A stretch of DNA of 63,955 bases, the filler included. It is 9 parts of 9 records of this genome, joined end to end, with 100 filler letters (N's around TTAATTAATTAA, not from the genome) between each part and the next. Parts side by side here need not be neighbours in the genome. Positions count along the whole stretch, not along the records: positions 58,822 to 63,955 come from SRR31147125_72300; 8 more parts are not named here. The stretch is one strand, 5' to 3'. The notes beneath the pieces were generated by a model, which saw nothing but the letters and a program-made list of their open reading frames with translations, ran no database searches and had not been told where the DNA came from. How positions within the stretch are numbered: the stretch's first letter is position 1; every line of letters starts with the position of its first letter. Both the position numbers and the translations under genes were made by a program. Shown here piece after piece: positions 1 to 63,955 of the stretch.

Positions 1-974
1 AAAGGCTTTTTCCACCATTTGAGTGATGGGTTCATGGAGACAGGTTTCTTGCAGGCGTATTGAACGTATACCTCCAGATGATCCTGCAGATTCTCTCCAA
101 CACCGGGGAGATCGTGAATCACATCGATTCCGAGTGATTGCAGCTCTTGTCTGTTGCCAACTCCGGAGAGCTGAAGAATTTGGGGCGAGTTGATGGAGCC
201 GCCGCAACAGACGGTCTCCTTGGCATAGACCTTTTCCGGCGTTCCGTTTTTGCCTTTACAGTACTCCACCCCCACGGCCCGTTTTCCTTCAAATAGAATC
301 CGTGTGGTATGGGCACGGCATTGAATGGTCAGGTTGGGACGATTCTTTTTGACGGGATGAACATAGGCACGGGCCGCACTCAAGCGTCTGGCGCGGGATA
401 TATTTCGATCGAATGTCCCGAATCCTTCCTGTTGATAGCCATTGACATCGTCGGTCAGGGGATATCCGGCCTGCTCACCGGCTTTTAGAAATGCATCGAA
501 CAGCGGGTTTGCACAAGGGCCGGTTTCCAGAAGAAGCGGACCGTTGACACCGTGATATTCGTCGGCACCGATCAGACGGTTTTCCGCACGTTTGAAGTAG
601 GGGAGACAGTGGGCGTAATCCCAGTTTTCCATGCCGGGTTGCTTGGCCCATTTCTCGTAATCCATGGCATTCCCACGGATGTAGATCATCCCGTTGATAC
701 TGCTGGAGCCGCCTAAAACCTTACCTCTGGCATGTTCAATGCGACGATTGTGCATATTGGGTTCCTCTTCCGACTCATAGCACCAATCATACAGCTTGCT
801 TCCAATGGGATAGGTGAGGGCCGCCGGCATGTGGATGAATACATCCCATATATAATCCGGTCGTCCGGCTTCAAGGACAAGCACTTTGTTGGCAGGGTTT
901 GCACTGAGTCTGTTGGCAAGCACACATCCGGCGGATCCGCCGCCGATGACGATAAAATCGTACTGGTTTTTCAT
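1..974 (-). CDS. betA: Choline dehydrogenase (GMC oxidoreductase), 3' end truncated by the window edge; absent from the ORF track
   Basis: Manual translation from ATG at 974 (AAGGAG upstream): MKNQYDFIVIGGGSAGCVLANRLS...VLEAG...IHMPAALTYP...ARGKVLGGSSSINGMIYIRGNAMDYEKW. This carries the FAD-binding and GMC signatures typical of BetA. Confidence 0.88.
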   Translation of the reverse strand, partial: MKNQYDFIVIGGGSAGCVLANRLSANPANKVLVLEAGRPDYIWDVFIHMPAALTYPIGSKLYDWCYESEEEPNMHNRRIEHARGKVLGGSSSINGMIYIRGNAMDYEKWAKQPGMENWDYAHCLPYFKRAENRLIGADEYHGVNGPLLLETGPCANPLFDAFLKAGEQAGYPLTDDVNGYQQEGFGTFDRNISRARRLSAARAYVHPVKKNRPNLTIQCRAHTTRILFEGKRAVGVEYCKGKNGTPEKVYAKETVCCGGSINSPQILQLSGVGNRQELQSLGIDVIHDLPGVGENLQDHLEVYVQYACKKPVSMNPSLKWWKKP

Positions 975-1210
975 TTCACATGCTCCTTAAGATGGTTCAA
1001 GGTCATCCAAGCAATCGCCTGCGACAACGAAGCCGGTGTCGCAAGTCGAATCTGTTGTCATTATTTAATCGAGAAAATCAATTGTATTTTTATATTTCGG
1101 GGCGATGAACAGATCATCATCCGAGCATCGTCATGCGGTTTGGGCGAATTCCCGATTGCCGATCTTAAGGTGTACTGCGATTTGAATGTTAAGCAGGCGC
1201 TTAAGGCCGT

Positions 1211-1870
1211 TTAGCGGTTGAATTCACCTGTGGTCATGGCAATCAGCCCGTCTGCAAGGTCTTCAATACGGATGGTGCCTCCTCTGAGCAGGGCCTGGAT
1301 TGCGGACCCTTGCAGTGCGGCAATGAAGCAGATTCCGGCAGCCCGTCCCGCAGGATTGTCTTGAAACCGTGTCAGGGCGTTTTCAAATGCATTCACAAAT
1401 CGATCATAGGCACTCTGGATGTTGACGATCACCGGAGGCCGAATGCCGCTGAACTCCGCAGAGAGGGATGTCAGTCCGATGATGGAGTCGGGATCGGCAT
1501 GATAGCGCGCCACAAAGATATCCACCAACCCCCGGATCATTCCGGGATAGTCTTCATGGACCCCTTCAAGATAGGTGATGTAAGGCTCCAGTTGAGAGCT
1601 GAGTTCCTTTACCACTTCGTCCAGAATATCCTGCTTGGAGTTAAAGTGGTGAAATACCGCACCGGTGGTCATCTCAATATGATACGCGATATCCTGTATG
1701 GTGGTTTTGTGGTATCCCAACCGGGCAAACAGGTGAATCGCCGCATCCATGATTTTTTTTCGGGTGGCAATTCGCTTGGCCGCTTTTTTATTCAATGGCT
1801 CTTTTTTTGTTTCCGCCTTACGGGGGTGGTCATCCCGTTCCGTTATCCGCTTTTTTCCCGTCTCGTTCAT
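1211..1870 (-). CDS. TetR/AcrR family transcriptional regulator
   Basis: TRKKIMDAAIHLFARLGYHKTTIQDIA...TTGAVFHHFNSKQDIL HTH; overlaps the AOR 3' end. Confidence 0.92.
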   Translation of the reverse strand: MNETGKKRITERDDHPRKAETKKEPLNKKAAKRIATRKKIMDAAIHLFARLGYHKTTIQDIAYHIEMTTGAVFHHFNSKQDILDEVVKELSSQLEPYITYLEGVHEDYPGMIRGLVDIFVARYHADPDSIIGLTSLSAEFSGIRPPVIVNIQSAYDRFVNAFENALTRFQDNPAGRAAGICFIAALQGSAIQALLRGGTIRIEDLADGLIAMTTGEFNR

Positions 1871-3824
1871 GCCTGATCCTTAACCGTTTCAGGGTGTCTT
1901 GAAGCGGAACGCCCGCTTCATTCCATCCTCTGATGTGATAATATCTCTGTTTCATATATAACATATCAGCTTCAGAAATACTATGTCCGGCAGAAGGACC
2001 GTCCGGAAGCGGCTCTTTTACGAATCGTCTGGGGAGTGTGTCGTGTGATGCATCAATTCCTTGCATGAGGTTGAAACGCCTTACCAGATTCCAGATCCGC
2101 TCGCCGGTTTCGTGGATCATTTCCGGAGTGAACGGGCGACCTGTGGCGGCACTGACAAGTTCGGCATAGGTCTCTTCGGAGATGCCGAAACTGCCGAAGT
2201 CGCATTTCACCAATGTGTCGGTACCGGCGGCATAATTTTGGAGCGATGCCACCATGTCGGCCTTGTTCTTGGGGGAGAGGGGATCCAACACCGTTCCTTT
2301 CCAGGGTTCCCCGGCCACTTCATAACCGATGGGAAATCCCCGCTGATGACACCCGCCGCGGTCCGTGGTCATGTAAGCGAGTCCCATACCTGATGCACCT
2401 CTGGGACCCCATCCCGGTGTCTCCAGCCCTTTGGTATGCATGGCAAAGTCAGAAGCGGTGCCACCAATGATTTCAGCCGCTTTTTTCACCCCTTTGGACA
2501 TCAGTCTGCCTAAATCATCCGTTTGGAAGGCCATGGCACGGATCAGGTATTCCGCTCCTTGAACACTACCAAAAGTGAGGGAAATACCTTCAGGCAGGTT
2601 GAACCGATTCAGCATCCCTTTTTCAAAAGCCTCCATGGCAAAGCCGATGACCGATCCCGAGGACATACTGTCCATTCCGAACCGATCACACAGTTTTACC
2701 AGATGGGCAACGGCCCGGATATCGGCAATATCCAGATTGGATCCCATCAGGGCGGCAGACTCATACTCCACAATATCGGTGACGATGCCTTTGTATTTCC
2801 CCAGCCGAACCGCTCCCATTTTGCTGCAACGGATGGGACATCCCATGCAAGCCGATGCACCGAGCCAGAGATGTTTCTTCTGACCCGTATCTGCCAGGTT
2901 GGAGGCATTGGCAAATGTTCCGTTTTTGTAGTTTCGATTGGGGAGCAGACCGGTTTCGTTGGCCCAATCCACGGCAGATGCGGTTCCCGCCACCCGCAAA
3001 GCCTCGACTTCAGCACTCTTTTCAAGTTCTTTTAGGGCCTTTTGATGAGCGGCTTCGAAGGCTTTTGGATCGGCGACCTTCACCCGATGGGTCCCGCGTA
3101 CGGCAATGGCTTTGAGATTCTTGGATCCCATGACCGCACCGGCCCCGCCGCGTCCGGCCTGTCGATTGTATTCACAGCAAATAAGAGCGAATTCGACGCC
3201 GTTTTCACCGGCTTGACCAATGGAAGCGATTTTTACGGTATCGTCCTCAAGGGTTTCTTTTATGGCATGGTTGGCCTCCAGAGCATCCATGCCCCACAAT
3301 TTTGATGCGCTTCGGAGTTCTACGGTGTCGTTATCAATGTGTATCCAGGAAGGTTCTGCTGCTTTTCCGGTGATGACGATTCCGTCGTATCCGGCATATT
3401 TGATCTCCGGGGAGAGAGAGCCGCCGAAATAGCTGTCTAAAAAGATTCCGGTGAGGGGAGACCGGGTCACGACACAGCCTCTCATGGCCGGTGCTATGGT
3501 TCCGGTCAAAGGGCCGGTCATAAACATGAGAGGGATTTCATCAGGGGAATCCGACTGCTTTTCATCTATCTTTTTTTGATCTGTTCCACTCGGTTGATAC
3601 GTTGGTGGCGGCGTTAGTGATGGCGATGGCACCGGCATAGGGGATGATATGGGATTATCGTCGCCGGTCAAGTGATTGTAAAGCAGACGTGCACCAAATC
3701 CTTTCCCGCCGATATAGTCGTTCACAAGGGATTCGGGAAGGGGGACGCGATGGACGGTACCGATGGAGAGATCAATGACGAGCAGTTGTCCCATGTATGG
3801 TGCCGGGGCGATAAAATCATTCAT
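1830..3824 (-). CDS. aor: Aldehyde:ferredoxin oxidoreductase family protein (tungstopterin/4Fe-4S)
   Basis: YIGGKGFG, RSPLTG, GRGGAGAVMGSKNLKAI, CxxCPIRC, EYE and TDRGGCH motifs. The likely start is ATG 3824 after AAGGAG. Confidence 0.92.
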   Translation of the reverse strand: MNDFIAPAPYMGQLLVIDLSIGTVHRVPLPESLVNDYIGGKGFGARLLYNHLTGDDNPISSPMPVPSPSLTPPPTYQPSGTDQKKIDEKQSDSPDEIPLMFMTGPLTGTIAPAMRGCVVTRSPLTGIFLDSYFGGSLSPEIKYAGYDGIVITGKAAEPSWIHIDNDTVELRSASKLWGMDALEANHAIKETLEDDTVKIASIGQAGENGVEFALICCEYNRQAGRGGAGAVMGSKNLKAIAVRGTHRVKVADPKAFEAAHQKALKELEKSAEVEALRVAGTASAVDWANETGLLPNRNYKNGTFANASNLADTGQKKHLWLGASACMGCPIRCSKMGAVRLGKYKGIVTDIVEYESAALMGSNLDIADIRAVAHLVKLCDRFGMDSMSSGSVIGFAMEAFEKGMLNRFNLPEGISLTFGSVQGAEYLIRAMAFQTDDLGRLMSKGVKKAAEIIGGTASDFAMHTKGLETPGWGPRGASGMGLAYMTTDRGGCHQRGFPIGYEVAGEPWKGTVLDPLSPKNKADMVASLQNYAAGTDTLVKCDFGSFGISEETYAELVSAATGRPFTPEMIHETGERIWNLVRRFNLMQGIDASHDTLPRRFVKEPLPDGPSAGHSISEADMLYMKQRYYHIRGWNEAGVPLQDTLKRLRIRHERDGKKADNGTG

Positions 3825-4338
3825 TGGTTTTCTCCTTTGATATCTTTTTCTCATTTGTCGTCGCGATACCGTTTCTTTCCACTTCCACTCTCTCGGCTGC
3901 TTCCAGAGCGCCGGTCGGGCAAGCCTTTATACAAACAGGATCCCCATTGCAAAGATTGCATTTTATAGCCTTTTTTATTTCCGGATCGAGATAAATGAGA
4001 CCCTCTGGACAATATTTAACACACAGGCCGCATCCCACACATTTATCGGGATTGATCAACACCGTACCGTTATCGTCTTTTTCGTATGCATTGGCAGGGC
4101 AGACATTCATGCAATATGCATTTTCGCACTGATTACAGACCACCGGCTTGTGGTAAAGATTTTCTCGCTTATGGATGATTTTCAGTCGAGAAAGTCTTGG
4201 ATTGTATCCCGGAAGTTCTTCAATTGTTGAAGATGTCTTTGTCGACAGAGTCGTCAAAGAGAGTGCCATGGAGCAGGCAAGTTGGCAGATTCCACACCCG
4301 GTGCATTGATCAAAATTGGTTTTTATGAAAATGCCCAT
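3817..4338 (-). CDS. 4Fe-4S dicluster protein (AOR-associated Fe-S subunit)
   Basis: CTGCGICQLAC, CNQCENAYCMNVCP, CVGCGLCVKYCP and CNLCNGDPVCIKACP; overlaps the AOR start. Confidence 0.92.
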   Translation of the reverse strand: MGIFIKTNFDQCTGCGICQLACSMALSLTTLSTKTSSTIEELPGYNPRLSRLKIIHKRENLYHKPVVCNQCENAYCMNVCPANAYEKDDNGTVLINPDKCVGCGLCVKYCPEGLIYLDPEIKKAIKCNLCNGDPVCIKACPTGALEAAERVEVERNGIATTNEKKISKEKTNE

Positions 4339-4379
4339 ATTTAAAATTCCCTTAAATTTCAAAATGATTTTTGATTGAT

Positions 4380-4494
4380 ATCACATAGTATGTACTATGT
4401 AAATGATTTTTTTGTCGATTTTTGTTTTTTATTGCTTTTCACAAAACAGTGTGCTATGGAAAAAGCTACACATCACATATTACGTACTATGTAA
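4380..4494. promoter_or_regulatory. Two copies of a palindromic operator in the divergent AOR/ABC promoter region
   Basis: ATCACATAGTATGTACTATGTAA (4380-4402) and ATCACATATTACGTACTATGTAA (4472-4494); core ACATAGTA-N2-TACTATGT. Confidence 0.75.
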
Positions 4495-4540
4495 TAGAAA
4501 AAATGTTCACACTTCAACCCGAAGGAAGGAACAGCCTACC

Positions 4541-5248
4541 ATGCTTGAGATTAAGAAGGTCACCAAGAAATTTGGTGAGTTGACTGCTGTTAATAACTTG
4601 AGCTTCACCGTAGAAAAGGGGCAGGTATTTGGAATTGCCGGTCCCAATGGCGCAGGGAAATCCACGTTATATAATTTGATTACGGGACTATACTCTTTTG
4701 AGGGCTCCATTAAGTTTGAAGGGGAGGAAATTCGCAGATTTCCCTCTCACAAGATTGCCAAGTTGGGGATTTCCAGGACGTTTCAAATCCCCCAGACCTT
4801 TCCCAGTTTGACGGTGGCAAAAAGTATTGAAATCGGGAACTATTTCGGCAGTGATAAGTTTGATGCCGCCTATGTCGACGAGATTTTGAATTTTGTCAAT
4901 CTTTACGATAAGCGTGATGAGAACACGGGACAACTCAAACTGCTGGATAAAAAGATGCTGATGATCGGTGCGGCCCTGGCGACCCGTCCCAAAATCCTGA
5001 TGCTGGACGAACCCATGGCCGGCTCCAATTCCAAGGAGATCCTGAGTCTTATGAATCTTATCAAGCGGATCAACAGCGATATGGGGATTGGAATCATCAT
5101 CATCGAGCACTTCATGAAGGTGCTGACGGAATTGACGGAAAAACTTCTGATCATTGAAACCGGAACGGAAATCTGTTGCGGAGATCCCCTTGAGGTGACC
5201 AGTGACCCCAGGGTCATCGAATGTTATTTAGGTGACGGCCATGCTTGA
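4541..5248 (+). CDS. Branched-chain amino acid-type ABC transporter ATPase (LivG-like)
   Basis: GPNGAGKST Walker A, RTFQ, MLDEPMAG, IEH. ATG 4541 follows an AGGA RBS. Confidence 0.9.
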   Translation: MLEIKKVTKKFGELTAVNNLSFTVEKGQVFGIAGPNGAGKSTLYNLITGLYSFEGSIKFEGEEIRRFPSHKIAKLGISRTFQIPQTFPSLTVAKSIEIGNYFGSDKFDAAYVDEILNFVNLYDKRDENTGQLKLLDKKMLMIGAALATRPKILMLDEPMAGSNSKEILSLMNLIKRINSDMGIGIIIIEHFMKVLTELTEKLLIIETGTEICCGDPLEVTSDPRVIECYLGDGHA

Positions 5249-5945
5249 AATCACTAATTTGAATGCCTATTACGACGACTTTCATGTGTTGAAAGATATC
5301 TCCATGACCATTGAAAAGGGCGAAATTATCGTCATGCTCGGCCCCAACGGCCATGGAAAAAGCACGTTTCTCAAATCCATCTGCGGCCTGGTATCGAAAA
5401 ACATGGGACGCATGGTTTATAACGGTGAAAATATTCTGGGATTGGGCGCGGAAAAGCTCGTGAATATGGGAATCACCTATATTGCTGAAAACAGAGAGCT
5501 TTTTCCGGAGATGACCGTTCTTGAGAATTTGAAACTGGGGGCCTACTCCAAGACGGCCCGTCCCCATGAGGCACGTAATCTGGAAAATGTCTTTTCTCTT
5601 TTTCCACGCCTCAAGGAGCGCACCAACCAGTTGGCCAGCACCATGAGCGGCGGTGAAGCCCGTATGCTTGCCATTGCAAGGGGGTTGATGTCCAATGCCG
5701 ATTTTTTAGCCATTGACGAACCGTCATTGGGGCTTCAGCCCAATCTTCGGGACGAAGTGGCAAGGATCATCAAAGAGATCAACAACCAGGGGATCACGGT
5801 GCTGGTGGTGGAGCAGAATATCCCTCAAATTACGGAACTTGCCCATCGATTATATGTCCTGGAGGAGGGACACATCACCTTTGAAGGCAGTAAGGACGAA
5901 GCCCTGGGCAATGACCATCTCAGAGAGATTTTTCTCGGTATGTAG
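5241..5945 (+). CDS. ABC transporter ATPase (LivF-like)
   Basis: GPNGHGKST, MSGGEARMLAIARGLM, DEPSLGL, VEQN. Confidence 0.9.
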   Translation: MLEITNLNAYYDDFHVLKDISMTIEKGEIIVMLGPNGHGKSTFLKSICGLVSKNMGRMVYNGENILGLGAEKLVNMGITYIAENRELFPEMTVLENLKLGAYSKTARPHEARNLENVFSLFPRLKERTNQLASTMSGGEARMLAIARGLMSNADFLAIDEPSLGLQPNLRDEVARIIKEINNQGITVLVVEQNIPQITELAHRLYVLEEGHITFEGSKDEALGNDHLREIFLGM

Positions 5946-6042
5946 TGGATGCTCGGTTGTGGTCGATCTCCAAATGTGAAGGCTATTGCGGCGTATCAGG
6001 GAATGGTGCACAAGCATTAGCGGAAAAAGAGAGAGGAATAGA

Positions 6043-6915
6043 ATGTTAGTAGAGATTATCGACGTCATCATCAGTGGGATGATCAACGGATCGGTCTATG
6101 CCTTGATGGCCGTGGGATTGACCCTGATTTACGGCGTATCCAAAGCGTTTAATTTTGCCTACGGTTCGTTTTACAGTATGGGTGGGTATCTGGCATGGAT
6201 CGCCTTTAGTGTCGCAGTGTTAAACAGTTATGTGTTGGTTTTCATTCTTGCCGTACCGATTTTGCTTGGTTTAGGGTACCTCATTGAAAAACTTCTGGTG
6301 GCCCCTTTGAGAAAGCGGGATGACTGGGAGATCAAGGTGATGATGATCACCTTGGGTCTTGCCCTCTTTCTGGACAACTCCTATCAGGTGATTTTCGGAG
6401 CTCGGATGAAGTCCCTTCCCTCCATTTTGGATGGGGCCATCGAAATGGGAGAATTCATTTTGGCCTATCAGGATATCGTCATTTTCATCCTCTCCATTGG
6501 CGGCATTTTGCTCTTTCGCTGGTTTCTCAACAATACCCGAACCGGTATGTCCGTGCGGGCCGTGGCTCAGAATCCCGCCGGTGCCCAAATTGTGGGTATC
6601 CCCAAGGAATCTGTCTTTTCCGCTACATTTGCCATTTCCACTGTGATGGTGGGGACCGGCGGGATTCTATTGGCGCAAAAATATTTTGTCACCCCTACAG
6701 GGGGATGGGATATTTTGGTCAAGGCATGGGTCATTACGGCATTCGGCGGTATGGGAAGTATCAAAGGAAGTCTCTATGCGGCGTTCATTCTGGGAATGCT
6801 GGAAGCGTTCGTGGGGTGGTATTTCGGCATGACCTGGGTGTTGATCGCTTTATTTGCAGTACTTCTGACGACCTTGGCAATACGTCCCCAGGGTCTCATG
6901 GGAAAATGGGGGTAA
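6043..6915 (+). CDS. ABC transporter permease (LivH-like)
   Basis: GSVYALMAVGLTLIYGV...FNFAYG, GGMGSIKG, IRPQGLMG. Confidence 0.9.
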   Translation: MLVEIIDVIISGMINGSVYALMAVGLTLIYGVSKAFNFAYGSFYSMGGYLAWIAFSVAVLNSYVLVFILAVPILLGLGYLIEKLLVAPLRKRDDWEIKVMMITLGLALFLDNSYQVIFGARMKSLPSILDGAIEMGEFILAYQDIVIFILSIGGILLFRWFLNNTRTGMSVRAVAQNPAGAQIVGIPKESVFSATFAISTVMVGTGGILLAQKYFVTPTGGWDILVKAWVITAFGGMGSIKGSLYAAFILGMLEAFVGWYFGMTWVLIALFAVLLTTLAIRPQGLMGKWG

Positions 6916-6919
6916 TGGT

Positions 6920-7310
6920 ATGGACTTGGATTTCAAACGTAATTCGCAGCTTTTAGCGGTTATTTTCGGTATTATCGGGATGTTGCCCCTCTTTTACGGC
7001 GGCACCGATCATATCATGCATATATTGATCATGTGTCTCATCTGGTCGGTGGTGGCATCCTGCTGGGATCTGATCATGGGGTTTGCCGGGATTTTCTCTT
7101 TTGGGCAGGTGGCATTTTTCGTCATCGGTTCCTATGCCTCGGCCATCATTTCAGCGAAATTCGGTGTTCCACCCATTTTTTCCGTTTTCTTGGCAGGACT
7201 CGTAGCAGCCGGATTGGGGGTTCTGGTGGGGCTTCCCTGTCTCAAACTCAAAGGCGCTTACATCGCCCTCGTTACCTTTGCCGTGCATATGATTTTGGAT
7301 CCGGTTCTCA
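6920..7310 (+). CDS. ABC transporter permease (LivM-like), truncated at contig end
   Basis: WDLIMGFAGIFSFGQVAFF, LKLKGAYIALVT. Confidence 0.85.
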
Positions 7311-7410
7311 NNNNNNNNNNNNNNNNNNNNNNNNNNNNNNNNNNNNNNNNNNNNTTAATTAATTAANNNNNNNNNNNNNNNNNNNNNNNNNNNNNNNNNN
7401 NNNNNNNNNN
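7311..7410. other. Artificial contig spacer (N run with TTAATTAATTAA). The same spacer occurs at 19307-19406, 26461-26560, 32360-32459, 40693-40792, 47081-47180, 53081-53180 and 58722-58821.
   Basis: Identical 100-nt structure with stops in all six frames; genes are truncated and base composition changes across each spacer. Confidence 0.98.
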
Positions 7411-9331
7411 GGCGTATTCATCATCGTTGCCGAAGAAGGGCGTCTTGTTGATGATTGTCTGGCGCAGGAACTCGTCCCCTTCAAAATTGTTACTCACCGC
7501 GGTCAGGACCCGATCCATGGAGAAGTTCTGCTCATCGAAGACATGTTTCTTCAGGGCAGACAGACTGTCGGTGACGGTCCCGAGTCCAGTGCACTGGATA
7601 TAGTTGGTATTGTAGCGGGCCGCTGTCGTAGTAATCGCGACCTTTTTTGATGCAATCATCGATGACGACCGAGAGGAACGGCGCCGGCGCATATTTGGCG
7701 AACATCCGGTCGATGTAGTTGCTGACCCGGATCTTGGTATCGACGATGTAATCGAGCTGACACTTGAAGGCGTTGTACAGTTCTTCGTAGCTCGTGAACC
7801 TTCGCGGATCTCCGGTGGCTGTTCCGGCAACTTTACCGGTGACCGGGTCGATGCCATTGTTCAGGGTGATTTCGAAGACCTTGGGCACATTGAGGTAGCC
7901 GGTCAGGATAAATGCTTCTTTACCGAAAGCGCCGACCTCGATGCAGCCGCTGCAACCCCCTTCACGGGCATCCCGCAAAGTTTTTCCCTGGCGCATCATT
8001 TCAACGACGTAAACATCCGGATTAAAAACCGAAGGATACCCATGCCCCTGGCGGATGACCTTACAGGCCGCCTCAAGGAAACGATCCGGAGTTTTACTGC
8101 TGACATGAACCGAGCTGCCCGGTTGCAGGACGTGCAACTCTTCAACGATTTCAAGCATGATGTAGGAGACTTCGCTGACCCCATCTTTGCCATCCGATGC
8201 AATTCCGCCGATGTTGATGTTGGTGAAGTCGTTGTAGGTTCCGCTCTCACGGGCGGTGATGCCAACCTTGGGCGGTGCCGGGTGGTTGTTGACCTTGACC
8301 CAGAAACAGCTGAGCAGCTCCTTGGCCTGCTCGCGGGTCAGGTTACCCGATTCGATCTCGGCATTGTAGAACGGAGCCAAGTGCTGATCGAAGTGTCCGG
8401 GGTTCATGGCATCCCAGCCGTTTAACTCGGTGATCGTTCCCAAATGCACAAACCAGTACACCTGGATCGCTTCCCAGAAGGTTCGTGGTTTGTGGGCCGG
8501 AACATGACGACAGACTTCGGCGATCTTCAGCAGCTCACTTTTCCGCTGGGAATCACTTTGCTCCTGCGCTTTCTGTTCGGCCAGTTCGGCATGGCGTTCA
8601 GCGAAAAGAATGACGGCGTCACAGGAAATATCCATCGCCTTGAGCTCTTCCAGCTTGTCGGTGGCTTCCGGGTCGTTGAGGAAGTCCAGGTTGTCAATTT
8701 CAGTCTGAATCTCGGCTTTGAAATCGAGCATCCCCTTCTGGTAGAGCTGTGGTCCCATGACCGTGTGGCCCGGAGCGCGCTGCTCCATAAATTCGGTAAA
8801 CAGACCCGCCTCATAGGCCGCGCTCCATTCATCCGGGACGTGACTGAAAATCCGCTCGCGAATGGTTTTTCCCTGCCAGTAGGGAATGACCTCACGCTCG
8901 TATGTGTCGATATCCTCCTGGCTGATGGTATAGCGCTGCTGATCGCGGCTGTTCAGGACATGAAAGTCCTCAACACTGTGGCAGGTCAGTTCCGGGAAGG
9001 TTGGAACCACTTTCGGTGCAGGGCCGCGTTCGCCGACAATCAGCTCATCGTCTCCGAGGTAGAGCGTCTTCTTCTTGCAGTGGTCGAGAAAGTTCATCAG
9101 CCGCAGCACCGGGATCGAATACTTGCCGTAGTTTTCTTTGTAAAAGGCTGTTTCGTGCAGGGCGCGTTCGATCGACAGACTCGGCTCGGTGTCGACGCTC
9201 AGCTTGCGCAGTCTTTGAATGCGGGCATTCATCCCGGGGCCGATGGCTGTGTCGGATGCGTTGTAGAAGTTGCCCTCGGCGCAGGCGGGGCGCTCCGGCG
9301 TATGGTTTTTGCTGTTGATCTGTTCAAACAT
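7411..9331 (-). CDS. hypD: Glycyl radical enzyme, trans-4-hydroxy-L-proline dehydratase-like; frameshift near 7617, truncated at contig end
   Basis: FTEFMEQRAPGHT, ELNGWDA, PAPPKVGIT, ESGTYNDF and SGCIEVGAFGKEA match HypD motifs. The reading continues in another frame as RYNTNYIQCTGLGTVTDSL. Confidence 0.82.
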
Positions 9332-9682
9332 GACGGCTGCTCCTGTTCAGTACAAATAAAAGGCTGATTTCATGGGGAAATCAATACATCCCGACAGGGC
9401 GAACGCTGCTTATGCCCTGAAGGGTTCTTCTGCCTGTACGATGAGGTGGAGAGCTAGTGGTACAGCATGGAGCAGTTGTACAGTTTCCTGTAGGTTCTGC
9501 AGAGTGAGCGGATGATCAATGGCCTGTTCATAGTCTGTTCCTGATCGTTATCCAGAGGATTGGATAAAATGTCAGAGAATCAATGGTTAACATCACCATT
9601 ATACGCTTTTTTCGAAGGCCGGACAAGAGGATTGTGGTTTTTGTCGTCCGTCAGGCGTTGTTGTCCAGACGTGGGGAACGGG

Positions 9683-10063
9683 TCAGGATGTCTCGCGATC
9701 AATCACCTTCCTGACGGCGAACCAGTTGATCAGAAGGATAACTGCCAGCCCGAGAACGGTTCCACCTTCAACCATCAGATTCTGGACCCCGTTTCTGAAC
9801 GTATCCATGGCAAATACTCCGAAAAGGCAGGCCGCGATCACAAAATCGGCCTTGGGCGCCCAGGCTGCGCGCGTGCGCCAGGCCCAGCTGAGGATGTAGA
9901 CATTGAACAGCCCATAACCGCCGATGACGTAGGCGAAACTCTCCAGCCAGGACGATGCGTCCGGGCTGAATTTGACGTTGACAGCGTAAAAAACAAAAAG
10001 GAAGGACGTGATCAGGCTGAAAAGCGCGTACCCGTAAGTGATCAGCTTATCTTGAGTTTTCAT
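9683..10063 (-). CDS. Hypothetical 4-TM membrane protein
   Basis: Four hydrophobic segments; last gene of a co-directional run. Confidence 0.6.
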   Translation of the reverse strand: MKTQDKLITYGYALFSLITSFLFVFYAVNVKFSPDASSWLESFAYVIGGYGLFNVYILSWAWRTRAAWAPKADFVIAACLFGVFAMDTFRNGVQNLMVEGGTVLGLAVILLINWFAVRKVIDRETS

Positions 10064-10137
10064 AAGGGCCTCGTTCAAGGGGGTGGAAAGGCGATAGCCA
10101 GAGGTTAGCAAAAAACGTTTGAAAACCAAAGGCCCTT

Positions 10138-11069
10138 TTAAAACGGTGTGGGATCTTGATGAGTCGACTGTCGCAGAGCGTGTCCTATGATCTGCGCGAC
10201 GTCCTTGGCGTCGTCGAGGGCTTTGATAAAGAGCGGGAAATCATGGACCTGACCCGGGTAGTGAAGAAGCGTTGCGTCGACCCCGGCTTGATGCAATCGC
10301 TCATGGTAGTATCGTGCTTCTTCAGCCAGAGGGTCGAGCTCCGCAGTGACGATCAATGCCGCGGCAGGCCGAAAAGGGTTTCGGCCAGCAGCGGTGATGC
10401 CAGGGGCTGTTCCGCGTCGAGCGGATCGCGGAAATAGTAGCGGCTGAAGGTTTGGCTGTTCTCAGGGGTCAGGAGCGGGTCGTTAAGACGACTGATTTTT
10501 TCTTCGAGCGGGGTTTTTTGGTCGAGCATGGGGCAGATCAAAACCTGCTGCGTGATCGGCAACTCCTGCCTCTCCCGGTTAAGTAGGCAAAGGGCTGCCG
10601 CAAGCGTTCCACCAGCGCTGTCGCCGGCGATCACCAGCCGGTCACTCAGACTGTTGAGAGCAACGTCATTGTCGCAGATCCAGGTCGCGACCCTGTAACA
10701 CTCTTCGAGTGCAAAGGGGAACTTGTGCTCCGGGGCAAGCTTGTAGTCAACGCTGATGACAAGGGCTCCCGATTCGCTGGACAGGGCGCGGCACAGGTTA
10801 TCCGAGGTGTCCGGACTGCCGATGCTGAAGCCGCCGCCGTGCATGTAGAGAACCGGCAGGAAAGGACCAGGTCCTGAGGGGGTATAGATTCTGACCCGGG
10901 AGTGTTCCGTTCCGGTGTCGATCTCGACGTCATCGATGGTTCCGGCGTAGACCACTCGAGAGGCCATTCGCGAGCGCCGAGTTTCAAGCGCTCGTGCTTT
11001 GTCGATGTCGTTGATTGGCAATGGTGGTGCCTGAAGGTAGGCTTTGATGAATTTCTCTTTTTTCATCAC
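10138..11069 (-). CDS. Alpha/beta hydrolase (HSL-family esterase), frameshift near 10360
   Basis: HGGGF, GDSAGG, then AELDPL and YPGQVHDF in the next frame. Confidence 0.88.
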
Positions 11070-12003
11070 CGGCGCCAGTGTTTTGGAACACTGTGAGAAC
11101 GGGCGTAGCGCTCCAGTTTGTCGTACAGCTTTCCGGATTCGCTCTGTTGCGTCAGGATGAAGTCTTTAACCCTCGCATAACTTGAGGTCAGGCGCGAATA
11201 GGGCGAATCATGCCGGTCGATCATCGCGGCCTGTTCCTTCCAGAAATTCCTGTAGAAGTTCAGTTCCCTGAAGTTCCGGCGCCACCAGTTGCTGTTGCGA
11301 CCGGCCGGGCGATCTTTAAGTGAAGAGCGTTTCGTCGCGATCAGGCGCCTGTTTTCGGAGTCGATGGTCAGGGCATACTGCGACAGAATATCCATACCGA
11401 CCAACCCCTGGTAGGCAGAAGACGTCTCCCTGATAATGTGGGCCGGAATGAACTGCTCGGAGAGCTGATCGCCGATGGTGATCCTGTCAACAATGGTCTT
11501 CGCTGCGGTCTCCCGACCACCGATCCCTGAAATCAGGACCAGCATATTGTCGCCGTCCGGATCGAAGAGTCCGAGGCGTGAAGCCAGGCTCGTGGAAATC
11601 ACCAGCCCGGGCGAGCCGGTATCAACCAGGATCGGTGCAGTAATCTGGCCGTTGAATGTGATATTGACGATCACCCGGTCTGCGAGCCCTTCCCGGGCGA
11701 CAAAGGGGATTGATACCTTGTCGGCTGTTGCAGGTTTTGGTTTGCCTGTGTTGACAGCAGAGCTGTTCTTCCTATTATCTGAGGGGACGATGTTCCGATG
11801 CCGCTCGTGTCCATTCGGCTTCCAGGATTATTGCGCAGGTGTTCCGGCATGTCGCGTGGCGAATCGGAAAAGTGCCATTTTCCATCAGCGTCCCGCCAGC
11901 GGTAAATCTCGGCCTGTGAATCCCAGGCTGGCCAGAGAAAACAGAGCAGGAGCAGAAGGAGCGCTGTCATAGAAAAGTGTCGGAGCACGGGAGGTCGTCT
12001 CAC
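11066..12003 (-). CDS. Exported DUF4124-domain retropepsin-like aspartyl protease, frameshifted
   Basis: Signal peptide plus AEIYRWRDADGKWHFSDSP (DUF4124); ILVDTGS and GLVGMDIL in the downstream frame. Confidence 0.78.
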
Positions 12004-12014
12004 GAAAACAGCCT

Positions 12015-13541
12015 CTACTTCGGTTCCGATTTTTCCGCCTTGATGACAACGTCGATACGGCGATTAATAGCTCGGCCTTCCCGCGTGTCGTTAGGCGACA
12101 GAGGTCTTTCAGAGCCGTAGCCGATGGCGGTGACCTGCTCAGCAGAGAGGGTGCCGTTGGCGATAAAATACTGGCGCACGGCCTCGGCACGCTTTTGTGA
12201 CAGCTGCTCGTTGATCGTTGCAGAGCCGGTGCTGTCCGTGTGTCCTTCAATGACCACCTGTGGCTCGCCAAAGGTTCGGATCGCTTGACGTACCTGGCTC
12301 AAGAGCGGGTAGTTGTCGGGCATGATCAGGTCTTTTCCGATCGGAAACTGCATGGTTTTCAGGCGGATGACGAGGTTGTCTACCTGTTTGTAAACTTCAG
12401 CCTGATCAGATGGGAACAGCGCCTGAACCTCGGTAAACAGTTGCTGGAAGCGTCGCTCTGCTGCGAGACGTTCCATCGCTTCCTTCTCCTTCAGTGCCAG
12501 GGCTTCCCGCTCTTTTTGAACCTTGCGGCTGTCGCCTTCCAGATTCGCGATCTGTTTGCGCTGTTCATCCAGGGTCTGCTGAAGCGCCTTCAGCTCAGTC
12601 GCGGAGGCCAAGCTCTCCTGATGGCGCAAATCTTTCAGGGATTTGTTGTCATCGAGCAGGGAAATAATCGACTGGATAATATTTTCCAGTTGCAGATCGG
12701 TTGATTCATTGCGCAGATCCCGGGCGCCGAGATGCTCGGTGATCTGTTGCAGGCGGGCTTCACTCCACAGGGACAGTGCTTCTGGGTCCATTGAACTGAG
12801 TTTTTGACTCAAAGCCATGATCTGTCCGACACGCTGGGCCTGAAACAGGGCAAAGTTGGCTTTCTCCTGCATTTTCTCCCGTTCGTAGCGCTGTTCCGTG
12901 ATGAATCGATCCGCATCGTTCAGGGCTTTTTGGGCCACGGCGAGGATCGTCGGAGTCATCTCATCGGCCCCTTGACGCTTGGCTTCCGCAAGCAGTTTGC
13001 GGACTTCACCGAGTGTGTTCTCCTTGATTGCGCGAAGCTCCAGGTCGGCATACTTCTCGGCCACCCGTTCTTCATATTTTTGGGCCCGGCTCAGGTTGTC
13101 ACTCTCGATATCCATGGTCAGGCCGATGAATTCATTTTCGAGACCCTGATAATCCAGGGTGAAGACTGCGGCCCCTGCGGTGTTGGCCAGGTCACGTGCT
13201 TTAATCGCTTTCGGGATCGTCGCTCTGGCGACCTCAGCGTATTCCTGTGCCTTATCGAAGTGAGCGCGGCCGTAAGCAACATTGGTCAGGATGGTGTTGA
13301 TCGAATCATTGTGCGCAAGGCCATATCGAGCCTTGTCGAGATAACGTTCCGCCTTGGTGTACCAGGTCGGAGAAAGAACATGGATCTGTTGACTGCGTCC
13401 CTTGTTCAATGATTCTTCAAGTTCAAAAATTTTGCTGCTGGGATTCTCTGTCAGTTCAATCGGCTTAACCTCGAGTTGGGGTGTCGAGCACCCAGCAACA
13501 AGCAGGAAAAGCAGAAATATTCCGAAATGCCTGAGGGTCAT
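12015..13541 (-). CDS. OmpA-family lipoprotein with a long helical/coiled-coil N-terminal region
   Basis: Lipobox LVAGC; C-terminal IEGHTDSTGS...NEQLSQKRAEAV...GRAINRRIDV. Confidence 0.9.
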   Translation of the reverse strand: MTLRHFGIFLLFLLVAGCSTPQLEVKPIELTENPSSKIFELEESLNKGRSQQIHVLSPTWYTKAERYLDKARYGLAHNDSINTILTNVAYGRAHFDKAQEYAEVARATIPKAIKARDLANTAGAAVFTLDYQGLENEFIGLTMDIESDNLSRAQKYEERVAEKYADLELRAIKENTLGEVRKLLAEAKRQGADEMTPTILAVAQKALNDADRFITEQRYEREKMQEKANFALFQAQRVGQIMALSQKLSSMDPEALSLWSEARLQQITEHLGARDLRNESTDLQLENIIQSIISLLDDNKSLKDLRHQESLASATELKALQQTLDEQRKQIANLEGDSRKVQKEREALALKEKEAMERLAAERRFQQLFTEVQALFPSDQAEVYKQVDNLVIRLKTMQFPIGKDLIMPDNYPLLSQVRQAIRTFGEPQVVIEGHTDSTGSATINEQLSQKRAEAVRQYFIANGTLSAEQVTAIGYGSERPLSPNDTREGRAINRRIDVVIKAEKSEPK

Positions 13542-13751
13542 GGAGCAATCCTTTCTGTTGATACTGATACGCATGATTTTAATGAAACATGAGAATCATA
13601 GCACAGCTCGGATCGCTGCCAAGTCATAAGGCACCAAGTATTCGTGATTTATTGATGGAACACAGGACCTATGAGTGTGTAAACGGTTTCTTCGCATGTG
13701 GGCACTTGAGATGTGGCCTGTCCGTGATTTAATTGTAATAGGAGCCGTGTT

Positions 13752-14552
13752 ATGCGTTTCGTGCTTTACAATATCCGTTATGCGACCGGACTGAAGATGC
13801 GCGGGTTCGTTCGCTCGTCACAAAATCGTCTGGGAGAAATTGCTGCTTTCTTGAGTGCCCTTGAGCCGGATATCGTTGGCCTGGTCGAGGTCGATGAAGG
13901 CTCCTTTCGGATGCGCAAGAAGAGTCAGGTGGAACTGCTGGCCGAATCTCTCGGGCACTATCATTCCTATTCCTGTAAATACGACAAAGCTTCTTTCTGG
14001 CGGCGCGTTCCGGTTTTCAACCGACAGGGCAACGCGTTTCTGGCCCGAGATCGGATCCGGAATGAAACCTTCCATTTCTTCGACCGGGGAATGAAGCGGT
14101 TGGTGATCGAACTGGAATTGGAGCATCTTGTCGTGTATCTGGTTCATCTTGCACTGGGTGGAAAGGCGCGCCATCGACAGCTGGCAAACCTATATGACCT
14201 GGTGAAAATGACGGATAAACCCTGCCTGGTGGCCGGAGACTTTAACATGCTCTGGGGGGAACGGGAGATTGATCTCTTTCTCGCTGCAACGGGGTTACAG
14301 AGCGCGAATAGTGACGGAATGCCGACATTCCCCAGCCATCGACCGCATCAGCATCTCGACTTTGTCCTGCATAGTAAGGATATCAGGGTTCAGCATTTTC
14401 AGGTTCCCCAGATTGTTTTGTCTGATCACCTTCCGCTGGTGGTTGATTTTGATGTTCGGGTCAAGCGGGACTTGAGGGCGACCCGCCGTCCTCCGCACTG
14501 CTCCTGCGAAGAGCGCCTTGAGGCAAAAATTATCGGAGTTCCCGGGATGTAG
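13752..14552 (+). CDS. Endonuclease/exonuclease/phosphatase family protein
   Basis: YNIRY, DIVGLVEVD, VAGDFN, LDFVL, SDHLPL. Confidence 0.9.
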   Translation: MRFVLYNIRYATGLKMRGFVRSSQNRLGEIAAFLSALEPDIVGLVEVDEGSFRMRKKSQVELLAESLGHYHSYSCKYDKASFWRRVPVFNRQGNAFLARDRIRNETFHFFDRGMKRLVIELELEHLVVYLVHLALGGKARHRQLANLYDLVKMTDKPCLVAGDFNMLWGEREIDLFLAATGLQSANSDGMPTFPSHRPHQHLDFVLHSKDIRVQHFQVPQIVLSDHLPLVVDFDVRVKRDLRATRRPPHCSCEERLEAKIIGVPGM

Positions 14553-14886
14553 AGACGTCCGGGCTGTTCGGGGGTGCGCTCCAGAGGCAGGTTGTCAGAT
14601 CGACCTGGTCGGGCCCGATAAAGGAAACGCCTTCCAGAAGGAGCAGATCCTTTTGCAGGGTGTCGCCATCACCGTCATTTCTGCGGCTGATTCTGCCTCG
14701 CGCATTGACCACGCGTTGCCAGGGGACATCACTGCCTCTGGGCACTGCTGCCATGGCAAAACCGACAATGCGGGCTGTCGTGCCGACGCTTGCGGCAATA
14801 CGCCCGTAACTGCTGACTTGGCCAGGTGGAATTTGGCGAACCAGGTTGTAGATACGTTGGTAGAGAGGGGAGACTGTCGATGCCAT
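14530..14886 (-). CDS. Alkyltransferase-like protein (ATL, MGMT family)
   Basis: IPPGQVSSYGRIA...ARIVG...VPWQRVVN; Trp replaces the catalytic Cys of PCHR. Confidence 0.85.
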   Translation of the reverse strand: MASTVSPLYQRIYNLVRQIPPGQVSSYGRIAASVGTTARIVGFAMAAVPRGSDVPWQRVVNARGRISRRNDGDGDTLQKDLLLLEGVSFIGPDQVDLTTCLWSAPPNSPDVSTSRELR

Positions 14887-14994
14887 TGTGTTTCTCCTGC
14901 GGCGCTTCAGATTTTTTTCAGAGATGAAGGCTAGTTTAAAGAAAGGTGGCGACAATTTAAACCTGAATATTGTGGTGAATCCGGTTAGGGGGGC

Positions 14995-15846
14995 ATGAAA
15001 AGGTTAATGATCGCAGCGCTCTTATTCGGCTTGCTGTGCGCATCTGGGGGAATGTGTCAAAAGTCTTGTGCGGAACCGATAAGACTGATGTTGCCGCAGG
15101 TTTTTTCGGAGCAGGATGTCAGCGGGTGGTGGATGAGCGAGAAGCTGGATGGAGTTCGAGGTTACTGGGACGGACGGCAGCTGTATTCCAAACGCGGGAA
15201 GGTTTTTGCACCACCGGATGAGTTTCTCTTGAATTTTCCGCCTTTCGCTGTCGAAGGGGAATTGTGGGCAGGGCGTGGCCGTTTTGAACAAACGGTTTCC
15301 AGCGTGAATCGTGAACAGGCTCATGACGGTTGGAGACAATTGAAATTCGCCATTTTTGACGTGCCGCAAGAACAGGGTCCATTTCATAAGAGAATCGCTA
15401 AAATCAAAGTCTGGTTGGAAGAGAATCCGTCTCCCTATGTTTTTGTTATCGACCAAGTCGAGGTGCGCAGTAACGATCATCTGCACGAGGAATTGAAGCG
15501 GGTTGAAGAGCTCGGTGGTGAAGGGTTGATCGTTCGTGATCCTGATGCCGGCTACGAGGCCGGACGCAGCCTGTCGGTGTTAAAATTCAAGAGCTTTCGC
15601 GATGCTGAGGCTGTTGTTGTCGCTCACCTGCCGGGTGAAGGTCGCAACGCCGGGCGCATGGGGGCTGTTCTGGTTGAGACTGGAGCAGGGCTGCGATTTC
15701 GTATCGGGAGTGGTTTTTCAGATGCTGAGCGCGACCATCCGCCATCGGTTGGGAGCGTTGTCACCTATAAGTATTATGGGCATTACCAGTCGGGACTGCC
15801 GCGTTTCCCCACGTTCCTGCGCATTCGGCACGACAGCGACTTGTAG
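14995..15846 (+). CDS. Minimal ATP-dependent DNA ligase with N-terminal signal peptide (Lig E type)
   Basis: SEKLDGVRG (motif I), EGEL, FDVP, GEGL, OB domain IGSGFSD...PRFP; hydrophobic N-terminus. Confidence 0.9.
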   Translation: MKRLMIAALLFGLLCASGGMCQKSCAEPIRLMLPQVFSEQDVSGWWMSEKLDGVRGYWDGRQLYSKRGKVFAPPDEFLLNFPPFAVEGELWAGRGRFEQTVSSVNREQAHDGWRQLKFAIFDVPQEQGPFHKRIAKIKVWLEENPSPYVFVIDQVEVRSNDHLHEELKRVEELGGEGLIVRDPDAGYEAGRSLSVLKFKSFRDAEAVVVAHLPGEGRNAGRMGAVLVETGAGLRFRIGSGFSDAERDHPPSVGSVVTYKYYGHYQSGLPRFPTFLRIRHDSDL

Positions 15847-15888
15847 CGCAGCATCATCGCACTTCAGGTTATTCCGGTCGGAAGTTGT

Positions 15889-16226
15889 TCAACCAAGCTT
15901 CAGCCCGTTATCAACCGGGCGTTCGGGAACGGCGAGGATAACGGTTTTTTTATCCTGATAAAATCCGGTTAGAAGAAATTCGGATCGGACCGGGCCGATT
16001 TGTTTCGGGGGAAATTAACGACGCCGATAATCTGTCGGTCGAGCAGGTCCTCTTTGCTGTAGAGTTCTGTGACCTGAGCGCTGCTTTTTTTGATGCCGAT
16101 CTCGGGGCCAAAATCAGCCTTGATGATATAGGCTGGGACTCGCGCTTCGGGGAAGTCCTTAACTTCGATGATTGTTCCGGTTCGCAGCTCAACCTGCTCG
16201 AATTCTTGCCAACTGATCTCTTTCAT
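15889..16226 (-). CDS. csaA: tRNA-binding/CsaA chaperone, frameshift near 16007
   Basis: [28 protein letters not shown]; continues as [14 protein letters not shown]...VDNGLKLG* in the shifted frame. Confidence 0.8.
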
Positions 16227-16526
16227 GCTGTTCGATCCTTTGTTATTGCTTTGTGTTTGTAGCGGCCCGCCAATTGTTCCGCATCAACCCTGCTGATGGC
16301 CAGATCTTTGCGCTCTCGTTCGTTCATTGTCAACAACTGCTGACTCTGTCTACGCATGATAAAATAAGTTTTGATTGCTTGCCACAGCCATTCCATCGTC
16401 CGCTCCAGTTCGTGCTTTATGAACTGGATAGCAGAGTCTGGGCGGTTGATTCTTGTACAAAGTTGATCTGTTACCTGAATCAGTGAATGGATCGACGAAT
16501 GTAGGCATCAGCCACGGATTCAGGTG

Positions 16527-17351
16527 TCAGTGAAAAATCTGCTGTCGGTAGAGACCGGGGGGGATACCGAACTTTCGTTTGAAATGGCGGGTTAAGTGGC
16601 TTTGGTCGACAAAGCCTGTTGCCAGTGCGACGTCGACGATGGCATGTCCGCGGCAGATGAGACTTTTCGCTTTTTCCAGCCGCAATTGGACAAGATAGGC
16701 GTGTGGGGACAATCCTACTGATTGCTTGAAGGAGCGGATCAGGTGATAGGGCGTGCAGCCGAATTCTTCCGCCAGTTGCGACAGACTTGGGTTCTCATCG
16801 TAGCAGTCCTGAAACCGTTCAATGAGGCGCGCGGTTCTGTTTTCGTCGTGAGCACGAGGTGGTTTTTCAACCGGCGCAACGGCGTGGTGATCGATCAGCA
16901 GCTCAAGCAGTGAGAGGAAGGCAATTTCCTTTTCCATTAGATCCTTTGTCTGATTCAGGATCTGGTGGAGGCTGATCAAGCTGCGTCGTGATTCTTCATC
17001 GCGGTAAAACGCGGTGCGGAATTCGGTGATTCTCCGTTTGCCGTCGCTGATCTGATCGGCGACTCTTTGCAGTTGCTGTTGCGTCAGATAGAAGGTCAGC
17101 AAATTGCGGCGGTCATTGCGACAGGCGTAGTTTTCATGGACTTCGCCTGGAGCGATGATGCCGAAATGATCCGGCTGCAGGATGGATGTGTTTCCACAAT
17201 GGCGGTAGTGTTCGCCGCCGCTGCTGTTAAGCCAGATACAGTAGGCTTCGTGGAAGTGAGGGGGGAACAGGTAGTTGACGTCCGGACACGACAGCAGCTC
17301 GAGCCCTTCCAGCCCTTCCGGTTTGATGTAACGAACCTGTGGCCCACTCAT
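16527..17351 (-). CDS. AraC family transcriptional regulator
   Basis: Cupin FPPHFHE; C-terminal HLIRSFKQSVGLSP...GFVDQSHLTRHFKR. Confidence 0.92.
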   Translation of the reverse strand: MSGPQVRYIKPEGLEGLELLSCPDVNYLFPPHFHEAYCIWLNSSGGEHYRHCGNTSILQPDHFGIIAPGEVHENYACRNDRRNLLTFYLTQQQLQRVADQISDGKRRITEFRTAFYRDEESRRSLISLHQILNQTKDLMEKEIAFLSLLELLIDHHAVAPVEKPPRAHDENRTARLIERFQDCYDENPSLSQLAEEFGCTPYHLIRSFKQSVGLSPHAYLVQLRLEKAKSLICRGHAIVDVALATGFVDQSHLTRHFKRKFGIPPGLYRQQIFH

Positions 17352-17446
17352 AATCGTCCTCGTGTGTTGGTTTCTCGACCACGGACAATAACATGAAAAA
17401 AGCCCCTGCGAACAGGGCCGTTATGTCTTCCGTGGACTGCGGCGAT

Positions 17447-18259
17447 TCAGTGCGACATCAACACTGGCGCCGTCATGTACTTGAGCAGGTGGCGGCCTGT
17501 GACTCCAAGAGTCAATTGGCCGCGTCTCGACTGTGATGTCGCGCCCATGACCAGCAGGTCGATGCCGTACTCCGCGCAACGGTTGAGGAGCATGTCGCCG
17601 ACGCCCAGATCTTTGTCGATCTTGTGTTTTTCGCAAACCAGAGGCAGATTGTAGCGGTTCATATGTTTACAGATGTCGGTTTCGCCGGACAAAGCGGATT
17701 GACCGACCGCCGGATCTTCAACGGTCATGACGTGAACTTTGTCGGCTTGGCGTAGGACCGGCATCGAATCGTGAAGCGCTCTTGATGATTCCGGTCCGCC
17801 CCGCCAGGCCACCAGGATCCGCTTGATATCGTGGTTGTATTCGCCTGCGTAGGGGACAACCAGAACCGGTCGGCCTGAACCGAGGATCGCTTTTTCCGGT
17901 AGGTTGTCGGGGATAATCGGATCGGGTGTGTCCGTGTCCGTTTGGCTGAGAATCAGGAGGTCGCGGTAGTGGGCGTAAAGGTTGATGGCATTTGAAACAT
18001 CAAGTCCACTGCTCTTGCTGTCGACACAGATCCAGTCGCAGGAGATCCCTGCCGCCTCTGCTTTGTCACGAAAGTTTTTCTCGGCATTTTCCGCCTCGGT
18101 CACGTAATCGACTTTCGGCGTAAAGTAATGTGGATGCGGAACGATATAGATCCCGGTCAGAACCGATTTCTGCTGCTGGGCTAGATGCAGGGCCACCTCA
18201 AGCCGTGAGGCACAGGTTGGGCGATTGTCGATGTGGACGAGAATGTCTTTTAGGTTCAT
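17447..18259 (-). CDS. Universal stress protein (tandem USP)
   Basis: KDILVHID, SGRPVLVVP, DLLVMGA, PVLMSH. Confidence 0.9.
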   Translation of the reverse strand: MNLKDILVHIDNRPTCASRLEVALHLAQQQKSVLTGIYIVPHPHYFTPKVDYVTEAENAEKNFRDKAEAAGISCDWICVDSKSSGLDVSNAINLYAHYRDLLILSQTDTDTPDPIIPDNLPEKAILGSGRPVLVVPYAGEYNHDIKRILVAWRGGPESSRALHDSMPVLRQADKVHVMTVEDPAVGQSALSGETDICKHMNRYNLPLVCEKHKIDKDLGVGDMLLNRCAEYGIDLLVMGATSQSRRGQLTLGVTGRHLLKYMTAPVLMSH

Positions 18260-18352
18260 GTGGCTCTCTCCTGTTCGTGTCCTGATAAGGAAAGTTGTGT
18301 CGATTCTGTTTGTTCCTTTCAGCCTCTTCCCATGTGACGCCGCCGGAGCGGT

Positions 18353-18545
18353 AGGAATTCAAGACGAATAAGCGAGGAATGTTTGAGGGCTTTAGCCCGA
18401 GTTTTGCGAGCGTGTCTTGAATTCCTGGAGTGCAGGGTACCAGCTATTGCCACAGGCAATAGTGGCAAGGAGCTTGGGTGCATTTTTTTCTTACTTTGTT
18501 GTCGCATAACAACAAAGTAAGGCATCGTGCGGGGCGCAACCCCGC
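18353..18545. repeat. Multi-hairpin intergenic element (REP/MITE-like)
   Basis: 13-bp IR AGGAATTCAAGAC/GTCTTGAATTCCT; CTATTGCC-aca-GGCAATAG; 13-bp IR CTTACTTTGTTGT/ACAACAAAGTAAG; GCGGGG-cgcaa-CCCCGC. Confidence 0.65.
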
Positions 18546-18571
18546 GACCCTGTATTATCCAATGTTTCGTG

Positions 18572-19291
18572 TTATCCCTTTTTCCCTAAATACGCTTCCT
18601 GAACTTTCTCCGAAGCCAGGAGCTCTTCCGAGGTCCCTGACAGGGCAATCTTACCGACATCGAGAACGTATCCACGGTCAGCCAGTTTCAGAGCGGCCTT
18701 GGCATTTTGTTCGACGAGCAGGACGGTCACGCCTTTGTTGGCAATTTCTTTAATCTGCTCGAAGATCGCTTTGACGAGGATTGGTGCGATTCCGAGTGAT
18801 GGCTCATCGAGCAGCAGCATTTCCGGGTCGCTCATCAGTGATCGGCCGATGGCGAGCATCTGCTGTTCTCCGCCGGAGAGCGTTCCGGCCAACTGCTTAC
18901 GCCGCTCTTCCAGGCGTGGGAAGAGCTGATAGACCCACTTCAGCGTCTCCTTGTTCATTTTTGCGCGGCTGAAAGCTCCGAGCATCAGGTTCTCTTCAAC
19001 GGTCAGAATTCCGAAAACGCGACGTCCCTCCGGAGAGTGGCTGATACCGAGTTTGACGATCTTGTGGGCCGGTAGCTGGGTCAGTTCCTGTCCCTTGAAT
19101 TTGATCGAACCCGATTTGGCTTTGAGAAGCTGGCTGATGGTGCGCATGGTCGTGGTTTTACCGGCACCGTTCGCTCCGAGGATGGTGACGATTTCGCCCT
19201 TGCGAACCTCAAGAGAGATGCCCTTGATCGCAGCGATGCTGCCGTACGAGACTTCCAGGTCTTTTATTTCAAACAGGACGTCGTTACTCAT
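18572..19291 (-). CDS. livF: Branched-chain amino acid ABC transporter ATPase
   Basis: GANGAGKTT, PEGRRVF, LSGGEQQMLAIGR, DEPSLG. Confidence 0.92.
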   Translation of the reverse strand: MSNDVLFEIKDLEVSYGSIAAIKGISLEVRKGEIVTILGANGAGKTTTMRTISQLLKAKSGSIKFKGQELTQLPAHKIVKLGISHSPEGRRVFGILTVEENLMLGAFSRAKMNKETLKWVYQLFPRLEERRKQLAGTLSGGEQQMLAIGRSLMSDPEMLLLDEPSLGIAPILVKAIFEQIKEIANKGVTVLLVEQNAKAALKLADRGYVLDVGKIALSGTSEELLASEKVQEAYLGKKG

Positions 19292-19484
19292 CGTCATCCT
19301 CACTTCNNNNNNNNNNNNNNNNNNNNNNNNNNNNNNNNNNNNNNNNNNNNTTAATTAATTAANNNNNNNNNNNNNNNNNNNNNNNNNNNNNNNNNNNNNN
19401 NNNNNNAAATTGATATCAATCGTTTCATTAAATCTACCCTTAGATATTATTGTACCGACGTAATGCATTGCGTCGATACGATTT

Positions 19485-20843
19485 TCATTTTAGTTTTTTT
19501 CTAAAAAGCAGGAGCCATACAAGCAGCCACACCGCTATCGCACCCAGCGAAATAAACAGCACCAACCAGGAACCGCTCATTACGCAAAGCGGCATAGCAA
19601 TGGAGGTCCATAATCCGCCACCCATAAAAGGTTCATGTAATAATTGTTTATAACCGAATGCCGAATAGGCCGGTGTTTCTTGTTCGGGATCTACAACACG
19701 TAATAGTAGCAATCCGGTGGCTGTTACACCCATGGATTGTCCCATCTCCGCAATGGCGCGCTCGAACCAGGCGTCCGGCAGCAGTCTTCTTGCCAGGAAC
19801 ATCACGCAAAATACATTCCAAATTATTCCGATCAACACGACCAGCAATAATGGAATGATCTGCGCAGAGACCAGAGATAAATTTATCATGGCAATGGCTG
19901 ATACTACCAGAAAATCAAGAGCCGTTCCCGAAATCCTTTGTAAAATATTCCTGTCAAGTATGCTTTCAAGCTTCAAAACTTTTGAAATGAACAATTGGAC
20001 AATTAGCCCACCGATCATGGACAAAGGGAACATGGGAAAGGAAGATAAGATGCCGTTTTCCTGCATTGCAGGAGACAGTGATTCAATACCGGCGAGTCCC
20101 AGTTTTAGAAGATATCCAATAAATACCGCAACACCAACAATAGCGATATGCAAAGCCAGAGTGTCGATGGACCCGGAAAATACAGTTTGTTTTCCTGCTG
20201 AAGGTTGCTCGGCCGGATCATAAATACCAACCGTATTGCTTTCGGGAAAATCCTCAACTTTTTTCAGCTTTTGTACATGCCCTTTTCGAACCGCCCAATT
20301 CACAAGCCAGGTTCCGACGACAATGGCCGATACGATACCCAGAGTTGCAGAGGTCAGTGCATAATCTGTGCCATTTTCCCAATTGAAAGTTTTAAATACT
20401 TCTGCAAGTCCGGCAGCCGTTCCGTGACCGCCTTCAAAACCGATGGGAATGATCACGCCGAAGTATTGAGGTAATTTAAATAGCGGTGCGATGACTAAAA
20501 TAGATAAACCAATACCCACAGCATATTGACCCCAAGCCACGATCTGGCCATAGGCCAATTGTGGTCCGCTTTGTTGCCATATTTTTGATAATTTCGGTAT
20601 TCTTACACCAAGAAAGAGGCATGCGAATATGATATTGATCAGAAATCCCGGAAGTTTATTCCAACCGGCGGTCACGCCCTGTGGCATAAGATCTCCGGTC
20701 AGTTGAATAATGGCAAGGCCTATCACTCCCCCGATCACTGCAGCAGGAAGATATAAACGTTGAAGCAGTTTAATCTTTACGCGCAGGATCTTACCGATAA
20801 GCAGCAGGATACAAAGGGCTGTAAATGACAGGACAATAGCCAT
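19485..20843 (-). CDS. gltS: Sodium/glutamate symporter family protein
   Basis: LPAAVIGG, GFEGGHGTAAG, GQSMGVTATGLLLLR; multiple TM helices. Confidence 0.85.
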   Translation of the reverse strand: MAIVLSFTALCILLLIGKILRVKIKLLQRLYLPAAVIGGVIGLAIIQLTGDLMPQGVTAGWNKLPGFLINIIFACLFLGVRIPKLSKIWQQSGPQLAYGQIVAWGQYAVGIGLSILVIAPLFKLPQYFGVIIPIGFEGGHGTAAGLAEVFKTFNWENGTDYALTSATLGIVSAIVVGTWLVNWAVRKGHVQKLKKVEDFPESNTVGIYDPAEQPSAGKQTVFSGSIDTLALHIAIVGVAVFIGYLLKLGLAGIESLSPAMQENGILSSFPMFPLSMIGGLIVQLFISKVLKLESILDRNILQRISGTALDFLVVSAIAMINLSLVSAQIIPLLLVVLIGIIWNVFCVMFLARRLLPDAWFERAIAEMGQSMGVTATGLLLLRVVDPEQETPAYSAFGYKQLLHEPFMGGGLWTSIAMPLCVMSGSWLVLFISLGAIAVWLLVWLLLFRKKLK

Positions 20844-20851
20844 ATTGACTC

Positions 20852-23671
20852 CTATTTCAGGAGAAGCATTTTCCGGGTCTCAACATGTCTGCCGGAGGTC
20901 AGTTTGTACATGTAAACCCCGCTAGCCAATCCTGAGGCGTCAAAGCGTTTGCTGTAAGTCCCCATTGATTGATATTCATTAACCAGTGTCATGACACGAT
21001 GACCTGTGATATCATATATATCAAGTTTGACATTCGCATCACGTGTTAACACATAATCTATCGTTGTTACCGGATTAAATGGATTCGGATAATTTTGTTT
21101 TAACTCAAATGCGGCAGGAACGATGTTGTCCAAACCGACTTCCAGCGTATCCAATGCAACGCTTGAATATATACGATATTCACCCGGTGCAAGAGAAATA
21201 CCTGCATTAACGTCACTGACGTTCATTTCATCACGAGTAAAATATTCATACCAGGTGCCGGTATTATGGAATGCCGGTGTAGCAGTTTGGGTGACTACAT
21301 CAAAGTTACCCAGAACTACAACGTTTATCCCATCTTGAGATAGTTTTAAGCGTTTTGTAGCAACATTGTTACCGACATATTGGTCAACTGAATTTGCCGC
21401 AGAAAAAACCGGATAGGTTTTGCGCAGAAAGTTCATTGCCGAAAACAATTCATAAACATCATGACGATCTTCATCATTGAAATAATCCCATCTGATGGGT
21501 TTTTTACCTGTCCGGCCATTATAATCGATGGAATAGTTATAGCCCAATTCACCAAATTGCCAGATCATCTTAGGTCCCGGGATACTCAGAAAAAATACGG
21601 CCGCCAGTTCAACACGATCCAAACCGGTATCTTCAGTTTTAATCTGGTATGTACCACTACCATTGCCATATTCTTTATTTCTATACATCATACGTTCTTC
21701 ATCATGACTTTCCATATAACCGACAAGATGGCGCCAACTCCAGCCGCGAGACCCATGGTAAACACCACCCAGATCGGAAGAACCCAAATATCCCATACTG
21801 GCTTCACAATAATTATGATTTCCATTGCCCCAGAGCATCATACCGTAATTTGAAAGATCGATCTCTTCGCTATTATCAGAGAAGTGTTCAAGGATAATAT
21901 ACGCGCTGGGATCTGTTTCCCATATTTTATCTGCCATACGTTTTAGAATTGCAACACGGGAAGCATCATAGTTGCCCCAATATCCAACATCAGAGCCGGA
22001 ATTCGTTTGAGTAAAACCTTTTGAGAGGTCAAAACGATAGCCGTCTACATGATATTCTTCCAGCCAAAATTTATTGACTCTGTCCAGAACATATTTTGTA
22101 TGGATACTCTCATGATCAGCATCATTAAAAACATTGAAAGGATGTTTAGCTACAGTATTGAACCAGGGATTCGCTGAAGTAGGTGACCCATAAGTACCTT
22201 CGTTGTATAAACGAACCATGGGGTTTTGGCCGGTAGCATGATTGTAAACCACATCCAAGATCACAGCAATGCCATTCTCGTGGCAGGTATTGACAAATTC
22301 TTTGAACTTTTGAGCTGTTCCATAATATTTATCCAAAGCAAAATAAAAAGAAGGATTGTAACCCCAGCTTTCATTACCTTCGAACTCACAGACCGGCATT
22401 AATTCTATTGCTGTAATGCCAAGATCCTTAAAATAATCCATTTTATCGATTAGTGATTGATAAGAATGCTCATATGTAAAATCACGTAATAACAATTCAT
22501 AGACCACTAGATCGTCTTTAGCAGGCTTTTGCCACTCATCATCCGTCCAACTAAAGGCATACGGGGTCGGATCAAAAACACCCACCGGGAAATTGGTTTT
22601 GCCGGCAGGATAAGGCTTTAGATCAGGATAAACTACATCGGAAATATATCTATCGTTCCAGGGATCAAGGATAAGTTCACTGTAGCCATCGGCTACTCTG
22701 ATCTCACCATCCACATAGTACTGAAATCCCTGCAAACTGTCGGGAAGGTCATCCAAAGTAATCCAGAAAACAGTGGAATCAAAATTCCGCACATCTTTTT
22801 TCATCTGGTATGCCGCATCGATCTCCCAATTATTGAAATCACCGATCAAATAGACAAAATTCTTATAGGGTGCAAAGAGTGAAAATGAGATACTGTTCCC
22901 GTCTATCGTGATACCGTCCTGTATACCAGCGGGACGCGCTGCTTCATTGGCTGAATGCACAGCAATACAGACAACATCAGCTGTATCATATTCGCTATCC
23001 TTATCGGCAATGGCATAAATATAATTCATACCTGCTATAAAATCTCCGGAAGCAATATCGTATTCCAGAGTATCGGAATCTTGGTTTGCGGCAACCTGAA
23101 CATCATTAAAGAACAATTTAATATTGTCAGCTGTTTCATTTGTTGCTGCGATCACATTGACCGTACTGGTATCTCCATCATATCTAAATAGCGGTGAACG
23201 TTCCGCAATATTGAATTCAATGCTGTTGGAAGGATTCAAGATCGCCGCTGCAAAAGCGGGTTCGTGCATGGTTATGAAAAGATCTTCACTTTGAATACTT
23301 GCTGTACTGTTCCTGAAAACAAATGCCAATTGGAGGATTTTTTCCGTTTCAGGTGCTGAATAATATTCATGGGGATAGCCGATAACGATCTTATAAAAAT
23401 CTGTAGAAATTCTTGTTAATTTATTCTTTTCTACATTCGTGCTGGGCCAATCCGTCCAGACGTGCTGCCAATCGGTTTCACCCTCAATGATCACACCAGT
23501 ATGAGTGTAGAGATCTCCGGTAAAGCCCATAAGTGCCTGATTACCTTTTGTGGCATCAAAATATACAACAATTGAATCATACTCCGTTGCAAAAGCCGGT
23601 TCAGAATAAACGGCGTTTTGTGCAAATGCAAATACAGCTAAAACGCATAATAGACATGCTATCTTTTTCAT
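20852..23671 (-). CDS. Secreted GH13 alpha-amylase with C-terminal T9SS/FlgD-type sorting domain
   Basis: Signal peptide; IELMPV, WGYNP, LDVVYNH, DGYRFDLSKG, ILEH, ESHDEER; tail QNYPNPFNPVTTI...SGVYMY...KMLLLK. Confidence 0.92.
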   Translation of the reverse strand: MKKIACLLCVLAVFAFAQNAVYSEPAFATEYDSIVVYFDATKGNQALMGFTGDLYTHTGVIIEGETDWQHVWTDWPSTNVEKNKLTRISTDFYKIVIGYPHEYYSAPETEKILQLAFVFRNSTASIQSEDLFITMHEPAFAAAILNPSNSIEFNIAERSPLFRYDGDTSTVNVIAATNETADNIKLFFNDVQVAANQDSDTLEYDIASGDFIAGMNYIYAIADKDSEYDTADVVCIAVHSANEAARPAGIQDGITIDGNSISFSLFAPYKNFVYLIGDFNNWEIDAAYQMKKDVRNFDSTVFWITLDDLPDSLQGFQYYVDGEIRVADGYSELILDPWNDRYISDVVYPDLKPYPAGKTNFPVGVFDPTPYAFSWTDDEWQKPAKDDLVVYELLLRDFTYEHSYQSLIDKMDYFKDLGITAIELMPVCEFEGNESWGYNPSFYFALDKYYGTAQKFKEFVNTCHENGIAVILDVVYNHATGQNPMVRLYNEGTYGSPTSANPWFNTVAKHPFNVFNDADHESIHTKYVLDRVNKFWLEEYHVDGYRFDLSKGFTQTNSGSDVGYWGNYDASRVAILKRMADKIWETDPSAYIILEHFSDNSEEIDLSNYGMMLWGNGNHNYCEASMGYLGSSDLGGVYHGSRGWSWRHLVGYMESHDEERMMYRNKEYGNGSGTYQIKTEDTGLDRVELAAVFFLSIPGPKMIWQFGELGYNYSIDYNGRTGKKPIRWDYFNDEDRHDVYELFSAMNFLRKTYPVFSAANSVDQYVGNNVATKRLKLSQDGINVVVLGNFDVVTQTATPAFHNTGTWYEYFTRDEMNVSDVNAGISLAPGEYRIYSSVALDTLEVGLDNIVPAAFELKQNYPNPFNPVTTIDYVLTRDANVKLDIYDITGHRVMTLVNEYQSMGTYSKRFDASGLASGVYMYKLTSGRHVETRKMLLLK

Positions 23672-23856
23672 CTTTTTGTTCCTTGTGCAGTATCGATTAG
23701 TATAGAGTATATATTATGAATTTTCAGGAGATTATTCAAGAAAAAACAATATAAACAAGAAGTTAGAAGTCAGAATTCAGAATATTGTAAGTGTTCTTGT
23801 ATGATTGTGGCTTCGAACCCATATATTCAGTAAAATATCAAATGAATATGTATAAT

Positions 23857-23872
23857 TGTGACAGTCATCACA
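23857..23872. promoter_or_regulatory. CRP/FNR-family-type binding site
   Basis: TGTGA-CAGTCA-TCACA, an exact TGTGA-N6-TCACA core between two divergent genes. Confidence 0.5.
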
Positions 23873-23950
23873 GTTCATTTTTGCAACTTGAAAAACGCAA
23901 TTTTCTTTTCTATTTTCCTTTGACGAAATAATTAAATACGGGGGACAATT

Positions 23951-24424
23951 ATGAGCAATCACATCGCTTATCATGTCATGTTGCGTGCTTTGCATGGTGA
24001 CAAAGAGATCAATCTGAAAGACGACAGACTGGTCAAACACATTTCAAAGATCCTAAAAGAGAACAATTGTCATGAGTATAGTCTGGGCGCCAGATACGAT
24101 CAAGTCAATATCTTGTTTTCTCTTGATCCGGAGCTTGCTTTGAATGATCTATTAAAAACGATCTGTACATCTGCAGAGACGTTGATCAGAGAAGAATTGA
24201 AGATCGACAATTTCAATGGGTGGAACAAGGATCACATCATTTTTACCCACAGTACGAGTTTCATGAGGCATATCATTGATTTCATCAATGCTGATGACGA
24301 AGAGTATCAGCAAGAACGAATGGCAAGAGAAGCCGAATTCTATGATAGAGCAAAAAGAGGCTGGCTATTCGATGATCTGGATCCTGAATTTGATGATCTG
24401 ATCTTGCTTGATGCGGAAAAGTAA
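23951..24424 (+). CDS. IS200/RAYT-like Y1 HUH transposase homolog with degenerate catalytic residues
   Basis: Aligns by eye to TnpA (YHVML ~ YHIVF; KENNCHEY; DQVNIL ~ DHIHIL; LNDLLKTI; GWNKDH ~ WQEGY; IIDFINA ~ VINYIKN). ORF is intact with a GGGGA RBS. Confidence 0.65.
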   Translation: MSNHIAYHVMLRALHGDKEINLKDDRLVKHISKILKENNCHEYSLGARYDQVNILFSLDPELALNDLLKTICTSAETLIREELKIDNFNGWNKDHIIFTHSTSFMRHIIDFINADDEEYQQERMAREAEFYDRAKRGWLFDDLDPEFDDLILLDAEK

Positions 24425-24430
24425 ACTCTG

Positions 24431-24603
24431 ATTGAACTGCGCTGCGGTTCAATATATAAGATGTACATAATTCTATCACAGTTAAACCGCTCTGCGGTTT
24501 AACTATGATGATTTAAATTATCTTGATGAATCCCCAGAGGGGATGGACTACAATAGATTAAATTCGCCTCAAATTTCCCGAACCGCAGCGCGGTACTACA
24601 ATA
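24431..24603. repeat. Array of four REP-like hairpins, about 49-nt period
   Basis: ATTGAACTGC-gct-GCGGTTCAAT, AGTTAAACCGC-tct-GCGGTTTAACT, ATCCCC-aga-GGGGAT and ACCGC-agc-GCGGT. All have 3-nt loops; the last two are followed by ACTACAATA. Confidence 0.7.
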
Positions 24604-24681
24604 TCTTTTTGCCACCTTCAAATTAAATTATTATATTTTCTTCGATTTGGGATAATTAAACACAGGATAGGGAGATTCACC

Positions 24682-25548
24682 ATGTCACCACTTCAGACAA
24701 CACTAGCTATTTTAGGTATTTCAATTATTGTATCATTCTTTTATGGGCTTTTAACCCGAAACTACTCCACAGTTGACAGACTTTGGTCGATATTACCGGG
24801 GGTTTATGTTTTGGTCTGGATGCAAGATTTTCATGATAACCCACGTTTTATCATTGGATCCATTCTGATCATTGCATGGGCAATTAGATTATCATTGAAT
24901 TTTGCTCGACGCGGTGGATACAATTTCAGTTTCAAGAAGGGATTTACCGAAGAAGATTATCGTTGGCCGGTCCTTAAAGAAAAAATTCCGAATCGCTTTC
25001 TTTTTGAACTTTTCAATTTAGTATTTATTTCCACTTTCCAGTTGGGTCTGGTATTTATGATTACCTTGCCAATGTATTATGTTGGCTTAAGTAACAAACC
25101 ACTGAATGTGGTCGACTTTATCCTCTTTGCTTTTCATCTAATATTTCTGGTCGGTGAAACTGCAGCGGATAACCAACAATATAAATATTACACTGAGCGT
25201 GATAGCGGTAAATTTATGGATAGTCCACGTCACCAGTTGGGGTTTAATACTTTTGGGCTCTGGAAAATATCCCGCCATCCCAACTACTCATTAGAAATGA
25301 GCCAATGGCTAATGGTTGCACTTTATGCTATGAATGCGGTATCTGGTTTTCATTGGACTACTGTGGGCATTGCAGTTCTTATTGCACTTTTTGTTGGAAG
25401 CACGGGATTTGCACAGTCAATTACCAGAACCAAATACCCACGCTATGACGAATGGTGTAAAGCCTCTTCAGCTTGGATGCCCTTTTGGGGTGCTTTTAAA
25501 CAAGCCCGAAATCGAAAAGAGTTTATGAAATCATTAGAAATAACTTGA
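24682..25548 (+). CDS. DUF1295 family (steroid 5-alpha reductase-like) membrane protein
   Basis: NYSTVDRLWSILP, EDYRW, ETAADNQQ, GLWKISRHPNY. Confidence 0.88.
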   Translation: MSPLQTTLAILGISIIVSFFYGLLTRNYSTVDRLWSILPGVYVLVWMQDFHDNPRFIIGSILIIAWAIRLSLNFARRGGYNFSFKKGFTEEDYRWPVLKEKIPNRFLFELFNLVFISTFQLGLVFMITLPMYYVGLSNKPLNVVDFILFAFHLIFLVGETAADNQQYKYYTERDSGKFMDSPRHQLGFNTFGLWKISRHPNYSLEMSQWLMVALYAMNAVSGFHWTTVGIAVLIALFVGSTGFAQSITRTKYPRYDEWCKASSAWMPFWGAFKQARNRKEFMKSLEIT

Positions 25549-25661
25549 GAATAATTACTTCCAATTTTAAATACCAAGTATTCTCTATTTGTTATACATA
25601 TTGCTTTGCTGCAAATTAAAGTGTAATTTTTATTGTTAATTAAATTACTTGGAGAAAAAAC

Positions 25662-26300
25662 ATGAAAACTTTAAAAAGTTTTGTAATAATTATTACTCTA
25701 ATTATTATTTTAACAGGAAAAATTTATTCACAAAATACACAAAATGAAAGTTTATCTCAAAACTCAAAAACATATGTTTTGTCTGAGTCAGAAATTGAGT
25801 ATAGAACTACTGACTGGGATAGTCGTCTGCTGACAAGTCCAAATAGCAATAGTGTATTAACGCGCATACCGGAAAACACAAAACTAATCATTTTGGAAAA
25901 AAGGGGAGTTCAACAAGGTAGAATGTTAAATGGGTGGTATAAAGTGCAATACAATGGATACACTGGATGGACAAGTGGATGGAATATGAAAGAAGAAGAA
26001 GAGCTCATTATTTGTTCAACAGAAGAAATGGAATTGAATTATATTAAGCAAATTGGGGAAATGCCTTATAATAATACCCTCACTGGTAAAATAAAAATTA
26101 TTGATGAATGGCTAAAAAACAATGTAAATGATTCAAAAAGCATAAAATATATTCAATGGTACAAACCCTATATTATGAATAATTCTTGGAATTGTAGAGT
26201 TGATTTTATTTCAAATAATATTTTAGGTAAACCAGTTACAACAAATAAGATCTTTCAAATAAGAAATATGAAAATTATTGATGTTTTTGATCTGAATTAA
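25662..26300 (+). CDS. Exported SH3b-domain protein
   Basis: Signal peptide; SPNSNSVLTRIP...WYKVQYNGYTGW. Markedly AT-rich. Confidence 0.7.
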   Translation: MKTLKSFVIIITLIIILTGKIYSQNTQNESLSQNSKTYVLSESEIEYRTTDWDSRLLTSPNSNSVLTRIPENTKLIILEKRGVQQGRMLNGWYKVQYNGYTGWTSGWNMKEEEELIICSTEEMELNYIKQIGEMPYNNTLTGKIKIIDEWLKNNVNDSKSIKYIQWYKPYIMNNSWNCRVDFISNNILGKPVTTNKIFQIRNMKIIDVFDLN

Positions 26301-26839
26301 TGTGATGAATAATTAATAAGAACTACTAATAATTAGAAACAATTTATTTTAACAAAATCAACAGAGATATGCCATGGCAATTCTTTACTTATATCTTTCA
26401 CTTTAATTGCATCACTCTGTAGCGTAATCCAACAAAGAAAGTTCAATAAAAAAAGAGCTCNNNNNNNNNNNNNNNNNNNNNNNNNNNNNNNNNNNNNNNN
26501 NNNNTTAATTAATTAANNNNNNNNNNNNNNNNNNNNNNNNNNNNNNNNNNNNNNNNNNNNAAATAAACTCTCAGACAACTATACTCATTATGAACAATTA
26601 AGGTTTCAAAAGAGTTATTAATAACAAAATAGGCAATTTTATGGACAATAGCAATTGAAAATGGCAACTGGAACCCATGTTAGCCGGACCCTGCAAAAGT
26701 GTACTTTACCGTCGAGAAAGACTGCGTTGCTTTGCAGAAAAGACTCACTATTTTTAGTTTTTTTGATTCAAAATGCATTATATGAGAATAAAATCTCGGA
26801 AAACAGGGAGTTTATTATGTTGAATACAACACTTATCCG

Positions 26840-27700
26840 TCAGGCACATCTCTCTACCTTATTCTTACCGGTAGACTTGGCCTTGTACAACGCCTTGTCA
26901 GTCTGTCGAACCAATTCAGATGCCGTTGTAACGTCGGGATCACGGATGCAGGATACCCCTATACTCACAGTGATAGTGGGATCGCTTTTTGCAAAGCACC
27001 GGCTCACATCTTTGTGCAATCTATACGCCATAACAGTGGCTTGCTCGATTGATGTTTCCGGGAAAATGATCGCTATCTCCTCACCTCCGTATCGAGCAGG
27101 AAAGTCGGCTTTTCGGATGCTGTTCAGAACCACCTTACCGATCCTGCGCAGCACCTGGTCACCAATCGGATGCCCCCAATGATCATTTACCTGCTTAAAG
27201 TCATCAATATCCAATAAAAGAACAGAGAGGGCTTTTTCGTATCTGAGATGTTCCCGAACCATGCGCTCCAGTGAGAAATCGAACACACCCCGTAGATATA
27301 GACCTGTTAAAGAATCGCGCGTGGCCATATCTGCGGCTTCTTCTAGCCGCACATCATCTATGATCTTGGGACTCTTAATGTCTCCAGAGATGTTAGAAAG
27401 ATAATCCAACGCGGCAACAAGTACGCCCACGTCGCGACCGAGTCGCTTGCCAAGGCTTGCCCTATGCGCGACTATTTGGTTCCACAAGGTAGCGGCTTTC
27501 TCTTCAATATATATTTCATGAGTCAGTCGAAAAATGAGCTCTGAGAAGGTATTGGCAATAGAAGACTCCAGATATTGTTTCAGTAACGCTGGATGATCGC
27601 ATAGTGCGCCGATCGAATCCGAGGTAAGCCGTTCCTTGGATTCAATGTCGACTAACTTTTGAGAGGTCTCTTCACCTGAGTGTGAGTTCTTTTTATTCAT
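26840..27700 (-). CDS. Diguanylate cyclase (GGDEF)
   Basis: DSLTGL, DIDDFKQVND, GHPIGD, RKAD I-site, RYGGEEI, ALYKAK. Confidence 0.92.
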   Translation of the reverse strand: MNKKNSHSGEETSQKLVDIESKERLTSDSIGALCDHPALLKQYLESSIANTFSELIFRLTHEIYIEEKAATLWNQIVAHRASLGKRLGRDVGVLVAALDYLSNISGDIKSPKIIDDVRLEEAADMATRDSLTGLYLRGVFDFSLERMVREHLRYEKALSVLLLDIDDFKQVNDHWGHPIGDQVLRRIGKVVLNSIRKADFPARYGGEEIAIIFPETSIEQATVMAYRLHKDVSRCFAKSDPTITVSIGVSCIRDPDVTTASELVRQTDKALYKAKSTGKNKVERCA

Positions 27701-28215
27701 GCGATTCCCTCGTGTCGTGCCTGGCATACAGTTTATAGTTTAGCCAATGAATGTATTTATCTTCCCATATTGGAAAACAAGGTCTAATATTAAAAGACAA
27801 CCAATAAGGTTCTATTATTTGCTACAAAGAGATTAATGATTAAAACCTCAACAAAAAAAATCCCGTACATTGAACCGGGATTCAGTGTTTAACGACTAAA
27901 ATGCCAAATACACGTTATGTCAACCCGATTTCAAACCGTTTCCATAGAATGTGATTAAAACTGCCATAGGAGGGGAAGAAAATGTATGCAAAACAAAAAA
28001 AGCGGTGAAAAGAGACAACGTCAACAACCTTTTTACGCCATAAAACAAAGTGTCCATAAGAGCACCCCTGCCCACATGTGCAACAACTAAAATAGGATTT
28101 ATCTTTTTTACCTGAACACACAGAAAAACAGGAAAATTTCCATGTTACCTGCTATTCTTTATTGCTTTTTTTCTCTTTCCACGATCCTCCTGCCACATTG
28201 CCAACTACTCACTGC

Positions 28216-29329
28216 CTACTGTCTCTCCACCGGATTCCAGATCACTAACCCCATATGATACCGATCATGCCCCTCTATTTTCCGCGCATAATAGGCTGTC
28301 ACCACCTGGCCATCAGCGAGCTGAACACTACTCGGGTAACCACCGTCACGCTGAAAATCCACCACGCGAATGGGTTGACTCCAGTTTTCCCCCTCATCGT
28401 CGCTGAAACAAACGTCAACACCTTTGGGTTTCAATCTGTTACCATACGACAGCAGCAAACGCCCGTCTTTTAACCGGGTCAAATGCCCGGGATGCTGCTG
28501 TTCACCCGTAAGTTTACGTGAATGGTCCCAGGTAATGGCATCGTCTACCGAGGAATAGAGGTCCAGGCCATTGAGGCGGGCTGCCGCAAGCCATTTACCT
28601 TTCCCCAAATGAAACAGGGCAGGTTCGTGTATAACCACATCCTTGCTGATCGCAACCGGAGCACCCCACGTTATTCCATCATCACGGCTGCGGTAAACAA
28701 ATCCCGATCCGGACGCACCGCCATAAAGTCCGACACACAGCGATCCATCATTTGCCTGCAGAATATCACCGAATGGCACCAGGTAACCATCAGGAGAGGC
28801 TTCTGTTCGTCCAACCTCCGGCCACTTTTCCGGAAAAGCATCCGCGTTTATGGTCCAGGTAATTCCGCCGTCACTGGAACGGCTGACCAGAGGACATAAT
28901 TCCTCCCCGATCCTCGGCAACCGGATCTGACCACCCGGAGGTGATCACAAGCAGATCACCATTTCGCGCCAGACCTGCTGCCACATTCCCCCTGGCCACG
29001 CGCTCATTATCACGGGGTGCCGGAGTGCCGCGCTTTTCCCATGTATGGCCATTATCTGTACTGGCCCAGCACTCAGCATCAGCAGGTTGTTTCAGGTGAC
29101 TCGGTTGATTGTGAATAACAGCAGCAATCGTCCCATCCGGTAACAAGGTCAGATTCGGCCAGGCGCACACATTATCCACCGCAATGATGGGCCTTGGTTT
29201 TTTGCCATTTTTATCCTGAACATAATTCCGCTTCCCTTCATTTTCCGTACATCCCGTCACCAGCAATAGACTAAAAACAAATAAAAGACGCAGTTTTTTC
29301 GCTTTAACAGCACAACTCAAAAAATACAT
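28216..29329 (-). CDS. Sialidase-family / BNR Asp-box repeat lipoprotein, frameshift near 28900
   Basis: LVTGC lipobox; Asp-boxes STDNGHTW, SSDGGITW, SRDDGITW, SVDDAITW, SDDEGENW; GGYPSSVQL. Confidence 0.8.
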
Positions 29330-29541
29330 TCGGCAGCTCCTCTTCTTTGTCTCTACATTATTGATACGTTTTATATCTTTTTCTTTATTAAAAAAAGATC
29401 ATCATTTTGTTTGTGATGCGCAAGGATAATTATATAAAATTCAATGTAAATTGGTCCTGCAAAGGATAGGTTTCTTTGATGAAAGGGATTTCACAGCAGA
29501 AAAGTTGTGGATATTTGATCCATCCTACTCACTTTCATGGT

Positions 29542-30518
29542 CTATTGATTGATGAAATAGGAATATAATAGTTTAATTAAAGTTTGATATCTGGGAAAAC
29601 TGTATTTTTTAACCGAACTCAAAGAAAATAATTTACCAGTTTTGATGGCATCGGCAGCTAAAATCCCACTCTTGACCGCAGAACCGATGCCCTCCCCCAT
29701 ATCTTTGGTTGCCAATCCTGCAGCGTCCCCAATGAGAAATAAACGATCCATTTGTGCAGCATCGACACTATTTCTGATATAATAATTATATCCTCTGGCA
29801 TTGAATTGATGGTTCTTAACAAGTGAAAGCCGTTCCAGTTCTTTCATAAAAAAGTCCCATTGATTTTTTATAGTGTCTTTATTGGCTTTTAATTTTTCAA
29901 AAAAACCGCCAATGCCGACATTTAAATAACCGTCGTTTTTGGGTACATACCAGGAATAACCGGGAAGCCCCTTTTGAAAAAACCAGAGATGACAGTTTTT
30001 ATCCTCATAATCATAAGGAAATTCTTCCTCAAGAGTTACGACGAGTAAATCTTTGGCCCGGGGATTTATCTGCTTGAAAAGGTTCGATATGCCGGACAAT
30101 ACGTGCCGCCTGCTCCAACTAAATAATCACAGCAATATTGATCATCAAGGACATAACGATCACCACTTTTTTTTATTTCTTTCACTTCATGTTTGTGTAC
30201 TGTAACACCGGATCGTTCCAAAAGCCAATCATCAAACTCAACTCTTTTAATAGCATATTGGTTGACTTTGATTTTTAACTCTTTGCGGTATAGATGAACG
30301 TGAAATTTCTTAAAATTCACCAGACCAAATGGATAATCATTTACATTGATCTCCAAATCACTGATGACCTTAGGTGTTATCCAGCCTGCGCATAATTTTG
30401 GTCTGGGAAAGTCCTGTTTGTCGAGAATTAAACAGTCAATGTTGTTTTGTCTTAATTTCCACCCACAAGTAGAGCCTGCAGGACCGCCACCAACGACAAT
30501 GACTTTTGAATAGATCAT
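29542..30518 (-). CDS. Geranylgeranyl reductase-family FAD oxidoreductase, frameshift near 30095
   Basis: VVGGGPAGS, FPRPKLCAGWI, RVEFD; GYSWYVPK, NVGIG, IGDAAGL...GEGI. Confidence 0.85.
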
Positions 30519-30582
30519 ATTTTGCCAGGTTTGTTTTATTCGGTAAGTTTATTAAGGTTTTAAACTTTCAGGTTACTGCTTA

Positions 30583-31695
30583 TCAGCTGATTCGACAAGC
30601 CGGTTGCTGCCTGCCTGTTTTGGTCATGACTATTTGCCATAATTGCTGCTCTCGTGATCTAAAAGCACCTGCACTGCTCAGCAGATAAAACCGCCACATC
30701 CGGTAAAAACGGTCGCCATACTTTTCTTTCAATTCTGGCCAGGCATTATCAAAGTTTTGATACCAGGCCATTAAAGTTTTATCGTAATCCGGCCCAAAAT
30801 TGTGCCAGTCTTCCATAACAAATAATCCCTCCATAGCTCTGGCTGTCTGGGCGATTGACGGCAGCATTCCATTAGGAAAGATATATTTATCGGTCCATCT
30901 ATTTATAAACGTGGTGCTTATATTACTGCCAATAGTATGGACAAAACCGATGCCATCTTCTTTCAGGCAACGATGTACGACATGCATATAGTCCCGGTAA
31001 TTCTTATAACCCACATGCTCAAGGATACCAATGGAAATAACTGCATCGTATTTCCCATCTACTTCCCGGTAATCTTGCAGCAGCAGCTCTACCGGTAAGC
31101 CCTTACATAATTCACGGCCAAGCTGAACCTGTTCTTTGGATATGTTGACAGCCACTACGTGAGCGCCATATTTTTCAGCCGCGTATTTGGCAAAGCTGCC
31201 CCAACCGCAGCCTAATTCCAGCACATTCATCCCTGGTTTGAGATTGATTTTTTTACAAACCAGGTCTAACTTGGCCTCCTGCGCCTGATCCAGGGTATCT
31301 GCATTTTTCCAGTAGGCACACGTATAGTTTAATCTGCTATCGAGCATGGCTTGATATAAATCGTTTCCCAGGTCATAATGCTGCTCGCCAACCTGATGGG
31401 ATCGCGATTTTGTCTGTCGATTCGTGAGTTTTGTTGCCAGGATATAGATTAATGCTTTCCAATTTCCCTTTACTTTCTTATCAAGCTTTGCCTTGAGAGC
31501 CTTGTTAATAAATTCATCCAGAGCCTCACAATCCCACCAACCCTCCATATAAGATTCACCCAATCCCAAATCTGCTTCACTGAGGACGCGTTGATAGAAC
31601 CGCTCATCATGGACCTGTATGTCCCATGGCTTGTTGCCATTAACGGTAATACCTGCTTTTGATAACAAGTCTGATATTATTTTTTTTGCTTTCAT
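30583..31695 (-). CDS. cfa: Cyclopropane fatty acid synthase-family SAM methyltransferase
   Basis: LGLGESYMEGWWDC, HYDLGNDLY, LELGCGWG, EHVG, YIFPNG, YDKTLMAW. Confidence 0.92.
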   Translation of the reverse strand: MKAKKIISDLLSKAGITVNGNKPWDIQVHDERFYQRVLSEADLGLGESYMEGWWDCEALDEFINKALKAKLDKKVKGNWKALIYILATKLTNRQTKSRSHQVGEQHYDLGNDLYQAMLDSRLNYTCAYWKNADTLDQAQEAKLDLVCKKINLKPGMNVLELGCGWGSFAKYAAEKYGAHVVAVNISKEQVQLGRELCKGLPVELLLQDYREVDGKYDAVISIGILEHVGYKNYRDYMHVVHRCLKEDGIGFVHTIGSNISTTFINRWTDKYIFPNGMLPSIAQTARAMEGLFVMEDWHNFGPDYDKTLMAWYQNFDNAWPELKEKYGDRFYRMWRFYLLSSAGAFRSREQQLWQIVMTKTGRQQPACRIS

Positions 31696-31723
31696 TTTTT
31701 TGCTCCCATTCAATCCTGATTTT

Positions 31724-31872
31724 GATTCTCGCTCCAGGTTTCCGGCCGGGAATTTTGACTATTACCTCTGCCGTTCGTTTTTTATGAACACGCTACCTAA
31801 AGCGCTGACTATTATCTATCTCGCCAGAGCTTCTATGTGCGCATTCCCGACGAGATGCCGGGAACGAGAATC
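31724..31872. repeat. Inverted pair of REP-like arms (REPIN/MITE-like)
   Basis: GATTCTCGCTCCAGGTTTCCGGCCGGGAAT (31724-31753) is an imperfect reverse complement of ATTCCCGACGAGATGCCGGGAACGAGAATC (31843-31872). Confidence 0.55.
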
Positions 31873-31916
31873 CAAGATTCCTGTAACTTTTACCTGTATC
31901 TGCGTATTGGTACATG

Positions 31917-32359
31917 TTATTTTATCTTTTTTTCGATTAATATCCCCAAATTCCGTTGAAGTAATTCATAATCGTCTGCGAGATACAGTTTGTCAAGTTT
32001 TTCCATTGTTTCAGGGGCAAGTTTATCCTTCAATACTCCGGCCAGAATCATTCGAGTCTCTTGCTCTGAAAATTCCTCACCATCGACAATCCAGTTTTTA
32101 TTATCTTTATTAACCGGACAAATATCCTGGCAGATCATACACCCTAACAGACAATTATGCCATTCAGGATCAATCCATCCCGGAAAATCATCCTTGCCCT
32201 CATTGAAATAAGTGAGGCACCGCGCAGCATCGACTAAAAATGTGGTTTTTGAAATGGCATTGCTAGGACATTTCTTGATACATGCTGAGCATGTGTGACA
32301 TTGATCCATTAAGGTTAATTCATGCCAATTATCAAAATCGCAAGGGATATCTGAAAAAA
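31917..32359 (-). CDS. Epoxyqueuosine reductase-like Fe-S protein, C-terminal part
   Basis: CHTCSACIKKCPSNAI...RCLTY...GCMICQDICPVN. Confidence 0.75.
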
Positions 32360-32495
32360 NNNNNNNNNNNNNNNNNNNNNNNNNNNNNNNNNNNNNNNNN
32401 NNNTTAATTAATTAANNNNNNNNNNNNNNNNNNNNNNNNNNNNNNNNNNNNNNNNNNNNAAAAAATTGGATTTGAATGTAGAAAGAGAGATTAAC

Positions 32496-33777
32496 GTGAT
32501 TGAGAAAACGATTACTGCAGTCAAAAATGTGGAAGGAGAGGTTCGGGTTCCTGGAGATAAATCCATTTCTCACCGGGCGCTCCTCGTTTCAGCTATTGCT
32601 GAAGGTGTAAGTGAAATCACAGGTTTATCCTCTGCCAATGACGTGAACAATACCAAGAGTTGTTTGAAAAAGCTTGGTGTGAAAATGGAGAAAAAGGGGG
32701 TAAAATCCTGGTGCACGGCAATGGTTTATATGGGTTTACGGCTCCGGGAAAAGTGCTCAATGTAGGCAATTCCGGCACGACAATCCGATTGTTATCCGGA
32801 ATTTTAGCAGCTCAGAGTTTTGAATGCAAAATTGATGGGGATGGTTCCATCCGAAAACGACCGATGCGGCGTGTTATCGAACCACTCGAAAAGATGGGTG
32901 CCAGGATTCAGAGTGAATCTTACAAGGCTCCTTTAAAAATAATGGGTGGTCCGTTACGAGCTATCAGTCATGCTTCGTCCATTTCCAGCGCCCAGGTGAA
33001 ATCATGTGTACTCCTGGCTGGTTTGTTTGCCAAGGGTATTACCAGAGTGACCGAACCGGCCCTTTCCAGAGATCACACAGAGCGTATTCTAAGCGAATAT
33101 GGAGTCAGCTGTCAATCCAGCCAAAGTGGTGCTGGCGTGATCGGCCCGGCAAAATTACACCCATGCCAGCTGGACGTGCCTGGCGATATCTCTGCTGCCG
33201 CTTTCTTTTTGGTCGCTGCTTGTTTATTAAAGGAGTCCAAAATTACATTACCAAATATTGGAATAAACACGACAAGAACCGGTATACTGGATGTGTTGTC
33301 CAGCATGGGAGCATCTATCTCAAAGTCGGATCTGGTGGAACAAAATAATGAACCAAGAGCCACAATTATGGCAAAGTCCAGTGAATTAAAGGCCACTTCT
33401 CTGGGTGGATCAATCATCCCCAGGATTATTGATGAAATTCCCATTATAGCTGTCGCGGCTACACAGGCAGAAGGAACCACGATAATCAGGGATGCTACTG
33501 AATTGCGGGTAAAGGAAACAGACAGAATTATGGCTGTGAGTGAAAATTTACGTAGAATGGGTGCTAATGTTCGGGAAACAAAAGATGGCATGATGATTAG
33601 TGGCCCAACAGAGCTTCAGGGAGCTCACATAGATAGTTACGGAGATCATCGAATTGCCATGTCCTTTGCTATTGCCGGATTAATGGCTAAAGGCGAAACT
33701 GTCATAGAAAATGTGGACTGCGTCGATACGTCATTTCCAGGCTTTTTTCGCTGCTGGAATCGGTTTGTCATGATTGA
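32496..33777 (+). CDS. aroA: EPSP synthase (two homopolymer frameshifts, near 32697 and 33745)
   Basis: [55 protein letters not shown]. Confidence 0.9.
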
Positions 33778-34654
33778 TTCTAAAACAAGACTATATGGAC
33801 TTTTAGGTGATCCTGTTGAACATAGCTTGTCGCCAGTATTGCAAAACTGGATGTTGGAGAAATTTAATATAAATGCACGTTATATCGCCTTCCAGGTATC
33901 TTCCTCCCGCCTGAGCAAAGCCCTTGATGGTATGCGCGGTTTAGGTGTTGCCGGACTGAATGTGACGGTTCCTCATAAAGAATCTGTTTTACAGGCTGTC
34001 GATTTTCAATCAACTGAAGTGGACCTGCTGGGAGCAGCCAATACACTGAAAAATATAACAGGTGCGCTTTCGGCTTATGTGACAGATCCTTTTGGCTTTA
34101 TAGAATCGTTAGGGAATAAAAAAGAAAACTTTGTCAATAAAAATATCGCACTTTTTGGTGCCGGCGGCTCAGCGAAATCCATTGCCTATTCCCTTGGAAA
34201 AATGAATATAAATCGTCTGGTCATCACCAATCGAAATCCTGATCGTGCAACGAAATTAGCTGAAATGGTCAGAGATCATTTTAATATTGCAGATGTTAAG
34301 CCCGTTAGTCTTTCAGATTCGCAGTTGAGCAGATTTATTGCGGAATCGGACATTATCATAAACGCGACCTCAGTTGGAATGTATCCAGATGTCGAAGAGT
34401 CACCGATTTTGGATTTTTCCTGCATTCATTCCCGGCATTTTGTTTATGATCTGATTTATAATCCGGGCACCACACGATTACTAAAGGAAGCTCAGAAAAG
34501 AGGTGCTGAAATACAAAATGGATTGGATATGCTCATATTTCAGGGTCTTGAGTCACTACGGATCTGGGAAAATCAGGATTTACAAATAGATACTGATTCA
34601 TTAAATGAAATAAAAACAATATTAATAGATGAATTAGGCAAAAGATTTAATTAA
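33770..34654 (+). CDS. aroE: Shikimate dehydrogenase
   Basis: GDPVEHSLSP, NVTVPHK, GAGGSAK, INATSVGM, DLIYNP, GLDMLIFQG. Confidence 0.92.
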   Translation: MIDSKTRLYGLLGDPVEHSLSPVLQNWMLEKFNINARYIAFQVSSSRLSKALDGMRGLGVAGLNVTVPHKESVLQAVDFQSTEVDLLGAANTLKNITGALSAYVTDPFGFIESLGNKKENFVNKNIALFGAGGSAKSIAYSLGKMNINRLVITNRNPDRATKLAEMVRDHFNIADVKPVSLSDSQLSRFIAESDIIINATSVGMYPDVEESPILDFSCIHSRHFVYDLIYNPGTTRLLKEAQKRGAEIQNGLDMLIFQGLESLRIWENQDLQIDTDSLNEIKTILIDELGKRFN

Positions 34655-34689
34655 TACAGATATATCCGAACAAGACAAATGGACAATGT

Positions 34690-35898
34690 ATGAATAAAAT
34701 TAGATTTTTAACTGCGGGTGAATCCCACGGCCAGGCTTTGAATACGATAATTGAAGGTGTGCCAGCAGGATTGGAATTAAGTGAGGACGAAATCGCACTG
34801 GACCTTGGTCGGCGCCAACGTGGTTATGGACGAGGTGGCAGAATGCAAATAGAAACAGATTATGCCCGCATTCTCGCTGGTGTTCGTTATGGTAGAACAT
34901 TGGGAAGCCCTATTTCGCTTCTTATAGAAAATAAAGATTGGCCTAACTGGACCGAAAAAATGGCTGTGGAACCTGTCCAAAATCCTGTACCTCCATTACA
35001 AATGCCAAGACCAGGTCATGCGGATTTTGCCGGTATGGTCAAGTATCAGACGGATGATTTGAGAAACATTCTTGAAAGATCCTCTGCACGTGAAACAACC
35101 ATGCGTGTGGCTGCCGGAGCGATTGCCAGGAAAATCCTGGCAGAATTTGGAATAAAAATTTATGGCCATGTGATCAAAATTGGTTCCATTCTTTCTCCGA
35201 CAACAGCACTCACGATGCTTAGTGGTAAAAATGCCAAGGATCCTATCGTAAGTCAGCATTGGGAAGAATTGATGCAAAAAGTCGAGGAATCTCCAATGGC
35301 GTGCGCTGATGAAGAAGCAACGAAAAAAATGATAGCCCTTGTTGATGAGGTGAAAGAAAGAGGGGATACGTTGGGAGGTCTTTATGAGATCATTGCAGTA
35401 GGTTTGCCTGTAGGTTTAGGTAGTCATGTTCATTGGGATAAGCGTCTGGATGCTCAGATCGCAGCGGCCATGATGAGTATCAATGCCATGAAATCCGTAG
35501 AGATTGGTATTGGTCATAGAGTTGCCGAGATTCCCGGTAGCCAGGTTCATGATGAAATTTTTCATGATGAAGCGATTGGCTATTACAGAGGTGCAAATAG
35601 CGCCGGTGGTGTGGAAGGAGGAATGACCAATGGGGAGCCTGTGATTGTTCGTGTGGCTATGAAACCCCTGCCAACACTATCGATGCCGTTAAAGTCCGTG
35701 GATACAAGTACGAAAGAACCTATAGAAGCATTTAAGGAACGTTCGGATGTGTGTGCGGTCCCTGCAGCTGTGGTAGTGGGTGAGGCAATGCTGGCATTGG
35801 TTTTGGCAAATGCTTTATGTGAGAAAATTGGTAGTGACTCTATTGCTGAGATGAAACGGAATTTTGCAGGATTACCCAATGCACCTCTTGGATGGTAA
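34690..35898 (+). CDS. aroC: Chorismate synthase
   Basis: TAGESHG, RPGHAD, ERSSARET, GGVEGGMTNG, ERSDVCAVP. Confidence 0.95.
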   Translation: MNKIRFLTAGESHGQALNTIIEGVPAGLELSEDEIALDLGRRQRGYGRGGRMQIETDYARILAGVRYGRTLGSPISLLIENKDWPNWTEKMAVEPVQNPVPPLQMPRPGHADFAGMVKYQTDDLRNILERSSARETTMRVAAGAIARKILAEFGIKIYGHVIKIGSILSPTTALTMLSGKNAKDPIVSQHWEELMQKVEESPMACADEEATKKMIALVDEVKERGDTLGGLYEIIAVGLPVGLGSHVHWDKRLDAQIAAAMMSINAMKSVEIGIGHRVAEIPGSQVHDEIFHDEAIGYYRGANSAGGVEGGMTNGEPVIVRVAMKPLPTLSMPLKSVDTSTKEPIEAFKERSDVCAVPAAVVVGEAMLALVLANALCEKIGSDSIAEMKRNFAGLPNAPLGW

Positions 35899-36414
35899 AA
35901 ATGTTTATCTTATAGGTTTTATGGCGACCGGCAAAAGCAGAGTCGGTTCGGAACTGGCCGGGCTTATGAACAGATCTTTTCTTGATACGGATGTTCTTAT
36001 TGAAGAGCAATCTGGTGAAACAATTAGTGACATTTTTGCAAAAGGAGGGGAACGATCTTTTCGATCCATCGAAAAAAATGTTATTGCTCAAGTCTCACGT
36101 TATGATAATTATGTTGTTTCACTTGGGGGTGGCGCGGTACTTGATGAAGATAATTGGCGTTTTTTGACGGATTCGGGAATATCGATTTGTTTAACAGCCT
36201 CTGTTGAAGTGCTGTTTAAAGAATTTCGTCCAAATCGAACAGGCCTTTAATGAATACAGATTCGCCAATTGAGCTGAAAAGACGTATCGAATCCTTACTC
36301 GTGCAACGACGACCTTATTATTCCCGCGCTCATTTTACTTTTGAAAGTACAGAAGAAGTGTCTGCCCATCAGCTTGCGCAGAATATTTATAATCATCTCT
36401 GGAATAATTTATGA
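35888..36414 (+). CDS. aroK: Shikimate kinase, frameshift near 36220
   Basis: GFMATGKS, DTD, GERSFR, LGGG; continues RPL...RRPYY to a TGA overlapping the aroB ATG. Confidence 0.88.
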
Positions 36415-37511
36415 TAAAGGTAACTGTTGATCTTGGTAGTAAAAGCTATCCGATTTATATAAAATCGGGGCTTCTTGAACACGTTTCAGAATTCCTCAAC
36501 AATGATATAATTGAGGATGACATTTATATTATCACAGATGATAATGTAAAAACATTATATTCAGATCAGCTTCTCCGGCATTTACAGGATCTGGGATCAA
36601 AAATTCAAATCCTCAGTGTTCCCCCTGGCGAAAGTTCAAAGTCATTAAAAGTAACCAATTCTCTTTATACTCAGCTTTTAGAAAAGGGCGCAACAAGAAA
36701 AACAACAATCATCGCATTTGGAGGTGGTGTTGTTGGTGATTTGGCTGGATTTGTTGCGGCAACCTTTATGCGCGGCATTCGGTTTATTCAAATACCTACG
36801 ACTGTATTGGCTCAGGTGGACAGTAGTGTCGGGGGAAAGGTAGGAATAAATCATCCTTTGGGCAAAAACCTGATTGGCGCTTTTTATCAACCATTGTCCG
36901 TACTTATGGACCCGTTGGTATTAAAGACACTGCCAGCCAGGGAAGTAAAGGCTGGATTTGCAGAAATAGTAAAATATGGTCTTATAAAGAATAGTCACTT
37001 TTTCGATTATGTCGAGACAGAAGCCAACACCTTGATGGCATTGACCGATTTTGCCAAGATTGAAAATGTTCTAAAGGCCTGTTGCAAAATTAAAGCAGCA
37101 GTGGTGGCGTTGGACGAACAGGAAAGCGGTCTTCGTGCTATATTGAATTTTGGCCATACAATGGGACACGCTCTGGAAGCTTCTACGGAATATAAAACTT
37201 TTTTGCATGGAGAGGCCATATTTCACGGAATGAAAGCAGCTGCATATATTTCTCATCAAAAGAAATTGATATCCAGTGATCAGGCTGAAAGAATCTATAA
37301 ATTAATTAATAACTTTTCACCTCCAGCTATACCAGATACCGTAAATACGGATGATATACTGCGTGCACTTCAAAAAGATAAAAAGCGGTCCAAACTGGGT
37401 CAATTGTGGGTTTTATTAAATCCAATCGGTGAAACGATGTTGACTATGGATGTTTTTCAATCAAATATCATTGATGCATTCGAGTTTCTAAAACATAAAG
37501 GGGATAAATGA
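36411..37511 (+). CDS. aroB: 3-dehydroquinate synthase
   Basis: GGGVVGDLAGF, PTTVLAQVDSSVGGK, LNFGHTMGHALE, LHGEA. Confidence 0.95.
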   Translation: MIKVTVDLGSKSYPIYIKSGLLEHVSEFLNNDIIEDDIYIITDDNVKTLYSDQLLRHLQDLGSKIQILSVPPGESSKSLKVTNSLYTQLLEKGATRKTTIIAFGGGVVGDLAGFVAATFMRGIRFIQIPTTVLAQVDSSVGGKVGINHPLGKNLIGAFYQPLSVLMDPLVLKTLPAREVKAGFAEIVKYGLIKNSHFFDYVETEANTLMALTDFAKIENVLKACCKIKAAVVALDEQESGLRAILNFGHTMGHALEASTEYKTFLHGEAIFHGMKAAAYISHQKKLISSDQAERIYKLINNFSPPAIPDTVNTDDILRALQKDKKRSKLGQLWVLLNPIGETMLTMDVFQSNIIDAFEFLKHKGDK

Positions 37512-37948
37512 TTCATATTCTGGTAATACATGGTCCGAATTTAAACCTTTTGGGTGAAAGGGAACCGGACATATATGGTCGATTAACCCTGGATGATGTT
37601 AATAAAAAGATAACCGAGTTGTGCGTTGATTTAGATGTCGATGGCAAATTCTATCAATCCAATCACGAGGGAGATATCATCGACTATTTGCACGAGCATA
37701 GAACATGGGCTGATGGTATACTCATTAATCCTGGGGCTCTAACTCATTATAGCTATGCACTACGAGATGCTATTGCCGGAGTTACTAAACCTGCTATTGA
37801 GGTTCATTTATCCGATATCCATTCTCGGGAAGATTTTCGCACCATATCTGTTATTAAAGACGTATGCATTGGACAAATTTCCGGGCGAGGGCTCGATAGC
37901 TATCTGGACGGTTTGCGGAAATTAGCCAGGCATATTGCCGGCAGATAG
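37508..37948 (+). CDS. aroQ: Type II 3-dehydroquinate dehydratase
   Basis: HGPNLNLLGEREPDIYG, QSNHEG, INPGALTH, EVHLSDIHSREDFR. Confidence 0.95.
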   Translation: MIHILVIHGPNLNLLGEREPDIYGRLTLDDVNKKITELCVDLDVDGKFYQSNHEGDIIDYLHEHRTWADGILINPGALTHYSYALRDAIAGVTKPAIEVHLSDIHSREDFRTISVIKDVCIGQISGRGLDSYLDGLRKLARHIAGR

Positions 37949-38067
37949 ATGTAAGTGTAATAATTTTAGGGGATAATGCTGGCCCAAAACACGTCTTCTT
38001 TACCAAATACTTGTTGACATTTCACCGCTTAAATACTATATTTGTCCAAATTTTAAAGGATGTTATC

Positions 38068-39789
38068 ATGAGAAATCTTGAAATTGCTACCATTCTTGAT
38101 AAAATGGCTGATGTGCTCGAGTTCAAGGGTGAAGTGGCATTTAAAATAAATGCTTATCGTAATGCAAGCCGTGTCATCGCTGATATGTCTGAGGATATAG
38201 AATCAATCTGGCAGGAAAAAAAACTGGCAGAAATTCCCGGCATAGGAAAAGGCCTGCAAGGGAAAATTAATGAATATTTTACATCCGGACGAATTTCAGC
38301 GTTTGACTCACTGTTATCCGAGGTGCCAATAGATCTTTTCGAATTACTCAGTATCCAAAATTTTGGCCCCAAAACAGCGGCTTTGGCTTTTAAAGAATTA
38401 AAGATCGAAACGCTCGATGATTTAAAGAGTGCTCTAGACGACGGTTCGCTTGTGAAACTCAAGGGAATGGGATTAAAAAAGGTTGAGAATATTCGCAAAA
38501 GTCTTGAACTTAAAAAGACAGCCGAGTCCAGTATTTCCATTGGGATCGCTTTGCCGCTTGTTGACAACATTATAGAATATTTAAAAGACAACGCAGGCTC
38601 TTTAATCCAGCGTATTGAACCAGCCGGTTCTGTGAGAAGATGTCGACAGACAGTCCATGATGTCGATATATTAGCAGAAACAGATCATGGGGCTGAACTT
38701 GTAGAAATTTTTGTCTCAATGCCTCGCGTCACTCGTGTGCTTGGTGCTGGTGATACAAAGGGGAGTGTTGTTTTCGATGATCGTTTTCAGGTTGACCTGA
38801 GAGCTGTTCCGGAAGAAAGTTTTGGTGCTGCGCTGCAATATTTTACCGGTTCAAAAGCACACAATGTGAATTTGCGCGGTATTGCTAAAAAACAGGGATA
38901 TAAAATAAACGAGTATGGGATCTACCAGGATGAAAAGGCCGTTGGCGGGAAAGATGAAAAAGATATTTATAATTTGTTAGGAATGACCTGGATTCCTCCT
39001 GAATTACGTGAGGATCGAGGTGAGATTGAAGCGGCACATGATTCTTTACTTCCTGATCTGGTGAATCTTGAGTTTATTCAAAGTGATTTGCATATACATT
39101 CAAAATACAGTGATGGTCAATTAACTGTAAAAGAGATGGCTGAAAATGTCCGTTCAATGGGTTACACATATATGGCGTTTTGTGATCATTCTCAGAGCGC
39201 CTTTTATGCAAACGGGCTTGATGAAAAAAGGCTTTTGCAGGAGATTGATGAAATCAGACAGATTGACAAAGAATTCCCGGATTTTAAAATACTAGTGGGT
39301 ACTGAAGTCGATATTTTACCTGACGGATCATTGGATTTCAGCGATGATTTACTGAAAAAACTGGATTTTGTTGTTGCTTCCATCCATTCAGCTTTTAAAA
39401 CGGATCCCACCGGCAGGACCCTGGCCGCGATGAGAAATCCATTTGTGGATGTCATTGGCCATCCAACCGGTCGCTTAATTTCCAAACGAGAAGCCTTTGA
39501 TATTGATCTGGATGCTGTTTTTACTGTTGCTTCGGAAACGGGTACAGCATTAGAGGTGAATTCCTACTGGGATCGACTGGATTTGTCAGATATCAGCGTT
39601 AAAAAAGCCATAGAGCAGGGCGTGAAAATTTCCATCAATACAGATGCGCATCATCCTAGTCATTTAGATATGATGAGATTGGGAGTTGGAACCGCAAGAC
39701 GGGGATGGGCAAAAAAACAGGACGTGATAAACACGTTTACAGTCGAGCAGCTGTTTCATTGGCAGAAAAGAAATAATGTAGGTTGTTAA
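38068..39789 (+). CDS. polX: DNA polymerase X / PHP 3'-5' exonuclease
   Basis: IPGIGK, AGSVRR, DVD, VDLR, YFTGSKAHN; PHP domain DLHIHS, DHS, GHPTGR, NTDAH. Confidence 0.93.
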   Translation: MRNLEIATILDKMADVLEFKGEVAFKINAYRNASRVIADMSEDIESIWQEKKLAEIPGIGKGLQGKINEYFTSGRISAFDSLLSEVPIDLFELLSIQNFGPKTAALAFKELKIETLDDLKSALDDGSLVKLKGMGLKKVENIRKSLELKKTAESSISIGIALPLVDNIIEYLKDNAGSLIQRIEPAGSVRRCRQTVHDVDILAETDHGAELVEIFVSMPRVTRVLGAGDTKGSVVFDDRFQVDLRAVPEESFGAALQYFTGSKAHNVNLRGIAKKQGYKINEYGIYQDEKAVGGKDEKDIYNLLGMTWIPPELREDRGEIEAAHDSLLPDLVNLEFIQSDLHIHSKYSDGQLTVKEMAENVRSMGYTYMAFCDHSQSAFYANGLDEKRLLQEIDEIRQIDKEFPDFKILVGTEVDILPDGSLDFSDDLLKKLDFVVASIHSAFKTDPTGRTLAAMRNPFVDVIGHPTGRLISKREAFDIDLDAVFTVASETGTALEVNSYWDRLDLSDISVKKAIEQGVKISINTDAHHPSHLDMMRLGVGTARRGWAKKQDVINTFTVEQLFHWQKRNNVGC

Positions 39790-39868
39790 AGTCAATTCCT
39801 GGTTGTCGGGCTGAATTTAATAAACCTGTTTTGATTTTAAAATTTTAAATTATACAGTTGTTTTTACC

Positions 39869-40610
39869 TTGAATACTCAAAAAATATTCAACAAATTCCC
39901 TCCTATGTGGGGCGATTATTTTTATATTACGCGCACAACGGCCTTTGGTCTCACTGCAATGGCTCCCTTGCTCATTCTCTATGAGGTTTTAGCAATCACG
40001 CTTGGCCGGGCTGATATGCTCGATACTCAGATTTCTGTTTTGTTTTTAGACAAGATTGTTGGTTATTCTGGTGTGCATGGCCCTTTTATTACCGGCATTT
40101 TGCTATTGTCGGGTATTTTTATTTCGCTATTTATAAAAGAAAAAAATAGTGAAATTCAGGTTTTCTTTTTTCGCCGTTCTTATTCTGGAAAGTGTTATAC
40201 ATGCTTTGTTGTGGGGATATATTATTGAATTAATAACGAATAGAGTATTTCTTTCCGCAACAAGTCTTGATAAACAATCTCAATTGATGCTCATGCTTGC
40301 GTTTGGGGCCGGCTTTTATGAAGAACTTTTATTTAGAGCTTTTTTGTTTAATGTATCAGCGATCACTCTGATAAAATTTAAATTTAATCCTCTTTTTGCA
40401 TATATTTTTACGGCTTTGGGATCATCCCTGGCATTTTCCTTGTTTCATTACATTAATAATGAGCCAATCTATTTAGAAACTGCTTTTTTTCGATTTTTAC
40501 TTGGAGTGTTTTTTTGTATATTGTATAAATTTCGGGGTATTGGAGTTTGTGCCTGGACACATACTTTATATGATTTGTTCTTGTATTTACCCAAATGGAG
40601 TCTTTTCTGA
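39869..40610 (+). CDS. CPBP/Abi intramembrane glutamic protease, frameshift near 40141
   Basis: GAGFYEELLFR, FSLFHY, WTHTLYD. Confidence 0.8.
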
Positions 40611-40792
40611 TTAAAAGAATTTTAAAATATAGTGCCTTGCTTTTACTGATGGTATTCATTGCAGCCATTGCTTATGGTTCCTATTTATTTTTNNNNNNNN
40701 NNNNNNNNNNNNNNNNNNNNNNNNNNNNNNNNNNNNTTAATTAATTAANNNNNNNNNNNNNNNNNNNNNNNNNNNNNNNNNNNNNNNNNNNN

Positions 40793-40897
40793 CCGTTCTT
40801 ATAATTCACCATAAATAGCACGTTAGAAAGTCCACCATGAAACTGGTGGGCCTTCGGTCGGTCAATGTTTGATCCTTTTAATAGGTGGATTCTCACA
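40793..40897 (-). mobile_element. Probable left end of an IS200/IS605-family element with the first codons of tnpA
   Basis: Subterminal hairpin AAGTCCACCA-tgaaac-TGGTGGGCCTT and GAGAATCCACC; ATG at 40812 reads MVNYKNG, like IS200 TnpA starts. Cut by the contig edge. Confidence 0.5.
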
Positions 40898-40990
40898 AAT
40901 TATTCTATAGTTAATTCCTGCATCTCCTCAGGAGAAATAAGATACTACCTGCCAGATCAAACCTAAATTACTACAATTGAATCAACTATT

Positions 40991-42603
40991 TTATTTCAGG
41001 TTGTGAAAGCATTTCGCCAAATGGGCGTCATCCTGCCTGCGGCCCAGATAATTGAAGATCAGAGTTGCAACGATGGCGGCGGGAAGAGCAATGACCAGCG
41101 GATCGACAACGGTCCAGAGGCTCTTTCCGGCCAGGGAGTCGACCCCGAAGAGGGTTTTGCACAAGAGCAACGGCTTTGATTCTTTGAGGTGAATGAAAAA
41201 GAGCCAGAAAAAACTGACCAGCGTACCTGTAACGAGGCTGGCCCAGGCACCGCTGCGGGTCATGCGGCGAAAATAGATTGCGCCGAAATACATGGGCAGA
41301 AAAGCGGCCGCACAGATGCCGAAGAAAATTGCCGTGCCACGAGCAATGATCGCGGTTCCTCCCTCGAAAAAAACCGGCAGCCCCCAGGCCAGGAAATAAC
41401 TGATCAGGATGGCAAACAGAATGCCGACTCGGGTGATCATGATGGTATTGCCGCTTTTTCCCAGCGCTTTTTCATAGATGTCCCGCCCCAGAGAGGTTCC
41501 CATGGCATGGAACTGGGAACTCAAGGTACTCATCGCTGCTGAAAGTAGGGTCACCATGAAAATGGCGGTAAACCACTGGGGCATGGCCTGGCTGATATAC
41601 ATGGGTATGATGCAACCGACATTTTTCCCTGAAGCGACCAGGGCGATCTGGCCCGCGGTGTCCGGGTTGTGATAGAAGAAGAACGCGTTGGAGAGAGGCC
41701 CGACGACAAAGGGAATGCCGACAGCCATGAGGATAAAAATCCCACCGATGATCACCCCGCGGTTCAGTTCACGGTTGCTCTTGACGGTCATGAAACGAAC
41801 AATCAACTGAGGCTGGGCAAGAACTCCGATTCCCACCCCGAGGATGATGGTACTGACCACGACGATCCAGTATTCCGAACCGAAAACCGGAAACGCTGTC
41901 CAACCCGCGTGCCCCTTGGCACCGAAGATTTTTACCGCTATCTCTTTCATCCCTGTCAACTCCCGGTGGGCGGCTGCCACTCCCCCGAGTTTGTTATAGG
42001 TAACGATGAGAAGGGTCAGAAGCCCAAGAAACATGACGCTCCCCTGGAAGGCGTCGGTGTACATGACCCCTTTCAGGCCTCCCATGATGACGTAAAGGGC
42101 AATAATAACCGTGAGAAAAAAAGGGCGACATTGTAATCCACCGTCAGGGCCTGGGCGATAAACTTGGCGCCACCCATCAGCACCACGCTGGCATAAAGCG
42201 GCATGGCGACAAATATCAAAAGTCCGGCTGCCCCCTGCAGACGCGTGGACTGGAAACGCCGACCAAGAAACTCGGGAAAGGTATGGGCATTCAGATTGAG
42301 ACCCATGACCCGCGTGCGCCGACCGAAAAACACGAATGCGACGAAAATACCGATGAATATAGTGAGAAAGGTCAGCCACAAGAGGCTCATGCCGAATACA
42401 GCGGCGGCTCCGCCGAAACCGATAATGGCCGAAGTACTCACAAAGGTGGCGCCATACGACATGGCCATAACGAAAGGATGTATTTTGCGACCCGCAACCA
42501 TATAATCGGAGGCATTGTTGGTACTGCGATAGGCCTTGAAAGTCAGGTAACAGACAATCATCAGATAAATCAGAACAATCGACGTCAACAGCGGAATATT
42601 CAT
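40991..42603 (-). CDS. Sodium:solute symporter, frameshift near 42115
   Basis: DYMVAGR, SYGATFVSTSAIIGFGG, GGLKGVMYTDAFQG, AQPQLIVRF, SAAMSTLSSQ. Confidence 0.9.
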
Positions 42604-42642
42604 TACAACTCCCTACTCCAGATTATTCATGAGAAACCAGGG

Positions 42643-42822
42643 CTAAATCAGATTTTCCTCGACCCTGGCCTCTTCTTTTTCCCAATCACTTTCCAAGGAC
42701 AACTCTTCGCTGGTGACATGCCCCTTGTTCCAGTTGAGCAGACCATAAACAACGCACAAAACCACACTGAAAAATGTCAGCACTATTCCAAGCGGAACTC
42801 CAATCCCTTCCAAACCGAACAT
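42643..42822 (-). CDS. Symporter small accessory membrane protein (59 aa; not in ORF track)
   Basis: GGAGG RBS; MFGLEGIGVPLGIVLTFFSVVLCVVYGLLNWNKG...EENLI*; directly upstream of the symporter. Confidence 0.8.
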   Translation of the reverse strand: MFGLEGIGVPLGIVLTFFSVVLCVVYGLLNWNKGHVTSEELSLESDWEKEEARVEENLI

Positions 42823-42975
42823 TTGTCCTCCAGAAATAAAAATTTTTGAAAAACCGAACTTTTTGTTAAAATCCTGAAAACCTCAACGGATGCCGTTTTT
42901 ACAAGATGCCGGGGCAAAAATCCAACGGAACTTTTCAAACAGAGCGTTCGATTTTCTCGAATGCCAGAGGCCATT

Positions 42976-43899
42976 GTGGAACTTTATCAGCTCAAATCAT
43001 TCATCGTCATCGCTCAGGTACAAAACCTGACAAAAGCCGCCGAATCCCTGCACCTGAGCCCGTCGGCCCTTTCATCTCAAATCAAAGCCCTGGAAGAAGA
43101 GTTGCGGGTGCGGCTTTTCCGGCGCACGGCCCGGGGTATGGTGCTAACGGAAGCGGGCGAAATGCTTCTGTCCCACTCCCGGGAGGTCATCGAAGCATCG
43201 GAGAGGTTGCGTCAGAAAGCCATGGCCTTGAACCAGGAAGGGAGCGAGTCGGTGACCATCGGCCTCAATGCTGATCCGTCTTTCCTCCGAACCGGAGCCA
43301 TCAACCGCAGGCTGACCCTGCTTCATTCCGACCTCAATGTGATTTTCCTGACCAGCCAGACCGTTGATACCGGCCGGATGCTGCGCCAGGGACAGATCGA
43401 CATCGGTTTCTTTTACGGAACTTCGACGGAAGCCGACCTCGAAGACACCGTCATAAGCCATGTCAACGTCTGCCTGGCGATTCCCACCCCACTGCTTCCC
43501 GCCGAAAAAACATTCGGATGGCCTGAGGTTGCCGCCCTGCCGTGGATATGGGTCGCCAACAACTGCCCCTTTTACCGTCTGCTGATGGAAACCCTGGAGC
43601 GCCACAATGTTCTCCCCAACAAGGCGGTCACAACGGTCGACGAGCAGATCGTGAAGGAGTTGGTCAAGGATGGCCAGGGTGTGGCCCTCATGCGGGAAGA
43701 CGAGGCGCTGCCTCTGAATGAGAAGGGTGTCGTGCAGATCTGGGAAAAGGGCCGGATGACCATTCCCTTGCGTCTCGTCTGGTTGAAGGAAAAAAGGCGC
43801 AAGAGACGGGTTCAGGCAACCCGGGACTCCATCCTCCATGTCTGGAAGCAGGAAGATGGTGAAATGCAGGAGGAACACACCGGCAAGTTTTGGATGTGA
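42976..43899 (+). CDS. LysR family transcriptional regulator
   Basis: NLTKAAESLHLSPSALSSQIKALEEEL...LFRRTARGMVLTEAG. Confidence 0.93.
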   Translation: MELYQLKSFIVIAQVQNLTKAAESLHLSPSALSSQIKALEEELRVRLFRRTARGMVLTEAGEMLLSHSREVIEASERLRQKAMALNQEGSESVTIGLNADPSFLRTGAINRRLTLLHSDLNVIFLTSQTVDTGRMLRQGQIDIGFFYGTSTEADLEDTVISHVNVCLAIPTPLLPAEKTFGWPEVAALPWIWVANNCPFYRLLMETLERHNVLPNKAVTTVDEQIVKELVKDGQGVALMREDEALPLNEKGVVQIWEKGRMTIPLRLVWLKEKRRKRRVQATRDSILHVWKQEDGEMQEEHTGKFWM

Positions 43900-43981
43900 T
43901 CGCCGGTGTGGCAAAGGCGCCATAGCCTGTTGGGACCTGTCGGATATTTGAAAAGCAGTCGGGATACTTTGCTGACTGTTT

Positions 43982-45292
43982 TCAGCTTAGTTTCAGGCGA
44001 TGATTGCGGGCGATGTGCTCAATTTTCTTTTCCGGCACTCCGGCCTGGCGGGCAAATTCAGGCCACCCGGCCACTGCATCGCGGATGGCGTCGATAATTT
44101 CCAGCGGTTTGGAAATGCTGATCGAATCCCCTACGACAACCAGATCAGAGATGAGGAAATGGTCGCGTTTACCGTTAACGCTCATCTGATGCGAGTTGGT
44201 CCACTTGCCCGCCGGGTTGTGGGAATAGGTGACGTCAAAAGCGGGGGACAATGCCCAGCGCCCCTCCCGATTCATCATAAAAGCGATATTTTTGGTGTGA
44301 TCGTCCTGATTGCGGGCAATGACGTTAAAAAGCATGCGTCGATACTGCTGTATCGCATCCGCCTTGCTCAGGTGCAGCCTACGCATGACTGAGAAAACCT
44401 GCTCATAAGCGTAGGCTCCGGCCCGATTGAAATCGTAATGAGCCAGGCCGCACAATGACTGCAGATGCAGCTTACGGCCGTTGCAACGATCAAAACGTCT
44501 GGTCAGAAAATGCGCCCGCCCTTCCTCTTCGAGGAGCCGGCATTCGCTCATCTCGATCCCGGCGGCCTGCGCCATCAGATGATAGGCATACTCGATACGC
44601 CCGTAGCCTTGCGGCTCACCCAGTTCGATATCCGTAACGCCGTCGAATTTAAGGATCCAGTAGTCATAGCCGTCGGGAACCTCGGCCTGCCCGGAGATCA
44701 CCTTGCCATCTCCGTTCATGGCGATAACCGCCTTCGGCCGTGCCCCTCCTGCCGAAGTCCCAACCCGCAGAATATCGAAAATAGCCTCGGCATTCCCTTT
44801 TTGCGAGCCGTCGAAACCGGTGTCGAGCTGCAGGCGCCGGGACATGACCTCCTGCGCCAGACCGACAAGTTCGGCGATTTCCACCGGGACCGCACGCTCG
44901 AAGCGACGATCCACCGGCGGTGCGAACTCCAGCGCCCCCATGCCGCGGCTTCCCGTATAGCAGAGACGCTCCACCGGACTGAAACTGCCGGCGTCACGGC
45001 CCTGGCGTGTCAGCCAGGCATCGATGATGCTGTTACCGAATTTATCGGGAAGGGCATCCGCCAGCAGGCCGGGGAGTCCCAGGAAGGTCTCCCGGCTGAG
45101 ACTCGGGAACGAAAAGATAGCCTCCCCGCGGGCGTCGTTCAACCCCATGTGCAGCGGGGAAATATCAAGCCCCTTTTCGAGAAAAGCGGGAGCGAATTCA
45201 AAAACCGCGTAACCACGATCCTCCAGCCAGGAGACGGCACCAACCTCGTCCCCCCAGAGTTTGACAACCGCCGTATCGACCTTTTTCACCAT
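43982..45292 (-). CDS. hipA: HipA-family kinase toxin
   Basis: LADALPDKFGN, SAGGARPKA, RRFDR, NQDDHTKN, LSPAFD. Confidence 0.92.
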   Translation of the reverse strand: MVKKVDTAVVKLWGDEVGAVSWLEDRGYAVFEFAPAFLEKGLDISPLHMGLNDARGEAIFSFPSLSRETFLGLPGLLADALPDKFGNSIIDAWLTRQGRDAGSFSPVERLCYTGSRGMGALEFAPPVDRRFERAVPVEIAELVGLAQEVMSRRLQLDTGFDGSQKGNAEAIFDILRVGTSAGGARPKAVIAMNGDGKVISGQAEVPDGYDYWILKFDGVTDIELGEPQGYGRIEYAYHLMAQAAGIEMSECRLLEEEGRAHFLTRRFDRCNGRKLHLQSLCGLAHYDFNRAGAYAYEQVFSVMRRLHLSKADAIQQYRRMLFNVIARNQDDHTKNIAFMMNREGRWALSPAFDVTYSHNPAGKWTNSHQMSVNGKRDHFLISDLVVVGDSISISKPLEIIDAIRDAVAGWPEFARQAGVPEKKIEHIARNHRLKLS

Positions 45293-45618
45293 TCAGAATT
45301 TTCCTCTCCACTCTCCTTGGCCCGCTTACCCGAGGCCCTTTGCCGAACCTTTCCCTGCTGCCTGGCAAGCTGCAGTGGGCTGATGGTAGTTTCCGGCATT
45401 AGGTTATCGAGTTCATCCAGCGCCTGCAATTCACGCAGCACGGCAATGAGAGAGGATAGCTTACCCCTGCCCGCTTCCAGGGACTTGATGGTATTGAGAG
45501 ATAACGCGGCTGCTTCCGCCACCTGCTGCTGGGTCAGGTTGCGACGCAAGCGCAGCGACCTGAGGCGACGGCCGATCTCGGCCTCGATTCCTTTATCCGC
45601 CATTGAGTAGAAATTCAT
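45286..45618 (-). CDS. hipB: HipB-like XRE HTH antitoxin
   Basis: RLRRNLTQQQVAEAAALSLNTIKSLEAG; overlaps the hipA start. Confidence 0.85.
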   Translation of the reverse strand: MNFYSMADKGIEAEIGRRLRSLRLRRNLTQQQVAEAAALSLNTIKSLEAGRGKLSSLIAVLRELQALDELDNLMPETTISPLQLARQQGKVRQRASGKRAKESGEENSEW

Positions 45619-45978
45619 AACAGCCTTTTTAATACCTAATAAGACAAAAATTGGCCGCAAAGGATGAATAAAGGTCTATTATAAACAAAAAAAACACAAA
45701 ACCAAATCGTTTTCATTAAAAGGCCTTTTTTTGACCTTTATTGTCCATAATTGCAAACAATAGACTTTTAAAGGCCTATTAAAAACAAGACTCTAGCAGC
45801 CGCAAAAAATCGGGGGACCACTACCGGATAGTAACTTTTCCCTCAATTCCAAACGATCAATAACAAAAGGCCCAAACTGATTTCAAAATCGGACCTTTAA
45901 AAGGCTGAAAAATATGTGAACATTTGAAAAGACGGCAGAAGAAATATAAGGACAAAGACTCCGTTTCCGGTCGCCTAA

Positions 45979-46467
45979 CTAATTACCACCCGCCGCAGAT
46001 GTGATAATTTGATGGATTAATGACTTGTTTTTATTGAACTCTTCTCTGGTAGTGACAAAATTCAAAGAAATGAATACGTCCTTGACCTCAATACAACTTA
46101 CCACGTAAAAAGTCGCTTGTGTTTCACCTGGCCAAACGCCTTCAAACTCCTGATAAAACGCTGTCAGTGAGCCATTATCAAGCTGGACTTTCTCTCCCAT
46201 CGGTCTATAGAATTTCTGAACTGCCTTGAGCCGGAAAATAAAAAACTCTCTCAGCGGTCCTTTCTTTTGCCAGACTCCGCCGGAAATAGAGACCGAATCA
46301 TCGGGTGAGCTGATTGATAAAAATCCCGGATATTCGTTTTGAGTCCATCCGGATGGGGCTTGAACGGAAAAGGCTTTGTCAGGCCCGAAATATCTGGACA
46401 CATCATCGGCAGCGTAAAGGTTCATCGCCTGTCCGACGAGCAAAAATATTAGCAGTATTTTCCTCAT
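45979..46467 (-). CDS. Hypothetical exported protein
   Basis: Signal peptide; FSVQAPSGW motif reminiscent of PsbP/DcrB-like folds. Confidence 0.55.
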   Translation of the reverse strand: MRKILLIFLLVGQAMNLYAADDVSRYFGPDKAFSVQAPSGWTQNEYPGFLSISSPDDSVSISGGVWQKKGPLREFFIFRLKAVQKFYRPMGEKVQLDNGSLTAFYQEFEGVWPGETQATFYVVSCIEVKDVFISLNFVTTREEFNKNKSLIHQIITSAAGGN

Positions 46468-46482
46468 AGTTCACCAGCAAGT

Positions 46483-47031
46483 TCAAGGATAGAGGAACTC
46501 GTGAGCCTTGAAATCATCGTGGGCTGCAGGCGTTATCTTGTAATGGAATCGGCGCTTGAACACCTGCCCCGTCTCCTTATTTTCCCTGTCCAGAATGAAA
46601 TGGTATTCGGATAAAACCCCATCCTTTACTACGAAGTACTCCTTTTCCCATGCAACAAACCTTTGGGCAGGTTCCTTCTGGCCGTATTCCCTGTTCTCCA
46701 GCCAGATTGTCTTGCCTTCCTGCGGCAGGCGGTCATGACCCGCTACTCTTCGTGCAGTATACAACAATGAGCCCACTTTTGCGTCGGGAAATTCGGCCCG
46801 CCAAAGAACCAGCCCAATCTGATCGGACGCTATACCGTGGAACGTTCCCTCTACCGGTTCAATGAAGCGAATGTCCCGGCACGGGTTGTCCAGGCCCTCA
46901 CTACATTCACACTCCGAGTCAACGACCTCATACAAACCGACGTATTTTGCCAGATTGCAGTGGGACATTGAGCAGGAGCAACAGGACAAAAAAAGGACGG
47001 ACTGAATTAAGAAGAGGAGCTTCTTCATCAA
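46483..47031 (-). CDS. Hypothetical exported/lipoprotein
   Basis: Hydrophobic N-terminus with a Cys cluster; GGGAG RBS. Confidence 0.55.
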   Translation of the reverse strand: MMKKLLFLIQSVLFLSCCSCSMSHCNLAKYVGLYEVVDSECECSEGLDNPCRDIRFIEPVEGTFHGIASDQIGLVLWRAEFPDAKVGSLLYTARRVAGHDRLPQEGKTIWLENREYGQKEPAQRFVAWEKEYFVVKDGVLSEYHFILDRENKETGQVFKRRFHYKITPAAHDDFKAHEFLYP

Positions 47032-47180
47032 TTCTCCCTGAGGTAAAGTTTTTTCCTTTCCCGATGAAAAGGCTTATTTCNNNNNNNNNNNNNNNNNNNN
47101 NNNNNNNNNNNNNNNNNNNNNNNNTTAATTAATTAANNNNNNNNNNNNNNNNNNNNNNNNNNNNNNNNNNNNNNNNNNNN

Positions 47181-47864
47181 GGGGCGGTGTAAATGCCCCA
47201 GTGCAATATAATCGAAAACTTCAGGAAAATCGTCGGCACCAATATCGCCCAAATTACCAATGTAAATTGTTTTTTCGCTGTCAGAAGTTGTTCCGCCGAT
47301 AGCAAATAAATGTCCCATGGCAATACGCAGTGCATTGCTGTCATCTTTTTTCACACAACCTGCAATTTCGGAATAATGATTAACCAGGGCCTTTTTATAG
47401 CGGTCGCCAATCTCGTCAAATGTTTCGCCACTCACGGCTTTTCGTATATCCTGATCGCGCAGGTAAGGCACGGCAGCCACAATAATTTTTTCGTTGCCGT
47501 TGGTAATTTTCACAATTTCATCCTCGATATTTTCCGTGGCTTTTCCAATTACCTTTATAGAAAGCAATTCCAACAAATCTTTTGGGGCATTCAGGGTGCC
47601 CGGGGCATCGTGGTTACCGCCTGTTATTACAACACTTTTACATTGCGTTTGCTGAAGGTTTACAAGAAAGCGGTAATACAATTGCAAGCTTTGGTTAGAA
47701 GGTGCTCCGGTATCGAAAATATCGCCGGAAACCAATAATACATCTATGGCATTTTCAACAATAAATTTTTTTAACCAATCTAAAAAACGCGACTGCTCTT
47801 CGAATTGCGATTGTTCTAAAAGCCGATGCCCTAAGTGCCAATCTGATGTATGTAATATTTTCAT
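47181..47864 (-). CDS. sbcD: Exonuclease SbcCD subunit D, truncated at contig end
   Basis: HTSDWHLG, SGDIFD, GGNHD, GHLF, YIALGHLH. Confidence 0.93.
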
Positions 47865-47941
47865 AAATTTAAATTCCTTTACTTCCCGCGGAAATATTTC
47901 TGTTTTTGGGCTGACTAAATTAGAAAAAACGAGAGAAATAT

Positions 47942-48781
47942 TTAACTAATTTTCAATCCGGGCAAATCAATAAAATAAGCACTCCATCCGCCGTATATGC
48001 TTGGCTGAAATTTAAAGCATGCGTCTCCCTTAAACTCAATCGTTTCATTGCTTTTTTCAAATAGGCCCCTGTATTCAATGTAAAAATCAATTCGGGCATC
48101 GGTCTCTTCAGAGTTTAGTTTAATGTCCTTTATTTCCGTTTTTACAATCTCAAACGAATCGAACGAAGCAAGGAAATTATTAATACTGGTTTCCACCTTT
48201 TCCTTTTCAACTTTATTCCCATTCGCATCAATATAGTTTTCCTTATCAACATATAGCAAATCGTATCCTTTGCCGCCAATATTTTCCATTTTGGCCATGG
48301 TCATCCTCCAAAAATAATCGAAGGCCTCTTCTACATCGTATTTGGCATTCGGATGAAATTCTTCGTAAATAAAGCACGACATCATTCCCGGAACATTAAT
48401 ATTGTCCGTTTCGTAAGGAAACAATTCTTCGGTTATAAAACGATAAAGTTCCTGCTCTTCAACTTCGCACAAAGTATCTAACGACACCCCTCCATTTTGC
48501 ATTATTTCGAATAAGCGTTTAAGTTCTGCCGAAATCTCATCAGTTTTCAGCTCCTCAGTTTTCAGAAACTCAGGTTTGCCAATTTTTTCAAAAACAGTTA
48601 TTTGTCCGGCGTTTTCAAATTGCTCTTCAAAAGATTCAATATTTTTCAACCATTGGCCTTCCAATTCGGGTTCGAGTTCATTGTGCGTATTAAAAGTTGC
48701 GCCGAATTTTTCTTCCAGCTCCTTTTTCTTCAATTCGTTATCAATTCTTTTGTCAAGATTTTCGTTTGATTCTTTTGTCAT
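47942..48781 (-). CDS. Conserved hypothetical acidic protein
   Basis: 279-aa ORF with consistent codon usage; FIYEEFHPN block. Confidence 0.65.
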   Translation of the reverse strand: MTKESNENLDKRIDNELKKKELEEKFGATFNTHNELEPELEGQWLKNIESFEEQFENAGQITVFEKIGKPEFLKTEELKTDEISAELKRLFEIMQNGGVSLDTLCEVEEQELYRFITEELFPYETDNINVPGMMSCFIYEEFHPNAKYDVEEAFDYFWRMTMAKMENIGGKGYDLLYVDKENYIDANGNKVEKEKVETSINNFLASFDSFEIVKTEIKDIKLNSEETDARIDFYIEYRGLFEKSNETIEFKGDACFKFQPSIYGGWSAYFIDLPGLKIS

Positions 48782-49028
48782 TGGTTAATCGCGTTTGGTT
48801 TACTTCTATAAAATTAGATAGAATTATCAAGAAACACTATTTTTTTGTTGGCACTTCCCATTCAAATTGCCACCAACGCCCTACTCCATTTATTCCGGTT
48901 CCTTTTGCAATTTGGGCTTTAAGAATTAAAATGCCGAACACCCAAAATAATCACCTAAAAACAAAAAGCGCCTGACATAAATGCCAAGCGCCTCTCTTTA
49001 AAAATATAATAAACTGTTCCTAAATAAT

Positions 49029-50042
49029 CTAGTTATCTTCGTCGTATTCTTCTTCAGGATCGAATGCCCAAATGTCATCGAAATAGTAACTCGAACTTCT
49101 TCCGGTTGTTACATATCCATAATTACCAATTGCAAAACCAACAGCTTCGGTTCTTGATGAGCACTCAATAGATGTTTTTTCTACCCATAAATCTTCTTGA
49201 GGATCGTATTCCCAGGTAGTGCTAAGCATAGAACCGGTACTTCCTGTTGTTATGTAACCTAATCCATTAATGTTAAAAGCAACACCATTAATACGGGCAA
49301 TGCTTGTGTAATCGTCATCGAAGTCATCATCGTCATCGTCATCCGAGATATTACGCATTTCAGTCCACAAACCTGTAGAAGGGTCATATTCCCATAAATC
49401 ATCTTCATATACACCGTTATCAAGTCCTGAAACAACATAAGCTTTACCGTCAATTACAAATGCTGCCGCATCACGTCGTTTCGAGCCACCAATACTAATA
49501 ATCTGCTCCCAGGTATCGGTAGCAGGAGTATAAGAATAAAAGTCTTTCAGGTAGTTTCCATCGTAACCTGTTCCTACGTATCCAATTCCGTTAACCGAGA
49601 ATGCAACGGCACCATAACGCGCACCTCCTGCAAAATCAGTTTTTTGCTCCCAGCTATCTGTTGCCGGATCGTACTCCCAAAAATCAGCTAATTCGTCTTC
49701 TCCGTCATAACCGGTTCCAACATATCCTTTACCGTCTGCGGCAAAAGCAACAGCACCATTCCTTGCATCTCCGGGGAATTCAGCAATTTCCTGCCAATAA
49801 TTATTGTCAGGATTGTATTTCCAAAAATCACTTAAACGATCATCGCCATCGTAACCAAAACCGACATATGCCTCATCGTTAATTACAAAACAAACAGCGT
49901 CGCTTCGGGGTACACCGTCAAAATCAGAAAGTTCCCAATAGTCACCATCATCAATATCATCATCGTCGTCGCTGCACGAAACAAACGTGACCATTGCTAA
50001 AAATAAAAAAATTAATAAAAAGCTTTTTTCTGTCTTCATCAT
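49029..50042 (-). CDS. Kelch-repeat lipoprotein
   Basis: FVSC lipobox; repeated R..AVAF...GYVGTG...DFWEYDP...W blades. Confidence 0.9.
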   Translation of the reverse strand: MMKTEKSFLLIFLFLAMVTFVSCSDDDDDIDDGDYWELSDFDGVPRSDAVCFVINDEAYVGFGYDGDDRLSDFWKYNPDNNYWQEIAEFPGDARNGAVAFAADGKGYVGTGYDGEDELADFWEYDPATDSWEQKTDFAGGARYGAVAFSVNGIGYVGTGYDGNYLKDFYSYTPATDTWEQIISIGGSKRRDAAAFVIDGKAYVVSGLDNGVYEDDLWEYDPSTGLWTEMRNISDDDDDDDFDDDYTSIARINGVAFNINGLGYITTGSTGSMLSTTWEYDPQEDLWVEKTSIECSSRTEAVGFAIGNYGYVTTGRSSSYYFDDIWAFDPEEEYDEDN

Positions 50043-50321
50043 GACTTATAATAATTATAAATTGTTTACAACTTTCTCGCAAACCTAAAGCACCTTTTAA
50101 TCATTAGAAAGGAATTTGGACAATAAGGCCAAAAGCATAGATGAATCGACGATTTCTATCGCTGAACCGAACAAAATTTCTGATTCACGTCTATTCTTTG
50201 GTTAAAAAGGCTTAAAAGAAAGACAAATTCACCACTCGTCTTGAAGAATGCCCCATTGGTATATATTCTTTTCCCAGTCAACATTTCTTTTCTTCATTTG
50301 AGCTGAAAACAGAAAATTAAG

Positions 50322-51638
50322 ATGAAGAAAAAAGCAATTATTGGCCTGTTGGGTTGGTTATTTTTATTGTCGTGTAGTGATGACGAAACGTTAATGGTTT
50401 CGCTTGGCGATAATTTTATTAATAACCAAACATCGGTTTCACTGGTTGACACGATTTCGGTTTCTATGTCTACCATTAAAATCGACTCGCTGGCAACATC
50501 TGAAAGCACTTATTTATTAGCAGGAAGTTATACAAATGACTATTTAGGGAAAGTTTCGTCAACCGCGTATGCACAGATTAGTATGCCAACCAGTGTATCC
50601 ATTGACGACGATGAGATTTTCGACTCGATTGTAATTCGACTAGACTACAGCGGATACGCTTATGGAGATACATTATTACCACAAACGTTAAAGGTTTACG
50701 AAGTGCTGGAAGAAATTGAACCCGGCGACAATTACGACGACGAACCTTACCTGTTTAATGTAACAGACTTTGCGTACGACGATACGCCTTTGGGTTCTGT
50801 TACTGTTACTCCACGCCCCAACCAACGCGACACGTTACAAATAAAACTGTCTGACGAACTGGGGCTCGAATTTCTAGAATTGCTTAGAGACGATGATGAC
50901 GAAATCGATTCTGACGACGATTTTTGGGATTACTTTGAAGGCATAGCAATAGTTCCCGGTGATGAAAACAACTCAATACTCAGTTTTATTGCCGATTCAA
51001 GTCTGCAAATACAGCTTTATACTCACGTTGTTGATGAATTCAAAATTGAAAACCAATATAAATTTACATATTCTTCATCCAATAATCATTACAATAAAAT
51101 TAGCAGCGATGTAACAGGTACCGGACTAGAGTCACTCACTGAACAAAGCTTGTCGCTATCTTCGGAAGAACTAAACGACATGGCTTTTTTACAAGCCGGC
51201 ACAGGATATGTTACCCGCTTAGATTTTCCGGGAATTAGTAAAGTATTAGAGGTTGAGCTTAAAAATATTCTATATAAAGCAGAACTGGTATTAAAACCTG
51301 TTCCGGGAAGTTACAAACAAGATGAGCTACCCCAAAATCTGACTCTTTATTACACAGACAAAAACAACAATCTGGTTTCAGAAGTTACCGATGACGATGG
51401 TTATTCTCTTTCATGTACTTTTTATGAGGATGAATTTTATGGTGAAAACACATATTATGCCTTCGACATTACCGAATATATTTACGATGAATTAAGCGAT
51501 GGTTATGTTGACGAGGAAGACGGATTGATAGTACTGCTATCCGACCTTCAAAGTACAGTAGACAACGTTGTTTTCGATGCACGTACGGGTGATAAATACC
51601 GGCCGATGCTTAATCTTTATTATGTTTTTTATGAATAA
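50322..51638 (+). CDS. DUF4270-like lipoprotein
   Basis: LLSC lipobox, DTISVSMST, DSIVIRL..SGYAYGDT; usual partner of the kelch/FadL cluster in Bacteroidota. Confidence 0.72.
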   Translation: MKKKAIIGLLGWLFLLSCSDDETLMVSLGDNFINNQTSVSLVDTISVSMSTIKIDSLATSESTYLLAGSYTNDYLGKVSSTAYAQISMPTSVSIDDDEIFDSIVIRLDYSGYAYGDTLLPQTLKVYEVLEEIEPGDNYDDEPYLFNVTDFAYDDTPLGSVTVTPRPNQRDTLQIKLSDELGLEFLELLRDDDDEIDSDDDFWDYFEGIAIVPGDENNSILSFIADSSLQIQLYTHVVDEFKIENQYKFTYSSSNNHYNKISSDVTGTGLESLTEQSLSLSSEELNDMAFLQAGTGYVTRLDFPGISKVLEVELKNILYKAELVLKPVPGSYKQDELPQNLTLYYTDKNNNLVSEVTDDDGYSLSCTFYEDEFYGENTYYAFDITEYIYDELSDGYVDEEDGLIVLLSDLQSTVDNVVFDARTGDKYRPMLNLYYVFYE

Positions 51639-51663
51639 TCCATTTGGTTTTAATATAATTCTG

Positions 51664-52926
51664 ATGAATAAAAAAAGATATTTCAATTTTATACTAATCA
51701 TTGTTCTCGGTTTTGCGTTAACACCATCAATGGTAATGGCACAAAACACTGTTTCGCCTTACTCTATATTTGGCCCGGGAGAAATTCAATATGGCGGTTT
51801 CGGGGCCAGCCGTGGTATGGGAGGTGCCGGAATTGCACTTGAATCGGGCAATTACTTAAACAGTCTTAATCCGGCATCGTATACAGGCATAGATACCTTA
51901 CGAATTATTTCGGAATTTGGTTTGGAAGGAAAACTATACGATATAAGTACCAGTAGCCAATCGGTTTCGGGTTTCGAGGGTAACCTTGCTTATGTTGCTC
52001 TTGGTTTTAAATACACAAATTGGCTGGCCGGTTCGTTCGGAATGACCCCGTTTAGCAATGTTGGTTATTCAATTTACCGAACAAATTATGTTGAGGGAAT
52101 GAATTCTCAATACATTTCGAATTATGAAGGAAGTGGAGGAATAACACGTTTCTATTTTTCGAATGCAATTCGATTTCTGAAAAAATTATCTGTGGGTGTA
52201 AATATGTCGTACATGTTCGGCACACTAATACAGGAAGAATACATTACCGGCTCTTCAATTGTGCCTGATATGATGATAGAACGAAAAGATTATTTACGCA
52301 GCTTGTATTTCGACGTGGGACTTCAATACAAATTTAAGGTAGCAAATACCGATTGTTCATTCGGATTAACATATGCACCTGAACAGATCCTCGATTCGGA
52401 ACATATAGTTACCGCTTACGACGAAAGTTCTAATGCTGTTCAAACAGAAGAAGACACGGATGAAGACTACGAAGAACTTGTTGTTCCTCATTTATTTGGA
52501 GCCGGAATTGGTATTACAGGAGAAAGATATAAGCTGGCTTTAGATTACAACCTGCAACTATGGTCGGGAGTAGAATACCCAATACAGGCCGATGAATTTA
52601 AAAACTCGCACCGCTTTGCGCTTGGTCTTGAAGTGAATCCATGGGAACACAGGGCAATAAATGCAGGTTATAAAAACTGGACTTACCGAATGGGAGCAAG
52701 TTACGAATCGTCGTACTTAACATTTGGCAACACCACGCTTGATACTAAAGAAATTACACTTGGCGTAGGAATACCACTATACGGAGCGCTTTCAAATGTC
52801 GACTTTTCGATAACAGGAGGTACATACGGGACTACAGCTAATAACTTATCAAAAGAAAACTACCTTATTTTTAATGTAGGTTTCAGTTTAAATGAAATTG
52901 CATTTCTTAAGAGGGTTATCGATTAA
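51664..52926 (+). CDS. Outer membrane beta-barrel (FadL/OmpP1-like)
   Basis: SPYSIFGPGE, GMGGAGIA, NPASY, PFSNVGY, GSGGI. Confidence 0.8.
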   Translation: MNKKRYFNFILIIVLGFALTPSMVMAQNTVSPYSIFGPGEIQYGGFGASRGMGGAGIALESGNYLNSLNPASYTGIDTLRIISEFGLEGKLYDISTSSQSVSGFEGNLAYVALGFKYTNWLAGSFGMTPFSNVGYSIYRTNYVEGMNSQYISNYEGSGGITRFYFSNAIRFLKKLSVGVNMSYMFGTLIQEEYITGSSIVPDMMIERKDYLRSLYFDVGLQYKFKVANTDCSFGLTYAPEQILDSEHIVTAYDESSNAVQTEEDTDEDYEELVVPHLFGAGIGITGERYKLALDYNLQLWSGVEYPIQADEFKNSHRFALGLEVNPWEHRAINAGYKNWTYRMGASYESSYLTFGNTTLDTKEITLGVGIPLYGALSNVDFSITGGTYGTTANNLSKENYLIFNVGFSLNEIAFLKRVID

Positions 52927-52952
52927 TTGAACCTCGACAGTTTAGTTCGTAT

Positions 52953-52995
52953 AAAAAATCCGTTTTCTGCCAACTGGCGGAAAACGGATTTTTTT
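52953..52995 (+). terminator. Rho-independent terminator
   Basis: AAAAAATCCGTTTTCTGCCA-ac-TGGCGGAAAACGGATTTTTTT. Confidence 0.85.
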
Positions 52996-53180
52996 GATTA
53001 GCTCTTTCTTTTTTGCATTGGAACAACAATTTCCAAATTCATGGATCGAATTAAACTACTCCCCATCCTTAGACAACCATNNNNNNNNNNNNNNNNNNNN
53101 NNNNNNNNNNNNNNNNNNNNNNNNTTAATTAATTAANNNNNNNNNNNNNNNNNNNNNNNNNNNNNNNNNNNNNNNNNNNN

Positions 53181-53517
53181 CCATTGTTACGGGCAGTTCT
53201 ATTTTTTCGGAAAATCTTTTGGCGAACTCAAAATTCTTCCATTTAGGGAAATTGGGAGATTGCGTGATAATTCCACGCTTTGTGTCGATAACTCCTGCAA
53301 CTCCGATTCCAACGCCAACCATGGAATCAACACCGAATCCGGACATTGAAAGAACTTTTCTAAAAGCTTTTTCAGAAGCGTTTAGTATTCCTTCTTCCGT
53401 TTTGTCTTCTTCTTCCAGAAGGAGGATATGCTCTTCAAGCATGGTGCCTTTATCGGTTAGAAGTCCAAGCTTGAGGTTTGTTCCTCCAATATCGATTCCA
53501 ACACAAAGTGTAGTCAT
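53181..53517 (-). CDS. ROK family kinase (glucokinase-like), truncated
   Basis: GIDIGGTNLK, GVGIGVAGVID, SPNFP. Confidence 0.88.
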
Positions 53518-53664
53518 GGTTGATCCTTCCTGTGTATATAGAAACAGAATTATTTTATTAGCAATATATTCTAAATGTATCTCTCAAGTATCGTATTAGT
53601 CAAGAGCTTTTCGTTTTGGAGTTTCAAAAACTAAATCTTCTAACATGTTGGTTTGACAAAGAAA

Positions 53665-53692
53665 AAAGGCTCTCCACAGTTGGAGAGCCTTT
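53665..53692 (-). terminator. Rho-independent terminator
   Basis: AAAGGCTCTCCA-cagt-TGGAGAGCCTTT just past the stop of the Cys-rich gene, with a T-tract on the minus strand. Confidence 0.85.
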
Positions 53693-53700
53693 AGCCTATT

Positions 53701-56586
53701 TTATTTTTCCACAATCAGCTTGAGAATGCTTTTCCTCTTCCAGATTAACGCTCCGAACAAGAACCAAAGAACAAAGGTTGTGAGTAGTGCATTGTTGCCA
53801 TATATCGCTACAAGTCCGGTATTGTTACAGTCACTTGGCTCATAATCGTAATCTACTTTGAAATCGTAATTGCCGCAATTGCCACTTTTGTAGTCAACTA
53901 CCGCAAAGAAAATTTGTCCGGTGTTGCTGGCAGGAATTTCCATATCGATATAGTTTCCGCTTCCCTGATAATCAAAGCAGCTATTAGGATTATTGCAATC
54001 ACTAAGGAAGTACATGGCTTCATATTGAATTGAATCTCCAGGTGGGTACAAACTAACTCTCATATCATTTCCAGCTATTGCCTTGATAGCGTAGATGTTG
54101 TCCTGACCTGTTGTCTGGTCACTGGTTGCGCTACAACCATTAGCCCTGTAATCGTTTCCTGCGCCACATGTTGTTCTGCTGTTATAACGTGTGTTCCTTG
54201 TTATAAGATTATTTAGTGCATTTGCGCATTTTCCTGAAATGCAGCTTCCATTATAGCAGGCTTGACTTGATGAACATTTGCTGAAGCATCCGCCACAGTG
54301 ATCCTTATTTGTATTTGGGTCAACGCATTTGTTATCACAGCAAATTTTACCAGCATCGCATCCACCAGCACAGTTGCAATCGCTATCTTGCAAATCCGTT
54401 TTTCCATCGCAATCGTTATCTTTTGTGTCGTCACAAACTTCCGCTTTGCCTGGGTTAATATCTGGATCGCTGTCGTCACAATCAGTACCACCTTGGCATT
54501 GATCGTCATAGAAATAATCGTTATCTGTATCTTTGATTACTTTGTATAGGCAGTTCTTTTCTGTATCGCAGTAATCGCCGGTGCAGTCATTGTGGTCATC
54601 GCAAAGTGAATGATCCTGAGTATTGAAGCATCCATCGGCAGGCGAACATGTATCTACCGTACAAGCGATCGAATCATTGCAGTTAAGTGGAGGGCCATCT
54701 TTGCAGACTCCACCCACGCAAGTTTCTGTTCCATTGCAGAGGTTTCCATCTGCGCAATCCGCATTTGTGACACATTTGGGTGGTTCTACACAGTCTTTAT
54801 CAGGATCACAAATGAGTCCTGAACTACAATTTGTATCATCTGCATTATAGGCACAACCTGAACTTGTTACACAAATGTCATTTGTGCAACCGACACTATC
54901 ATCACATTTGCTGTTATCGGCTGCATGTTGACAGTTAAATTTCGGAGAGCATGTGTCTGTTGTGCAAGGATAGTCATCTTTGCAGTAGTCGTGATTTGGT
55001 GTGGAAACACATCCGTTTGATGCAATCTCGCAAACATCTACAGTACATGGGACGAGATCGTCGCAGAATGTGTTATCTTCTACATTCTGACAATCTTTCT
55101 TAGCATTACATGAATCGATTGTACAATTGATTCCATCATCACATCTTTCATCGTTCGGTTCGTTGACGCAGCCTTTTACTGGGTCGCATGTATCTGCTGT
55201 ACATTTGATGTTATCATTGCAGCTTAGTTTCGTTCCCGGTTGACAACCGCCTGTAATATGGCAAGTCTCTATACCAGTGCATACATCATTGTCCGAGCAT
55301 TCTTCATCAAGAGGAGTATGTACGCATTTATTGGTAGACTCATCGCAGGAATCGCTAGTACAAGTTACTTTGTCGTCGCAATCCGGAGGTGTTCCCTGAG
55401 CGCAATACGCTCCATCGCATGTTTCTTCTCCATTGCACCACAATCCATCATCACATTGTGCATTGGTTTGACATTCTTCTTTTGGAGCGCATCCTGTAGT
55501 TGCATCGTGTTTGGATGATGCAGGATTGCATACATTGTCTCCGGTGCACTGAGAATGGTCAGGCTTGAATTCGCAACCGTTTGCGGCAGTACAGACATCG
55601 TTTGTGCAGCTAAAATCATCTTTACATTGCGAGTTGTCCAAAGTTAATAAACAGCCCAGATCTTTATCACAATATTCTTTTGTGCATGCTTTGCCATCAT
55701 CTGCGCATTTGGTGTTGTCGACTGTATAAACACAACCTTTTTCTGTGATGTCACATACATCACTTGTGCAATCGATTTTATCATCACAAAGTGTATTCTT
55801 GGCTTCATTTACACAACCGGAGAATTCTACACAAGTGTCTTCTGTGCAAGGTATGCCATCTTCGCAATCAGGGGCAATACCAGGTTGGCAACCTTGAACC
55901 TGATCGCAATATTCATTTCCGTTGCAAGGATCTGAATCTGTGCAAAGTGTATGGTTGGTTGTGTGATCGCAAGTGTTTTTTTGCTCATCACAGGTATCAT
56001 CTGTGCAATCTACATTATCGTTGCATGGATTTTCACCATATTGGCAGATTCCGTTGGAGCCACATGTTTCTTTACCATCACAATATAGGCCGTTATTGCA
56101 GTCGGAATCATACTCGCATGTTTTGCCTGTGGATTTATCCTCTTCTTCTTCTGCTACGTTATCTGTATCCCCATCAACTGGAGGTGTCGTTGTATCAGTT
56201 TCGGTTTCCGGTTTATCAAGATCGAAATCGGTTTCAACTTGAGTGTCACCATCGGTCACAGGAGTTGTAGTGTCTCCATCAGGAGTGGTTGTATCCGGGA
56301 CACACATAGTTCCTTCGCATTTATAGCCGTCAGGACAACCACCTTGCATAAAGCATCCATCTTCCTGATTTTCGGATGTTATTGTATCACCATCAAGGTT
56401 TAGTGGTGGTTTGTCGTTAGGATTATATACGTCTTCCTCACAAACTCCATTAATACAAGTTTGACCGGAAGGGCAATCCGAGTTTGAGATACAGTTGATC
56501 TGTTTGATTCCACCGGACTTGTCATCGCAAGCAGACAGAACAAAAATACAAACAAGCAACATAACTATAGAATAATACTTACGCAT
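53701..56586 (-). CDS. Large cysteine-rich repeat surface lipoprotein
   Basis: LSAC lipobox; DGD/Thr-rich linker; many CDDxxxCTxDxC repeats; DCDDSDPDINPGKAEVCD..DNDCDG motif; C-terminal Cys + TM + basic tail. Confidence 0.88.
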   Translation of the reverse strand: MRKYYSIVMLLVCIFVLSACDDKSGGIKQINCISNSDCPSGQTCINGVCEEDVYNPNDKPPLNLDGDTITSENQEDGCFMQGGCPDGYKCEGTMCVPDTTTPDGDTTTPVTDGDTQVETDFDLDKPETETDTTTPPVDGDTDNVAEEEEDKSTGKTCEYDSDCNNGLYCDGKETCGSNGICQYGENPCNDNVDCTDDTCDEQKNTCDHTTNHTLCTDSDPCNGNEYCDQVQGCQPGIAPDCEDGIPCTEDTCVEFSGCVNEAKNTLCDDKIDCTSDVCDITEKGCVYTVDNTKCADDGKACTKEYCDKDLGCLLTLDNSQCKDDFSCTNDVCTAANGCEFKPDHSQCTGDNVCNPASSKHDATTGCAPKEECQTNAQCDDGLWCNGEETCDGAYCAQGTPPDCDDKVTCTSDSCDESTNKCVHTPLDEECSDNDVCTGIETCHITGGCQPGTKLSCNDNIKCTADTCDPVKGCVNEPNDERCDDGINCTIDSCNAKKDCQNVEDNTFCDDLVPCTVDVCEIASNGCVSTPNHDYCKDDYPCTTDTCSPKFNCQHAADNSKCDDSVGCTNDICVTSSGCAYNADDTNCSSGLICDPDKDCVEPPKCVTNADCADGNLCNGTETCVGGVCKDGPPLNCNDSIACTVDTCSPADGCFNTQDHSLCDDHNDCTGDYCDTEKNCLYKVIKDTDNDYFYDDQCQGGTDCDDSDPDINPGKAEVCDDTKDNDCDGKTDLQDSDCNCAGGCDAGKICCDNKCVDPNTNKDHCGGCFSKCSSSQACYNGSCISGKCANALNNLITRNTRYNSRTTCGAGNDYRANGCSATSDQTTGQDNIYAIKAIAGNDMRVSLYPPGDSIQYEAMYFLSDCNNPNSCFDYQGSGNYIDMEIPASNTGQIFFAVVDYKSGNCGNYDFKVDYDYEPSDCNNTGLVAIYGNNALLTTFVLWFLFGALIWKRKSILKLIVEK

Positions 56587-56783
56587 GATCATTTCTCCTG
56601 AAATGACTGAGTCCAAAGAAAAAATATACTCCGTGTACGAGTTCCAAGATGTTAAATATATAATGCTACACGTATATTTGGCAACCTTTTTCTTGTCATT
56701 GGCGAGTTACGAAAAACGAGGGAAATTCTTGATATTGTAAAAGAAATCCTCTTGACGCAATGCGCCAACATAAGTTCCTGTAA

Positions 56784-57983
56784 TTACTTCGTTATTTTAT
56801 CAGACACGATTTCGGAAGGATTATTCAATTTGGCGGATATGCTTTGAACCCAGGGAACAAGGGATTCCCCTACAAGCCTGTTTCCGTAAATATTCCAGTG
56901 AAAATCAATCTTATGGTGAACAGGGATATTGTTATCTTCTTCTTTTTTTAATCTGTCTTTAAGATTTATGACATCTATATCAAGCAATTTAGCTGAAGAT
57001 TCCAGCAGTTTTGCTGGTTGATCCCAATCGACTTCTATATCGGGGAATTTCTTCTCGATTTCCTTTTGCATGCTTACACGCACTTGCTCCGGAGTTGTCG
57101 CAATAGCGACTAACATCTTGATATTCCTTGAGAAAAGCTCGTTTCTGAATTCTTTTAGAATCGCTTTTTCAACTTCAGCCTGTTTTTCAAGTATTGGCTT
57201 TTCGGAAACTCTATAATAGCCATGCAAATAATCCGAAGGGTCGTTTTCCCATGATTTTTTTAGTGATGTAAAAGCATGATAAACCATCCTGAACAAGTGT
57301 GATCTTAAATAAATACTCATCCAGTTTCCAACATGTCGCATGAAAAAGCGTTCGGTGAAATTACCGGGAGGCTTTTTGACCGGATGGCCTTTCATTACCA
57401 TTTTTCCATTGGTATCAACACTGAAAGCAGGGCGGGGATATAGTTCATGTTCCGGGTTATCGGATACATTGTCCGAGAGGTCGTTACCCGGATAGGACAT
57501 TATTATTACGGCATCGGGGTTGAAGCCGAGAATTTCGTCTTTTAGTTGAAGCAAGTGCTGTCCTCGACCAAAACCGGATATGCCGAAATTGATAACTTCA
57601 TAGCCAGAACCGAGTTCTGTTTCAAGCACTTCGGCAAACATGTGTTCGTTGTTTACGCCGAATCCCCAGGTGAATGAGTCTCCCAAGACGGCAACTCGAA
57701 AGACATCCTTTGGTTTGGTTTTCGAGTAATCATTATCACGATAGCCTAGAGAGTTGGTTTTGACTATTGTGTCAAATTCTTCGCCTCGCTTGAATTCACC
57801 TTGTACATTCGGTTTGCCTCTCCATCCAAGATGTTCATCAAACTGAAAGAAAAGATACTGGTTGCCTTCGAGAAGAAAGGCGTTGTCATAATAGAATCTG
57901 GCGAAGATTTCAAGCACAACAACAAACACAAAAATTATGCTTAAATTTATTATCAGAATTTTTAAAAGCTCTTTGATATTCAA
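56784..57983 (-). CDS. SGNH/GDSL hydrolase family membrane-anchored protein
   Basis: TNSLGYRD, LGDSFTWG, INFGISG, GNDL, DFHWN. Confidence 0.88.
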   Translation of the reverse strand: MNIKELLKILIINLSIIFVFVVVLEIFARFYYDNAFLLEGNQYLFFQFDEHLGWRGKPNVQGEFKRGEEFDTIVKTNSLGYRDNDYSKTKPKDVFRVAVLGDSFTWGFGVNNEHMFAEVLETELGSGYEVINFGISGFGRGQHLLQLKDEILGFNPDAVIIMSYPGNDLSDNVSDNPEHELYPRPAFSVDTNGKMVMKGHPVKKPPGNFTERFFMRHVGNWMSIYLRSHLFRMVYHAFTSLKKSWENDPSDYLHGYYRVSEKPILEKQAEVEKAILKEFRNELFSRNIKMLVAIATTPEQVRVSMQKEIEKKFPDIEVDWDQPAKLLESSAKLLDIDVINLKDRLKKEEDNNIPVHHKIDFHWNIYGNRLVGESLVPWVQSISAKLNNPSEIVSDKITK

Positions 57984-58021
57984 TGCTTACCTGCTTGGAT
58001 AAAAAGATTTTCTTGTGATTT

Positions 58022-58518
58022 TTATTCTTTGATTTCGGGAATTTTACCGAATCTTGACCAGATTTTGTCGAAAAAATGTAGAGAAAGAACTGTTGTCAAT
58101 CCTGCACAAATCACTGAAGTTGCAGTCAGGAAGATCATTTTGGATTGAAATTCAAGATAATCAGCAAAGGAAATCACTATAATTGCCGATAAAAACATTC
58201 CGCCACAAATAGCAAACAAATAAAGATAATAGATTGATTTTCCTACTCTTTCTTCATGGTCTTTTTTTTGTATCCAAACCAGTAGATTTTTATGTTTTTC
58301 GGTTTTCCGAATTTAACAAGGTAAAAAACTGCTGAGAAAAACGAGGTGGCCAAACAGGAAATAGGAAAAGAGAGAGGTTCGATGCTGTAATCATAGGAAA
58401 TGAAAAAGAAAATAAGGAATGTACCCATGAGGAAATATATTACAATCCATGTTGGTAAATAGTCCTTCAGAATCTCGTCGGATCGTCGGACTATACTATC
58501 GCTGTGATAGATTGTCAT
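58022..58518 (-). CDS. One or two small hypothetical membrane proteins (58243-58518 and 58022-58219)
   Basis: Hydrophobic ORFs co-directional with neighbours; boundaries uncertain. Confidence 0.4.
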
Positions 58519-58554
58519 CGCTAAATCCCATAAAAGGTATGTAAGTACTTTAAA

Positions 58555-58721
58555 TTACTGTTTTTTCTTCTTCTTTTTGTTTCTTGTTTCTTCAAGGAAT
58601 TCAAGCAAGCGTTTCTTTTCATCTTCTGAAAGGTTAAGGAACTTCAGGCCGATTCCGGGTTTGAGATCCAGCTTTTTGGCGGAATCCGCTTGCAGTAAAT
58701 GGACGACTTTTGCGTCTGCAC
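58555..58721 (-). CDS. PilZ-domain protein, C-terminal fragment
   Basis: Manual translation ADAKVVH...PGIGLKFLNLSEDEKKRLLEFLE, typical of a PilZ C-terminus. Confidence 0.65.
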
Positions 58722-58821
58722 NNNNNNNNNNNNNNNNNNNNNNNNNNNNNNNNNNNNNNNNNNNNTTAATTAATTAANNNNNNNNNNNNNNNNNNNNNNN
58801 NNNNNNNNNNNNNNNNNNNNN

Positions 58822-61800
58822 GGGGATCGTCTTGCTCTGTACCTCGATGGAGATCTTGCAACGGAAGACGACGTAACCCCAACGTCCATCCTCTGGAAGC
58901 AGGCAGAGACAACCATGACGATTGGTGGCCAGTCGTCAGGAAAAAGCCATACCTTTGAAGGGGATCTCGATGATGTGCGTGTATACAAAGCGGCTCTGAC
59001 GCAGGAACAAGTCAATGCCGTACGCACTCTCCGTGAGAATGCATCCTGGCGAACCGTGGTGGCGAGTGTGCAGGGAAGTCTCACCGTGAACAACCTTAAA
59101 CCCAACACGGATTACACGTTCGCCGTTGTAGCCCATACTTCCCTGGGAACATCAGATATCGGTATGTGCCCTGTGCAATGCATTCGTCCCTCCACTCACT
59201 TCACTCCCAGTGTTCTCTACTAGTGCACGTACATCTGCAAAAACCATCCTTGCCAATCCATCCTTTGAATTGGATGATGGGACATGGACGGGTATTGGAA
59301 GTGGATTTCACTGGGAGGAGGGGCACAAGCACGCGCTGGCCAACGTTGTGCCCGAGTGCGTAGTGTCATTGATATGTGTTCGTTTACATATTCCTTTCTC
59401 ATGGGAGGCCCTTCATTCAGATAACCAATGAAGATGGAGCAACAGGATCACGAGGGGTGCGGAGTACAGTGTTCCTAAATCAAGGTGCACGAGCAGCTGT
59501 TGTGATCAAGGCCTTTGCAAAGGCCGACGGCGTGGAGGGAGAGGATAATGAGGACGACTATGCACTCGCTTGCGATTTCGAATACACCGATGAATCGACG
59601 GAGACAGGAGGAAGAATAGCCTTTGGTGCAAGTTCCCGTGATTGGGAGGCAAGAACTCTTGTGTTGCACCCCAGGAAACCAATTCTCCGTGTGATCATCA
59701 TGCTTCTCTTCCAGAACCGGCGAGGAACAGTGTACTTTGATCAAGTGGACGTGCGAGAGGATACGGCAATTCCCGTACTCACCACATGTCGTGCCGTGGG
59801 AGATCCACACATTCGCACGTTTGATGGATTGCGATACGATTTCCAGGGGGCTGGAGAGTACTGGCTCGTCAAGTCTCTTCATTCGTCCTTTGCTGTCCAG
59901 GCTCGACTAGGAAAATCGGGAAGTGCATTTTCCATTGTGACGGCTGTGGCAATTTCGGGAACGGGCGGCACACGTATGAGCCTCTCTACCTCCGGAGCGC
60001 ATCCTGTGGTCAAGATTGATGGACTCCTCCAGACCCTGAGCAGCGATACACGTATAACAAGGGCCGATGGTACTATATCCGTCCGTGGAACACTTTGGAC
60101 AGATAATCTGAGTTATGTGTACTACGATGTGGTGGGAATGCAAGTGGAGCTGCGTGTACGGACAGGAACAAGTGGACAACTGTACATTCAAGTATTTGTC
60201 TCGATTCCCGTCGATGCGCCACACAATGCAGTGAATGGTTTGTGTGGAAGTGCAGATGGGAATACGGCAAACGATTTGATGCCTCGAGGAGGGCAAAATG
60301 CTATTTCAATACATGAACGCACCTACGAGAATCTCTACGATTCATTTGGTGATAGCTGGCGGCTTGTGCACGATACAGGGGAGTCCTTGTTTGACTATGA
60401 ACCTGGAGAAACAACGGACACGTTTACAGATCGGGCCTATCCTGGGTCTATGCTCACACCAGAGGATTTCGACGATGGTCAACGCGCAGTGGCGGTGGCG
60501 ATTTGCACAGAGCGAGGCGCTTCATCTAACACCCTTCGCGCGTGTGTCCTTGATCTTCTTGGGACTCTCGACACTACGTTGGCTGTGGGCAATATTGAAT
60601 CAGAGAGCGCTGGAGGTGCGTGTGTGTGGATAGTGTTCTTTGTTGTCTGATGGCTCTGATGGCTCTGATGACTCCGTACACAGAATGTCCGAATCGACGA
60701 ACAGATGTGGGGAAATCATACGTGTGTTATCACACAGGAAATGGGCGGTTCAGGCTTATTCAAGCTACTCTGACGTTGTTGTGGAAGTACCTTGGACGAG
60801 GAGGCTTCTTGCCGAACACTCGAGCCCCAGACGGCTTTCTATACGATTGTGAGTGTGAGTGTAAGCCAGATACCAACAACGAACGCGAAATCTTGGCAAA
60901 TCCCACCATGGAGACATTGGATGGTAATCTTGTTGCGGATTGGCAACAGTATGAAAGTGGATACTCCATCACGGTGCAGGACTTTCGTGGCACAGCATCG
61001 GTTCAGGTTATCGCGGTCACGAATGCAGAACAAACGGATAAGCGTGGTGCAGCACAATTAGTGATGATGGATCGTGAGGATGTATTTCCCTTGCGTGTAT
61101 CGGGATGGTCAGCAGCCCAATTAGTTTCAGGTGTGTCTGACTATCATTATTCCATCTATGTCGATGTGTTCTACAAGGACGGGACCAAATTGTACGGTCA
61201 ACATGCACCTTTTTCCGTGGGTTCGCACGATTGGGAACGTGTCGAGTTCACGATCAAGCCAACTCAACCAATTGACTTTGTTTGGGTGTATTGTCTCTTC
61301 CGAAACCACCAAGGTATTGCCTACTTCAAGAATGTAAGCATGAAGGAAATTGTGAGTCAGGACGACGATGACGACGGTGATGAGGCTGAGGATGACAACA
61401 GGCGATGGCAACGGAGATTGCATACGAGAACGACTAGCAGTGAAGGCAACCTTGTGCAAAATGGATTCTTTCATACTCCCGGCTATGATGGGTCTCAGCC
61501 ACTGCAGCACTGGCGTGCCGTGGGAACTGGTTATGAGCGCTCCATTGAGACACGAGGGAATTCATCGTCTTCGTATTCCGTCACCATGGGAGCTGTTGGG
61601 TTTGAGGATGTGACTGGGGCGACGCAAGAGGTGATACTGGAGCAGACGACTGCGGCTCCATTGTTTGTGAGCGCCTGGAGTCGAGCAGAAGCTGTGTCTG
61701 ACAATGGAGAACCAGAAGACTACTCTGTGTTATTGGATGTGGAGTATGTAACAAGAGAACGAGACTGGTCTTTTTTCTTGCCGTTCTGTTCAGGAAACCA

Positions 61801-63664
61801 CGATTTTGAGCTTGCCAAAGGGATATTCACGCCAATTCTACCGATTCGTACGGTCAATGTGTATCTGACATTCCGTGGGAGGGAGGGAGTGGTCTGGTTC
61901 GATGATATCTGGGTTGGATATGAGGAAGATCCGGAGGCCATCCCTGTCACGACGTCTTCCTCCTCTCTGGATGATGACCCAATCACGACTCTACAGAATC
62001 CGTCTTTCGAAGTGTTAGAAACGGAAGACTTAAGTTTCCCCTCCTATTGGTTGTTCACCTCTACGGGATGTTCTGTGTCCACAACCACCGCACGTACAGG
62101 GTCCAATAGTCTGGCTTGTACAGGAACCGGAATGGTTCAACAGACGATCAGTATTGATCAGGTTTCCATGCCACCTATTCGAATAGGGGTCTTCGGAAAG
62201 GCGGATTCCGTGGAAGGATCACAGGATAGCACATTTAGTCTCAGTGTGAACGTTACATACTCTGATGGAACAAGAGAAGATGCCGTGAATGCGTCGTTCT
62301 GCACCGGAACACATGAGTGGGAGTTTGTCTCCGTCGTTGTGAGTGGCGAGGATGATCGATTCTTGTCCAAGATCACAATTGCCTTGGTATTTCAGGGATC
62401 TGTGGGGCGTGTGTGGTTTGATGATGTCTCTTTTTCTGCGGAGCCATCCTATCGTTTGCCGTTGACCTATCCGTCTGCTCGTCCCGGTGGTTACGGTGAT
62501 GACACAACGGATGCTGATGCACGATCTATTTGGCGTGATCGTGAGGTGTGCCGACGCAATTTGGAAGGGGAATGGGGTTCGGGGAGTTATGTCGCCCCCG
62601 AGCTCAATGCTTCCGAGCCCCATCCGAATGGGGCGGTCACCGATCACCCTACGAACATGACACTTGAGGATTTGTTCGCGGAGGCAACGAATCTCCATTT
62701 CAGGGGAGGACAACGGGCATTAACAGGAGATCTGGCTGGGGCACAAAGTTTGTGGGCCGAGGCACGAGGTTGCTTCACAGCAATCAGCGGTACATCACGG
62801 AGTGCCTCCTTCTGGGGTCTCTCAGGTCTTTCTATGGAGCACTATCCATCTGAGGAATTGTACACAACTCTGGCCTTTGAGGACACCTATCCCTTCCCCG
62901 GCGATGGAGACTACAACGATGCTGTCTTTGCTTTCGAGGCTTCCTCTTGGTTTGATGCCTCTCAGCACCTTGCACAAGTTGATATCACCGTAACAATTTT
63001 GGCACGCGGGAGCATGGCAGATCACGAGCTGGTGTTGCACTTCACGAGACCCATTGCAGGTGGGGCCAGCGTTATCATTTGGCGTTTCGATGAGAACGGG
63101 GTGTTGGAGTCGGTTTATTCGCTGGATACTGTTCCTGGAAACACGTTTACGGAGATCCCCTTGTGTGACAGTTCTGTGAATGCTCTGTCCTCTTTGGTAA
63201 GCAACTCAGATAACGAAACTCTCCTCGAGGGTTATGCAAACGTTTGGACAGATGCGTCACCTCGGGCCGTGGGTCATCGTACAGAAGTATCCATTATTCC
63301 ACACGACCGCACACTTCATCTCAGGGGTCTTCGACTGGAAGGAATGGAATCCACAGACGATTCTCTGTCCCCGCCCTTTGATCCCGTCCTCCGTATTCGA
63401 GGAAGTGGACAAGCCGTTCATGTGCAAGAGGTAACAGGAAACGCTGCGGATGCCTGGGTGGACGATCACCCATATCCATTTGGAATTCTTGTTCCTGGAG
63501 TGTGGAAGTGGCCTCTGGAGGGTGTGCATGTCACATCGGTGTATCCAACCTTTGGTTTTGCATCCACGGGGCATCCTTCATCGGAATGGTGGACCAACAC
63601 GAATCCAGAGTGTGTCACCACGGCGACGGGTGTTGCTGTGTGTCCTGGGGTGTATGATCAATGA
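58822..63664 (+). CDS. Eukaryotic multi-exon gene (5' truncated): LamG-like, FN3, CBM-like repeats, VWD and LruC/DUF4842 domains
   Basis: Four ORFs join in frame via GT-AG introns 59162-59210, 59356-59407 (or 59360-59420) and 60616-60683, with a possible in-frame intron at 60722-60787. Motifs: FEGDLDDVRVY, LKPNTDYTFAV, GDPHIRTFDG, GLCG, TLAFEDTYP..GDGDYND, WKWPLEG. Confidence 0.8.
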
Positions 63665-63673
63665 ACCTTCATT

Positions 63674-63694
63674 TCTCTCTCTCTCTCTCTCTCT
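63674..63694. repeat. (CT)n microsatellite in the intergenic spacer
   Basis: TCTCTCTCTCTCTCTCTCTCT. Confidence 0.85.
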
Positions 63695-63699
63695 TACAA

Positions 63700-63955
63700 A
63701 TGGGCGATAGTCCACCGCCAAGAGACGCAGAGGAAGAGGAGACGGAGGTGATCGTACTTGAGGATGAAGAGGAAGAGGGTGATGAAGTGGAGGAAGAAGG
63801 AGAGGAAGGGGAAGAGACGGAAGACGACTCTCTCCAAGCGTTTCTCGGACACAATGGTGCGTGCGGGTGGGCGAGTCTGTGGGAGGACAGGTGAGTTCAC
63901 CGTTCACTCCAACAGGAGAGGTGTACTGCGTGTGTCTCCATCCGACATTGGGGTT
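63700..63955 (+). CDS. AAMP/Sqt1-like WD40 protein, 5' part, with intron 63857-63915
   Basis: Spliced product MGDSPPPRDAEEEETEVIVLEDEEEE...EDDSLQAFLGHNGEVYCVCLHPT, resembling the acidic N-terminus and first WD repeat of AAMP/Sqt1. Donor GTGCGT, acceptor CAG. Confidence 0.75.

Follow-up and report, generated by a model that had tools for sequence, protein, structure and literature searches.

Does a 5.1 kb contig whose reading frames break repeatedly belong to the bacteria with which it was binned, or is it a piece of a eukaryotic genome? The window, by which we mean the whole 63,955-nucleotide stretch of DNA analysed, consists of nine contigs joined with N spacers, the last of which (positions 58822-63955) has a GC content of 51%. 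The other contigs of the bin carry dense bacterial ORFs and differ widely in GC (0.38-0.54); the bacterial proteins encoded on them include HipA, an aldehyde:ferredoxin oxidoreductase, a glycyl-radical enzyme of PFL-like type and an amylase whose tail is a T9SS sorting signal. On the last contig all long ORFs lie on one strand, with a change of frame at every break, and the first gene switches frame three times in 1.5 kb before staying in one frame for 3 kb. The initial annotation had read the last contig as eukaryotic, with tiny spliceosomal introns, and its companions as bacterial, a view supported by the splice donors, by joined forms in a public run and by the bacterial proteins of the neighbouring contigs. 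The contig is very probably a nuclear genome fragment of a compact-genome microbial eukaryote, mis-binned with bacteria, in which two genes carry four spliced introns.

Four short segments share an extended donor

On the plus strand of the contig lie two genes, interrupted by short GT..AG segments, of which there are four rather than the three listed initially:

59162-59210, + strand, 49 nt: intron 1, GTATGT..CTCACTTCACTCCCAG, phase 1, predicted only
59356-59420, + strand, 65 nt: intron 2, GTGCGT..CCCTTCATTCAG, phase 0, joined form observed in run X1
60616-60683, + strand, 68 nt: intron 3, GTGCGT..ATGACTCCGTACACAG, phase 1, predicted only, within an inter-domain linker
63857-63915, + strand, 59 nt: intron 4, GTGCGT..GTTCACTCCAACAG, phase 1, joined form observed in run X1

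For introns 1, 3 and 4 the coordinates, ends and lengths given initially were all correct, and the junction peptides SDI-V-FSTSART, SAG-E-CPNR and GHN-G-EVYCV follow from the sequence. The statement that each ORF break is repaired by a GT-AG intron holds for these three; it passed over a fourth break (59355/59421), where the 65-nt GTGCGT..CAG segment lies. Both donor forms that had been named occur, GTATGT at one break and GTGCGT at the other three.

All four segments have GT and AG ends. Exact GT-AG repair, which had been offered as evidence, stands at chance level when taken alone: breaks 1, 2 and 3 allow 6, 23 and 12 frame-restoring GT..AG pairs, respectively, and at least one such pair is available in 44 of the 59 neighbouring ORF pairs (ORFs of at least 100 aa) on the other eight contigs that served as controls. 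The extended donor is what exceeds chance. GTRYGT..CAG is present at 4/4 breaks of the contig, while a GTRYGT donor is available in 0/59 control pairs at the limit of at least 100 aa and in 3/221 at a second limit of at least 60 aa, where GTRYGT..CAG occurs in 1/221. GTGCGT occurs four times on the plus strand of the contig, three of them at breaks, and intron 1 is the sole option with a GTRYGT donor among the six GT-AG candidates at break 1. The four breaks share an extended 5' splice-site consensus beyond chance.

Branch-like motifs lie 7-25 nt from the AG: CTCAC/TTCAC in introns 1 and 4, CTCAT/TTCAT in intron 2, and CTGAT (three times) or ATGAC in intron 3, a set of four introns that is too few for statistics. 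The CTCAC and TTCAC candidates of the initial annotation were recovered in introns 1 and 4; its CTGAC was not, as intron 3 reads CTGAT.

These counts bear on the reading that the contig is itself bacterial, with gene 1 a pseudogene or misassembly that carries several frameshifts and has GT..AG ends by coincidence. The ease of chance GT-AG repair in the controls favours it; the donor found at all four breaks and in 0/59 controls speaks against it, as does the crowding of three frame changes into 1.5 kb ahead of 3 kb with none. Group II introns were dropped as an explanation because the segments are far too short.

Two introns are exactly absent from same-sample contigs

Two public runs of the same sample, X1 and X2, contain the sequence. 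No library type is recorded for X1, whose entry as DNA ('DNA?') is a guess; no RNA run with the sequence is listed, which is no evidence on expression. Nine X1 contigs align to the contig, each with an identity of 99% or more to the window. Introns 2 and 4 fall within the X1 pieces, and intron 2 within the pieces and depth bins listed for X2. At intron 2, position 59355 is followed directly by 59421 in an X1 contig (GT..AG ends, shorter side of 59 letters), and X2 retains the intron in a contig that covers 59247-59404 unspliced. At intron 4, an X1 contig (depth 12.2) skips exactly 59 nt, with GT..AG ends if the cut is shifted one place rightward; the shorter side here has 33 letters. The evidence for either joint is a single short contig from an assembly, not raw reads. 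No joints occur in the X1 pieces within exon 4, and an X2 contig spans 63616-63766, across the spacer between the two genes. Introns 2 and 4 are removed exactly in these same-sample contigs. This weighs further against a bacterial contig, since what the joined forms lack is precisely the 65-nt and the 59-nt segment with their GT..AG ends. Programmed ribosomal bypass was dropped as well, joined nucleic-acid forms not being what bypass predicts.

The same runs differ from the window at one base:

59320-59323, + strand: G run one base short in the window, with an extra G after 59319 in X1 (depth 4.7) and X2 (depth 3.6)

An assembly error or a sequence variant would account for the discrepancy. 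It is real, which a reading by frameshifts in a bacterial gene can count in its favour. Because of the missing G, removal of intron 2 does not restore the frame in the window sequence as written. The alternative limits 59356-59407 and 59360-59420 are forced by that missing G and are ruled out by the X1 joint 59355-59421.

Since its library type is not on record, we infer that X1 is RNA or cDNA and that its contigs are transcripts. With 22 million letters against 915 million, X1 has about one fortieth the size of X2, yet its word depth on the gene is about 5-12, vs. 0.5-5 in X2; to be so much smaller and deeper on the gene is the pattern expected of an RNA library. The initial annotation had named retention of the introns in transcripts as the outcome that would speak against it, and the opposite is seen for introns 2 and 4, with X1 taken as transcripts.

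Were X1 really DNA, the joined forms would exist as DNA and would be no proof of splicing. The contig would still be eukaryotic with spliceosomal introns, and the joined forms would stem from a retro-copy in the population or from a polymorphism in intron presence/absence. The 'DNA?' entry for X1 favours this possibility, although that label is itself a guess. The X1 exons match the window without other letters and share the extra G with X2, so X1 comes from the same strain; together with the greater depth in the smaller run and the precise absence of two independent introns, this makes intron-less DNA copies improbable. Transcripts spliced at introns 2 and 4 are the reading that we follow below.

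Removal of the segments restores one frame and one contiguous domain

Gene 1 is cut at the 5' end of the contig, and its frame is open from the first base:

58822-59161, + strand: exon 1, C-terminal part of Laminin_G_3 and most of fn3
59211-59355, + strand: exon 2, end of fn3, linker, first third of CBM-like module 1
59421-60615, + strand: exon 3, rest of CBM-like module 1 (to ~59762), VWD (~59787-60293), Cys-containing extension
60684-63664, + strand: exon 4, Cys-rich linker, CBM-like modules 2-4, linker region, LruC/DUF4842, TGA stop included

In the window exon 2 measures 145 nt; the extra G brings it to 146 nt and its end to phase 0. With this base added, the four exons form one open frame of 4662 nt (1553 aa) with a single terminal stop.

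Intron 2 falls within a domain, the first CBM-like module. A profile of the repeat was built from 31 segments of database homologues, none of them from this contig. Its positions 7-43 are placed in exon 2 and positions 48-162 in exon 3, and the corrected spliced product gives one continuous match of 102.8 bits. With intron 2 kept, the score is 88-89 bits, split in two; exon 3 by itself reaches 86.5 bits. No residues of the domain are encoded in the segment at break 2, which speaks against a frameshifted bacterial gene, and its removal makes the domain contiguous. At intron 1, BLAST HSPs to eight homologues cross the junction, the upstream part is not convincingly homologous, and spliced and frameshift models score alike (for example P0003: 94.0 vs. 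92-96 bits). Splicing of introns 1 and 3 is a prediction from donor and frame.

The gene structure proposed for the contig is then as follows. It would comprise the 3' 4.8 kb of gene 1 and then the start of gene 2, both interrupted by putative U2-type spliceosomal introns, four in all (49, 65, 68 and 59 nt). The 5' splice site would be strongly constrained (GTGCGT three times, GTATGT once), all four introns ending in CAG, and the spliceosome would remove all four to give continuous reading frames.

A mosaic product with bacterial-type modules

Along the product of gene 1, LamG and fn3 are followed by one CBM-like module, VWD, a further three CBM-like modules and finally LruC. Pfam detects Laminin_G_3 (42.4 bits, cut-off 27.6), fn3 (26.4 bits, cut-off 25) and VWD (PF00094, 57.4 bits against a gathering threshold of 22.9, covering profile positions 1-155 of 156); homologues of the VWD domain are 25-37% identical. 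At the C-terminus, LruC_dom (TIGR04456, NCBIfam, 62 bits, cut-off 36) and DUF4842 (PF16130, Pfam, 26.8 bits, cut-off 22) both match partially, in two stretches. Beyond exon 3, the domains were placed as follows:

60875-61360, + strand: CBM-like module 2 (hmmsearch)
61439-61927, + strand: CBM-like module 3 (hmmsearch)
62015-62443, + strand: CBM-like module 4 (hmmsearch)
about 62864-63592, + strand: LruC/DUF4842 domain (NCBIfam, Pfam)

No Pfam model matches the CBM-like modules of gene 1, and weak CBM_4_9_1 tails appear in some relatives. The AlphaFold2 model of module 2 (pLDDT 96.6, pTM 0.90) was compared with known structures using Foldseek, which returned CBM70 (4d0q, E 2.7e-8, TM 0.67) and the CBM16 structures 2zex, 3oeb and 3oea (TM 0.68-0.69). 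The 155-aa repeat is thus predicted to fold as the same beta-sandwich as CBM70, CBM16, CBM4 and CBM22, at a sequence identity to the gene 1 module of 8-18%. The product is most likely a large, secreted or surface-bound, glycan-binding adhesion or matrix protein. With the C-terminal 403 residues a word-based protein search gave no match, and an Atlas look-up of the C-terminal part gave no usable one.

No close protein relative of gene 1 was found in NCBI or EukProt-derived libraries. Two EukProt proteins are among the best full-length matches (the top six out of 1226), a Gefionella okellyi transcript (P0072) and 'Clim_evm51s146' (P0074), which favours a eukaryotic origin. The sole relative with the same domain order is P0077 (2301 aa, from an ENA assembly), which is 28% identical over 917 columns. 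Its parts follow one another as in gene 1 from the Cys-rich linker (DGF.Y.CEC) onward, with three CBM-like modules and then LruC, but in contrast to gene 1 has no VWD, LamG or fn3 found by Pfam. P0077 is an uninterrupted ORF with an adapter-like peptide at its end, as a transcript assembly would look. P0072 and P0074 each carry six CBM-like modules of the gene 1 kind and, unlike gene 1, are without the LruC part. At identities of about 26-33%, all three would be members of the family of the gene 1 product rather than close kin, and because the best matches are only ~30% identical they do not place the organism. The named homologues of single domains (CBM-like, VWD, LruC) are mostly bacterial, at only 25-45% identity. 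This last observation favours a bacterial origin of the contig; set against the donors, the joined forms and the contiguous domain, it leaves that origin with almost no probability.

A second gene follows after 35 nt

Downstream of gene 1 lie a short spacer and the beginning of a second gene, cut by the end of the window:

63665-63699, + strand, 35 nt: spacer from the gene 1 stop to the gene 2 ATG, mostly a CT dinucleotide run
63700-63856, + strand: gene 2 exon 1, ATG, acidic N-terminal stretch, ends ..DDSLQAFLGHN plus G
63916-63955, + strand: gene 2 exon 2, cut by the window end, spliced reading GHNGEVYCVCLHPTLG

The window holds 52 + 13 residues of gene 2 (65), the rest lying beyond it. The first exon matches no Pfam family and no PDB sequence at E up to 10, and gave no usable match in the Atlas. 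The spliced reading GHNGEVYCVCLHPTLG we take, from the established spacing of the motif, to be the putative GH-x3-V start of a WD40-type repeat, so the product would have an acidic N-terminus followed by such a repeat. An acidic N-terminus and then ..DDS...F.GH-x3-V.CV..HP presumably matches the start of the first WD40 blade of human AAMP and yeast Sqt1; the likeness, to which the initial annotation had pointed and which would include the spacing across the splice junction, rests on 65 residues. AAMP/Sqt1 is a eukaryotic WD40 chaperone of ribosomal protein uL16, which binds the uL16 N-terminus and acts in 60S ribosome assembly.

For a eukaryote, 35 nt is unusually little space between neighbouring genes on one strand, which counts against the eukaryotic reading. 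Such tight spacing, and a gene 1 that is a mosaic of domain types otherwise mostly bacterial, could point to a giant virus or another eukaryote-associated element with spliceosomal-type introns. The 5.1 kb of the contig contain no viral hallmark and gene 2 looks like a cellular WD40 protein, and we consider a viral origin very improbable. A nucleomorph origin was dropped on composition: nucleomorphs are AT-rich, and the contig has a GC content of 51%.

The kind of eukaryote

The contig contains no marker gene that places it in a eukaryotic group, and it has no Rfam match at E up to 0.1. A pattern search with exon 4 for related loci gave 597 matches in metagenome contigs and 582 in genome contigs, none of them relatives.

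The donors invite comparison with Ostreococcus lucimarinus, for which an atypical and strongly conserved 5' splice site, GTGCGTG, and a branch motif GACTGACG/ACTGAC are reported outside chromosome 2 (Irimia and Roy, 2008; PMC2483917). The contig is similar in that three of its four donors are GTGCGT, two of them continuing with G, and in that its genes are closely packed with few and short introns, as in compact eukaryotes with constrained introns such as O. lucimarinus. It differs in that GACTGACG/ACTGAC is absent from its four introns, a number too small for a consensus. The GC content and the lack of a close match among NCBI and EukProt-derived proteins give no sign of Ostreococcus or a sequenced relative.

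Mis-binning of eukaryotic contigs into prokaryotic metagenome-assembled genomes is a familiar occurrence, and the present case resembles it: one short contig with eukaryotic gene structure amid contigs of bacterial ORFs. It differs in that apparent splicing is directly visible in public data from the sample itself; otherwise nothing about it is unusual. We regard the contig as an ordinary case of eukaryotic mis-binning and, being 5 kb from a eukaryote that is not placed, of limited weight. The bin is contaminated; the contig should be taken out of the bacterial genome, and the apparent one-base error at 59320-59323 flagged.

A bolder reading, which we hold to be conceivable but rather unlikely, is a protist lineage without sequenced relatives that combines near-abutting genes (35-nt spacer), very short introns, an Ostreococcus-like, hyper-constrained GTGCGT site and a large surface protein whose module types (an unannotated CBM-like module, a bacterial-type VWD, LruC) are known otherwise mainly from bacteria. 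If true, it would indicate acquisition of the domains from bacteria followed by intron gain. As it stands, the contig is a small, clean example of compact eukaryotic gene structure; the same community has also given bacterial contigs that encode enzymes of anaerobe type. If the organism were extended and placed, it may inform how genomes with few introns come to have constrained 5' splice sites, and whether bacterial modules were the source of the mosaic glycan-binding protein.

Four breaks on the last contig share an extended donor site

The plus strand of the last contig (58822–63955; 5134 nt, GC 0.513), which reaches the end of the window, carries four successive long open frames, with the frame changing at each step. 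The segments assigned to the four breaks are:

59162–59210, + strand: intron 1, GTATGT..CAG, 49 nt
59356–59420, + strand: intron 2, GTGCGT..CAG, 65 nt
60616–60683, + strand: intron 3, GTGCGT..CAG, 68 nt
63857–63915, + strand: intron 4, GTGCGT..CAG, 59 nt

The initial annotation held that each ORF break is repaired by a GT–AG intron. Positions, ends and lengths of the three segments it gave (introns 1, 3 and 4) were all as claimed, while the fourth break (~59355 to 59421) was missing from its list. Reparability by some GT..AG pair is not above chance: breaks 1, 2 and 3 offer 6, 23 and 12 frame-restoring pairs, respectively, and of 59 pairs of adjacent ORFs on one strand in the other eight contigs (each ORF at least 100 aa), 44 can likewise be 'repaired' by a 40–80 nt GT..AG segment. 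The above-chance feature of the breaks is the extended donor. GTRYGT..CAG is found at all four breaks of the last contig, and a GTRYGT donor is absent from all 59 control pairs. When control ORFs of at least 60 aa are admitted, the donor appears in 3 of 221 pairs and the full GTRYGT..CAG in one; at a minimum of 40 aa, these counts are 14 and 6 of 748. GTGCGT itself has four copies on the plus strand of the last contig, three of them at breaks; the other eight, 53.8 kb in all, contain two on the plus and three on the minus strand.

In Ostreococcus lucimarinus, introns outside chromosome 2 have been described as short, with an atypical and strongly conserved GTGCGTG at the 5′ site (PMC2483917). 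The branch motif given in that account is absent from the four introns here, and beyond short introns and a GTGCGT-type 5′ site the contig shows no other tie to that species.

A missing base and a protein profile define intron 2

Contigs of both X1 and X2, two public sequencing runs of one sample from one study, carry one extra G behind 59319 relative to the window (G run 59320–59323). The short G run is likely a homopolymer error of the binned assembly, and without the G the final 36 nt of exon 2 are read in the wrong frame. Restoring it brings the end of exon 2 to phase 0 and sets intron 2 at 59356–59420; the four exons of gene 1 (58822–63664) then amount to 4662 nt, 1553 codons with a terminal stop only. 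The alternative limits 59356–59407 and 59360–59420 are artefacts of the missing base.

A profile of the module repeated in gene 1 was built from 31 segments of database homologues, leaving out the last contig's own sequence; its positions 7–43 map to exon 2 and 48–162 to exon 3. Spliced models gave a single continuous match of 91–99 bits, and the corrected sequence with the observed junction 102.8 bits. Frameshift models retaining the intron 2 segment scored 88–89 bits, split into two matches with a ~25-residue insertion, and exon 3 alone scored 86.5 bits. Across predicted intron 1, spliced and frameshift models scored alike, for one homologue 94.0 against 92–96 bits. Predicted intron 3 sits in the linker downstream of the VWD region.

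Joined and unspliced forms in public runs

Parts of the contig were recovered as Logan contigs from X1 (22 million letters) and X2 (915 million letters), and the nine contigs per run that were aligned to the window all match it at 99% identity or more. One X1 contig joins 59355 straight to 59421, so that 65 nt with GT..AG ends are absent (shorter side 59 letters). A second skips 59 nt at 63855/63915 (shorter side 33 letters); moving the cut one base to the right gives GT..AG ends and exactly 63857–63915. The X1 junction evidence concerns introns 2 and 4, the listed X1 pieces and depth bins lying outside introns 1 and 3. Intron 2 is unspliced in X2, where a contig is continuous over 59247–59404. 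The X1 library is listed as 'DNA?', a guess, and neither run is recorded as RNA. We infer that X1 is RNA or cDNA, because it covers gene 1 more deeply than X2 does at about one-fortieth of the size, and because it shows two precise GT..AG deletions in otherwise genome-identical sequence.

Gene 1 has a repeated CBM-like module

Gene 1, whose 5′ end is cut off, encodes the following, with module coordinates on the plus strand of the window:

N-terminal part: end of a Laminin_G_3 domain, then fn3 (Pfam)
59237–59762, +: 155-aa module, copy 1, spliced residues 123–276
After copy 1: VWD domain (Pfam, 57.4 bits)
After VWD: Cys-rich linker
60875–61360, +: module copy 2, residues 625–786
61439–61927, +: module copy 3, residues 813–975
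62015–62443, +: module copy 4, residues 1005–1147
C-terminus: LruC domain (TIGR04456, 62 bits, cut-off 36; also DUF4842)

No Pfam model matched the repeated module in gene 1. Its AlphaFold model (28 aligned sequences; pLDDT 96.6) resembles the carbohydrate-binding modules CBM70 (4d0q; E 2.7e-8, TM 0.67) and CBM16 (TM 0.68–0.69), and also CBM4 and CBM22. We infer that gene 1 may encode a large glycan-binding protein, either secreted or at the surface.

Word-based searches returned module-level matches only, at 10–20% query coverage and 32–47% identity for the repeat and 25–37% identity for VWD; the majority of the named matches to either were bacterial. Exhaustive searching with exon 4 among 1.84 billion representatives found 1226 module relatives at E up to 0.001. 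Among the best six of these, two come from EukProt, namely 'Clim_evm51s146' (probably Corallochytrium) and a transcript of Gefionella okellyi; the rest are one Paenibacillus S-layer-homology protein and three others. Carriers of the module include at least two eukaryotes as well as bacteria and archaeal MAGs.

The whole order from Cys-rich linker to LruC is common to gene 1 and P0077, a protein from an ENA assembly, with 28% of residues identical across 917 columns. A signal-like peptide stands at the N-terminus of P0077, whose single 2301-aa frame runs unbroken on a contig of 7087 nt; its last 10 residues are presumably translated Illumina sequencing adapter. The unbroken frame and adapter-like end suggest that P0077 is probably from a transcript assembly with untrimmed adapter. 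Neither exon 4 against metagenome and genome contigs nor a word-based C-terminal search found a close relative or related locus that would place the organism.

Gene 2 and the intergenic spacer

Gene 2 begins with an ATG at 63700, 35 nt downstream of the gene 1 TGA. The spacer (within 63664–63702) is largely a CT dinucleotide repeat; X1 contigs end and begin within it, and it was masked as repeat in the run comparison. The window contains 52 + 13 residues of gene 2, in which an acidic stretch leads into DDSLQAFLGHN-G-EVYCVCLHPTLG. GH-x3-V spacing is a feature of WD40 repeats, and spliced gene 2 shows the same spacing. The fragment may share its opening with AAMP and Sqt1, the likeness proposed in the initial annotation; searches of Pfam, PDB sequences and the Atlas gave no usable match to confirm it. 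One X1 record turns back at 63955 and resumes at 63918 after 11 other letters, possibly through an assembly hairpin where the contig ends.

A eukaryotic contig among bacterial contigs

The nine contigs of the 63,955-base window, separated by N...TTAATTAATTAA...N spacers, range in GC from 0.38 to 0.54. Dense ORFs in the bacterial code run across the other eight, and of 12 long ORFs examined there, 11 match ordinary Pfam families of prokaryote type, OmpA and a PolX-type polymerase included, so the initial annotation's 'hidden among bacterial contigs' is right. Further matches are:

1830–3854: aldehyde:ferredoxin oxidoreductase (AFOR), anaerobe-type enzyme
7532–9331: PFL-like glycyl-radical enzyme, anaerobe-type enzyme
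20852–23671: alpha-amylase with T9SS sorting tail
43982–45292: HipA toxin kinase

The adjacent bacterial contig carries an ORF of 971 aa (53701–56616, − strand) for which Pfam gave no match at E up to 1e-5. AFOR and the PFL-like enzyme, both from oxygen-sensitive families, are compatible with an anoxic community and uninformative on the eukaryote's own habitat. Given the GC spread and mixed contents of 1–58721 (anaerobe-type enzymes, T9SS-tailed amylase, HipA), the bin looks heterogeneous even leaving the eukaryotic contig aside. Prokaryotic bins with eukaryotic contigs are a known nuisance.

A eukaryotic contig with tiny spliceosomal introns among bacterial contigs, the core of the initial annotation, is supported by the joined forms of introns 2 and 4 in X1, a run whose library type is listed as a guess. 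To that observation we add a fourth intron, a one-base assembly discrepancy and two junctions in public data. The 155-aa CBM-like beta-sandwich module could merit a domain family entry of its own.

Follow-up and report, generated by a model that had tools for sequence, protein, structure and literature searches.

A genuine LruC/DUF4842 domain ends a multi-module protein encoded by an intron-bearing eukaryotic gene

A separate 5.1-kb contig carries the 3' part of a large eukaryotic gene whose product ends in a genuine, intact member of the LruC/DUF4842 family. The contig (positions 58822-63955) is the sole eukaryotic part of the window, by which we mean the whole stretch analysed (63,955 nucleotides, nine contigs joined with filler). 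The eight remaining contigs are bacterial, and the assembly is mixed, with the eukaryotic contig co-assembled with bacterial ones. With moderate confidence, the whole is best explained as a large multi-module binding protein of a poorly sampled protist, encoded by a mosaic gene in which the LruC module is anciently bacterial.

About 1,553 codons of the gene are present, on the (+) strand. The original prediction described a frame of about 1500 amino acids or more starting at 58822. The length stands, but the start does not: the N spacer ends at 58821 and 58822 is the first base thereafter, and the gene therefore lacks its 5' part. Pfam and NCBIfam profiles return the domain order that had been read by eye (Laminin_G_3, fn3, a CBM-like repeat, VWD with GDPH, three CBM-like repeats and a C-terminal LruC domain), and all motifs quoted at that time are found in the translation. 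Two public sequencing runs of one sample (X1 and X2) contain 26-29% of the contig's words. The features are as follows.

58822..59161, + strand: exon 1, incomplete at the 5' side, where the contig begins; C-terminal portion of Laminin_G_3, then fn3 (Pfam)
59162..59210, + strand: predicted intron 1, 49 nt, GTATGT...CCCAG, from the GT..AG pair that brings the fn3 and CBM-like frames together
59211..59355, + strand: exon 2, encoding the first third of CBM-like repeat 1 (repeat pattern)
within exons 2 and 3, to ~59756, + strand: CBM-like repeat 1, split by intron 2; profile 106.9 bits, repeat 1 being outside the training set
59356..59420, + strand: intron 2, 65 nt, GTGCGT...TTCAG, spliced form seen in an X1 contig (joint 59355->59421, GT..AG)
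59421..60615, + strand: exon 3, remainder of CBM-like repeat 1 (up to ~59756), VWD at 59787-60293 with GDPH, conserved C-terminal extension
60616..60683, + strand: predicted intron 3, donor GTGCGT at 60616, 68 nt favoured, acceptor uncertain
60684..63664, + strand: exon 4, intron-free, a single ORF; possible Cys-rich linker, CBM-like repeats 2-4, low-confidence linker, LruC domain
60884-61345, + strand: CBM-like repeat 2 (profile 186 bits)
61445-61918, + strand: CBM-like repeat 3 (profile 151 bits)
61982-62437, + strand: CBM-like repeat 4 (profile 142 bits)
~62831..63661, + strand: LruC/DUF4842 domain core, acidic E-D...G-D-x-D-Y-N-D motif and C-terminal YPFGILVP..W.WPLEG..YPTF..WW motifs
63662-63664, + strand: stop codon
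63700..63955, + strand: start of the next gene, 35 nt past the stop; acidic N-terminus, then a WD-repeat-like start, 65 codons on the contig
63857-63915, + strand: intron of the next gene, 59 nt, spliced form seen in X1 (joint 63855->63915, cut +1; GT..AG)

The introns are clustered towards the 5' end, as had been proposed: three short GT..AG introns (49, 65, and probably 68 nt) fall within the first 1.9 kb, and the last 2.8-3.0 kb is uninterrupted (a single ORF in an exon that ends at 63664 and begins at 60684 or later). Of the four introns proposed on the contig, two (intron 2 and that of the next gene) are spliced out in X1 contigs, and introns 1 and 3 are predicted from the reading frames. 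The true donor of intron 2 lies at 59356; an X2 contig over 59247-59404 contains it in unspliced form. The library kind of X1 is a guess ("DNA?"), which leaves the cDNA nature of its spliced contigs short of formal proof, and no RNA run is listed among the public runs carrying the contig's words. No spliced read or contig crosses the site of intron 1 (59162..59210), and no contig of X1 or X2 bridges intron 3. The latter has nine in-frame acceptors, with alternatives up to 254 nt; the 68-nt form is favoured because it is near the other intron lengths (49, 65, and 59 nt). Introns 2 and 3 share the donor GTGCGT. The window is one G short in the G-run after 59319: X1 and X2 contigs alike have the extra G, and once it is restored the frame reads ...AQARAGQRCARITNED, in keeping with the CBM-like repeat pattern. 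The gene is thus a eukaryotic nuclear gene with spliceosomal introns, the library kind of X1 being guessed. The downstream gene is a candidate for an AAMP/Sqt1-type WD-repeat protein, AAMP being the label of the original prediction.

A bacterial LruC fragment could have been fused to eukaryotic DNA during assembly, and both the mixed assembly with its eight bacterial contigs and the absence of cover over bins 62434-62605 in both runs would suit such an artefact. Zero cover in the table bins of X1 and X2 also occurs at 60198-60369 and 60714-61229, and these gaps carry no meaning. Against an artefact, an X2 contig (63616-63766) bridges the two genes and joins the end of LruC to the intron-bearing downstream gene, which is one of the linkages that had been singled out for checking. 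X1, in which the spliced forms were seen, has contigs over the LruC pieces 62649-62854 and 63424-63663 at a depth like that of other exons. In addition, the ORF is continuous, GC3 is 0.46-0.54 across all segments, composition by codon position is alike and codon usage uniform, and the intron-split repeat 1 is paralogous to repeats 2-4, whose ORF includes LruC. The best-scoring bacterial match is only 34% identical, so that no recorded bacterium would serve as a plausible contaminant. Taken together, an assembly chimera is very improbable.

The C-terminus was originally identified as LruC/DUF4842 from its motifs, and the curated LruC profile bears this out. LruC_dom (TIGR04456), whose cut-off is 36 bits, matches in two stretches at 61.9 bits (E 1.1e-16). 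DUF4842 (PF16130), with a cut-off of 22, reaches 26.7-30 bits (E 7e-7 at 30 bits) and is aligned only at profile positions 159-208 of 208, whereas bacterial LruC relatives align across positions 1-208. In an alignment of 58 sequences including the query (A1), six of six invariant columns are kept (E112, D120, D122, N124, D125, and W348), and a smaller alignment with the query as a row (A2) shows the core FED..P..GDxD[YF]ND, ARG, H, N, and the C-terminal P..W.WP.E..Y..F..W. A profile search of the PDB reaches 3oqq with E 1.6e-14; phmmer with the single LruC sequence gives no PDB match, so that 3oqq is reached by profile only. The predicted model of the region has core pLDDT of at least 90, its first 95 residues being disordered, and Foldseek matches it to 3oqq (E 1.9e-10, probability 1.00, TM 0.49/0.45) as the sole match at E <= 0.001. 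An ESM Atlas query of LruC including the linker returned no usable match, and a word-indexed search of the LruC region among near-length proteins returned no match. DUF4114 (PF13448) was rejected as the identity of the domain: it reaches 22 bits against a cut-off of 27, at profile positions 60-84 only.

The contig protein shares its domain with bacterial LruC/DUF4842 proteins such as Leptospira LruC, LIC13086, and Bacteroides ovatus BACOVA_00967 (PDB 3oqq) by profile, PDB profile, and fold, and keeps their conserved acidic and C-terminal aromatic motifs. It differs from them in build. The bacterial LruC lipoproteins are about 430-570 aa long, and a lipobox-like L-x-x-C N-terminus is seen in the alignment in three of the seven closest LruC matches, whereas the contig protein is spliced, longer than 1,550 aa, and without a lipobox, with the domain at its C-terminus. 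Assignment to the bacterial LruC lipoprotein subgroup was rejected on these grounds.

We found 454 LruC matches among 1.84 billion cluster representatives, which stand for ~15 billion public proteins, in libraries of mostly prokaryotic and metagenomic proteins with few names. The best-scoring match has E 4.8e-23 and 34% identity, the nearest relatives are at 29-34%, and the best-scoring ones overall at about 26-34%. Every named relative is bacterial (Cysteiniphilum, Fibrobacterales, and Myxococcota clusters), in accordance with the earlier statement that the domain is known from bacteria, and in a GTDB scan with one peptide pattern all of the at least 76 loci among the matches listed are bacterial. 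Pfam scanning of 37 among the best 150 LruC matches gave prokaryote-type partner domains or none in all 37. An IMG/VR viral scan with the LruC alignment yielded 79 pattern matches and no relatives, and therefore a giant-virus source is unsupported. A scan of JGI metagenome contigs with exon 4 as query yielded 597 pattern matches and no relatives. One LruC relative (P0024), not placed as bacterial or eukaryotic, carries TSP1_ADAMTS and DUF4215.

The original prediction called for per-domain phylogenies. LruC trees were built, the second without L067 and L074, whose branches were very long, and without five loci in which less than 70% of the domain was filled, but the placement of the query is unsupported: its branch is long (1.5-1.9 changes per site, with a long-branch warning), and no starred (supported) clade contains it. 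Judging from sequence, the module is most likely of bacterial descent, long ago, an ancestry whose demonstration lacks support in the tree, and no donor or recent transfer is supported.

An LruC module that is old in under-sampled protists, inherited vertically or widely shared, would give a bacterial look as a database effect. Such a history is consistent with the missing close donor (34% at best among the 1.84 billion representatives), the long, unplaced branch and the uniform base composition. It is also consistent with the related DUF4114 being well established in Amoebozoa and giant viruses (PMC11934332, PMC7125106), and with the CBM-like and VWD modules also matching bacteria best, which would reflect database bias or a common pool. 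However, eukaryotic LruC is absent among the named relatives (in GTDB, among the matches listed), the partners in the 37 scanned of the 150 best matches are prokaryote-type or none, and the papers found on DUF4842, the LruC domain, and the family accessions discuss the domain in bacteria only. We consider an old protist module unlikely, and prefer an anciently bacterial LruC in a mosaic gene.

The four CBM-like repeats are mutually homologous (24.5-28% identity, 38-53 bits), and the repeat profile finds exactly four copies in the protein. The proposed check against CBM_4_9 (PF02018) did not return that family (best 15.5 bits against 25.9, E 0.023, in one repeat and none in the others), but the repeats are CBM-like by fold. 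The AlphaFold model of repeat 2 has pLDDT 96, and Foldseek matches it to CBM jelly-rolls with probability 1.00 and TM ~0.7; the top matches are 4d0q, CBM16, CBM22, CBM4, CBM61, and Fbs1 sugar-binding domains, and the CBM70 fold is also alike. The best relatives of the repeats are MAG proteins of Armatimonadota, Verrucomicrobiales, and Kofleriaceae. A bacterial secreted family (P0158-P0187, ~800-1,200 aa) has the same jelly-roll module in one or two N-terminal copies, with 31-46% identity to repeat 2, but its members have their own large conserved C-terminal domain, which is missing from the contig protein, and none of them has VWD or LruC.

The VWD domain (PF00094) that had been recognised by eye is nearly complete by profile (E 3.4e-15, 57.1 bits against a cut-off of 22.9, positions 1-155 of 156), with the motif CxxxGDPHxxTFDG and GDPH at exon-3 residue 127. 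Its 39 relatives have 25-37% identity, and GDPH is kept in 27 of them. As a full-length VWD with GDPH, it resembles those of mucins, zonadhesin, and RGM as well as those of bacterial RHS and other surface proteins. It differs from the mucin/zonadhesin/RGM type in that its nearest kin are bacterial-type, the best being RHS- and SBBP-carrying proteins and Hyalangium (30-37% identity) and the weakest a fish zonadhesin (E 2e-5), and in that C8 and TIL domains are absent by Pfam scan. Laminin_G_3 (PF13385) matches with E 1.8e-10 and 41.6 bits against a cut-off of 27.6, limited to profile positions 92-151 of 151 because the contig begins inside the domain. The fn3 match (PF00041) is borderline, with E 1e-5 and 26 bits against a cut-off of 25.

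The architecture, which the original prediction did not recognise from any known protein, was not met elsewhere: none of 226 fetched relatives joins any two of CBM-like, VWD, and LruC. Neither VWD nor this CBM-like family is an LruC partner in the 37 Pfam-scanned matches or, by our own CBM-like profile and the VWD query, in 157 proteins of the LruC set. These counts bear on acquisition from a bacterium in one piece, either of the whole gene or of the 3-kb last exon with three CBM-like repeats and LruC, with the 5' introns arising later. The bacterial-type nearest kin of every module and the intron-free final 2.8-3.0 kb accord with a single acquisition. Yet no fetched relative pairs two of the modules, each of the three modules has its best relatives in a different phylum or phyla (for LruC, among the matches listed), and repeat 1, a paralogue of repeats 2-4, sits in the intron-bearing part; single-step acquisition is accordingly distinctly doubtful.

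To describe the protein as eukaryotic with a single bacterial domain is correct in that the named LruC relatives are bacterial, but misleading in that the nearest kin of the CBM-like and VWD modules are bacterial-type too. Several modules have bacterial nearest kin, and therefore "eukaryotic mosaic of bacterial-type extracellular modules" is a better label than one foreign tail. Similarly, part of the proposed bacteria-to-protist transfer with shuffling holds up (a eukaryotic spliced gene, a true LruC domain, and bacterial named relatives), but an LruC-specific transfer is left unsupported, given identities of at most 34%, an unsupported long branch, and uniform composition. It is quite possible, if short of probable, that this is the first eukaryotic LruC protein and a giant adhesin built wholly from modules of different bacteria (CBM-like, GDPH-type VWD, and LruC), with introns added later.

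The product is most likely a protist adhesion protein with several lectin modules, either secreted or on the surface, as its modules suggest; it may serve as an adhesin or in prey capture. No signal peptide or anchor is seen because the 5' end is missing, and secretion is read from domain content alone. The protein would be a very large extracellular one of binding and spacer modules only, secreted or held at the cell surface, with a flexible linker before the terminal LruC beta-sandwich. The four CBM-like modules would bind glycans multivalently. VWD domains of mucins and RGM undergo autocleavage at GDPH, and by analogy the VWD here may cut itself at GD|PH or promote the formation of multimers. 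LruC would act as the terminal adhesion module, probably in a Ca2+-dependent manner through its acidic E-D/D-x-D-x-N-D cluster; the Ca2+ site is putative, being read from the acidic motif rather than from a metal-bound structure. To our knowledge, LruC domains have no known ligand.

The proposed adhesion role of LruC comes from two comparisons, one to the LruC-bearing surface lipoproteins of bacteria, the other to the DUF4114 of the Acanthamoeba mannose-binding protein. Bacterial LruC family members have an adhesion role (PMC8280789), and the domain is often terminal in surface proteins, both in that paper and in the Pfam-scanned matches. DUF4114 (PF13448), found in amoebae and giant viruses, is a beta-sandwich lectin domain in a eukaryotic surface protein and, according to PMC11934332, the mannose-binding domain of AcMBP, with binding shown experimentally. 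Its FED...GDxDYND motif recurs at the start of LruC. The Acanthamoeba protein differs in that it has DUF4114, not LruC, and in that its Cys-rich repeats and transmembrane helix have no counterpart in the available part of the contig protein. Because the contig protein matches DUF4114 below cut-off and in the shared motif only, the lectin analogy is loose.

The contig is of note for an unusual combination of domains and not for biology of a new kind; it would add a further case of protist extracellular proteins made from bacterial-type modules, with limited effect on larger open questions. If the adhesin is wholly of bacterial modules, a eukaryote would clearly have put together a protein for binding prey or substrate out of pieces of bacterial adhesins. 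A conserved LruC domain ending a protist multi-lectin protein would bring eukaryotes into the family, and the company it keeps here (four CBM-fold modules, LamG, and VWD) favours adhesion or glycan binding as the role of the domain generally.

The large protein is a new architecture composed of known parts. Stop-to-stop ORFs together with Pfam and NCBIfam scans confirm the domain order originally predicted, namely Laminin_G_3, fn3, CBM-like repeat 1, VWD, CBM-like repeats 2–4, and LruC. The Pfam match to DUF4114 is under its cut-off, and the 5′ end of the gene is cut off at the contig boundary.

Domains, introns and spacers
Laminin_G_3: Pfam, E 1.8e-10, aligned over the last 60 profile positions only
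fn3: Pfam, E 1e-5, borderline
VWD: Pfam, E 3.4e-15, full-length match
LruC_dom TIGR04456, C-terminus: NCBIfam, 61.9 bits (cut-off 36)
PF16130 DUF4842, C-terminus: 27–30 bits (cut-off 22), last 50 profile positions only
59162–59210: intron 1, 49 nt
59356–59420: intron 2, 65 nt, spliced out in an X1 contig (joint 59355 -> 59421, GT..AG ends)
Donor 60616, likely acceptor 60683: intron 3, 68 nt favoured, eight other in-frame acceptors
Joint 63855 -> 63915: intron of the next gene, spliced in an X1 contig, GT..AG ends
7311–7410, 19307–19406, 26461–26560, 32360–32459, 40693–40792, 47081–47180, 53081–53180, 58722–58821: spacers, N44-TTAATTAATTAA-N44

The nine contigs of the window (GC 0.38–0.54) are joined by the spacers listed above, and adjacency across any spacer is meaningless. 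The feature contig is the last (58822–63955; 5,134 bp, GC 0.513). The long ORFs of the other eight are typical bacterial genes, including aldehyde ferredoxin oxidoreductase, pyruvate formate-lyase, LysR, AraC, HipA, and an amylase with a T9SS sorting tail. Therefore, the feature contig is a single eukaryotic piece amid a mixed assembly. The adjoining low-GC bacterial contig carries a 1,001-aa ORF (53704–56706, minus strand) with no Pfam match at E ≤ 1e-5.

Short GT..AG introns bridge the frame changes in the large gene, and three of the four introns of the contig have the donor GTGCGT. All 18 pieces aligned to the contig from two public sequencing runs of one sample (X1 and X2) are at least 99% alike. 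The spliced X1 contigs are best read as cDNA-like, the library kind of X1 being guessed ('DNA?'), and intron 2 is retained as unspliced read-through in one X2 contig. At the G-run 59316–59323, contigs of both runs carry an additional G behind 59319. With this G and the donor at 59356, repeat 1 matches the pattern of the other repeats; without it, the exon 2 frame is incompatible with the observed donor 59356. Therefore, the window sequence carries either an error or a variant of one base in the G-run near 59319. The spliced model with the 68-nt intron 3 has 1,553 codons, and its last exon (2.8–3.0 kb) is free of introns, as had been predicted for the 3′ part. Between the stop codon and the ATG of the following same-strand gene lie only 35 nt (63665–63699), mostly (TC)n. 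For a eukaryote this is a very short distance, and the UTRs have to be tiny or to overlap.

The original prediction had called for a check, against a chimeric assembly, of the link between the LruC end and intron-bearing DNA. This link is provided by an X2 contig (63616–63766) that runs from the LruC end across the 35-nt spacer into the beginning of the next gene, a gene with a spliced intron of its own. X1 depth over the LruC pieces is comparable to that over other exons, GC3 is 0.46–0.54 in all segments, and RSCU correlations between segments are similar. In addition, the intron-split repeat 1 is a paralogue of repeats 2–4, which lie in one ORF with LruC. The stretch 62434–62605 is covered by neither X1 nor X2, so that for one junction the support consists of ORF continuity and composition.

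The predicted LruC/DUF4842 identity is established by the TIGR04456 score, the invariant columns, and matches to 3oqq. HMMER against 1.84 billion representatives returned 454 proteins at E ≤ 0.001, of which 41 had E ≤ 1e-10; no match had E ≤ 1e-30 (best E 4.8e-23, 34% identity). Eight of 20 clusters examined bear names, all 'LruC domain-containing protein'; the organisms given are Cysteiniphilum, Fibrobacterales, and Myxococcota. Pfam scans of 37 of the best 150 matches found DUF4842 in every one, either by itself or accompanied by domains such as DUF4114, Big, SdrD_B, cadherin, and TSP3_bac, and VWD in none. The query keeps every invariant column of a 58-sequence alignment and is alignable across the full domain. 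A profile search of the PDB hits 3oqq (BACOVA_00967; E 1.6e-14), which is also the sole Foldseek match at E ≤ 0.001 (E 1.9e-10) of the LruC-region model (mean pLDDT 73.5, core ≥ 90, first 95 residues disordered). In the ESM Atlas, 27 of 30 matches fall in DUF4842 clusters, from Bacteria plus one half-viral cluster. One relative, P0024 (1,204 aa, on a single Logan contig), combines DUF4842 with TSP1_ADAMTS, DUF4215, and TSP3_bac repeats; it is a candidate second eukaryotic LruC protein, with a bacterial or a eukaryotic source possible.

Pfam recognises none of the four CBM-like units (best CBM_4_9 E 0.023). The units are mutually homologous (24.5–28% identity, 38–53 bits). A profile trained on repeats 2–4 and their relatives, excluding repeat 1, detects exactly four copies, with repeat 1 at 106.9 bits. 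The AlphaFold model of repeat 2 (pLDDT 96.2) resembles carbohydrate-binding jelly-rolls (4d0q, CBM16, CBM22, CBM4-2, CBM61, Fbs1; probability 1.00, TM ~0.7). The repeats match 30 proteins (best P0158, E 6.9e-62, 38% identity to repeat 2). Those that bear names come from MAGs of Armatimonadota, Verrucomicrobiales, and Kofleriaceae. These relatives (P0158–P0187; ~630–1,470 aa) carry the module once or twice at the N-terminus, and the majority lack any precomputed Pfam domain. In most of them a large conserved domain is also present at the C-terminus (consensus GIWMPFTD...EDFGF, LDGEYLDS, GTET); the few named by organism are bacterial MAG proteins. The family appears undescribed.

The VWD module has 39 longer protein matches (25–37% identity) carrying RHS, SBBP, cadherin, or S8 domains, with GDPH conserved in 27. 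Hyalangium minutum is among those named; the weakest, fish zonadhesin, is the sole named eukaryote. Judged by such matches, the CBM-like and VWD modules parallel LruC, which is not the sole bacterial-type module of the protein. No protein among the 226 fetched relatives brings together two of the three kinds of module.

A GTDB scan with one peptide pattern found at least 76 LruC loci, all bacterial, the best among the matches listed being from marine-type Gammaproteobacteria (29–32% identity). In both LruC trees (221 rows, FastTree; 70 rows, IQ-TREE with a mixture model), the query branch is 1.5–1.9 changes per site, and no starred clade holds the query. The starred gammaproteobacterial clade excludes it, and its weak pairing is with a second long branch, under a long-branch warning. 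LruC is of bacterial type, but neither a donor nor a recent transfer can be claimed. The proposed bacteria-to-protist transfer is plausible and would be old.

By title and listed abstract, the papers found on DUF4842, the LruC domain, or the family accessions concern bacteria only. DUF4842 is described as having an Ig-like beta-barrel, the organisms listed with it are bacterial, and LIC13086 is an outer-membrane protein interacting with host components (PMC8280789). In bacterial ice-binding proteins, DUF4842 is C-terminal (PMC9957290). The mannose-binding domain shown in an Acanthamoeba protein is DUF4114 (PMC11934332), and Vermamoeba has 18 DUF4114 genes (PMC7125106). Overall, the original observation stands with small corrections. 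The large protein most likely serves an unsampled protist as a multi-lectin adhesion protein that is either secreted or located at the surface.
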